This document shows positions 1 to 32,000 of a DNA stretch of 32,000 nucleotides, piece by piece. The first letter of the stretch is position 1. The number at the start of each line of letters is the position of its first letter. The translations under genes and the position numbers were made by a program. The notes under the pieces were generated by a model, which was given only the letters and a program-made list of their open reading frames with translations, was not told where the DNA came from and did not search any database. This stretch comes from Sinorhizobium meliloti. Lineage in GTDB: Bacteria; Pseudomonadota; Alphaproteobacteria; Rhizobiales; Rhizobiaceae. The DNA is taken from the NCBI RefSeq assembly GCF_017876815.1, contig NZ_JAGIOS010000001.1, forward strand, positions 480,001-512,000. Direction: 5' to 3'.

Positions 1-726
1 GAGTTCGGCACCCTCTGCCACGGCGTTGACCAACGCCACGCCGAGGAAAACAAAGAAGCCGCCGATCAGCATGCCCAGCACCAGGACCGCGGCCGGGGCC
101 ACCCAGGTTCTGTAGAGCCGACCAAGAGGGGGATCGGTCGAAAACGGCTTCTGACCATAGCGCAGATTGTTGCCGACATAGCGGTAGGACCAGCGGCTGG
201 CGAGCGGCGCCAAAATGCCGAGGGTCAAGGCCGCCAGGACCGGACCGATGATAAAAGCAAGGAACGCCCCGCCGGCGCCGCCGACGAAGTCGAAGCGCAC
301 GTTGCGGTAGCTCGTCACCCTTGCGCTGAAGCGCAGCCCCCGCGCGACGAGCCAGGGTACGAAGAAAAGCATCAGGACGCCGAGACCGATGCCGACGAGC
401 GGCACGAATGTGAGCATGATGTTGTAGAGGACCAGATAGGCGAACACGATCAGGCGGCCGATGAGGATCTGCCCGCCACTCGCGTGATACTCGAACCCGC
501 GCCCGAGCAGGATGGTGTTGCCGTAGAAATAACGATTGCGGCGGACCTTCGCCCAGGCCGAATAGATGCCGAGCGTTATGATCGTCAAAAGGATATTGAC
601 GATCCATATCCCGAAATATTCCCTGCCGCTTCCCGTGAAGGATAGGCGCTGGATATCCCCTTCAGCCGCGCGTCCGAAGCTGCGCTCGCCGGCATTTTGT
701 GCCGGCAACGACTCTGCCATTGTCAT
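1..726 (-). CDS. DUF898 (YjgN-like) inner-membrane protein; C-terminus runs off the left edge
   Basis: Own translation of the minus strand from the ATG at 724-726: MTMAESLPAQNAGERSFGRAAEGDIQRLSFTGSGREYFGIWIVNILLTIITLGIYSAWAKVRRNRYFYGNTILLGRGFEYHASGGQ... It stays open to position 1, with several hydrophobic segments. The FTGSG-EYF-IW..N.LLTI.TLGIYS.WAKVR motif is the DUF898 signature as I recall it. It is absent from the ORF track because it is edge-truncated. Confidence 0.75.
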   Translation of the reverse strand, partial: MTMAESLPAQNAGERSFGRAAEGDIQRLSFTGSGREYFGIWIVNILLTIITLGIYSAWAKVRRNRYFYGNTILLGRGFEYHASGGQILIGRLIVFAYLVLYNIMLTFVPLVGIGLGVLMLFFVPWLVARGLRFSARVTSYRNVRFDFVGGAGGAFLAFIIGPVLAALTLGILAPLASRWSYRYVGNNLRYGQKPFSTDPPLGRLYRTWVAPAAVLVLGMLIGGFFVFLGVALVNAVAEGAEL

Positions 727-924
727 GGTGCCCCCTACAAACCGATGCCTGCCGCCTCAGCGGCAGGTGCCGCTTGAATATTCGACGGCCATCCCCCAAC
801 GACCATCTGCTAGAGCACTTAGGTAACGGTTTTCCGTCCCGAAGTGCGTATCTGACGAAGGATGCGAATCTGCGATTCACATCGAGCACAACTGACGATA
901 GTTTCCCTGCCGGATCTCGCGCAA

Positions 925-952
925 CAAAAAAGAGCCTCCCGAAGGAGGCTCC
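925..952 (-). terminator. Rho-independent terminator downstream of mmsA
   Basis: The minus strand reads GGAGCCTCC-TTCG-GGAGGCTC followed by TTTTTTG (stem arms 932-939 / 944-951, A-run 925-931 on the plus strand). It lies 28 nt after the mmsA stop. Confidence 0.8.
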
Positions 953-979
953 GATTGGAGGAGGAGAGCTTTGTTCGCG

Positions 980-2476
980 TTACCGCATCGTCGGTATCGA
1001 GAACTCGGCGCCGTCCTTGATGCCTGACGGCCAGCGCGAGGTGATGGTCTTGGTCCGGGTCCAGAACTTGATCGAATCCGTGCCATGCTGATTGAGGTCG
1101 CCGAAGGACGAGGATTTCCAGCCGCCGAAAGAATGATAGGCGAGCGGAACCGGGATCGGAACATTGACGCCGACCATGCCGATATTGATGCGGGAGGCGA
1201 AGTCGCGCGCCGCATCGCCGTCGCGGGTATAGATGGCGACACCATTGCCGTATTCATGCTTCATCGGCAGCGACAGGGCCTCTTCGTAGTTCCTGGCGCG
1301 GACGACCGACAGGACGGGTCCGAAGATTTCGGTCTTGTAGATGTCCATGTCGGGCGTGACGTCGTCGAAGAGGCAGCCGCCGATGAAGTGGCCGTTCTCA
1401 TAGCCCTGCAGCTTGAAGTCGCGGCCGTCGACCACGAGCTTCGCACCCTGCTCGATACCGCTGTCGATCAGGCTGCGGATGCGCTGCTCCGCCTCCTTGG
1501 TGACGACGGGGCCCATATCGGCCTTTTCGTCGGTATAGGGACCGATGCGCAGGCTTTCGACCATCGGCACGAGCTTGTCGATCAGCCGGTTTGCGGTTTC
1601 CTCGCCGACCGGAACAGCGACCGAGATCGCCATGCAGCGCTCGCCCGCGGAACCGTAGCCGGCGCCAATGAGGGCGTTGGCCGCCTGGTCGAGGTCGGCG
1701 TCCGGCATGATGATCATGTGGTTCTTTGCGCCGCCGAAGCATTGCGCACGCTTGCCGTTCATCGCAGCCGTGCCGTAGACGTAGCGGGCGATCGGGGTCG
1801 AGCCGACGAAGGAGACGGCGGCGATATCGGGATGCGTCAGAATCGCATCGACCGCGCCCTTGTCACCGTTGACGACGTTGAGGATGCCCGCCGGCAGACC
1901 GGCTTCGATCATCAGTTCGGCAAGGCGGATCGGCACGGAGGGATCGCGTTCGGAAGGCTTGAGGATGAACGCATTGCCGCAGGCGATCGCCGGGGCGAAC
2001 ATCCACATAGGGATCATGCCAGGGAAGTTGAACGGGGTGATGCCGGCGCCGATGCCGACCGGCTGGCGGATCGAGTACATGTCGATGCCGGGACCGGCGC
2101 CTTCGGTGAATTCGCTCTTCTGCAGGTGCGGAATGCCGATGACGAATTCGCAGACCTCGAGGCCGCGCACGATGTCGCCCTTGGCGTCGTCGATGGTCTT
2201 GCCGTGCTCGCGGGAGAGCATCTCGGCCAGCTCGTTCATGTTGTCGTTCAGGAGCTGGACGAACTTCATGAAGACGCGGGCGCGGCGCTGCGGATTGGTT
2301 GCGGCCCACTTGGGCTGGGCAGCCTTGGCGCTCTCGACGGCGGCGGCCAGGTCCGCGTCGCTCGCCAGCGCCACGGTGCCTTGAACTTCGCCCGTTGCCG
2401 GGTTGAAGATGTTGCTGACGCGACCGCTCGTGCCGGCAACGCGCTTGCCGTCGATGAAATGACCGAGTTCATACAT
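980..2476 (-). CDS. mmsA: Methylmalonate-semialdehyde dehydrogenase (CoA-acylating), aldehyde dehydrogenase family
   Basis: 498-aa ORF: MYELGHFIDGKRVAGTSGRVSNIFNPATGEV...FPGMIPMWMFAPAIACGNAFILKPSERDP...GAKNHMIIMPDADLD...GERCMA. This is a typical MmsA/IolA sequence with the catalytic Cys in GERCMA. A terminator follows the gene. Confidence 0.95.
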   Translation of the reverse strand: MYELGHFIDGKRVAGTSGRVSNIFNPATGEVQGTVALASDADLAAAVESAKAAQPKWAATNPQRRARVFMKFVQLLNDNMNELAEMLSREHGKTIDDAKGDIVRGLEVCEFVIGIPHLQKSEFTEGAGPGIDMYSIRQPVGIGAGITPFNFPGMIPMWMFAPAIACGNAFILKPSERDPSVPIRLAELMIEAGLPAGILNVVNGDKGAVDAILTHPDIAAVSFVGSTPIARYVYGTAAMNGKRAQCFGGAKNHMIIMPDADLDQAANALIGAGYGSAGERCMAISVAVPVGEETANRLIDKLVPMVESLRIGPYTDEKADMGPVVTKEAEQRIRSLIDSGIEQGAKLVVDGRDFKLQGYENGHFIGGCLFDDVTPDMDIYKTEIFGPVLSVVRARNYEEALSLPMKHEYGNGVAIYTRDGDAARDFASRINIGMVGVNVPIPVPLAYHSFGGWKSSSFGDLNQHGTDSIKFWTRTKTITSRWPSGIKDGAEFSIPTMR

Positions 2477-2531
2477 GAGTGTTCCTCCTGACCCTTGATT
2501 GTGCCCTCATGATCGCACTACGATTTCAACA

Positions 2532-2546
2532 ATTCAATTTCCGAAT
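2532..2546. promoter_or_regulatory. Candidate LysR-type T-N11-A box in the mmsA/LysR divergent intergenic region
   Basis: ATTCAATTTCCGAAT is an ATTC-N7-GAAT dyad (T2533-N11-A2545). It lies between mmsA (start 2476) and the LysR gene (start 2592). Confidence 0.4.
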
Positions 2547-2591
2547 TTCAGGAACCGTTGTGCGCAAATTAAAGTCCATGAAAGCGTTCGC

Positions 2592-3473
2592 ATGAACTGG
2601 GACGACGTCCGGGTATTTCTGGCTGTCGCGCGGACGGGCCAGATTCTCGCCGCCTCGAAAAGGCTCGGCATCAATCACGCGACGCTCAGCCGGCGGGTTA
2701 CCGCGCTCGAGGAAGAGCTGAAAGCGAAGCTCCTCATCCGGCGTCCCAACGGCTGCGAACTGACGGCCGAAGGCGAGGTCTTCTTTGCCGCGGCCGAGCG
2801 CATGGAAACCGAGATGCTCGCCGCCCAATCGCAGGTCGGGCGGATCGACACGGCGATCGCCGGCACCGTGCGCATCGGCGCGCCTGATGGTTTCGGCGTC
2901 TCCTTCCTGGCGCCGCGTCTCGGGCGGCTCACGGCACGCTACCCGGAACTGAAGCTCCAGCTCGTTCCTGTTCCGCGCTCCTTCTCGCTGTCGCAGCGCG
3001 AGGCCGACATCGCGATCACCATCGAGCGGCCGGAACAGGGGCGGCTCGTCTCGTCCAAGCTCACCGACTATACACTGGGTCTCTACGCATCGGCAGAATA
3101 TCTTGGCCGCTACGGCACACCCGGGACTGTCGACGACCTCAAGAACCATCGCCGGATCGGCTATGTGGAAGACCTCATCTTCACGCCGTCACTCAATTTC
3201 TCCACCGAGGTCATGCGCAGCTGGGGCGCCTCCTTCGAGATCTCCAGCGCCATGGGCCAGACCGAGGCGGTCCGCTCCAGCGCCGGGATCGGCATCCTGC
3301 ACAATTATATCGCCCGGCAATATCCGGAGCTTGTACGCCTGCTCCCCGATAGGACGATCCGCCGCGCCTATTGGACGACCTATCACGAGAGCGCCCGCGA
3401 CCTGGTGCGCGTGCGCACGGTCGCAGCGTTCCTGCAGGAAATGGTGACGGCGGAGCATCAGATATTCGTTTAG
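2592..3473 (+). CDS. LysR-family transcriptional regulator, divergent from mmsA
   Basis: The track ORF is 2499..3473. I place the start at the ATG at 2592 (MNWDDVRVFLAVARTGQILAASKRLGINHATLSRRVTALEEEL), the canonical LysR N-terminal HTH. The upstream 31 codons lie in the promoter region. Confidence 0.9.
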   Translation: MNWDDVRVFLAVARTGQILAASKRLGINHATLSRRVTALEEELKAKLLIRRPNGCELTAEGEVFFAAAERMETEMLAAQSQVGRIDTAIAGTVRIGAPDGFGVSFLAPRLGRLTARYPELKLQLVPVPRSFSLSQREADIAITIERPEQGRLVSSKLTDYTLGLYASAEYLGRYGTPGTVDDLKNHRRIGYVEDLIFTPSLNFSTEVMRSWGASFEISSAMGQTEAVRSSAGIGILHNYIARQYPELVRLLPDRTIRRAYWTTYHESARDLVRVRTVAAFLQEMVTAEHQIFV

Positions 3474-3544
3474 CGCGGGATGAGGAAAAATGTGCGGTTT
3501 TCCGCCTGCATCGCGCGTCTCAACTCGACCTGAAATCATCGCTG

Positions 3545-4783
3545 TCAGCCGAGCAGCATCTTCAGATGGTCGTTGAGGAAACGACCCTTCGGGTCCAATT
3601 CCCTTCGCAGCGCACGGAAGTCTCCGGCGCGCGGATAGAGATGCGTCACGTCGTCGGTGTCGAGGAAATGCATCTTCCCCCAATGCGGCCGCGAGTCGTA
3701 TCCGCGCAGGATCTGGTCGACGTCCTTCAAAAACGCCCAGTAATCGATCCCCGGGCCACCCGAGACGGAGAGCGTGATGCTGTCCTGGTGATGGAACGGG
3801 CTCATCCACGCCGGATCGCCGGCGGTGAAGCGATACTCGATCGGATAGATGCAGTTCGTATGCTTGTTGAGCATGAGGTCGCGCACGGCTCTGACTGCTG
3901 CCTTGCCATGTTCCACGGGCACCGCATATTCGAGTTCGACGAAGTTCGGGACGTATTCGATGGGATAGACTTCCGAACTGTAGGCGATCTTTTCGAACTC
4001 GCTCTCCATCGGCGCCGCGTCGGTGATGTCCATCACCTTCATTTCGCAGACGTCGGCCGATTTGTTCGTGGAGGAGACGGCCGAGGTATCCGGCAGGCAG
4101 TAGAGATGGCGGCTTTCCGGCGTCGGGCACCAGAAGAATCCGAAATGCCGGTGGTTTGCCGCCAGTTCGTCATGGCGCTCCATGCAGGTCTCGAAGTCGT
4201 CACGCCACAGCCGCTCGTGCAGGTTATAGGCATCCATGACGTTGAGGGTCATGGATGAGATGATACCGAGCGTGCCGACCGAGACCTGCGCCGCGTGGAG
4301 GAGTTCTTCGTCACTCCCATCGATGTCGAGTATCTCGCCGTTCGCCTTTACGATTCGCATTCCGGCGATCGAAGAGGCCATGTTTCCGAGCTTGATCCCG
4401 GTCCCGTGCGTTCCGGTGGTAAAGGCGCCGGCGACCGCCTGGCTGTCGATATCGCCCTGATTGATCAGCGAGAGTCCGTGCTGCTTCAGCGTCTTGCCCA
4501 CCTCGTTGATGCGCGTTCCGCCTGCTACGGTAATTTGCTTGCGTGCCTTGTCGACCTTCTGGACGCCCCTGAGATCTGCGAGCGACAAAAGGAGACCACT
4601 GGTTCCGACGACCGGCGTGAAGGAGTGGCCCGAACCCGAGACGCGAACTCCGAGATCCCGCTTGTCCGCTTCTGCGACCAGCTCCGCCAGTTCGGCCTCG
4701 GTGCCGGGCGAGGCCTTGTACTGCGATACGCAGTACTGATTGCCGACCCAGTTCCGCCAGACTCCACCTTTCTCGAAAGCCAT
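3545..4783 (-). CDS. FAD-linked oxidoreductase, D-arabinono-1,4-lactone / gulonolactone oxidase-like (FAD_binding_4 + ALO-type C-terminus)
   Basis: This is the C-terminal 412 aa of track ORF 3545..5755: MAFEKGGVWRNWVGNQ...VSGSGHSFTPVV...HWGKMHF...LDPKGRFLNDHL. The ATG at 4781-4783 is preceded by TGAGGGGAAGAAAC. The upstream part of the 736-aa ORF is an out-of-frame overlap of the SDR gene. Confidence 0.9.
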   Translation of the reverse strand: MAFEKGGVWRNWVGNQYCVSQYKASPGTEAELAELVAEADKRDLGVRVSGSGHSFTPVVGTSGLLLSLADLRGVQKVDKARKQITVAGGTRINEVGKTLKQHGLSLINQGDIDSQAVAGAFTTGTHGTGIKLGNMASSIAGMRIVKANGEILDIDGSDEELLHAAQVSVGTLGIISSMTLNVMDAYNLHERLWRDDFETCMERHDELAANHRHFGFFWCPTPESRHLYCLPDTSAVSSTNKSADVCEMKVMDITDAAPMESEFEKIAYSSEVYPIEYVPNFVELEYAVPVEHGKAAVRAVRDLMLNKHTNCIYPIEYRFTAGDPAWMSPFHHQDSITLSVSGGPGIDYWAFLKDVDQILRGYDSRPHWGKMHFLDTDDVTHLYPRAGDFRALRRELDPKGRFLNDHLKMLLG

Positions 4784-4794
4784 GTTTCTTCCCC

Positions 4795-5562
4795 TCACAT
4801 CGCTGTAAAACAATTGTCGACGAACAGATGGGCGCCGCTGACAAAACTCGCGTCTTCGCTCGCAAGATAAAGGGCTGCCTTGGCGACCTCGTCCGGCCGG
4901 CACATCCGCCCCTGTTGGGCGGCGATCGCTGCGTCGGAAACATCGACCCCGTACCGGGTCAGCTCCTCGACCTCCCTCTGGCCGTGAGCCGTCTGGATGA
5001 AGCCGGGGCAAACCGCATTGCACCGGATATTCCGGTCCCTGAACTCCACGGCGACGGACCGGGCGAACATATGGCACGCCCCCTTGGTCGTATTGTAAAG
5101 GACCTCCATGGGGGTTGCCGCAACCGCCGATATGGAAGAGGTGCAGACGATCGATCCGCCGCCGGCGTCGATCATCTGGGGAAGGACGGCGCGGGTCATG
5201 AGGAACATGCTGCGCACGTTGACCGCCATCAGCCGGTCCCACTCCTCGGCCGTCGTCTCCAGGAACGGCCGAATGACGATGGTGCCGGCATGGTTGAACA
5301 GGACCGTGATCGGTCCGAGTTCTCCCGAAACCCTCTCCACCGCCTGCGTTACCTGACGTTCGTCCGACGCATCTGCCGAGGCGAAAGCCGCCCTGAAGCC
5401 CTCGCTGCGGAGGCGGGCGGCGACGGCTTCGCCCTGGCTCTGCGGGAGATCGACAATCCCGACCGCTGCGCCCTCCCGAGCGAAAAGCTCGGAGGCTGCG
5501 AGACCACATCCCCCTGCCCCGCCGCTGATAAGCGCAATTTTTCCATGCAATCGACCGGCCAC
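4795..5562 (-). CDS. Short-chain dehydrogenase/reductase (SDR), first gene of a two-gene operon with the FAD oxidase
   Basis: 255 aa with the GKIALISGGAGGCG Rossmann motif, NHAG, and an SSISAV...Y..TK catalytic-like spacing. GTG start at 5562 preceded by GGAGGAGCAG. The stop lies 11 nt before the next ATG. Confidence 0.9.
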   Translation of the reverse strand: MAGRLHGKIALISGGAGGCGLAASELFAREGAAVGIVDLPQSQGEAVAARLRSEGFRAAFASADASDERQVTQAVERVSGELGPITVLFNHAGTIVIRPFLETTAEEWDRLMAVNVRSMFLMTRAVLPQMIDAGGGSIVCTSSISAVAATPMEVLYNTTKGACHMFARSVAVEFRDRNIRCNAVCPGFIQTAHGQREVEELTRYGVDVSDAAIAAQQGRMCRPDEVAKAALYLASEDASFVSGAHLFVDNCFTAM

Positions 5563-5777
5563 CTGCTCCTCCAGCTGTCGTAGTGCTGCCTTTGGGCGCG
5601 GCTTGGAGGACTGCTCTTGGCGTTTTGGTGTCTGGTGTCCGGCCGGCTTGCGGGCAGCTATGATGCTTGTTCCACGCGGTCACATTGCCGGAGGATGACG
5701 AGCAGGTCCATATTCCGGCGACGGAACGTGCGCGTATTCTCAGGAGAAACAGCAATCACAGACGATTTTGAAGAAAA

Positions 5778-5854
5778 TGGTACGGTTGGGGGGGATCGAA
5801 CCTCCGACCTCAGGTGCCACAAACCTGCGCTCTAACCAACTGAGCTACAACCGC
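5778..5854 (-). tRNA. tRNA-His (anticodon GTG), CCA encoded
   Basis: Hand-folded 77-nt cloverleaf on the minus strand: GCGGTTG TA GCTC AGTTGGTTA GAGC G CAGGT TTGTGGC ACCTG AGGTC GGAGG TTCGATC CCCCC CAACCGT A CCA. Anticodon loop is TT-GTG-GC. There is a G1-U72 wobble and discriminator A73. The genomic -1 nucleotide is T. Confidence 0.9.
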
Positions 5855-5950
5855 ACTCGGCAAGCGACTCCAACTTCGTTTGGGGTCGTCGCTTGGCGGC
5901 TCACATACGGTCACTCACACCGATTTGCAAGCCTTAAGTTCAGATTATCC

Positions 5951-5985
5951 AGCAAAAAGACCGGATGGCAAGTCACCCGGTCTTT
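5951..5985 (-). terminator. Rho-independent terminator downstream of the phasin gene
   Basis: The minus strand reads AAAGACCGG-GTGACTTGCCAT-CCGGTCTTT followed by TTGCT (stem arms 5977-5985 and 5956-5964), about 30 nt after the phasin stop. Confidence 0.6.
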
Positions 5986-6016
5986 GCTTTGAATCCGATC
6001 GATACGGCGCGGCCGA

Positions 6017-6463
6017 TCAGCCCTTCTTGAGGCTGGACATCGCCTTTTCCGCGGCATCCTTGCCGGGCTTGGCAACGTTCTCGGCGACCTTGCGCGTCGC
6101 TTCCTGCATCGTCTTCGCCTGCTCGACGGCAAGTTCGGCCTGCTTGCGGATGAAGGCGGTCTGCAGCTCGACGAGTTCGGAGAGCGACCTCACGCCGAGC
6201 AGAGCTTCCATGTGCGAGAGCGAGCTTTCGGCATTGGTGCGCAACGCGTCGATGGCCTTGAGGCCGAGTTCGACGGTTCCCGACTGAGCGCTCTCGACCG
6301 TCGCTTCGACGGTCTTCGCTGCTTCTTCGGTCGCGGTCTTCATCTTGGCGTAGGCTTCCTTCGACTGCGCGGCGCCCTTTTCGGCGAACTCGCGGAAGCT
6401 GTCGGCAAACTTGGTCGGGTCGAAAGAGAGGGAAAATGCGTCTTCGGTCTTCCTGGTAGCCAT
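6017..6463 (-). CDS. phaP: Phasin (PHB granule-associated protein, PhaP family)
   Basis: 148 aa, all-helical, Ala/Glu/Lys-rich: MATRKTEDAFSLSFDPTKFADSFREFAEKGAAQSKEAYAKMKTATEEAAKTVE...LVELQTAFIRKQAELAVEQAK. This is the typical alphaproteobacterial phasin pattern. Confidence 0.85.
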   Translation of the reverse strand: MATRKTEDAFSLSFDPTKFADSFREFAEKGAAQSKEAYAKMKTATEEAAKTVEATVESAQSGTVELGLKAIDALRTNAESSLSHMEALLGVRSLSELVELQTAFIRKQAELAVEQAKTMQEATRKVAENVAKPGKDAAEKAMSSLKKG

Positions 6464-6695
6464 TTCATGCGCTCCTTGGTGTGGCCCTCTTCAGAGGCGC
6501 CGTTTTGATTGATGGCCGTTCTATAGCCGATTTGGTTGTGCGTTGCAATAAATTTGTGCAGTGCACAATAAGCCATGCCCATTAACCTTCCGCGCCGAAA
6601 GACGTGGCCGAGGCCGTCCCGTTGCTGGACCCTCGCCGATGGGCTGGGTATTAATAGAGCGTTAACGCGCAAACGATCCGTCAGTAGGTCTGCCT

Positions 6696-9600
6696 ATGCC
6701 CGAAAGACAGTACCCCTTCATCGACATTGCCGTGCATGCACGGGTGCGGGAGCATTTTGCCCGGGGGGATGCGTCCGTCCTTTTTTCGAAGAATGTCGCG
6801 CGGGTGCTATGGGCCAACGACCAGGGCGCAAAGCTGTTCGGGACGACCTCGGTCTACGATTTCATCGATACCGACCTCGACCCGAGCGATCTTTCGCTTC
6901 GCCAGCTGCGCGCCGCCGCGGCGCAGCTCGCGGCCGTCGGGGACCGCCGGCAGCTTCTGATCCGTATGGCGTCGGGCTTTCGCCGGCTTCCGCTCAATGC
7001 CGCCGTGGAGTTGATCCGCATCGGGCCCGGCGAAGAGGCAATTCTGTTCACCGTGCCCAACAACGGCAAGGCGCTTTCGACCGAAGCGCGCGCAGAGGCG
7101 ATGATTGCCGGCCTCGACGGGCCGGACACGCATATGGCCGTGCTCGATGCCGATGGGACCGTCATTGCCGGCTCGCCCGGCTTCGAGAGTCTTGGCCTTT
7201 CGGCGGATATTCGCCGGACGCTCGTTGCAGCCGCTGCGAGCGACAAGGATCGGCTGATCAAGCGTCCGGTCGCGACGGAAAAAGGGCGCCTGCCGGCGGC
7301 AGTCGGCAAGATTTCGGACCATCCGGCGCTCCACCTGCTCTTCGCGGTCGAGGCAATTCTCGAGAAATCCGAGACCGGAGAGGCGGTCGGCGCGGCGGCG
7401 GCGGAGCAGGCTATCCCCGCCGCACCTGCGGCGCCCGCTGAAACACGAGAGGCGGTCCCCTCCTCCGCGGCACCGGCGGAGACGGAACAGCCGGCGGGCC
7501 GCCTCGAGGAAGCCGAGCCCGCTCCCTCGCCGGAGGCGGCAGCACCGGCAGAACACGAAGCGTCCGTCGGGGACGGCACCGACGACGAAGCGCAAGGGGA
7601 GCTCGCTCCGCAGGACGAGGCCGAGGCCGCCGATCTCGCCGAGCCTGAAACGCCGCTTGAAGCAGAACCGGCTTCCGGTGAACCGGCTGCCGATGCGGAC
7701 CGTGGCGGAGAAACCGCCGACTTCGCTTTCGCAGCCGGCGGACGGGCGGTACGGTTCGTCTGGAAGATCGACGCGGAGGGACGTTTCAGCGAAATTTCCG
7801 AAGAGTTCGCGTCAGCCGTCGGCCCGAAGGCCGCCGACGTGATCGGCGTTAGCTTCACCGATCTCGCCGATCGCTACGATCTCGACCCCGACGACAAGAT
7901 CAACGAGCTCCTGCATCGCCGCGATACCTGGTCCGGCAAGACGATCTTCTGGCCGGTCCAGGGAACCAATCTCAAGGTGCCGGTCGATCTCGCCGCTCTT
8001 CCCACCTATTCCCGTTCGCGCGAGTTCGACGGCTTCCGCGGCTTCGGCATCGTCAGGATCGCCGACGCTGTGCCGGACGCCAAGGCGGCCGGGCTTGCGC
8101 TCGACCGGCCGGCGCCGGCGCAGATCGCGCAGGCTTCAAGCGACATGTCGGCTGAGGGCGCCGGTGCGCCGCAGGCTGAGGCTGGCTCCAAGACCGGCCC
8201 TGACGCCGGCAGTGGGAAAGATGCGGCCGAGGCTGCACCGGACGTATCGGAAGACCCGTTCCGTGGCGAACAGCCCGCGTTGCGGGTCGTCGAAACGCCC
8301 GGCCGGCAGGCCTCCGACAAGGTCATCGATCTCGACGAGCGCCGACCGGCGGGAGCCGGCGCGCTGACCCGCGGTGAGCAGGCGGCCTTCCGCGAGATTG
8401 CAAGGCAGCTCGGCGAGCATTTCGCCCCTGACCAGCTGCCGCAGGAAGGCAATACCGAAGGCCGGCACGAAGCTGACACCTCCCCCAGCACGCCGGCTGA
8501 CACGGAAGAAAGCCGACAGACGGAGGAAGCGGAGGCGCCAGGCGGATGGCACGATCCGACGCCGGCGGGCGAGACCCCTGCTGCGGCAATGGAGCCCGGC
8601 CTCACCGCACGCAATGGTGCAGCCATGAGCAGCGAGATCCTCGACAGGCTGCCGGTCGCATTGCTGGTTCACCACGGCGACGCTTTGCTGCATGCCAATG
8701 CGGAATTCCTGCGGCTGACCGGATATGAGAATCTCGAAGCCTTCGAACAGGAGGGTGGCCTGGAGGCCCTGTTCGCTCTCGGAAACGAGGCCGGCGCGGC
8801 AAAGCCGAACGGAACCATGACGCTGGTCCGCAAGGATGGCAGGCTCATTCCCGTCGGCGCCCACCTGCATTCGATCCGATGGGAAGGAAAGAGCGCGCTG
8901 ATGCTTGCGCTGACCCCGGCCGGCGCAAGCGAAGCGGAGAAGCAGGCGCGCGAAGACGAAGGAGCGGCAGAGGCAAGCCGGCTTCGGATGGAGATCGACG
9001 AGCTCCGATCGATTCTGGAAACCGCGACCGATGGGGTCGTGGTCCTCGGACGGGACGGCGACATCCGGACGATGAACCGTTCCGCAAGCGCGCTCTTCGA
9101 CTATGACGAGTCCGATATGCGCGGAAAGCCGTTCGCCGCGCTCTTCGCCCATGAGAGCCAGAAGGCGGTGATCGACTATCTCCAGGGCCTTTCCGGCCAC
9201 GGCGTCGCAAGCGTGCTCAACGACGGCCGGGAAGTGATCGGCCGCGAAGCCGCCGGCGGCTTCATTCCGTTGTTCATGACCATCGGCCGGCTCTCCTCCT
9301 CCAACGGTTACTGCGCGGTCATCCGCGACATCACCCAGTGGAAGCGGACCGAAGAGGAGCTTCGCAACGCCAAGCGCGCCGCAGAGACGGCAAACGCCCA
9401 CAAGACGGAATTCCTGGCCCGGGTCAGCCACGAGATCCGCACGCCGCTCAACGCCATCATCGGGTTTTCCGACATGATGGCGAGCGAGCATTTCGGCCCC
9501 ATCGGCCATCCGCGCTATATCGAATATGCCGGCGACATCGGCCGGTCGGGGCGTCACGTCCTCGACATCGTCAACGATCTGCTCGATATCTCGAAGATCG

Positions 9601-10100
9601 AGGCCGGCGAGATGGATCTCGACTTCGGCGCCGTGGATCTCAACGAGGCCGTCTCCGAGGCCGTGTCGCTGGTGCAGCCGCAGGCCAATAGCCAACGCGT
9701 GATCATCCGCACTTCGCTGTCGGGCTCCGTGCCCGAGGTCGTCGCCGACGACCGTTCGATCAAGCAGATCGCCCTGAACATCCTGGCGAATGCCATCCGC
9801 TTTACGCCGTCGGGCGGCCAGATCGTCGTGTCGACGTCCTACGAGGCTAATGGCAGCGTCATCCTGAGAATCCGCGACACGGGCATCGGCATGACCCGCA
9901 ACGAGCTCGACCAGGCGATGAAGCCCTTCCGCCAGGTCACGACCGGCGGCCGCAAGCGTGGCGACGGCACCGGGCTTGGCCTGCCGCTGACGAAGGCGAT
10001 GGCGGAAGCGAACCGCGCGCAGTTCGCCATCACTTCGGCCCCGAACGAGGGCACGCTGGTGGAAATATCCTTTCCCTCACAACGCGTCTTGGCCAATTGA
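6696..10100 (+). CDS. cbrA: Soluble multi-PAS sensor histidine kinase (PdhS/CbrA-like; HisKA + HATPase_c, no receiver, no TM segment seen)
   Basis: 1134 aa. H-box FLARVSHEIRTPLNAIIGFSDMM, N-box NILANAIRFTP, G-boxes IRDTGIGM and GTGLGLPL. PAS-like ILETATDGVVVLGRDGDIRTMNRSASALFDY. The cbrA symbol rests on my recollection that S. meliloti cbrA sits next to a phasin gene, so treat it as tentative. Confidence 0.8.
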   Translation: MPERQYPFIDIAVHARVREHFARGDASVLFSKNVARVLWANDQGAKLFGTTSVYDFIDTDLDPSDLSLRQLRAAAAQLAAVGDRRQLLIRMASGFRRLPLNAAVELIRIGPGEEAILFTVPNNGKALSTEARAEAMIAGLDGPDTHMAVLDADGTVIAGSPGFESLGLSADIRRTLVAAAASDKDRLIKRPVATEKGRLPAAVGKISDHPALHLLFAVEAILEKSETGEAVGAAAAEQAIPAAPAAPAETREAVPSSAAPAETEQPAGRLEEAEPAPSPEAAAPAEHEASVGDGTDDEAQGELAPQDEAEAADLAEPETPLEAEPASGEPAADADRGGETADFAFAAGGRAVRFVWKIDAEGRFSEISEEFASAVGPKAADVIGVSFTDLADRYDLDPDDKINELLHRRDTWSGKTIFWPVQGTNLKVPVDLAALPTYSRSREFDGFRGFGIVRIADAVPDAKAAGLALDRPAPAQIAQASSDMSAEGAGAPQAEAGSKTGPDAGSGKDAAEAAPDVSEDPFRGEQPALRVVETPGRQASDKVIDLDERRPAGAGALTRGEQAAFREIARQLGEHFAPDQLPQEGNTEGRHEADTSPSTPADTEESRQTEEAEAPGGWHDPTPAGETPAAAMEPGLTARNGAAMSSEILDRLPVALLVHHGDALLHANAEFLRLTGYENLEAFEQEGGLEALFALGNEAGAAKPNGTMTLVRKDGRLIPVGAHLHSIRWEGKSALMLALTPAGASEAEKQAREDEGAAEASRLRMEIDELRSILETATDGVVVLGRDGDIRTMNRSASALFDYDESDMRGKPFAALFAHESQKAVIDYLQGLSGHGVASVLNDGREVIGREAAGGFIPLFMTIGRLSSSNGYCAVIRDITQWKRTEEELRNAKRAAETANAHKTEFLARVSHEIRTPLNAIIGFSDMMASEHFGPIGHPRYIEYAGDIGRSGRHVLDIVNDLLDISKIEAGEMDLDFGAVDLNEAVSEAVSLVQPQANSQRVIIRTSLSGSVPEVVADDRSIKQIALNILANAIRFTPSGGQIVVSTSYEANGSVILRIRDTGIGMTRNELDQAMKPFRQVTTGGRKRGDGTGLGLPLTKAMAEANRAQFAITSAPNEGTLVEISFPSQRVLAN

Positions 10101-10204
10101 GACCGAATGCTGTAAGGAAATGTTGACCTGCGGGAGCCAGTTTGTCGGTTCTTGAAGGTTGAGGAAACTGCGGGCCGTTCCCTCACTCGTCATTTCGATC
10201 GGCA

Positions 10205-11905
10205 TTGCTTCGGACGGATCGTTTGCACTTCACCGCCAAAAGCCTCAAGCGGCGCTACGCCAGCTCCGGCACCGGCCTTCACCATCCGCTGCTCACCGGC
10301 TGGGCCGGACTCGCCTCCGCCGTCGTGCTCATGCCGATTCTTGCCATTGCGTGGCTAGCCGTTTCCGGCGGCACCGCAGACTGGCCGCATCTCATCCAAA
10401 ACGTGATCCCGCGTGCAACCGGCCGCACGCTTCTCCTGGTCCTGTTCACAGGCACCGCCACCGCCATGATCGGCATCGTCACCGCCTGGCTGGTGGCGAC
10501 CTATGAATTTCCATTACGCCGCTTCCTTTCGGCGGCCCTGGTGCTGCCGCTTGCCATACCGGCCTATCTTTCGGCCTATGCCTTCGGGGAGTTGCTCACC
10601 TTCACCGGCCCTGTGCAGGGCTTGGTGCGGGCCCTCTTCGGATTTCAGACGAGCCGCGATTACTGGTTTCCCGACGTGCGTTCCCTCGGCGGCGCGGTGC
10701 TCGTTCTGAGCTCGGTGCTCTATCCCTATATCTATCTCGCCTGCCGTTCCATGTTCCTCATGCAGGGCCGCGCCGCCGCGGACGTGGCGCGGACGCTCGG
10801 GGCCGGACCGCTGAAGGTCTTCTTCCGCGTCCAGCTTCCGATGGCGCGGCCGGCGATCATGATCGGCCTCACGCTCGTTGCCATGGAAACGCTGAACGAT
10901 ATCGGGGCGGTAGAATTTCTCGGCGTGCAGACCCTGACCTTCTCCATCTTCGATACCTGGCTCAACCGTGGCAGCCTCGCCGGCGCGGCGCAGATCGCCT
11001 GCATCATGCTGGTTTTCGTCATCGGCCTGATGATGGTCGAGCGGGCGGCACGCCGCAGACAGCGCTTTGCGAGCCAGAAGACCACGGCCGCAGTTCACGA
11101 CGCCGCGAGGCTGAAACTTTCCGGCTGGAAGAAATGGGCCGCGACGGCCGCCTGCCTTCTGCCGATACTGTCGGGCTTTGCCGTTCCCTTCCTTGTTCTG
11201 GGCGACTATGCCCTGAAACGCCTCGACCAGTTCCTGGCGCCGCGCCTCCTGAGCGCGCTGCTGCACAGCATCCTGGTGTCCGGTCTGACGGCGTTTGCGA
11301 CCGTGCTCCTGGGTTTCGTGCTCGCCTATGCCGCGCGCACCGGGCGTTCGCGCATCACCGATATCGCCGGGCGGCTCGCCTCCTTCGGCTATGGTGTGCC
11401 CGGTACCGTACTGGCGATCGGGGTGCTCTTTCCGCTCGCGGCCCTCGACAACACCATCGACGCCGAGATGCGGGGGCTTTTCGGGATTTCCACCGGCCTG
11501 CTCATGAGCGGCACCGGCTTTGCCATCATCTATGCCTGCACGGTCCGCTTCCTGACCATGGCGGAAGGGACGCTCGAGGCCGGCTTCCAGAAACTGTCGC
11601 CGCATCTCGATATGGCCGCACGAGCGCTCGGGCGCACGAGCGGCCAGACGCTGCGCGCGGTGCTCCTGCCGATGATGCGGCCCGCAGTGCTGACGGCCGC
11701 GCTCCTCGTCTTCATAGAAACGATGAAGGAGCTTTCCGCGACCATCATGCTGCGCCCGTTCAATTTCAATACGCTGGCGACGCTCGTCTACGAGGATGCC
11801 TCGCGGGCGAAGGTGGAAGACGCCTCCGTTGCGGCGATGATCATCGTCCTCGCCGGGATGGTCCCCGTCATCCTGGTGTCCCGGTCGCTCGAACGCCGGT
11901 CATAG
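10205..11905 (+). CDS. Fe(III)/thiamine-type ABC transporter permease with two fused transmembrane domains (FbpB-like)
   Basis: 566 aa and very hydrophobic, with two EAA-loop-like regions (ARTLGAGPLKVFFRVQLPMARPAI and ARALGRTSGQTLRAVLLPMMRPAV). The first codon in the track is TTG, so the true start is uncertain. No cognate ATPase or binding-protein gene is adjacent. Confidence 0.8.
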   Translation: MLRTDRLHFTAKSLKRRYASSGTGLHHPLLTGWAGLASAVVLMPILAIAWLAVSGGTADWPHLIQNVIPRATGRTLLLVLFTGTATAMIGIVTAWLVATYEFPLRRFLSAALVLPLAIPAYLSAYAFGELLTFTGPVQGLVRALFGFQTSRDYWFPDVRSLGGAVLVLSSVLYPYIYLACRSMFLMQGRAAADVARTLGAGPLKVFFRVQLPMARPAIMIGLTLVAMETLNDIGAVEFLGVQTLTFSIFDTWLNRGSLAGAAQIACIMLVFVIGLMMVERAARRRQRFASQKTTAAVHDAARLKLSGWKKWAATAACLLPILSGFAVPFLVLGDYALKRLDQFLAPRLLSALLHSILVSGLTAFATVLLGFVLAYAARTGRSRITDIAGRLASFGYGVPGTVLAIGVLFPLAALDNTIDAEMRGLFGISTGLLMSGTGFAIIYACTVRFLTMAEGTLEAGFQKLSPHLDMAARALGRTSGQTLRAVLLPMMRPAVLTAALLVFIETMKELSATIMLRPFNFNTLATLVYEDASRAKVEDASVAAMIIVLAGMVPVILVSRSLERRS

Positions 11906-11910
11906 ATCAC

Positions 11911-12100
11911 GTATTCCTGTGCCCGTCGCAGGGATGAGATGGTTGGGCAGAGGGGGGTGTCACCCGACCTAAAATCTCGTGATCTATGCAAGGGATCGCA
12001 CCCTCTCCGCCCTCATCCCTGTGCTCGTCACAGGGATGAGGAAGTCGGGGATGAGCCGGCACTACGACAACGTCCGCTTGCGGTATGCGAGTGAGTCTCA
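11911..12100. repeat. Intergenic mosaic palindromic repeat, copy A (RIME/REP-like)
   Basis: Perfect 13-bp stem CCTCATCCCTGTG-ctcgt-CACAGGGATGAGG at 12011-12041. A weaker sibling hairpin ATTCCTGTG..CGCAGGGAT lies at 11913-11935. The tail ACGACAACGTCCGCTTGCGGTATGCG is shared with copy C. Confidence 0.6.
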
Positions 12101-12195
12101 CGGACTGCACCCACTCTTCCTTCCATTCTCCTGCCCCGCGTCAGCGGCGCGGGCAGAAGAACAGCGGCGCAATGGAGACGGATGTCAGCCCCAAT

Positions 12196-14148
<1,953 letters not shown>

Positions 14149-14320
14149 GCTCTCCTCCACTCTTCGGACTTTTCTATATCATGCTGCAGCGCGGTACAAA
14201 CAGCGCGGATGCGGCTCCGCATGGTCGCGACGGCGACATTTTCATGTCAGTGGCATTTGCTTTATGCAAGCCGAAGTCCTATCCAAGCGGCTTACCCGAG
14301 GCGATGGCAAGTCCGACCGA

Positions 14321-16147
14321 ATGACGAGGAAGATGTTCCAGATATTGCGCGATTCGCGCCTGTGGGCGCGGCTTCGCCGACGCCACCTCGTTTGGTCGGC
14401 CGCCATAGGCATCGCCCTCGCCGCCGCGTACAATGCCGCGCTGCCGCTCGTGGTTTCGACGACCGAGGCCCGCGCGACGATGGAGCGGATGCTCGACGAC
14501 TGGTCGGGCGGGAAGAGCACGATCAGCGGCGAGCCGGAAGTCCGGTTCTGGCCGGAACCCCTGGTGACGCTCCCCGCAACGACGATCGTCTCCACCGGAC
14601 CCGAACCGCGCCGGCTCGCAGAGATCGGCCGCATCACCGCTTCGTTCAGCCTGCTTTCCGCACTTCGGGGCGAACAGGCTCTTGAGGAGATCACGCTCGT
14701 CGATCCGGTCATCACGCTCGAGCGCGGAGCGAACGGCGCCGTCAACTGGCAAAAGCCGGACTGGCTGGTGCCGCCGGGTAATGCCATGCCGCGGGATGAG
14801 GCTCCCTTCGGAGATATCACGATCGAGAATGGCCGCTTCCGCGTTGTCGACCGCCTGGCGGCGACCGGGGAGGGCGTAGACGTCGCGGGGATTTCCGGGA
14901 CCCTCAAATGGCCTTCCTTCGGTGGGCGGCTGAGCGCACAATTTGCCGCGGTCATCGGCGGCGAAGCGGTAGGCTGGGCCTTCGTATGCGAAGAACCGCT
15001 CGCCCTCTTTGCCAGGCGCAACGCCGCTCTCAAGACATCGCTGACGTCGGCTCCGTTGACCTTTTCCTTCGAGGGCACCGGCAATTTCTCGTCGCAGCCT
15101 TTCGCCTCCGGCCATCTGCAGATGTCCGCACCTTCGCTGGCAGCGCTTGCCGCGTGGTACCGCGGGTCTCCGGATGCGGAATTGCCCCCGGGCGGGTTCA
15201 GTATCGATACGAGGGTGACCACCGGTGAGACGGCGCTGAAGCTCGAGGAGCTCCAGCTGGCGATCGGCGAGGCCACGGCGACGGGCGTTCTGGACGTGCA
15301 ATTGCCGTCCGGCAAAGGGCCGCGCGTGGAAGGCACGCTCGCCTTCGACCGGATCGATCTCAACGGTTTGCCATTGGCAACGCTGAAGCCGGCGCAGGGG
15401 GACGACCGCGGATGGCGGATGGCCCAGGCTCTTGTCGGGGGCTGGCGCCTGGATGTCCGGCTGTCGTCGCAGGAAGTCCTGGCCGGTCCGTTGCACCTGA
15501 CCGATGTCGCGGCCGGGGTGATGATCGATGGAAGCCGGGTTTCGCTCGACATCGGAGACAGCACCTATGCGAATGGCAGGCTGAGCGGCCGCGCCGTGCT
15601 TTCAGAGAAAGGGGTGGGGCAAGGCGGCAAGCTGCAGGTGAACCTGAAAGACGCCGACTTCGCTGCGGTCCTCGACAGCTTCGGCCTCAAGGGTCCCGTT
15701 CCGACAGGCCGGGGCGTTCTCAGCGTCGATCTTGCCACCGGTCGCCCCCTCTGGGAGGCCGGCGTCGCCGATGTCTTCGGCCGTCTCGATTATTCGCTCA
15801 CCAATGGCAGGCTCGCCGATTTCGACGTTCACGCCTTCACCGATCTCGTGCGCAAGGGGGAATTCTTCTCCCTGTCGCAGGCAAGCGACGGCACGCTCGA
15901 GTTCCAGACGGCAGACATCGAGGCGAGCTTCGGCGGCGGCACCGCCCGGCTGGACCGGGCCGCTTTCGTCGGCCCCGCCGGCAATATTTCGGTGACCGGC
16001 GTCGTCCCCTATCGAAGCGGCAGTCTGGCCCTGGCGGGGACGCTCGCGGCCCCCGAGGCCGGCAAGGAGCCGCTGCAATTCTTCATCGGCGGCTCCTGGC
16101 CGAATGCGGTGATCTCGCCGCTTTCGGTTCTCCTCAGCCCGAAGTGA
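14321..16147 (+). CDS. AsmA-family outer-membrane assembly/translocation-like protein
   Basis: Track ORF is 14078..16147. Its first 81 codons overlap the acsA2 start and promoter. I start at the ATG at 14321 (MTRKMFQILRDSRLWARLRRRHLVWSAAIGIALAAAYNAAL), which gives an N-terminal anchor followed by a long beta-rich, Gly/Leu/Ala-rich body typical of AsmA proteins. The start could also be 14264 or 14333. Confidence 0.7.
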   Translation: MTRKMFQILRDSRLWARLRRRHLVWSAAIGIALAAAYNAALPLVVSTTEARATMERMLDDWSGGKSTISGEPEVRFWPEPLVTLPATTIVSTGPEPRRLAEIGRITASFSLLSALRGEQALEEITLVDPVITLERGANGAVNWQKPDWLVPPGNAMPRDEAPFGDITIENGRFRVVDRLAATGEGVDVAGISGTLKWPSFGGRLSAQFAAVIGGEAVGWAFVCEEPLALFARRNAALKTSLTSAPLTFSFEGTGNFSSQPFASGHLQMSAPSLAALAAWYRGSPDAELPPGGFSIDTRVTTGETALKLEELQLAIGEATATGVLDVQLPSGKGPRVEGTLAFDRIDLNGLPLATLKPAQGDDRGWRMAQALVGGWRLDVRLSSQEVLAGPLHLTDVAAGVMIDGSRVSLDIGDSTYANGRLSGRAVLSEKGVGQGGKLQVNLKDADFAAVLDSFGLKGPVPTGRGVLSVDLATGRPLWEAGVADVFGRLDYSLTNGRLADFDVHAFTDLVRKGEFFSLSQASDGTLEFQTADIEASFGGGTARLDRAAFVGPAGNISVTGVVPYRSGSLALAGTLAAPEAGKEPLQFFIGGSWPNAVISPLSVLLSPK

Positions 16148-16249
16148 CATCGATGCAATAACGCACTTCCGGAGGGAAAACCATTACACACTTTTCCTGG
16201 AAATGCTTTGAGGCCTGTTGAGATTGGGAATCTCGCCGCGGCTTGTTTG

Positions 16250-16290
16250 ATCTTCTCATCCCTGTGCTCATCACAGAGATGACGAGGAAG
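16250..16290. repeat. Intergenic palindromic repeat, copy B (degenerate)
   Basis: TCATCCCTGTG-ctcat-CACAGAGATGA at 16256-16283. It has the same core as copies A and C with one stem mismatch, and lies between the convergent asmA-like and potI genes. Confidence 0.5.
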
Positions 16291-16351
16291 AGAGATGGCA
16301 CTCGTCCGAGCAGCCGTCACAAACTCGAGATGAACCTCAACACGCCCTCGC

Positions 16352-17173
16352 TCACCCAATCGCCGCGAAGGCTGCTCGCTCGTCCTTTTCGCGCTGGACT
16401 TCACGACGCTTCGTGACGATCGATGCGACGATCACGCCCAGCGCGACGATGCCGATCAGGATCGTGCAGATGGCATTGATTTCCGGCGTCACGCCGAGAC
16501 GGACCTGGCTGTAGATCTTCATCGGCAGCGTCGTGGCGCCCGGCCCGGTCGTGAAGCTTGAAATCACGAGATCGTCGAGCGACAGCGTGAAAGCGAGAAT
16601 CCAGCCGGAAAAGACGGCCGGCGCGATCACCGGCAGCGTGATCGCGAAGAAGGTCCTGACCGGGGTCGCGCCGAGATCGAGCGCCGCCTCCTCGATCGAC
16701 TGGTCGAAGCTCAGAAGACGCGACTGGACCACGACCGCGACGAAACACATGGTGAAGGTGATATGGGCGAGCGTGATCGTCCAGAAACCGCGGTCGAACC
16801 CGATCGCCACGAAGAGCAGCAGCAGCGACAGGCCGGTGATCACCTCCGGCATCACCAGGGGCGCATAGACCATGCCGGAAAACAGAACGCGGCCGCGAAA
16901 GCGGGTGTAGCGCACCAGCGCGAGCGCCGCCAGAGTTCCGAGGACGGTCGCGCAGGTCGCCGAAAGGAGCGCCACCCGGATCGTTACCCAGGCCGCGTCA
17001 AGAAGTCCCTGGTTATGCCAGAGCTGGGTGTACCATTTGGTCGAGAACCCGGCCCAGACGGTGACCAGTTTCGACTCGTTGAAGGAGAAGATCACCAGGA
17101 GCACGATCGGCAGATAGAGAAAGCCGAAGCCCAGAACGACCGAGGCGATGTTGAAACGGGACCACTTCTCCAT
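16352..17173 (-). CDS. potI: Putrescine/spermidine ABC transporter permease
   Basis: 273 aa, six hydrophobic segments, EAA-type loop EEAALDLGATPVRTFFAITLPVIAPAV. The ATG lies 3 nt after the potH stop (GAGAGGTGACCTATG). Confidence 0.9.
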   Translation of the reverse strand: MEKWSRFNIASVVLGFGFLYLPIVLLVIFSFNESKLVTVWAGFSTKWYTQLWHNQGLLDAAWVTIRVALLSATCATVLGTLAALALVRYTRFRGRVLFSGMVYAPLVMPEVITGLSLLLLFVAIGFDRGFWTITLAHITFTMCFVAVVVQSRLLSFDQSIEEAALDLGATPVRTFFAITLPVIAPAVFSGWILAFTLSLDDLVISSFTTGPGATTLPMKIYSQVRLGVTPEINAICTILIGIVALGVIVASIVTKRREVQREKDERAAFAAIG

Positions 17174-17176
17174 AGG

Positions 17177-18088
17177 TCACCTCTCCTCGCCGTCGGCTTT
17201 GGCCTGGATGTTCTGGAAATAGACGATCGGTATCACCAGGATCATGAGCAGGATGATCGCCACCGCCGACGAAACCGGCCAGTCGCGATTGGAATTGAAT
17301 TCGCTCCACAAGGTCTTGCCGATCATCAGTGTTTCCGAGCCGCCGAGGAGGTCGGGGATCACGAATTCGCCGACAGCCGGAATGAAAACGAGGAGGCAGC
17401 CCGCCACCACGCCGGGGAGCGACAGAGGAAAGGTCACGCGCCAGAAGGCGGCGGCAGGCGTGCAGCCGAGGTCCTGGGCGGCTTCCGTCAGCGAATGGTC
17501 CATCTTCTCAAGCGCCGAGTAGATCGGCAGCACCATGAAGGGCAGATAGGAATAGACGATGCCGATATAGATCGCCAAGTTGGTGTTGAGGATGATGAGC
17601 GGCTGATCGATCAGGCCGACCGCCGACAGAAACTGGTTGAGCAGGCCCTCCGGCTTCAGGATGGCGATCCAGGCATAGACGCGGATCAGAAAGCTCGTCC
17701 AGAAGGGAAGGATCACCATCATCAGCAGCGTGGGCCGCAGCGAACGCGGCGCCTTTGCCATGCCATAGGCGATCGGATAGCCGATCAGGAGCGTCAGGAA
17801 GGTCGAGATGGCGGCGATGACGACGCTCGACACATAGGCGTTGAAATAGAGGACGTCCTCCGTCAGCCAGACGTAGTTGTCGAGCGAGAATTCGCCAAGC
17901 TTCTCCATAATGCCGGAAAGGCCGCCGGCCAGGTCGAAGACGGGCATATAGGGCGGCATCGCAACGGCCGTCTGCGACAGCGAGATGCGGAAAACGATGA
18001 AGAACGGGATGAGGAAGAAGAACAGGAGCCAGGCATAGGGAATGATTATGACCAGGCGGCTGACGAGGGCTGAGGCAAGTTTCGCCAT
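17177..18088 (-). CDS. potH: Putrescine/spermidine ABC transporter permease
   Basis: 303 aa, with loop TEAAQDLGCTPAAAFWRVTFPLSLPGV. The ATG lies 4 nt after the potG stop, with AAGGA upstream. Confidence 0.9.
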   Translation of the reverse strand: MAKLASALVSRLVIIIPYAWLLFFFLIPFFIVFRISLSQTAVAMPPYMPVFDLAGGLSGIMEKLGEFSLDNYVWLTEDVLYFNAYVSSVVIAAISTFLTLLIGYPIAYGMAKAPRSLRPTLLMMVILPFWTSFLIRVYAWIAILKPEGLLNQFLSAVGLIDQPLIILNTNLAIYIGIVYSYLPFMVLPIYSALEKMDHSLTEAAQDLGCTPAAAFWRVTFPLSLPGVVAGCLLVFIPAVGEFVIPDLLGGSETLMIGKTLWSEFNSNRDWPVSSAVAIILLMILVIPIVYFQNIQAKADGEER

Positions 18089-18092
18089 GGCT

Positions 18093-19238
18093 TCAATCCT
18101 TCAATACGACGCCCGCGTCGTCGCCGAAGGAGATCCAGACCTGCTGGTCGTAGCCGAGCGGGTCCTCGACCGCCCGCACCGCATTCAGCGATGACGCCTT
18201 GACGACCTTGCCGTCCTTCAGCCGGATGTGAAAAACCGTCATGTCGCCGAGGTAGCCGATGTCCCATATCTCGCCTTCGGCGGCGTTCACCGGCGCATGC
18301 GCCGGCGGCTGTCGGCCGATTCTGATCTTCTCGGGCCGGATGGCGACAGCCGCCTTTGCGCCGTTCCCCGGTTTTTCCGGCGACGCCATCCGGACCGGGA
18401 TGCCGCCCGTCGTCTCGACACGGATATAGCCGTCTTCAGCCGAGGTCACCTTACCGTCGAATATGTTCACGTCGCCGATGAAGTCAGCGACGAAGCGCGA
18501 ATTCGGCGCTTCGTAGATCTCCGCCGGCGTCGCCACCTGGACGACCTTGCCGTGGCTCATGACGGCGATGCGGTCCGCCATCGTCATCGCCTCTTCCTGG
18601 TCGTGGGTGACGACGACGAAGGTGAGGCCGAGTTCCTGCTGCAGGTCCATGAGCTCGAATTGCGTTTCCTCGCGCAGCTTCTTGTCGAGCGCGCCGAGCG
18701 GCTCGTCGAGCAGCAGCACCTTCGGCCGCTTTGCCAGCGAACGGGCAAGGGCGACGCGCTGGCGCTGGCCGCCGGAAAGCTGATGCGGCTTGCGCTTGGC
18801 GAACTTCTCCAGCTTGACAAGCTTCAGCATCTGCGCGACGCGTTCGGCGATGTCCGCTTTCGGCATTCCGTCCTGCTTCAGGCCGAAGGCGACGTTGTTT
18901 TCGACCGTCATGTGCGGAAACAGCGCATAGGACTGGAACATCATATTGACCGGGCGGCGGTAGGGCGGGATGCCCGCCAGGCTCTGGCCGTCGAGGATGA
19001 TTTCGCCTGATGTCGGCTGCTCGAAACCGGCCAGCATCCGCAGGAGGGTGGATTTGCCGCAGCCCGAAGCGCCGAGGAGCGCGAAGAATTCGCGCGTGTA
19101 GATGTTCAGCGAAAGATCGTCCACGGCGGTGAAGTCACCGAACTTTTTGGTGACGTTCTTGACGGAAATGAAAGGCTTGGAGGCGGGGTCCGCCCATGGC
19201 GCGAAAGAACGCCGGATACTTCCGAGAGACTTCATCAT
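18093..19238 (-). CDS. potG: Putrescine ABC transporter ATP-binding protein
   Basis: 381 aa. Walker A GASGCGKST, signature LSGGQRQRVALARS, Walker B VLLLDEP, and a TOBE-like C-terminus. SD GAGGATAG lies upstream. Confidence 0.93.
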   Translation of the reverse strand: MMKSLGSIRRSFAPWADPASKPFISVKNVTKKFGDFTAVDDLSLNIYTREFFALLGASGCGKSTLLRMLAGFEQPTSGEIILDGQSLAGIPPYRRPVNMMFQSYALFPHMTVENNVAFGLKQDGMPKADIAERVAQMLKLVKLEKFAKRKPHQLSGGQRQRVALARSLAKRPKVLLLDEPLGALDKKLREETQFELMDLQQELGLTFVVVTHDQEEAMTMADRIAVMSHGKVVQVATPAEIYEAPNSRFVADFIGDVNIFDGKVTSAEDGYIRVETTGGIPVRMASPEKPGNGAKAAVAIRPEKIRIGRQPPAHAPVNAAEGEIWDIGYLGDMTVFHIRLKDGKVVKASSLNAVRAVEDPLGYDQQVWISFGDDAGVVLKD

Positions 19239-19304
19239 CTATCCTCGAATGGCACAGTCCATACGCAATGGCCGGCGCCGACACGTCGAGAGTTGAGCGC
19301 AGAA

Positions 19305-19344
19305 ACTTACAAGAAAATTGCCCGGATTTGAGGTCCGGGCAATT
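19305..19344 (-). terminator. Intercistronic hairpin / partial terminator between potF and potG
   Basis: Perfect 11-bp stem AATTGCCCGGA (19316-19326) / TCCGGGCAATT (19334-19344). On the minus strand it is followed by TTCTTGTAAGTTTCT, and it starts 11 nt after the potF stop. Confidence 0.55.
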
Positions 19345-19355
19345 CGTTTTCGCTC

Positions 19356-20450
19356 CTACTGACCAGTGACGATCCTGGTCCAGAGCCGGGTCAATACCCT
19401 CTGCTCCTTAGCCTCGAAGGGCGTCGTGGTGAAGAGTTTCTGCATCACGGCATCGGACGGATAGATGGCGGTGTCCTCGAGCACTTCCTTGTCGAGGAAC
19501 TGCTGCGAGGCCTTGTTGCCATTGGCGTAGAACACGTAGTTCGAGGCCTTGGCGATGACTTCCGGCTTCATCATGTAGTTGATGAACTCGTGCGCCTCGG
19601 CGACATGCGGTGCGTCGGCAGGGATAGCCAGCATGTCGAACCACATCTGCGCGCCCTGCTCCGGGATCGAATAGTCGACCGTCACGCCGGCCTTTGCCTC
19701 GGCAGCACGGTCGCGCGCCTGGAAGACGTCGCCCGAGAAGCCGACGGCCAGGCAGATGTCGCCGTTTGCGAGCGCGTTGATATATTCAGACGAATGGAAC
19801 TTGCGGATATTGGGACGGACCTTCATCAGCAGGTCGGCTGCCTTTTCGAGATCCGCCTGGTCGTGGCTGTCGGGATTGAGCCCCAGATAGGCGAGCGCCG
19901 AGGGCATGATGTCGGTGGGCGAATCGAGGAGATGGATGCCGCAGTCCTTGAACTTCGCCGCAATCTCCGGGTCGAAAATCACATCCCAGTTCGGCTTCTC
20001 GTCCGTGCCGAGAATCTCCTTCATCTTCTCGACATTGTAGCCGATGCCGGTCGTGCCCCACATGTAGTCGACGGCGTATTCGTTGCCGGGATCGTACTGC
20101 GCGGTACGCTCCATGACCATGTCCCACATGTTGGAAATGTTCGGCAGCTTCGACTTGTCGAGCTTCTGGAACACCCCGGCAGCGATCTGGCGCTGCAGGA
20201 AATAGGCGGTCGGAACGACGACGTCGTAACCGGAACCGCCGGCGAGCAGCTTCGTTTCCAGAATCTCGTTCGAGTCGAAGACGTCATAGACGACCTTGAT
20301 GCCGGTCTCCTTGGTGAACTCCTCCAGAATACTGTCGTCGATATAGTCCGACCAGTTATAGACGTTGACGACCCGCTCCTGAGCGAAAGCCAGCATGGTG
20401 GATCCCGCAAGCACCGCGGTGGTCAAGGTTGCGACGATGAGTTTGGACAT
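19356..20450 (-). CDS. potF: Putrescine-binding periplasmic protein
   Basis: 364 aa with signal peptide MSKLIVATLTTAVLAGSTMLAFAQE, then VNVYNWSDYIDDSILEEFTKETGIKVVYDVFDSNE, a typical PotF/PotD N-terminus. SD GGGGAG lies upstream. Confidence 0.93.
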   Translation of the reverse strand: MSKLIVATLTTAVLAGSTMLAFAQERVVNVYNWSDYIDDSILEEFTKETGIKVVYDVFDSNEILETKLLAGGSGYDVVVPTAYFLQRQIAAGVFQKLDKSKLPNISNMWDMVMERTAQYDPGNEYAVDYMWGTTGIGYNVEKMKEILGTDEKPNWDVIFDPEIAAKFKDCGIHLLDSPTDIMPSALAYLGLNPDSHDQADLEKAADLLMKVRPNIRKFHSSEYINALANGDICLAVGFSGDVFQARDRAAEAKAGVTVDYSIPEQGAQMWFDMLAIPADAPHVAEAHEFINYMMKPEVIAKASNYVFYANGNKASQQFLDKEVLEDTAIYPSDAVMQKLFTTTPFEAKEQRVLTRLWTRIVTGQ

Positions 20451-20624
20451 ACAACTCCCCTCTTGATTATCGGCTCGGGACAGTAATCTTCTTCTCCAGT
20501 GCCGTTACGCCCCGTCTGTTGATCGTGCCGATGCGGAGGTTAGGCATCTTTCTCGATAAGCTCAAGGAGTTAGAGCGGTTCCAGGAAAAAAGTGGCTCGC
20601 GGTTTTCCAGCCCGAAATTCCCTC

Positions 20625-20785
20625 CTCTCACCTCATCCCTGTGCTTGTCACGGGGCCCAGCAGCGCCGCGTCTGCGGACGCGTAAGAGTTCAATCGGCCC
20701 AAGGACTTGGGCCGGCTGGATTCCTGTGACGTTTCGGGACTCGCGGTCGTATAACGACGTTCGCTTGCGGATTGCGCGCCATTTC
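20625..20785. repeat. Intergenic mosaic repeat, copy C
   Basis: CCTCATCCCTGTGCTTGTCACGGGG at 20631-20655. Internal perfect hairpins are CGCGTC-tgcg-GACGCG (20667-20682) and GGCCCAAG-ga-CTTGGGCC (20696-20713). It continues with GGATTCCTGTGAC, and the tail AACGACGTTCGCTTGCGGATTGCG matches copy A. Confidence 0.6.
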
Positions 20786-20793
20786 GCGCGGGC

Positions 20794-22206
20794 TCACTGA
20801 AAGTCGAAGACGCTCAGCCCGGTGGCCATTTCGTCGAGACCGAGCGGTCGGGTGATCGGCGGTTCGGCGCGCGCCAGGCACCCCTGCCGCTCGCAAAGCC
20901 GGCAGGCCGGACCGGTTGCGATCGCCGGCATGACTGCGGCGGCGCCATAGACCGTCTCGTTCGCTAAGGTGGCCTCGCAGCCGATGAGAATCGCCGTGCG
21001 CCGAACCCGTTCGTGGAAGGCGGCCTGCGGACCGTCGACGGTGCGGGCGACAGTGAGGAATTCGGTGCCATCAGGCATCTCGACGCGGTCGACGAGAAGC
21101 TGGCCGGGCACGGCAAAGGCAGCCTGGACGTTGAGCTTGGGACAGCCGCCGCCGAAGCGGGCATGGGGAAATCCTTGCGCTCCGGCGCGACGCAGCCTGT
21201 TGCCGGCGCTGTCGATCTCCATGAGAAAAAACGGAACCCCCGCCGCGCCGGCCCGCTGCAGCATCGTGAGACGATTGGCGACCTGCTCGTAGGAGACCTG
21301 GAAACGCACCGCAAGAACCGCGACATCGTATTTCATCCGCTGCGCGGCGGCGAGAAATGCCGCATAGGGCATCATCAGCGCATGGGCGGCATAGCGCGCC
21401 AGTTCGAAGCGGCCGATGCGCCGCGCTTCGGCGGTGGTAAAGCGGAACTGCTCGAGCTCGGCGGCAATCGCCTCGTGGCAGGCGATCGAAGCCACCTCGA
21501 TCGCGATCTCGCGCAGCCGATCGAAAGGCGACAGACGTTCGGAGATGAAGAGGCGCATCGAGTGGCGGTCGAAGCGGCGGCGCAGGGTGGGCATAACGTG
21601 CACCGGCAGGGTCCGGACCGCAAGTCCGTGCTCCCTTCTCAGCCAAGCCTTCATTGCGCCTGAAAGATCGTCGCCGGGCGAGAGGCTTGCATGCAGGGCC
21701 TCCGCCGCCTCCTCTATGCGGGCGAAGTGATTGGGCCGAGCCTCGAACGCCTCGCGGACTTCGTCCATCGGCAGCCGGGTATCGGCAAGTGCCGCCATAT
21801 GTCCCTCGCCCGCCAGCAGAGCGGCGAGATCCCTCAGACGCGAGGCCTGTTCGCGGTAGGCGCGATAAAGCTTGACGATGCCGCCGGAGACGTTCGGCGC
21901 CGCTTCGGCGACCTCCACCAGTTCCTGGTCCCCCGGCAGTTCGCCGGCAAGCAGCGGATCGGCAAAGACCTCGCGCAGCTGCGCAAGACCGCTGCCCGCC
22001 TCACCCTGAAGCTCTTCGAGATCGACCTTGTAGACGGAGGCCAGTTTCAAGAGCAGCTGCACCGTCAGCGGCCGCTGGTTGCGCTCGATGAGATTCAAAT
22101 AGGAAGGAGAGATGCCAAGCGCCTCGGCCATGGCCGTCTGCGTCAGCTGAAGGCCGTTGCGGATCCGCCTGACCCGCGGCCCCGCAAAAATCTTGTTCTC
22201 GGCCAT
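20794..22206 (-). CDS. XRE-family HTH regulator with a C-terminal ImmA/IrrE-like (DUF2083) domain; RamB/PrpR-type short-chain acyl-CoA responsive regulator
   Basis: 470 aa. The N-terminus VRRIRNGLQLTQTAMAEALGISPSYLNLIERNQRPLT is a Cro/C1 HTH. The long C-terminal domain ends in Cys-rich CRLCERQGCLARAEPP. The gene is divergent from aceA, as RamB-type regulators often are. Confidence 0.8.
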   Translation of the reverse strand: MAENKIFAGPRVRRIRNGLQLTQTAMAEALGISPSYLNLIERNQRPLTVQLLLKLASVYKVDLEELQGEAGSGLAQLREVFADPLLAGELPGDQELVEVAEAAPNVSGGIVKLYRAYREQASRLRDLAALLAGEGHMAALADTRLPMDEVREAFEARPNHFARIEEAAEALHASLSPGDDLSGAMKAWLRREHGLAVRTLPVHVMPTLRRRFDRHSMRLFISERLSPFDRLREIAIEVASIACHEAIAAELEQFRFTTAEARRIGRFELARYAAHALMMPYAAFLAAAQRMKYDVAVLAVRFQVSYEQVANRLTMLQRAGAAGVPFFLMEIDSAGNRLRRAGAQGFPHARFGGGCPKLNVQAAFAVPGQLLVDRVEMPDGTEFLTVARTVDGPQAAFHERVRRTAILIGCEATLANETVYGAAAVMPAIATGPACRLCERQGCLARAEPPITRPLGLDEMATGLSVFDFQ

Positions 22207-22240
22207 TGTAATTCCCTTTACAAACCAGGCAGATGATCCG

Positions 22241-22282
22241 CTTTGACATCTTTTACAACTTTACTTGCGGATACTGTCAAAG
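22241..22282. promoter_or_regulatory. Inverted repeat in the regulator/aceA divergent promoter region (candidate operator)
   Basis: CTTTGACA (22241-22248) and TGTCAAAG (22275-22282) are separated by 26 nt. The spacer contains ACAACTTTAC, loosely like the AACTTTGCAAA RamB box of Corynebacterium. Confidence 0.3.
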
Positions 22283-22433
22283 GCAAGACAAGCTAACCCG
22301 TTTCCGCCGGCTTGAAACAGGAATTCGATAGCGGGTTTCTGCAGCGCAATGTAAAAACTGTCACATGATCTTCCGGCCTAGAGACGCCATAAGACGAAAG
22401 CCGAAGACGAACCGATTTCACGAGGAGGCAGGT

Positions 22434-23723
22434 ATGACTGATTTTTACAAGCTCGTTCCAAATGCGCCGGAGGGGCGCTTCGACGGAATCGAGCGGCCCT
22501 ATTCCGCCGAGGACGTGAAGCGGCTCAGGGGCTCGGTGGAAATCCGTTATTCGCTTGCCGAAATGGGGGCGAACCGCCTCTGGAAGCTCATTCACGAGGA
22601 GGACTTCGTCAACGCACTCGGCGCGCTTTCCGGCAATCAGGCGATGCAGATGGTGCGCGCAGGCTTGAAGGCGATCTATCTCTCCGGCTGGCAGGTTGCA
22701 GCCGACGCCAACACCGCTTCGGCCATGTATCCGGACCAGTCGCTCTATCCGGCCAACGCGGCTCCGGAACTCGCCAAGCGCATCAACCGCACGCTTCAGC
22801 GCGCCGACCAGATCGAGACGGCGGAAGGCAAGGGTCTCTCCGTCGAGACCTGGTTCGCGCCGATCGTCGCCGATGCGGAAGCCGGCTTCGGCGGGCCGCT
22901 CAACGCCTTCGAGATCATGAAGGCCTTCATCGAAGCGGGTGCGGCGGGCGTCCATTACGAGGACCAGCTCGCGTCGGAAAAGAAGTGCGGCCATCTCGGC
23001 GGCAAGGTGCTGATCCCGACCGCGGCTCATATTCGCAATCTGAACGCGGCACGGCTTGCCGCCGACGTGATGGGCACGCCGACGCTGGTCATCGCCCGTA
23101 CGGACGCGGAAGCGGCGAAACTGCTCACCTCTGATATCGACGAGCGCGACCGCCCATTCGTCGACTATGATGCCGGCCGCACCGTCGAGGGCTTCTACCA
23201 GGTGAAGAACGGCATCGAGCCCTGCATCGCCCGCGCGATCGCCTATGCGCCGCATTGCGACCTCATCTGGTGCGAGACCTCCAAGCCCGACCTGGAGCAG
23301 GCGCGCAAATTCGCCGAAGGCGTGCACAAGGCACATCCGGGCAAGCTGCTCGCCTATAATTGCTCGCCGTCCTTCAACTGGAAGAAGAACCTCGACGACG
23401 CGACGATCGCCAAGTTCCAGCGCGAATTGGGCGCCATGGGCTACAAGTTCCAGTTCATCACGCTCGCCGGCTTCCATCAGCTGAACTACGGCATGTTTGA
23501 ACTGGCGCGCGGCTACAGGGATCGTCAGATGGCGGCCTATTCGGAGCTGCAGGAAGCGGAATTCGCTGCCGAAGCCAACGGCTATACGGCGACCAAGCAC
23601 CAGCGCGAAGTGGGCACCGGCTATTTCGATGCCGTGTCGGTCGCGATCACCGGCGGCCAGTCGTCGACCACTGCCATGAAGGAATCCACCGAGCACGATC
23701 AGTTCCGCCCGGCAGCAGAATGA
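22434..23723 (+). CDS. aceA: Isocitrate lyase
   Basis: Track ORF is 22365..23723. I start at the ATG at 22434 ([34 protein letters not shown]...), with GAGGAGG 5 nt upstream. The KKCGHLGGK active-site motif is present. Length is 429 aa. Confidence 0.95.
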
Positions 23724-23834
23724 ACGAGCGGGACGCGCGGCACCCCTGCCCCGCCGCGCGTCCCCAACCAGACCTCGAAACTGAAGCGGGGATCAACGAA
23801 GTCCCCCGCGACCATCGCCCAAAGGAGCACTCCG

Positions 23835-24074
23835 ATGACTGTACAGACACGCGTCAAGGAACGGGCCGAGGAACAATCGTCGGCCATGACACCGGAACAG
23901 CAGGCGGCGATCCGCATGGTCGCCAACGACCTGCACCGCCTCAACCAGGCGGTCATGAAGGCCGTCGATGCGGGGGTTTCCGTAGAACTGGTCCGTTCGG
24001 CGCGCCATCACGGCGGCGACGGCAACTGGGGCGACCTGCTGATCCCCGTCATCGTCACGCAAGGCAGGCACTGA
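23835..24074 (+). CDS. Small hypothetical protein (79 aa)
   Basis: ATG preceded by AAAGGAGCACTCCG. Sequence MTVQTRVKERAEEQSSAMTPEQQAAIRMVANDLHRLNQAVMKAVDAGVSVELVRSARHHGGDGNWGDLLIPVIVTQGRH. I recognise no family. It is the last gene before the accessory region. Confidence 0.5.
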   Translation: MTVQTRVKERAEEQSSAMTPEQQAAIRMVANDLHRLNQAVMKAVDAGVSVELVRSARHHGGDGNWGDLLIPVIVTQGRH

Positions 24075-24238
24075 TTGTTGTCGTGCAGCGCGACGTCGCC
24101 GAGGCCGGCGATCGAAAGATCGCCGCCGAGAATCCCCGTTTGACGCCGTTGCGTCGAGAGAAGATGGCCCGCGCCGTCGTAGCAGGCGGTCTTTTCAAAG
24201 CAGCATTGAAGACGGAGTGAGTTCGCTTCACTACGGCG

Positions 24239-24856
24239 CTATGTAGGAGCCCGTTCCGAGGTCTTTTCCGATCCGGCCCAGCCGACCAGACCGACGCTGG
24301 ACCTGGCAGCGGGGATATACCGGTAAAGCGTCGCTGGCGAGACACCAAGGCGGCGGGCCACGTCCTCTACGTTGATCTCCCGATCAGCGAGGAGTACCTT
24401 CGCGGCCTCCAGATCGGATGCCTTCAACTTCGGCGGCCGGCCACCCTTGCGGCCGCGTGAGCGGGCCGCATTGAGGCCGGCGCGGGTACGCTCGCGGATC
24501 ACGCCACGCTCGAACTCCGCAAGCGCCCCGAAGATCTGGACCACGAGCCCGCCGCCGGCCTTCGTCGTGTCGATCGCTTCGGTCAGCGACCGGAATCCGA
24601 TTCCGCGATCCTCCAAGGCTTCGACTGTCTCAATGAGCTGCTTGAGGGACCGGGCAAGCCGATCGAGCTTCCACACCACGAGCGTATCGCCCTCGCGCAT
24701 GTAGTCGAGTGCGGCGGCGAGCTGCGGCCGATCGCGGTTCGCCTTCGAGGCGGTCTCCTCGAAGATTCGGGCGCACTCAACCTTCTGCAGCTCATCGAGC
24801 TGCGCGGCGACTGTGTGATCTCGCGTCGAGACACGGGCATAACCTATCAACGCCAT
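24239..24856 (-). CDS. Serine recombinase (resolvase/invertase family)
   Basis: 205 aa. MALIGYARVSTRDHTVAAQLDEL (catalytic Ser in YARVST), GDTLVVWKLDRLARS, ALAEFERGVIRERTRAGL, and C-terminal HTH VARRLGVSPATLYRYI plus a ~20-aa tail. The ATG (24854-24856) overlaps the end of the vapC reading frame. Confidence 0.9.
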   Translation of the reverse strand: MALIGYARVSTRDHTVAAQLDELQKVECARIFEETASKANRDRPQLAAALDYMREGDTLVVWKLDRLARSLKQLIETVEALEDRGIGFRSLTEAIDTTKAGGGLVVQIFGALAEFERGVIRERTRAGLNAARSRGRKGGRPPKLKASDLEAAKVLLADREINVEDVARRLGVSPATLYRYIPAARSSVGLVGWAGSEKTSERAPT

Positions 24857-25241
24857 TTTTCGATATCCGTGTGTATGAAATCGTCACCCTTGAAGAGCAG
24901 GGGAGCCGAGAGGCTCTTGGCGAGGGCATAGGCGGCACAGTCAGCGAGGTTGAGTCGAGCTTTCGAGTGAATGCCCTTGCCGAATCGGCCGAAGGCTTCC
25001 GAGGCCTCGCGCGCCTGTTCCTCATTAAAGGGGGCAACCTCGATGCCGTTTACGCTTAGGAAGCGCCAGAAATCCTCCGCGCTCTCAGGGCCCCGCGTGC
25101 TCGCAGGATCATCGCGGTTTCATGTGCGTTGACCGCCGACATGACAAGCTGGTCGGCTGACGCCATAGCGTCAGCGAGCGGTAGGGCGTCGTCTTCTGCT
25201 TGGAAGATCGCGACAACGGCTGACGAATCTACGACCATCAT
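24847..25241 (-). pseudogene. vapC: PIN-domain toxin VapC, interrupted by a 1-nt frameshift
   Basis: Frame 1 (track ORF 25056..25241) reads MMVVDSSAVVAIFQAEDDALPLADAMASADQLVMSAVNAHETAMILRARG, then goes out of frame to a stop. My translation of the adjacent frame continues PESAEDFWRFLSVNGIEVAPFNEEQAREASEAFGRFGKGIHSKARLNLADCAAYALAKSLSAPLLFKGDDFIHTDIEKWR-stop (TGA 24847-24849). The total of 395 nt is not divisible by 3. The shift maps to the GGGCCCC run at 25088-25094. Confidence 0.8.
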
Positions 25242-25489
25242 AGGGCGTTCAAATCGTCAGCTATTTCCTGCGGGCTACGTGGGTCGAGGACCGGCCGAGC
25301 GGCGACCTTCTTACCGAAGGCGAGCATTTCGGCGGCCGTCATCCGGCGCTTCGCCGACAACTCGTCGGAGACGCCGAGCGCCTTGGCCTCGCGTTCGAGC
25401 GCGGCCCGGATCAGGTCTTCAGGTTTGCGGCCAACCCGGGCTGCAACCCTGCGCGCGAGCTGTTCAGTATCGTGGGTGAGCCGCAACAT
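25238..25489 (-). CDS. vapB: VapB-type antitoxin (Rv0623/PSK-transcription-factor-like)
   Basis: I start at the ATG at 25489: MLRLTHDTEQLARRVAARVGRKPEDLIRAALEREAKALGVSDELSAKRRMTAAEMLAFGKKVAARPVLDPRSPQEIADDLNAL (83 aa). The stop TGA (25238-25240) overlaps the vapC ATG (25239-25241) in an ATGA arrangement. Confidence 0.7.
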   Translation of the reverse strand: MLRLTHDTEQLARRVAARVGRKPEDLIRAALEREAKALGVSDELSAKRRMTAAEMLAFGKKVAARPVLDPRSPQEIADDLNAL

Positions 25490-25496
25490 TGGCTTC

Positions 25497-25561
25497 TCTC
25501 TCAAAAGTCGCGAATATGTAGCATGTTTTGAGAGATCGAAACAAGCAAGCGTTTTGAGAGA
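25497..25561. promoter_or_regulatory. Three copies of TTTTGAGAGA upstream of vapB (operator or res-like subsites)
   Basis: TCTCTCAAAA at 25497-25506 is inverted relative to TTTTGAGAGA at 25526-25535, with a 19-nt spacer. GTTTTGAGAGA recurs directly at 25551-25561. A possible TTGTTT-N18-TACATA promoter lies on the minus strand in the same stretch. Confidence 0.4.
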
Positions 25562-25929
25562 CAAAGGCTTGTGCTTCGATGCCCGTCGGGATGTCCGCGA
25601 AGTCGTTCAATGCTTCATGGAGGAAGCTCATCGCGGCGGTGTAGTCCTGCGGCCACGCCGACTGCGCTGTCGCGTAGTCGTAGAGCGGGAGGTTCGACAA
25701 GGCCGTTTCGGCGTTCAGAAGCGTGTTGCGATGTTCACTGGAGCCGCTGTCGAGTTGCCCGAACACGGTTTGGCCGTCGACATAGATCGGCCCCACGTAA
25801 CTCTGCTGCGTCTTCGCATCGTAGGAATAGATGTCCTGCACGGCGGCGAGGCACGACCTCGTCCTTCGCGGCGAGGCGGATGGAGCCGCCGCTGCCGAGC
25901 GCCGTGCCTACGAGGACCGCGCTGTCGCC
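25560..25929 (-). pseudogene. Orphan, chimeric, frameshifted cdiA fragment
   Basis: By hand alignment, 25560-25806 matches 27717-27963 (7 mismatches in about 247 nt). Also by hand, 25804-25929 matches 29650-29771 (about 7 mismatches plus a 1-nt insertion). The encoded ...AAKDEVV / QDIYSYDAKTQ-QSYVGPIYVDGQTVFGQLDSGSSEHRNTLLNAETALSNLPLYDYATAQSAWPQDYTAAMSFLHEALNDFADIPTGIEAQAFV then diverges into the vapB promoter. Confidence 0.85.
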
Positions 25930-26201
25930 AGCTTGACGATCAGCAGTTCACCCCTAACGTCTCAACATTAGCCATTGGCACGCGCAAGAGGTGCCCAGGT
26001 GGTCTCAGCTATTCGAGCCGGCACACTGAGTTAACCGGCGCCCGCACGCTGCTACGTTCATCGCGTAGCTGCTCGCGCCGTCTTCCGGAAAAGGTCGTTC
26101 TGGACAGAAACTTTAAGGTCACCGCAGCCCGCCCGCACTGATCCGTTTCGAGCCCAGAAACAGGGACACCGCCCAGCAGGAACGCACGGACGAGGTGAAC
26201 C

Positions 26202-26756
26202 TCAGGCTTTCTCCAATGCAATATCAATGGCACGGTCGATCATCTCAGGCTTGATCATCGGCACAAAATTTAAACGTTTTCCCCTCCTGAATATCTCCTG
26301 GTAATCCATTAACGTGCTGAAATCGCCCAAATATGCCAAAGCGGTCAAATGTTTCAACTGAGATTGGCCATTATCGGGCGGAGGACCAGAAAGCGCCTTG
26401 ACTTCAGTAAAATTGTCCTGGGCTTGCCACCATTCGATTGCTTCGCGGCTAACCATCTCTATCTCTTTTCTGGAAATTTCGGCAGCTCGCCTTTTCACGC
26501 AGTTCTGAAGAAGCCACATGTGCGTTTGCTTTATTCCGGCTATTCTTCCAAATATACTTGTGTAAGATTTTAAACCAGAAGAGATGCCGAAATACATTGT
26601 CTGATCGCAAAGAAGCTGACGGATCTGAAGAACGGCTTGGAGCTCATTATCGCCCTCGTCCATGGACAGGACAGCATCACCTGATTGTTTCTCCCTACTT
26701 GCTGTCCAGCGGAGCAACTTGAATTCCGCAAGCGCCTTCTTTTCAAATGTATTCAT
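26202..26756 (-). CDS. cdiI: Putative CdiI-type immunity protein (184 aa, no recognisable family)
   Basis: The ATG at 26754-26756 lies 3 nt after the TAA (26760-26762) of the toxin gene. The protein is cytoplasmic-looking and helical: MNTFEKKALAEFKLLRWTASREKQSGDAVLSMDEGDNELQAVLQIRQLLCDQ... It is markedly AT-richer than its neighbours (45-47% GC in two hand-counted 60-nt samples). The function is inferred from position only. Confidence 0.65.
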   Translation of the reverse strand: MNTFEKKALAEFKLLRWTASREKQSGDAVLSMDEGDNELQAVLQIRQLLCDQTMYFGISSGLKSYTSIFGRIAGIKQTHMWLLQNCVKRRAAEISRKEIEMVSREAIEWWQAQDNFTEVKALSGPPPDNGQSQLKHLTALAYLGDFSTLMDYQEIFRRGKRLNFVPMIKPEMIDRAIDIALEKA

Positions 26757-26759
26757 GAT

Positions 26760-29700
26760 TTACAATCCCGGTGCGGAAATTTGAAAGACAGGTATACCGT
26801 TCGGATAGCCTTGATCCCGCAGGGGGACATTCGGAATGAGCCTCAAACGTTCTGCGACTGGACCTGACGGCACAGCATCGCCACTCGAAATCTGCGGAAA
26901 GATCGACATTTGGGACGACGTGTTTGGCCCATTTCCAGTCTTAATCTCAATGATGCCACTGACCTGAGTTTCGCCGGGTCGACGATAAACAATGTCCGGC
27001 TTACATGAACCGGTTTTGCAGAGGCTCCCGAACGTAACGTCATTCTCAACGGTATAGCCTTGCGACGACAATTGTGCACTCACATCATTCACATATTCTT
27101 GGTGATGCTTGTATTTCCGCGTGATCGACACATTTGGATTGGTTGATGGGTTTGGAACCTGTGCTTTTCTCCCGCCAACTAGGGTGTAGTAGCGGCCACT
27201 GGTGTCCCGATAAACCTGCTGACCATCAAGGTCCGTACCTGCGACCGTGTACGATCCGCCTCTCGGGCCGGAAATCGTTCCGTCGGCATTGCGGGAATAT
27301 CCCGTGGGCAGTCCACCCTCTGGAGCCTCAACCGCCTGCCTTGCCTCAGCGACCGTATCGTACTGCTTGCCGTCCGGATCTTGTAGCACACGACGACCCG
27401 AGGACAAGGCGACGACGGTCATCCCTCTTGTCAAAAGATCGCCGAACAATGCCTCTTCCAAGGCAACCCCGGCGACCGGCCCCCATGTTCCGTTGAGGAC
27501 GGCGTTTTCTACCTCCTCGGGCGTAAGGCCCGTGCGTCCCGTCGTTCCCTCGGCAAAGCCGATGGCCGCCGCTGACCGTGACTCCGAGGGCAGCGCGGCA
27601 AGCAGCTTCTTTATCCCGTAAGCTGCTGCTATCGTCGGCTCTGCCGCACGGATGTTCGAGGCGCCATACGCCGCGAAGATCGACCGCGTCCGATCCGGCG
27701 AAGACGACAGAGCGGCGACAAAGGCTTGTGCTTCGATGCTCGTCGGAACGTCCGCGAAGTCGTTCAATGCTTCATGGAGGAAGCTCATCGCGGCGGTGTA
27801 GTCCTGCGGCCACGCCGACTGCGCTGTCGCGTAGTCGTAGAGCGCGAGGTTCGACAAGGCCGTTTCGGCATTCAGAAGCGTGTTGCGATATTCACTGGAG
27901 CCGCTGTCGAGTTGCCCGAACATGGTTTGGCCGTCGACATAGATCGGCCCCACGTAACTCTGCGCAATGAATGCTCGGGCTTCGTCTTTATAGTTGGCGC
28001 GTCGGCCGGGACCTCCATACACGCCGAAGGCGTCCGAGACGCCGTCGAGGGTTTCTGCTGCCAGGATGCCCAGCGCCTGCTCCCGTGTCAGGTCGCAGAC
28101 GTTCTTCATCCGGCACATCCAGGAAATGAATGCGCCCGCGTTTTCGTTGATCCATTCGACTTCCGTGCGGTGAAGCTGGCGGTTGTTGGTGAGCGCGGAT
28201 ACGGCAATCGCAGCGGCGAGGTTGACGTTATCAGCGTCACCGCCGGAAAGTAGGTAGCCGGCGACGGCGCCGATCAGCTCGGCGCGATCACGCTGCTCCT
28301 GATCGGACAGAGTCGTACCCTTGAGAGAGCCAGCAAAAAAGCTCTGCGCGACGGCGCCTGCCGCACCCGCTGCGCAATTGCCGCCCTGTGCCTCGGCTGC
28401 GGCGCAGCCGGCAAGCCCGTGCAGCAGCGCGCTCGGCAGGGTGCCTTCGCCGAGCCCGAGATCGCCGATGCCGCCCTGGACATCGGCGAGCGCCAGGTTG
28501 ACGACGGTGCTGAGCAGCGCCTGGGAGAAGCCGGACCCGAAATCGGTGCCGTAGACGAGCGACGTCAGGCCGGAACCGATGGCGCCGTCGAGCGCTCCGT
28601 CGAGAATGCCGCCGAGCGTCAGCTGGCCGTTGCCGAAGCCGCCGAGCAGGCTTTCGTTGAGGAGGCCCTCCGTATCGATGCCGAGGGCCGAGAGATTGAC
28701 GGCGTCCTTCAGCCCCGCGGTGGCACCGGAGAAGGCGGCGCCCTTGAGGATCTCGCCGATGTCGTAGTTGCCCGAGACGATGCCGTCGAGGCTCTCGACG
28801 ATGAAGGAGGAAGTGAAGGCTTCGGCGGCGGCCCAGCCGCTGAGACCCGGCAGGACCGTTCCGACGATGGCCGGCGCCACGAAGTTGGCAACCGCGACGG
28901 CGACGAGGGCCTTGAAGGCGGGCGAGAGGGCGACCTGCTTGTCGTAGAAGTATTCGTTGGCAAGGCCCGCCTCGATGAAGGCGAGCCCGGCGATGGCGAG
29001 GAGTTCCTCCGGATAGAGATCGCCCGGATTGGCCGGATCGACGCCGGCCTGGTTATAGAGGCTGAGGTTCGCCTGGCCGCCGATCGAGAAGTCGACCGCG
29101 CCGCCTGCCTCGAAGGAGGAGAGCTTGGCGGTCTCGCGGAAGCTTCTCTCGGTGATCGTCGTCATGGTGACGAGGCCGAGATTGTTGGAGAAGAAGGCCT
29201 TGCGCTCGCTGTCGATCGCCGCTTCGACCTTGAAGTCGCCGCCGGTATCGACCGAAAGATTGCCGCCGGCGGCAAGATGCGCCCCGACGAGCGTGGTATC
29301 GGCGCCGGAGACGAGGGTCAGATCGAGCGCTGCGAGCGCATCGGTGCCGGTGCTGAAGCGGCTCTCGGCGCTGGAGTTCGTGGTCGAGCCGAAGAGGCCG
29401 AAGAAATAGCTTTTCTTCGTCGTGCGGCTTTCCTGGAAAATGTCGGTATAGGCGCCGGCGTAGATGTCGCCTTCCGTCGCCGAGAGGCCGATGTCGCCGC
29501 CGGCCGAGACGAAGCGGGAGCCGGCGGTGACGAAATCGCCGGTCTCGGCGATGACGTCGACGTCGCCGGCCGCTGCGATCGAGACGCCCTCATTGGTGAC
29601 GCGGGCCTTGGAGACGGAGGTCGACTTCTTCTTGAAGAGGCTCTTCTTCTGCGTCTTCGCATCGTAGGAATAGATGTCCTGCGCCGCGGCGAGCACGACC

Positions 29701-32000
29701 TCGTCCTTCGCCGCGAGGCGGATGGAGCCGCCGCTGTCGAGCGCCGTGCCGACGAGGACCGCGCTGCCGCCGGCAAGCGCCGACAGGTCGCCGCCGGCGT
29801 TAAGCTTCGTCGCGGAGCTGGCGACGGTGGAGATGTCGAGGCTGGACCTGCGGCCGCTCCTTTGAAACGCGGTGGTGGACTCCACCGCCGACAGCACCAG
29901 GTCGCCGGCCGCCGCCAGGCTGAGGGCGCCCGCCGCATCGCCGGTGACGCCGGCAAGCGTCAGCGCGCCGCCACTGACGATCGCAAGGTCGCCGCCGGAT
30001 TGGAGGGTGGAGAGCTGTTGGTCGACGGTCTCGAAGGTGCCGTTGGCCCAGGTGCCGGCGAAGCTGCGTTCGAGCCCGGTCAAGGTCACGCCGGCGTTTC
30101 CGTAGATCGAAAGGTCGCCCGCGGAAACGATCGAGGTGCCGGCCGCGAGGAGTTCGCCGCCGGTCACCAGCGCAACGCTGCCGCCGCTGATCGTGGCGTT
30201 CTCGAAGGACGCGGCGTCGAGGGCGGAGAGTGTCAGGGCGCCGCTTTCGGCGATGAGTCTGCCACTATCGACCGAGACCGTGCCTGCGCTGACCGTCAGG
30301 CTGCGGCTTCCCGCGATTGTCCCGCTGCTGGTGAGCGAGCCGGAGGCGATCGCCACGTCCCTGCCCTGGATCAGGGCGCCGGTCGCGTCGAGCGAGAGCG
30401 GCACGGCCTTCGGATAGACGGTGCGCGAGCCCGAGCCGTCTGGCGCCGGCACCTGGACCGGCTTGTCGAGATAATCGAAAGCGGGGACGGGCACGCGCTC
30501 ACCCGCGCGCTTCAGGGCAGCGAGGATAGTCTCCCGACCGTTGTTGACGAGGTCGTCCCGGTAGGCGAGCCGCCCCTCGGACATCAGGTAATCAGAGGTG
30601 ACGAAATTGGCGTATTGCGTGAACTCCGGATCGGTCTCGGCAAGCGTGGTGAGGCCGGCGACGAGGAGCGCATCGACGGAAGCGGTGGGCGAGAGCGAGG
30701 GCCGAAGCGGCACGACCGGCAGCAACTTTTCGGAGAGCACCGCGGTATCGACGGGAATGACGGTCGGCGTGCCGGGAAGCGCAACGGACGCCGGTGCGGG
30801 CCTGTCCACCGCGACCGGCGCCAAAGGATCGACGACGACCGGCCCGTACCGGTTGACGGCAATCGGAGAAAGCGGATCGAACTTCGCAGGAGGGCCGGTA
30901 TCGACCTTCGTTTCTGATCCCAGATCGGTGCCTTCGACCTTGCGGACCTCGCTGCCGTTGCCGGCCACGGGCGCCGTATAGTCGTCTGTCCGGGTTTCCG
31001 TAAGCTCGAAGTTCTTGTCGCTGGCGGGCGGGACGCCGGCCATGTCCGGATCGCCTGCAGCCTGCCGCTCGGCGATATAGGCGTTGAGTTTGTCGAGCAC
31101 GTCCTTCGTGGAGAGCTCGGAGGAAGGCAGCGTGACGTTCTCGAGATTGCCGGAGATCGCAACCGTGCCGTTCGCCTCGATGCGGCCGCCGAAGGTGTCG
31201 TAGAACTCGACCTTGCCTTCGTGGCAGGTGAAGCAATCCGGGCGCTTATGCACCTCGACGAGGAACTGGCTGGCGCCGAGCGCCTGGTTCTTCACGTCGT
31301 CGGCGGTGATGACGATGTTTTCGGCCGCCGAAATATTGCCGTAGATGTTCTCGACCTTGCCGGCTTTGATGTCGATGCTGCCGCCGGCGACCAACTCGGC
31401 AAGCACGCCGTCATCCTGGAAGCGGTCCTGGTAGAGGATCTTGACGATGTCGTAGGCGGCGCCGGACCCGGCGGTCATCGCGTTCCACGGCGAGGTTGCA
31501 GCGGCCACCAGCCGGTTCGAATAGACCGTTGCGGTTTCACCCGTCGCGGGATCGGTACCGGTGCCTTCGACCTCGAGCGAGGTCGGTTTGAGGATTGCCT
31601 TGACGTCGTCCGTGACGGTGGTGCCGCCGGAGGCGAGCGTGTCCCAGAGCGCCGCATAGGCTGCGGCGTTTTGCGGCAGGATGTCGCCGTTTGAGGCGAA
31701 GGCGGTGTCGCTGACGAGCTCTTTGATCGCGGCGGCCGGATCGGGCGTTCCGGCGGCATTCGCCCTGGCGAGCATGTCCGGCCAGATGCCGGCGAAGGCG
31801 GCGGCGAGCGCCGTACCGCTCGGTGTCGTCACGCTCGGTTTGACGATCGAGCGGCTTGTGGCGGAGAGCAAGGAACCGCCACTCACCAGGTCGGCCCAGA
31901 GCGCGGCATAGGCACCGGCATGGGACGGCTTGATGTTGCCGTCGGCATCGAGATAGGCGGGATCGATCAGCTTGAGGATCTCTTCCGCCGGCTCGGTCGT
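26760..32000 (-). CDS. cdiA: CdiA-like two-partner-secretion exoprotein (filamentous haemagglutinin family) with a polymorphic C-terminal toxin; 5' end beyond the window
   Basis: The track lists 26760..31886 (1708 aa). My translation shows the frame stays open to position 32000 (...TTEPAEEILKLIDPAYLDADGNIKPSHAGAYAALWADL-VSGGSLL...). It contains FHA-type repeats (QSGGDLAIVSGGALTLAG, NAGGDLSALAGGSAVLVG, AAGGNLSVDTGGDFKVEA). These are followed by a DUF637-like hydrophobic Gly-rich block, the pretoxin stretch LHGLAGCAAAEAQGGNCAAGAAGAVAQ, and then AIAVSALTNN. Confidence 0.85.
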   Translation of the reverse strand, partial: TTEPAEEILKLIDPAYLDADGNIKPSHAGAYAALWADLVSGGSLLSATSRSIVKPSVTTPSGTALAAAFAGIWPDMLARANAAGTPDPAAAIKELVSDTAFASNGDILPQNAAAYAALWDTLASGGTTVTDDVKAILKPTSLEVEGTGTDPATGETATVYSNRLVAAATSPWNAMTAGSGAAYDIVKILYQDRFQDDGVLAELVAGGSIDIKAGKVENIYGNISAAENIVITADDVKNQALGASQFLVEVHKRPDCFTCHEGKVEFYDTFGGRIEANGTVAISGNLENVTLPSSELSTKDVLDKLNAYIAERQAAGDPDMAGVPPASDKNFELTETRTDDYTAPVAGNGSEVRKVEGTDLGSETKVDTGPPAKFDPLSPIAVNRYGPVVVDPLAPVAVDRPAPASVALPGTPTVIPVDTAVLSEKLLPVVPLRPSLSPTASVDALLVAGLTTLAETDPEFTQYANFVTSDYLMSEGRLAYRDDLVNNGRETILAALKRAGERVPVPAFDYLDKPVQVPAPDGSGSRTVYPKAVPLSLDATGALIQGRDVAIASGSLTSSGTIAGSRSLTVSAGTVSVDSGRLIAESGALTLSALDAASFENATISGGSVALVTGGELLAAGTSIVSAGDLSIYGNAGVTLTGLERSFAGTWANGTFETVDQQLSTLQSGGDLAIVSGGALTLAGVTGDAAGALSLAAAGDLVLSAVESTTAFQRSGRRSSLDISTVASSATKLNAGGDLSALAGGSAVLVGTALDSGGSIRLAAKDEVVLAAAQDIYSYDAKTQKKSLFKKKSTSVSKARVTNEGVSIAAAGDVDVIAETGDFVTAGSRFVSAGGDIGLSATEGDIYAGAYTDIFQESRTTKKSYFFGLFGSTTNSSAESRFSTGTDALAALDLTLVSGADTTLVGAHLAAGGNLSVDTGGDFKVEAAIDSERKAFFSNNLGLVTMTTITERSFRETAKLSSFEAGGAVDFSIGGQANLSLYNQAGVDPANPGDLYPEELLAIAGLAFIEAGLANEYFYDKQVALSPAFKALVAVAVANFVAPAIVGTVLPGLSGWAAAEAFTSSFIVESLDGIVSGNYDIGEILKGAAFSGATAGLKDAVNLSALGIDTEGLLNESLLGGFGNGQLTLGGILDGALDGAIGSGLTSLVYGTDFGSGFSQALLSTVVNLALADVQGGIGDLGLGEGTLPSALLHGLAGCAAAEAQGGNCAAGAAGAVAQSFFAGSLKGTTLSDQEQRDRAELIGAVAGYLLSGGDADNVNLAAAIAVSALTNNRQLHRTEVEWINENAGAFISWMCRMKNVCDLTREQALGILAAETLDGVSDAFGVYGGPGRRANYKDEARAFIAQSYVGPIYVDGQTMFGQLDSGSSEYRNTLLNAETALSNLALYDYATAQSAWPQDYTAAMSFLHEALNDFADVPTSIEAQAFVAALSSSPDRTRSIFAAYGASNIRAAEPTIAAAYGIKKLLAALPSESRSAAAIGFAEGTTGRTGLTPEEVENAVLNGTWGPVAGVALEEALFGDLLTRGMTVVALSSGRRVLQDPDGKQYDTVAEARQAVEAPEGGLPTGYSRNADGTISGPRGGSYTVAGTDLDGQQVYRDTSGRYYTLVGGRKAQVPNPSTNPNVSITRKYKHHQEYVNDVSAQLSSQGYTVENDVTFGSLCKTGSCKPDIVYRRPGETQVSGIIEIKTGNGPNTSSQMSIFPQISSGDAVPSGPVAERLRLIPNVPLRDQGYPNGIPVFQISAPGL
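26763..28181 (-). other. CdiA C-terminal (CT) region after the TNN motif: 473 aa, with a PD-(D/E)xK-like nuclease module in the last ~125 aa
   Basis: The TNN codons are 28182-28190. The toxin tip reads ITRKYKHHQEYVNDVSAQLSSQGYTVENDVTFGSLCKTGSCKPDIVYRRPGETQVSGIIEIKTGNGPNTSSQ. The D codon is 26994-26996, E is 26946-26948 and K is 26940-26942. This E...PD...ExK arrangement is the restriction-endonuclease-fold signature. Confidence 0.55.

Follow-up and report, generated by a model that had tools for sequence, protein, structure and literature searches.

A probable decaying res-vapBC-resolvase cassette beside a truncated cdiA orphan in Sinorhizobium meliloti

Within the 32,000-nucleotide stretch of Sinorhizobium meliloti DNA analysed here (hereafter the window), three co-oriented minus-strand genes, vapB, vapC and a recombinase gene, make up a cassette of about 1.3 kb (1.33 kb) which we interpret, with a probability of about 0.7, as a decaying res-vapBC-resolvase stability cassette, that is, a portable unit that would have captured its vapBC pair. 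A toxin-antitoxin (TA) pair built into a res/resolvase module is a layout known from Tn3-family transposons (PMC7157771), and the S. meliloti copy is a partly broken relic of this familiar kind of mobile-element module, since its site I is gone, its recombinase carries a Q14H substitution, its vapC is frameshifted and its flanks are a fragment of cdiA on one side and of an insertion sequence (IS) on the other. Because further copies occur on the plasmid pK101b, in the genome G303 and, in truncated form, in Rhizobium sullae, the cassette is a discrete unit.

Gene organization

The vapB gene (25238..25489, minus strand) encodes an 83 aa antitoxin that is Rv0623-like (PSK_trans_fac; PF07704, E 1.4e-6), and its stop overlaps the start of vapC in an ATGA at 25241-25238. 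Since vapC (24847..25241, minus strand) encodes a PIN-domain toxin (PF01850), the two genes have the make-up of a type II VapBC system, a small antitoxin gene overlapping a downstream PIN-domain toxin gene. The recombinase gene (24239..24856, minus strand) begins inside the 3' end of vapC, with its ATG at 24856-24854, 10 nt before the vapC end (TGA 24849-24847). The chain of three minus-strand genes and both overlaps had been described in the initial annotation and were found as described; its view of a tightly coupled operon holds for the two overlaps, but the operon is not intact, as Pfam and frame analysis place a frameshift in vapC. A G5 run at 25091-25094 has lost one base, and the PIN domain is divided between two frames, which cover its Pfam positions 1-55 and 64-118. 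The N-terminal part has 61 codons and stops at 25056, about 200 nt ahead of the recombinase ATG, so that in this strain translation of vapC is no longer coupled to that of the recombinase, while the C-terminal part runs on in the other frame to the TGA at 24849-24847. The gene is intact in strain Ak57, K101 and G303 (131 aa in Ak57 and K101), and the 61-aa product is recorded on three NCBI contigs; as the frameshift falls on a homopolymer position, it could be an assembly error. Compared with the K101 copy, dN/dS is 0.04 for vapB, 0.06 for vapC and 0.11 for the recombinase, low values that would point to past function of all three genes.

The recombinase

The 205 aa product has a catalytic domain (PF00239, E 2e-41, residues 4-136) followed by a C-terminal helix-turn-helix (HTH_7, PF02796, E 3e-9, residues 139-183), the domain order of a small serine recombinase. 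Residues R8, S10, Q19, R66 and R69 (the last two equivalent to R68 and R71 of Tn3) are present; position 14 is a histidine, where 87 of 88 relatives have glutamine, so that the full set of recombination residues (R8, S10, Q14, Q19, R68 and R71 in Tn3 numbering) is broken at Q14. In Tn3 resolvase, all six substitutions tried at this position, histidine not among them, abolished resolution and kept site I binding (PMC2794168). The Q14H change occurs in all 11 full-length S. meliloti alleles that were read, and the K101 recombinase carries Arg69Cys, at the equivalent of Tn3 R71. The reading frame is full length in the main S. meliloti alleles, on several hundred contigs, which could mean that it is still useful.

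In a phylogeny of the kind that the initial annotation had called for, the recombinase falls outside the phage invertase clade and groups with TniR and plasmid or transposon resolvases (SH-aLRT 91), Gin, Cin and the Fels-2 invertase forming a clade of their own (SH-aLRT 99). Its closest named relatives lie on plasmids of 16-36 kb, the one on pXcaw19 beside parA/repA.

The upstream repeats

Upstream of vapB lies what resembles the proximal (accessory) part of a res site (25496..25561, minus strand). An 11-nt word occurs there three times (25496-25506, 25525-25535 and 25551-25561); read along the gene strand, the half-site TCTCTCAAAAC appears twice in direct orientation, at 25561-25551 and 25535-25525, and is followed at 25506-25497 by an inverted half-site, TTTTGAGAGA, which lies 17 nt ahead of the vapB ATG. 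The word TCTCAAAA or its complement occurs 82 times in the 7.3-Mb genome, and the cassette is the sole place with copies less than 150 bp apart, so the cluster is not due to chance. The array probably overlaps the operon promoter; a scan for E. coli-type consensus promoters returned none within it, and a consensus terminator scan found no terminator.

The res-like region of the relatives comprises a 24-bp palindrome (site I) and a proximal array, with one palindrome per 12-kb locus. Counting from the recombinase ATG, 33 of 78 relatives have the pattern TCTCAAAAAC-N4-GTTTTTGAGA between -175 and -115; it has only seven matches elsewhere in 792 kb. In 28 of the 78, at least two half-site words fall within the last 100 nt before the ATG. 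The three half-sites at 25496-25561 match this proximal array in both sequence and spacing, and the same architecture precedes three family members adjacent to Tn3 transposases (L077, L100 and L104). None of the relatives with half-sites upstream of the recombinase carries this vapBC. Because the same half-sites precede recombinase genes where vapBC is absent, we assign the upstream repeats, on comparative grounds, to the recombinase and not to VapB, and vapBC would have been captured between res and the recombinase gene. Other cargo occupies the same slot in other loci, namely parDE in one (L052) and Fic in two (L066 and L053).

The crossover palindrome of site I was found by pattern search neither in the window nor in the 7.3-Mb genome, where an approximate palindrome scan gave five weak matches, as expected by chance; a partner crossover site was likewise found in neither. 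K101 and R. sullae have kept a further palindrome about 62 bp upstream, which the window lacks. The half-sites are preserved where the recombinase frame is whole (the window and K101) and decayed where the recombinase has been lost and vapB remains (R. sullae and G303). The proximal inverted half-site (TTTGAGAGAG) also precedes vapB in the absence of a recombinase, on Shinella plasmids and in one further locus (L120), and may double as a leader, a ribosome-binding sequence or a VapB operator.

Junctions and copies in other genomes

Homology to cdiA ends at 25560 and the outermost repeat spans 25551-25561, so the repeats do lie where the cdiA homology stops, as had been reported. The left junction (25560..25562) is a GTC common to the cdiA orphan and the cassette, a 3-base microhomology. 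The decayed cdiA remnant (25560..25932, minus strand), recognised by homology to cdiA, consists of two joined pieces, matching 29645-29774 and 27717-27963, with a 1-base indel, and is truncated by the cassette. A junction mediated by site I was considered and rejected, because the breakpoint, with its 3-bp microhomology, falls where an accessory half-site ends on its outer side, about 55 bp away from the expected site I.

At the right end (24226..24238, minus strand), homology to K101 stops 13 nt past the recombinase stop; this end is identical to the base in the window and K101, and G303 has the same tail. A model of circle integration, in which a site I half-site would be expected here, was rejected because the right end bears no resemblance to one. 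The stretch from the core-genome boundary, at about 24091, to the end of the cassette contains the 5' fragment of an IS transposase gene (24129..24201, plus strand; IS481/IS630-type N-terminal HTH), which is cut off at the cassette and was identified from a homologous full-length copy, Pfam giving nothing in the reading frame at 24050-24220. The cassette does abut and truncate the cdiA orphan, but it is not the simple insertion into that orphan which had been suggested, because its far side is the IS fragment and not the rest of the orphan. Pattern searches for flanking inverted or direct repeats and for Tn3-type inverted repeats around the cassette gave nothing beyond chance. Sister species do not have the unit at this position, which supports the initial annotation on this point.

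The copy on pK101b, a Sinorhizobium plasmid, is 84% identical over window positions 25562-24226 and lies in an unrelated context. In G303, another Rhizobiaceae genome, the cassette sits between convergent genes, and the sister genome G221 shows the empty site, a 21 bp spacer between these genes. The copy on an R. sullae replicon is truncated. The homology between K101 and R. sullae sets in no more than a few bases from the midpoint of the site I palindrome. A search for recombinase copies found no second cassette in the S. meliloti genome.

Origin and function

We propose the following history. The ancestor, as judged from the relatives, would have consisted of a gene for a small serine resolvase and, ahead of it, a res region of its own with a palindromic site I, a spacer of about 45-60 bp and a half-site array overlapping the promoter, and its enzyme would have resolved replicon dimers or cointegrates at res and repressed its own promoter. 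The vapBC addiction pair, which is of plasmid type, would have been taken up precisely where the res array met the recombinase start codon, a placement visible in the present anatomy. A single res-embedded promoter would then have driven antitoxin, toxin and recombinase as overlapping genes, and the capture would have combined multimer resolution with post-segregational killing. The S. meliloti copy would afterwards have been joined to the truncated cdiA orphan, with its 3-bp microhomology, and to the truncated IS. Its recombinase most likely no longer recombines anything and would at most bind the remaining half-sites and repress the operon, while the TA pair would have persisted because toxin-antitoxin pairs are hard to lose.

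The initial annotation had preferred an origin from Tn3, in which a transposon of that family (res-TA-tnpR-tnpA) was reduced to a remnant by the loss of tnpA and of the inverted repeats. Such elements have documented precedents, both for TA pairs beside res and tnpR, including the colinear order T-A-tnpR-tnpA (PMC7157771), and for transposase-less derivatives with res and a resolvase gene (TIME-RES, PMC4133298). The TA-res-resolvase layout stands, but no specific tie to Tn3 emerged: a Tn3 transposase is the neighbour of only 5 among the 80 nearest relatives of the recombinase, L077, L100 and L104 with their shared res architecture among the Tn3-adjacent members, and the other 75 have none within 6 kb, the closest named ones being those on small plasmids, including the pXcaw19 gene next to parA/repA. 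The end of the cassette, 13 nt past the recombinase stop, does correspond roughly to the tnpA start in L077 and Tn21, and in K101 an inverted repeat of Tn3 type, 38 bp long, is found 140 bp past the cassette; this repeat, however, faces away, which leaves the cassette outside that element. As the initial annotation had itself remarked, tnpA (PF01526), terminal inverted repeats and target duplications are all missing from the window. The cassette ends in the window and in K101 showed neither a 5-6-bp target duplication nor the GGGG...TAAG repeats of about 38 bp, and no inverted repeat was evident at the G303 junctions, where the flanks have diverged. The suggested search for genomic copies next to tnpA and 38-bp repeats yielded only an unrelated Tn3 element on another replicon (contig C3), which has the sole full Tn3 transposase of the genome and a resolvase 39% identical to ours. 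On this balance we consider a Tn3 origin unlikely.

We are equally doubtful that the recombinase has given up recombination and is kept to repress the vapBC operon by binding to the res half-sites that survive. In favour of such a role, two lineages carry different substitutions (Q14H in S. meliloti, Arg69Cys in K101) at residues that in Tn3 resolvase are needed for catalysis and not for DNA binding, the frames have remained whole all the same with a dN/dS of 0.11, and the half-sites are perfectly kept in the window despite the loss of site I and decay in lineages without the recombinase. However, because dN/dS is an average for the entire divergence, the inactivating changes may be neutral and of recent date, and substitutions relative to K101 are not concentrated in the catalytic domain (16 of 135 residues, against 8 of 55 in the HTH part). 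The S. meliloti alleles are about 99% alike, and their intact frames may only reflect youth; the comparison comprises four lineages only, and VapB-type antitoxins normally autoregulate alone.

It is rather improbable that the res-cargo-resolvase cassette itself moves as a discrete 1.4-kb piece, through its own resolvase-type serine recombinase or a helper, with no transposase, inverted repeats or target duplication. The shared right end, the start of homology near the site I centre and the clean insertion in G303 allow such a reading. Against it, nothing at the right end resembles a site I half-site.

We give still less credence to the repeats being an operator of VapB (VapBC) unrelated to the recombinase. 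In its favour, antitoxins usually bind inverted repeats at the promoter, the likely promoter here is overlapped by the array, and the proximal copy persists before vapB in the recombinase-free Shinella and L120 loci. Against it, dozens of loci that have no vapBC carry the same words at fixed positions ahead of a recombinase gene, and vapBC loci that lack a recombinase have the two distal copies either in decayed form or not at all.

That the unit actively stabilises and resolves the CDI island or the chromosome, the other option of the initial annotation, is very improbable. An intact and widespread recombinase frame and the precedent of RK2-type par loci, in which a resolvase and a TA pair can stabilise a replicon, would favour it, but the crossover palindrome is missing from both the window and the 7.3-Mb genome, the recombinase bears Q14H, vapC is broken in this strain, and chromosome dimers are handled by XerCD/dif. 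A Hin/Gin-type invertase with an invertible segment, switching CDI orphans for example, can practically be dismissed: Gin gives the best match among solved structures (160 bits, where the full-length chains of gamma-delta and Tn3 resolvase score 75-83), identity to phage invertases is about 50% and the half-sites recall gix/hix geometry (12-2-12, with AAAC/GTTT beside the core), but the tree sets the phage enzymes apart (SH-aLRT 99), the relatives have one palindrome and an accessory array per locus and not two inverted sites around a segment, and neither window nor genome offers a partner site.

On the preferred reading, that of a decaying stability cassette, the repeats at the cdiA breakpoint would now be identified as the recombinase's own sites, and an addiction pair is slotted between a resolvase gene and its res site. 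Since that slot also took parDE and Fic in other lineages, the TA-beside-res layout of Tn3 transposons extends to res-resolvase units with no transposase nearby. For S. meliloti, this would make the unit debris that marks the rearranged distal end of the orphan array, with no working part in recombination of the CDI island. Together, S. meliloti, K101, G303 and R. sullae form a small natural series in which the recombination function decays in different ways and the TA pair persists, and the two differing substitutions at catalysis-linked residues allow the idea of a resolvase kept solely for repression to be put to the test.

Comparison with known systems

A close parallel is offered by the Tn3-family transposons in which Lima-Mendez et al. 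(2020, mBio) described TA pairs integrated beside res and tnpR (PMC7157771). As in our cassette, a type II TA pair lies against the resolvase gene and res and can thus be driven from the res promoter; the toxin types reported include PIN toxins, and TnPosp1 has the colinear order T-A-tnpR-tnpA (PMC7157771). In contrast, the cassette has neither tnpA nor terminal inverted repeats, its antitoxin family (Rv0623-like, PF07704) is outside the six listed there (PMC7157771), all three of its genes overlap, and most relatives of its recombinase are not beside a Tn3 transposase. TIME-RES, a transposase-less Tn3-derived element with res and a resolvase gene (Szuplewska et al. 2014; PMC4133298), is likewise a portable site-specific recombination module with no transposase of its own, but it has 38-bp Tn3-type inverted repeats and 5-6-bp target duplications, and no TA pair.

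Gin, Cin and Hin share with the recombinase about 50% identity, the same domain order, the GDTLVVWKLDRL motif and the 12-2-12 geometry of the crossover site, whereas they belong to another clade and invert a segment between two inverted sites; the relatives of our recombinase have a single palindrome and an array upstream of the gene, and the window has no such palindrome.

The parCBA-parDE region of RK2/RP4 is a plasmid stability locus that joins resolvase-based multimer resolution to a TA pair. Its operons are divergent, whereas in the cassette the TA pair and the resolvase form one overlapping operon behind res, and the S. meliloti copy is chromosomal and incomplete. The two are alike in uniting a resolvase, res and an addiction pair in one compact locus, which in RK2/RP4 stabilises the replicon, and the nearest named relatives of the cassette recombinase are themselves found on small plasmids.

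Genes and upstream architecture of the cassette

The cassette lies on the S. meliloti chromosome and carries three genes on the minus strand, vapB (25238-25489), which encodes an 83-aa Rv0623-type antitoxin (PF07704), the PIN-domain gene vapC (24847-25241), and a gene for a small serine recombinase of 205 aa with Resolvase and HTH_7 domains (24239-24856). The initial annotation described them as a tightly coupled operon. The overlaps are exact, since vapB and vapC are joined by ATGA and the recombinase ATG (24856-24854) lies inside vapC, 10 nt ahead of its end, but vapC itself is not intact: it lies in two frames, one G being missing from a G5 run at 25091-25094. An intact vapC (131 aa) was found in strain Ak57, on plasmid pK101b of Sinorhizobium sp. 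K101 and in another Rhizobiaceae genome (G303). The alternative to a real frameshift is a homopolymer error; however, a 61-aa shortened product is recorded from three NCBI contigs, which makes a real frameshift the more probable. The recombinase cluster occurs on several hundred S. meliloti contigs, including chromosomes of ~4 Mb.

On the gene strand, the region upstream of vapB reads TCTCTCAAAAC, 15 nt, TCTCTCAAAAC, 18 nt, TTTTGAGAGA, 7 nt and the ATG. This vapBC is absent from all 80 nearest relatives of the recombinase (55-73% identity), which served as our comparison set. The commonest 8-mer in the 250 nt upstream of their recombinase genes is TCTCAAAA or its complement, found at fixed distances in 38 of 77 loci, and the aligned upstream regions have a single common architecture. 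About 115-175 nt upstream of the recombinase gene lies a palindrome, TCTCAAAAAC-N4-GTTTTTGAGA, with a 12-2-12 geometry like that of the Mu gix site, followed by a spacer and an array of three direct and one inverted half-sites that stops 7-15 nt short of the ATG. The palindrome occupies the expected position in 33 of 78 loci and has seven matches elsewhere in 792 kb, four of them farther upstream with other sequence separating them from the recombinase gene. Each locus has a single palindrome, not an inverted pair, and three Tn3-adjacent members (L077, L100 and L104) show the same res-like layout. We read this architecture as a putative res site, with site I and accessory sites over the promoter.

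Within the cassette, the res-like array stands upstream of vapB, its inverted half-site 17 nt from the vapB ATG; in the relatives the corresponding distance to the recombinase ATG is ~15 nt. The shared array and similar distance place the insertion of vapBC exactly between res and the start of the recombinase gene. Where the recombinase ORF is whole, the half-sites are perfect (window) or nearly so (K101), and they are decayed in Rhizobium sullae and G303, which kept vapB and lost the recombinase; this parallel supports the view that the repeats belong to the recombinase. The proximal inverted half-site also occurs upstream of vapB in loci with vapBC only (Shinella plasmids and L120), and may double as a leader or operator.

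Affinities of the recombinase

The best solved-structure match of the recombinase is Gin (160 bits), full-length gamma-delta and Tn3 resolvase chains scoring 75-83 bits, and it is ~50% identical to phage invertases. In a tree with reference sequences (quick search, LG+G4), Gin, Cin and the Fels-2 invertase nonetheless form their own clade (SH-aLRT 99), outside the one (SH-aLRT 91) that unites the S. meliloti recombinase with TniR, the Tn3-adjacent relatives and plasmid resolvases such as that of pXcaw19. The tree thus upholds the proposed grouping with resolvases rather than phage invertases. It also places gamma-delta and Tn21 TnpR at a distance, and the more particular claim of a Tn3 origin was not substantiated, a Tn3 transposase adjoining 5 of the 80 nearest relatives. 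Most of the closest named relatives (60-73% identity) come from plasmids 16-36 kb in size, and the one on pXcaw19 adjoins parA and repA.

Copies elsewhere and junctions

Positions 25562-24226 are matched at 84% identity on the 772-kb pK101b (locus L010), where unrelated pseudogene fragments surround it and neither CDI genes nor tnpA is present; homology ends 13 nt past the recombinase stop codon in both. The G303 copy has an intact vapBC (85-90% protein identity) and an internally deleted recombinase, and it keeps the same 3′ tail. It lies between two convergent genes, where the sister genome G221 has a 21-bp spacer alone, and this clean insertion shows no inverted repeats and no identifiable target duplication. 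A Rhizobium sullae replicon, listed as a plasmid, retains vapB and part of vapC. The right end is identical in three independent contexts, and no further complete copy was found among 400 sampled Rhizobiaceae genomes.

In K101, the final 23 bp of the cassette (L010:10302-10324) recur inverted 77 bp downstream (10402-10424; 87% complementary), which may represent either a hairpin or what is left of a second, inverted copy. At L010:10473-10510, 140 bp past the cassette and pointing away from it, there is a solo Tn3-type inverted repeat of 38 bp (GGGGTCGG...CTCTAAA); it is identical at 36 of 37 positions to the inverted repeat at C3:1459639-1459675, beside a tnpA C-terminal remnant on another contig of our S. 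meliloti genome.

K101 and R. sullae retain the palindrome (in K101, CTCTAAAAAACG AC CGTTTATGAGAG) ~62 bp upstream of the start of window homology, and their mutual homology begins a few bases from its centre. This palindrome is absent from the window, where the cdiA-orphan remnant extends to 25560 and has GTC alone in common with the cassette at the left junction; neither such a palindrome nor a second half-site cluster occurs in the whole 7.3-Mb genome. The distal piece of the remnant (25802-25932) is 93% identical to cdiA 29645-29774, with a 1-base indel, and it meets the proximal piece in an overlap of 5 nt (GCAGA), which makes the orphan a product of deletion in its own right.

On the right, the cassette abuts the 5′ remnant (24129-24201, plus strand) of a transposase gene of IS481/IS630 type, a 73-bp piece with 74-86% identity to sites in five other Sinorhizobium genomes, its IS identity coming from the one site examined for ORFs; this match replaced a candidate haemagglutinin-repeat relic. 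The conserved core, with an SMc00767-family gene and aceA, extends from ~24091. Its last gene ahead of the accessory DNA is a 79-aa ORF between aceA and the island (23835-24074, plus strand; NCBIfam 'SMc00767 family acetate metabolism repressor', E 2.5e-39). In the sister species G003, a CDI locus likewise adjoins aceA at this position; its orphan modules are different, and the cassette is absent. The CDI locus is therefore older than the cassette, and turnover affects its distal end. In G003 (L027; G003:C1:428000-441000) the toxin tip of cdiA differs, and the locus also has an immunity candidate of 304 aa and, apart from it, an orphan CT/immunity pair. Of the insertion into the CDI orphan that had been proposed, the truncated remnant stands, but a clean insertion does not, since the far side holds the IS fragment instead of the rest of the orphan. 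The surroundings are a rearranged junk zone.

State of the recombinase

Residue 14 is His in all 11 full-length S. meliloti alleles read and Gln in 87 of 88 relatives. In Tn3 resolvase, all Q14 substitutions tested abolished resolution and R71 mutants were likewise recombination-dead, while none of that study's mutations abolished site I binding (PMC2794168). In the K101 recombinase (L010:9707-10285), Cys replaces the invariant Arg that corresponds to R71, although the K101 res, palindrome included, and vapBC look intact. Between the two lineages, dN/dS is 0.04 for vapB, 0.06 for vapC and 0.11 for the recombinase. All three genes are thus under purifying selection despite changes at catalysis-linked residues, so that either the damaging changes would be recent or the protein would be kept for DNA binding as a repressor of the operon. 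The repressor reading seems unlikely to us.

Comparison with known systems

Genes other than vapBC occupy the slot between res and recombinase in this clade. In Maliponia aquimaris (L052:5190-5998), a ParD-like gene comes after a full res whose half-sites co-vary (TCCGAAAAC), and then a ParE gene whose end is the recombinase start. The same slot holds a Fic/Doc-family gene in L066 (4700-5995) and L053 (5120-5995), and small unnamed ORFs in L069 (5160-5640) and L088 (5738-5995). Directly after the recombinase, many relatives have defence-type genes, some overlapping it: an AAA_13 ATPase (L041:6578-8866, L064:6542-8860, L012:6572-8857), the type I methylase HsdM (L051:6647-8182, L107:6608-8593) or a SMODS cyclase (L084:6622-7590). 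Res-resolvase units, this suggests, bear cargo on both sides. With ArdC, DUF3987, IS elements, SIR2/HerA, AAA_13, HsdM and SMODS genes around other close relatives, these neighbourhoods are mobile-element and defence contexts.

The S. meliloti copy has lost its crossover site and, probably, its recombination activity and, in this strain, its toxin. The toxin-antitoxin pair, resolvase and res were captured in one operon, and the cassette came to lie as a relic where the CDI orphan array ends. The res-vapBC-resolvase cassette is real, and its general kind is known: toxin-antitoxin pairs beside res have been described for Tn3-family transposons (PMC7157771), a pattern paralleled by the genes in the slot of the recombinase clade described here.

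Follow-up and report, generated by a model that had tools for sequence, protein, structure and literature searches.

Toxins with a PD-(D/E)xK core are found at the C-terminal (CT) ends of CdiA proteins that act in contact-dependent inhibition (CDI), where the DNase CdiA-CT(o11) of Escherichia coli EC869 and the tRNases of Burkholderia pseudomallei are each blocked by a small cognate CdiI protein. More broadly, the Tox-REase families comprise C-terminal toxins of the restriction-endonuclease fold with a D...ExK...Q signature, which are borne on T5SS, T6SS, Rhs and HINT carriers (PMC3482391). Three of these families, Tox-REase-1, -4 and -6, have E/D/ExK/Q-type signatures and T5SS carriers, with alpha-proteobacterial hosts described for -4 and -6, and the immunity proteins listed for the three are Imm-PA2201, Imm49, Imm-SUKH, Imm22 and Imm54 (PMC3482391). 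The toxin domain of RhsA from Pseudomonas protegens is toxic in E. coli, is neutralized by RhsI and is a predicted DNase (PMC8765631), and its toxicity is attenuated by the D1404A substitution (PMC7773334).

We analysed a 32,000-nucleotide stretch of Sinorhizobium meliloti DNA (hereafter the window) that carries the 3′ part of a cdiA gene and a small downstream gene (Table 1). The window is 99.9% identical to pSymB of S. meliloti USDA1021 (NZ_CP021802.1, record L002), in which those parts of the locus that lie beyond the window can be seen. In this record, the full cdiA ORF encodes 3041 aa and includes a TPS domain (PF05860, E = 6.6e-39, residues 41–300), and a 520-aa cdiB ORF with matches to ShlB (E = 1.1e-50), POTRA_2 and POTRA_3 resides directly upstream. 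Because a TPS-headed cdiA gene follows a ShlB/POTRA cdiB gene, the locus is, judged by its domain content, a cdiBAI locus on pSymB of S. meliloti. The original prediction, made from the window alone, had proposed a CDI effector and had named an upstream TPS domain and a cdiB partner as the features to look for; both are present. It had also raised the reading that the giant protein is solely an adhesin, which we reject because TPS domain, cdiB, toxin tip and immunity gene all occur together. We assign a probability of roughly 0.85 to the overall reading that the window holds the polymorphic end of a cdiBAI locus, consisting of a nuclease tip and an immunity protein of the DUF6990 family. The region encoding the CT and the putative immunity protein is a genuine toxin/immunity cassette of the CDI type, and as such a typical representative of an established class of systems. 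We found no experimental study of CDI in S. meliloti or other rhizobia in the searchable literature.

Table 1 Features of the cdiA–cdiI region in window coordinates
Feature	Position	Strand	Basis or remark
cdiA, 3′ part	26760..32000	minus	Open frame to TAA 26760–26762; 1746 codons visible, runs off window end
Fil_haemagg_2 (PF13332), best-scoring filamentous-haemagglutinin repeat stretch	29199..29627 (about)	minus	Pfam E = 1.2e-10, aa 792–934 of visible translation
DUF637 (PF04830), then Cys/Gly/Ala pretoxin stretch	28353..28754 (about)	minus	Pfam E = 3.5e-10, aa 1083–1216
TNN motif at (V/F)ENN-equivalent position	28182..28190	minus	Alignment with relatives
CT residues 1–290, putative delivery (cytoplasm-entry-type) domain	27312..28181	minus	Common to CTs with other tips
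CT residues 291–349, portable LPxGYxRNxDG...GRYYT module	27135..27311	minus	Recurs before tips elsewhere; GC drop starts here
CT residues 350–473, PD-(D/E)xK-fold predicted toxin tip	26763..27134	minus	AF2 model, Foldseek, conservation, family profile
cdiI, 184-aa DUF6990 protein, putative immunity	26202..26756	minus	Pfam PF22499 E = 6.7e-29
Segment replaced in S. meliloti Ak57: LPxGY module, tip and first ~153 cdiI codons	26298..27318	minus	Genome comparison
Degenerate orphan cdiA/cdiA-CT fragment 3′ of cdiI	25560..25932	minus	Similarity to cdiA and CT

The locus shares with E. coli-type cdiBAI systems the gene order cdiB–cdiA–cdiI, a TPS domain, FHA repeats, DUF637 and a pretoxin stretch, an xNN sequence at the VENN position, a bipartite CT with a catalytic domain preceded by a putative delivery domain, an immunity gene that abuts the stop codon, and orphan fragments downstream. 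In contrast to those systems, its host replicon is a rhizobial megaplasmid and its motif is TNN, with no match to the Pfam PT-VENN model in the cdiA region even at E ≤ 10. Alignment places TNN opposite MNN in relative P0001, ENN in P0005 and P0008, and KYN in P0006, such that the second Asn is invariant; the DUF637 stretch is likewise alignable with the DUF637-bearing relatives P0001, P0005 and P0008. The CT that follows TNN consists of exactly 473 residues (26763–28181), and 3 nt (ATC) separate the cdiA stop codon from the cdiI ATG at 26756. The positions first proposed for TNN, the 473-aa CT, the TAA codon and the 184-aa ORF starting 3 nt on are all exact. A scan for promoters and terminators around cdiI yielded nothing above chance.

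The tip carries a motif composed of HHQEY (CT residues 359–363), KPD (394–396; D codon 26994–26996), EIK (412–414; E codon 26946–26948 and K codon 26940–26942) and the glutamine of SSQ (residue 424), which makes H360, D396, E412, K414 and Q424 the catalytic candidates. The pattern had been written as HHQEY(x33)KPD(x15)EIK. Its codon coordinates and the x15 hold, but x33 is the spacing from E362 to D396, and the end of HHQEY is 30 residues from KPD. Both the glutamate and the lysine of ExK are conserved in 81 of the 82 full-length family representatives, and the second histidine of HH, the PD aspartate and the SSQ glutamine are each conserved in 77; a G replaces the PD aspartate in relative P0006. 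With such conservation, the motif is no chance pattern.

An AF2 model of the tip (pLDDT 89.3) exhibits the order alpha-beta-beta-beta-alpha, with elements at H4–24, E28–30, E48–51, E60–66, H73–84 and E116–121 (tip numbering), which corresponds to the alpha-beta-beta-beta-alpha-beta core of the PD-(D/E)xK superfamily. In this model, D47 lies just before strand 48–51, and E63 and K65 reside within strand 60–66, in agreement with the D...(D/E)-x-K signature that the superfamily bears on strands 2 and 3. The Foldseek check suggested with the original prediction returned nuclease-type folds throughout: the top PDB matches all have a restriction-endonuclease fold, although they score weakly (E = 3.6e-3 at best, TM about 0.5), and the list contains the R2 endonuclease domain, AF1548, DrdV, Exo5, lambda exonuclease, Hjc and EcoRV. 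Two sequence profiles were also compared with the PDB, one built from the window tip and seven close relatives (A1) and a broader one to which distant relatives were added (A4). Profile A4 matches the RhsA toxin region (7q97_A, E = 4.3e-10) and a ‘PD-(D/E)XK endonuclease-like domain-containing protein’ (9iab_A, E = 5.7e-5). The RhsA match is only suggestive with A1 (E = 0.18), and significance thus needs the broader profile. The modelled fold, the Foldseek list, the conserved H, D, ExK and Q residues and the A4 match uphold the assignment of the tip to the PD-(D/E)xK fold, with all catalytic residues in place, and make it a predicted nuclease.

The tip, the whole CT and the first 336 CT residues match no Pfam or NCBIfam family, for Pfam even at E ≤ 10, and the CT, the tip and its distant relatives all lack matches to the named Pfam toxin-tip families (Tox-REase-2/3/5/7/9 and CdiA_C-type). 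Below threshold, and for relatives of the tip only, Pfam clan members VRR_NUC (E = 0.001), NERD and PDDEXK_1 appear. Matches of the tip profile to multiple stretches of P0076 (13) and P0122 (9) are low-scoring hits to repetitive proteins and were discarded. Pfam has models for Tox-REase-2, -3, -5, -7 and -9, and we know of none for Tox-REase-1, -4 and -6. As described, these three resemble the window tip in having a restriction-endonuclease fold with D...ExK...Q, but differ from it in their listed immunity proteins, since the putative immunity gene next to the window tip has DUF6990 as its only Pfam match.

The tip had been considered impossible to place, but it is a member of a widespread family, which comprises 224 representative clusters at 50% identity and shares homology with the RhsA toxin domain of P. 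protegens. The A4 profile aligns the PD-(D/E)xK core of the tip with that of RhsA (PDB 7q97) along ...R-x-D-I...E-V-K-x-G...L-T-x-N-Q. RhsA is antibacterial and is neutralized by the product of a downstream immunity gene (PMC8765631, PMC7773334), as may also hold for the window pair. The two differ in their route of delivery, for which RhsA uses an Rhs cage with the T6SS and the window tip would use CdiA. The window subfamily also has a C-terminal GYPNGIP extension, an HH pair and a Cys pair, none of which is present in RhsA. For one distant Rhs-linked relative, the next gene encodes a 207-aa protein that is not DUF6990 (hhalign probability 0.1%).

The substrate of the tip is more probably DNA than a specific RNA such as tRNA, and we consider a tRNase of the same architecture a rather unlikely alternative. 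Precedent for it exists in the Burkholderia 1026b and E479 toxins, which are PD-(D/E)xK CdiA-CTs that cut tRNA, and the fold, conservation and profile data fit either substrate. Moreover, the DNase activity of RhsA, the nearest studied relative, is itself only predicted (PMC8765631). However, the listed fold matches all act on DNA, and no Burkholderia-type CdiA-CT is present among the top 50 Foldseek matches or among the PDB sequence and profile matches. The B. pseudomallei CdiA-CT and EC869 CdiA-CT(o11), which are absent from the PDB sequence, profile and Foldseek matches, have only the superfamily in common with the window tip, and their immunity proteins differ in fold from the window DUF6990 protein.

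The 184-aa protein was previously deemed unclassifiable, yet it matches Pfam DUF6990 (PF22499) at 101.6 bits (cut-off 27) across the whole model (protein residues 9–180 against model positions 6–179 of 180), and it is 99% identical to an NCBI entry already named ‘DUF6990 domain-containing protein [S. meliloti]’. All invariant DUF6990 residues are retained. Its AF2 model is of high confidence (pLDDT 93), and the accompanying suggestion to seek its fold with Foldseek placed it in no solved immunity fold: there is no convincing PDB match, the best being DR_1245 (4h5b; E = 0.02, TM 0.37/0.44). A DUF6990 profile search of the PDB likewise gave no match.

Genomic context argues for a role of this protein in immunity. 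Across 45 tip loci, which span alpha-, beta- and gamma-proteobacteria and include orphan modules, a DUF6990 ORF lies directly 3′ of the tip in 41, usually within about 25 nt. Orphan arrays likewise retain intact DUF6990 genes behind truncated tips; a tandem pair occurs in Idiomarina, with several more across Celeribacter, Acinetobacter and Pseudomonas. Among 29 complete pairs, the divergence of DUF6990 correlates with that of the tip (Spearman 0.77, reached by 0 of 2000 permutations), and in 99.8% of comparisons DUF6990 has diverged further than the tip, its mean identity being 34% versus 56% for the tip. A correlation of this kind is also expected from simple linkage. Adjacency, retention in orphan arrays, faster but tracking divergence and joint replacement with the tip between strains (see below) form the signature of an immunity gene, and for this reason the DUF6990 protein is likely to be the cognate CdiI of the tip, behaving as the original prediction of a cognate immunity candidate had it.

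An accessory function (as activator or chaperone) or the presence of an unrelated passenger gene is a far less attractive explanation, which we judge highly improbable. Pfam gives DUF6990 no function and its fold resembles no solved CdiI, as might be seen for such a factor, but this explanation is at odds with its position directly downstream of the tip at nearly all loci, its retention behind truncated tips, its rapid divergence that nevertheless tracks the tip, and its replacement jointly with the tip. As an immunity protein of the CdiI type, DUF6990 gains both a likely function and a likely partner in a PD-(D/E)xK tip family for which Pfam lacks a model. The Pfam name of DUF6990 does not convey this link. 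In the searchable literature, where neither DUF6990 nor DUF4304 is mentioned, a combination of DUF6990 with this family of tips is undescribed.

The part of the CT that precedes the tip had been treated as a single unplaceable region of ~350 aa, and it instead comprises a shuffled domain of ~290 aa and a portable module of ~59 aa. The first domain (CT residues 1–290) is 48% identical to its counterpart in P0001, a protein with an AHH nuclease at its end, and 40% identical to that in P0004, which has another tip; in S. meliloti strain Ak57 an identical domain is joined to a different tip. With 59–65% GC, the domain resembles the host in base composition. No Pfam or PDB match was found for this domain (Pfam was searched with the first 336 residues at E ≤ 10), and a NucC match over it in a PDB search with the single CT sequence (E = 0.17) is only noise. 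Domain shuffling suggests that it may serve as a delivery domain that crosses the target inner membrane; to our knowledge, it exceeds all entry domains described to date in length. The LPxGY module, which has no Pfam match, precedes the same tip in a CdiA protein of R. pisi and in P0002, P0003, P0009 and L008, and precedes the AHH tip in P0001. It is absent from the Ak57 allele and from P0005–P0008, which have only the tip in common with the window CT.

Comparison with Ak57, which has the same cdiA and first CT domain, provides a clear-cut natural case of cassette exchange between two strains of S. meliloti. Similarity is 99% on both flanks and stops at 27319 and 26297. Between these points, Ak57 encodes a tip that is 50% identical and a DUF6990 protein that is 29% identical to the window versions, the latter scoring 210 bits against the Pfam model. 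Ak57 also keeps a remnant of the 3′ end of a window-type cdiI. The LPxGY module, tip and cdiI (about 26100–27300) have a GC content of 46–52%, in contrast to 59–74% elsewhere in the cdiA region. These three elements form a GC-poor cassette, probably acquired by horizontal transfer, that strains exchange with one another. E. coli-type systems likewise show strain-to-strain replacement of toxin and immunity genes, but the S. meliloti CT remains conserved for ~290 residues past the motif. Within the species, the switch occurs at the start of the LPxGY module and tip, and not at TNN.

A working model for the locus has CdiB, which is encoded beyond the window, exporting CdiA as a 3041-aa filament. 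When the filament touches a cell nearby, the 473 residues past TNN would be handed over, of which the first ~290 may carry the toxin through the target inner membrane. The ~59-aa LPxGY module would join this delivery domain to the 124-aa tip, which is predicted to cut nucleic acid, probably DNA, in the target cytoplasm by using H360, D396, E412-x-K414 and Q424. In the producer and its siblings, the DUF6990 protein would bind and neutralize the tip.

A more speculative extension, which we put forward tentatively and regard as rather doubtful in its entirety, is that GYPNGIP-type tips and DUF6990 constitute an uncharacterized toxin–immunity family that has a substrate specificity of its own and a novel fold for the immunity protein, that the 290-aa domain represents an undescribed route of inner-membrane entry, and that the S. 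meliloti alleles (USDA1021-type versus Ak57-type) confer no cross-protection. If the alleles do not cross-protect, the pSymB locus would play a part when strains compete with one another in the rhizosphere or in the course of nodulation. More generally, an intact CDI locus on pSymB could affect competition between inoculant and resident strains. The understanding of CDI itself is unchanged by this locus, which adds one family pair and one host, and which links the tip family to the T6SS effector RhsA.

It is also conceivable, but improbable, that the locus is a decaying remnant whose genes are no longer used in competition, or that the giant protein functions chiefly in adhesion or biofilm formation. 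In Ak57 the locus is disrupted: it has an IS30 transposase gene on its upstream side, its haemagglutinin gene is shortened to 1931 aa, and the expected place of cdiB is taken by no more than a remnant ORF of 256 aa. Most of the 8-kb query is present in only 2 plasmid records, and a degenerate orphan fragment, a frameshifted vapC gene and a recombinase gene are found just downstream in the window. However, cdiB (520 aa) and cdiA are intact in the record that matches the window, the catalytic candidates of the tip and the invariant DUF6990 residues are all present, and the 3-nt distance from stop to start is as for working toxin–immunity pairs, all of which argues against such decay. The orphan fragment downstream of this locus is composed of two pieces. 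One (25802–25932) matches cdiA positions 29645–29774 at 93% and is frameshifted, and the other (25560–25806) matches CT positions 27717–27963 at 97%; the two are fused to each other and are then cut off by vapBC and recombinase genes.

The cdiA frame runs uninterrupted on the minus strand from 32000 to its TAA stop at 26760–26762 and carries haemagglutinin repeats (Pfam Fil_haemagg_2, E = 1.2e-10) and a DUF637 domain (E = 3.5e-10), as the original prediction had read it. Long plus-strand ORFs overlie the gene (28419–30917 and others, up to 832 aa), and we rejected these as genes. Their translations are of low complexity and rich in Arg, Ala and Gly, as is common for shadow frames in repeats of high GC content. 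The contact-dependent inhibition (CDI) reading hinged on a TPS secretion domain and a cdiB gene lying beyond the window, and both are found in the Sinorhizobium meliloti USDA1021 pSymB record (NZ_CP021802.1), which is 99.9% identical over the window's final 8 kb. Specifically, cdiA is there an intact 3041-aa ORF with a TPS domain at residues 41–300 (E = 6.6e-39), and it is immediately preceded by an ORF with ShlB, POTRA_2 and POTRA_3 domains. By its sequence, this gene content identifies the region as part of a cdiBAI locus.

The TNN motif lies exactly 473 residues from the stop, so that both its position and the length of the C-terminal region (CT) agree with the original prediction. It aligns with ENN, MNN and KYN of related proteins, and the sequences part after the motif in proteins with a different first CT domain. 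Only nine relatives of the CT turned up among 5.8 billion proteins searched, and they cover different parts of the region. One of them (P0001) has DUF637, the xNN motif and the ~290 residues that open the CT in common with the window (48% identity over the matched part, which spans 73% of the CT), but its C terminus is an AHH nuclease instead, and another (P0004) joins the same first domain to yet another tip. Four (P0005–P0008) have only the last ~125 CT residues in common with the window, and the last ~185 are common to P0002, P0003, P0009, a Rhizobium pisi CdiA and one metagenomic ORF. Because different relatives cover different parts, the CT is made up of three modules.

Features of the CDI region and of the sequence downstream of it
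Feature	Position (strand)	Description
TNN motif	28182–28190 (-)	immediately before the 473-aa CT
First CT domain	27312–28181 (-)	CT residues 1–290
'LPxGYxRNxDG...GRYYT' module	27135–27311 (-)	CT residues 291–349
Toxin tip	26763–27134 (-)	CT residues 350–473
cdiI candidate	26202–26756 (-)	184 aa, DUF6990
cdiA copy	25802–25932 (-)	131 nt; repeats cdiA 29645–29774, 93% identical, frameshifted
CT copy	25560–25806 (-)	247 nt; 97% copy of CT 27717–27963, fused to the cdiA copy
vapB-like antitoxin	25238–25564 (-)	Rv0623-like PSK_trans_fac, E = 2.9e-6; abuts the orphan fragment
vapC (PIN domain)	24847–25241 (-)	frameshifted relative to the intact 131-aa gene of strain Ak57
Serine recombinase	24239–24856 (-)	Resolvase and HTH_7, E = 2e-41

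Domains of CdiA-CT proteins that mediate entry into the cytoplasm are known to recur in front of unrelated catalytic domains. The first CT domain recurs in just this manner, and we therefore infer that it serves in delivery. The second module (~59 aa, 'LPxGYxRNxDGxxxGPxGG...GRYYT') has no Pfam match and precedes at least two unrelated tips, the PD-(D/E)xK tip described here and the AHH nuclease of P0001. In R. pisi (L005, 1–8555), the same module and tip form the end of a 3169-aa CdiA that has TPS, Fil_haemagg_2 and DUF6862 domains, and 3 nt further on comes a 184-aa DUF6990 protein that is 59% identical to that of the window; upstream of the LPxGY module, the sequence of this CdiA shows no relationship to the first CT domain of the window.

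The tip belongs to a sizeable family of PD-(D/E)xK domains. When a profile of eight tips was searched against 1.84 billion representatives of 50% identity clusters, it matched 224 representative clusters at E ≤ 1e-3 and 50 at E ≤ 1e-30. The match sits C-terminally in its carrier proteins, which range from short orphan ORFs to chains of more than 3000 aa. D396, E412 and K414 occupy exactly the codons that had been assigned to them, and the other motif residues are also in place; however, the interval of 33 residues originally placed between HHQEY and KPD is in fact the distance from E362 to D396. Among 82 representatives that cover the tip core, the Glu and Lys of ExK are each present in 81, the Thr that follows in 80 and the next Gly in all 82, with the second His of HH, the Asp of PD and the Gln each conserved in 77.

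An AlphaFold2 model of the tip is confident (pLDDT 89.3, pTM 0.81) and has the order alpha-beta-beta-beta-alpha. A Foldseek search of the PDB with this model, the check that the original prediction had proposed, gave leading matches that all have the restriction-endonuclease fold, with modest scores (best E = 3.6e-3, TM ~0.5): the R2 endonuclease domain, AF1548, DrdV, Exo5, lambda exonuclease, MGME1, Hjc and EcoRV. The best of these, the R2 domain, carries a Cys/His zinc knuckle beside its active site. In the close subfamily of the tip, H359/H360 (~27102–27107) and C388/C393 (~27003–27020) are invariant (8/8 sequences) and could form a zinc site or a disulfide, although the Cys pair is a subfamily feature that is not conserved across the whole family.

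No Pfam family matched the tip or its distant relatives, with VRR_NUC, NERD and PDDEXK_1 appearing below threshold only. We know of no Pfam models for Tox-REase-1, -4 and -6. The signatures of these three families (Zhang et al. 2012), compared by signature alone, are compatible with the tip. A broader tip-family profile that includes distant relatives matches a solved 'PD-(D/E)XK endonuclease-like' protein (9iab_A, E = 5.7e-5) and the toxin region of Pseudomonas protegens RhsA (7q97_A, E = 4.3e-10). The RhsA toxin domain is toxic in E. coli and is neutralized by RhsI, with a DNase role predicted (PMC8765631), and its toxicity is attenuated by a D1404A change (PMC7773334). Going by the residue numbering of the deposited construct and its offset, the aligned PD aspartate may correspond to D1404. 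We lean slightly towards DNA as the substrate, the whole basis for this being that the fold neighbours act on DNA and that RhsA is a predicted DNase; the main rival is that the tip is a specific RNase.

Three bases (ATC) after the cdiA stop comes the ATG of the 184-aa ORF, with the boundaries originally predicted. Its product had been considered unclassifiable, but it matches the full model of an existing Pfam family, DUF6990 (PF22499, E = 6.7e-29), and is 99% identical to an NCBI 'DUF6990 domain-containing protein [S. meliloti]'. Its AlphaFold2 model is also confident (pLDDT 93), with an alpha/beta N-terminal half and a helical C-terminal half, and the proposed fold search gave no convincing PDB match. 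When one genome per species was scanned, 45 loci encoding a tip or tip fragment were located, in alpha- (Rhizobium, Devosia, Phyllobacterium, Paracoccus and others), beta- (Achromobacter, Pandoraea) and gamma-proteobacteria (Pseudomonas, Acinetobacter, Rheinheimera, Aliidiomarina and others). In 41 of these 45 loci, the tip is followed directly, on its own strand, by a DUF6990 ORF; of the other four, one lies at a contig end. Many of these loci are orphan modules in which the tip is truncated and the DUF6990 gene is complete, and Idiomarina has two DUF6990 genes in tandem. Across 29 complete pairs, tip and DUF6990 divergence are correlated (Spearman 0.77, a value reached in 0 of 2000 permutations), although linkage alone would also give some correlation, and in 99.8% of comparisons DUF6990 has diverged further than the tip. 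Judged from these genomic patterns, the DUF6990 protein behaves as the cognate immunity protein.

We put the probability at 0.85 that the region holds a functional CDI toxin/immunity cassette: a toxic PD-(D/E)xK nuclease tip would be delivered through CdiA, and DUF6990 would bind and block it. CDI systems with PD-(D/E)xK toxins are well documented, Pfam already lists DUF6990, and the tip belongs to a widespread family that is related to the RhsA toxin. DUF6990 is not mentioned in the searchable literature, and both its pairing with this tip family as the putative immunity protein and any CDI system of S. meliloti appear to be undescribed.

The cassette has been exchanged between strains. The GC content is 46–52% over ~26100–27300 (cdiI, tip and LPxGY module) compared with 59–74% elsewhere in the cdiA region, and the LPxGY module's first codon marks the onset of the drop. 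Over 87% of the window's final 8 kb, a replicon of S. meliloti Ak57 (L001) is 98.9% identical to it. Here, identity is 99% up to 27319 and again from 26297 downwards, and between these points Ak57 has a tip of the same family that is 50% identical and lacks the LPxGY module, along with a DUF6990 protein only 29% identical to that of the window. The break at 27319 means that the intraspecies switch point does not coincide with TNN but lies ~290 residues further downstream. Just downstream of its own DUF6990 gene, Ak57 retains a 50-codon leftover (L001, 16203–16355) that ends in the same 30 residues as the window's DUF6990 protein (...IFRRGKRLNFVPMIKPEMIDRAIDIALEKA) and is a scar of cassette replacement. 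Where cdiB and the 5′ third of cdiA would be expected, Ak57 has an IS30-family transposase and a remnant ORF of 256 aa (L001, 22860–24753), and the haemagglutinin gene is cut to 1931 aa and lacks the TPS domain. Thus, the CDI locus is probably dead in Ak57, despite its different, intact-looking tip/DUF6990 pair.

Downstream of cdiI in the window, the stretch at 25560–25932 (-) is a degenerate orphan cdiA-CT fragment that lacks an immunity gene of its own, and from which a spurious 125-aa ORF (25464–25841) arises. The fragment is ended by the vapB-like gene, the frameshifted vapC and the serine recombinase. Only a 61-aa N-terminal ORF of vapC (25056–25241) stays in frame, reflecting either a pseudogene or a sequencing error. 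The vapC–recombinase pair also occurs, at 84% identity, on plasmids of other Sinorhizobium strains in which the cdiA portion of the query finds no match, and it may therefore be a small mobile module by which the CDI locus was cut short.
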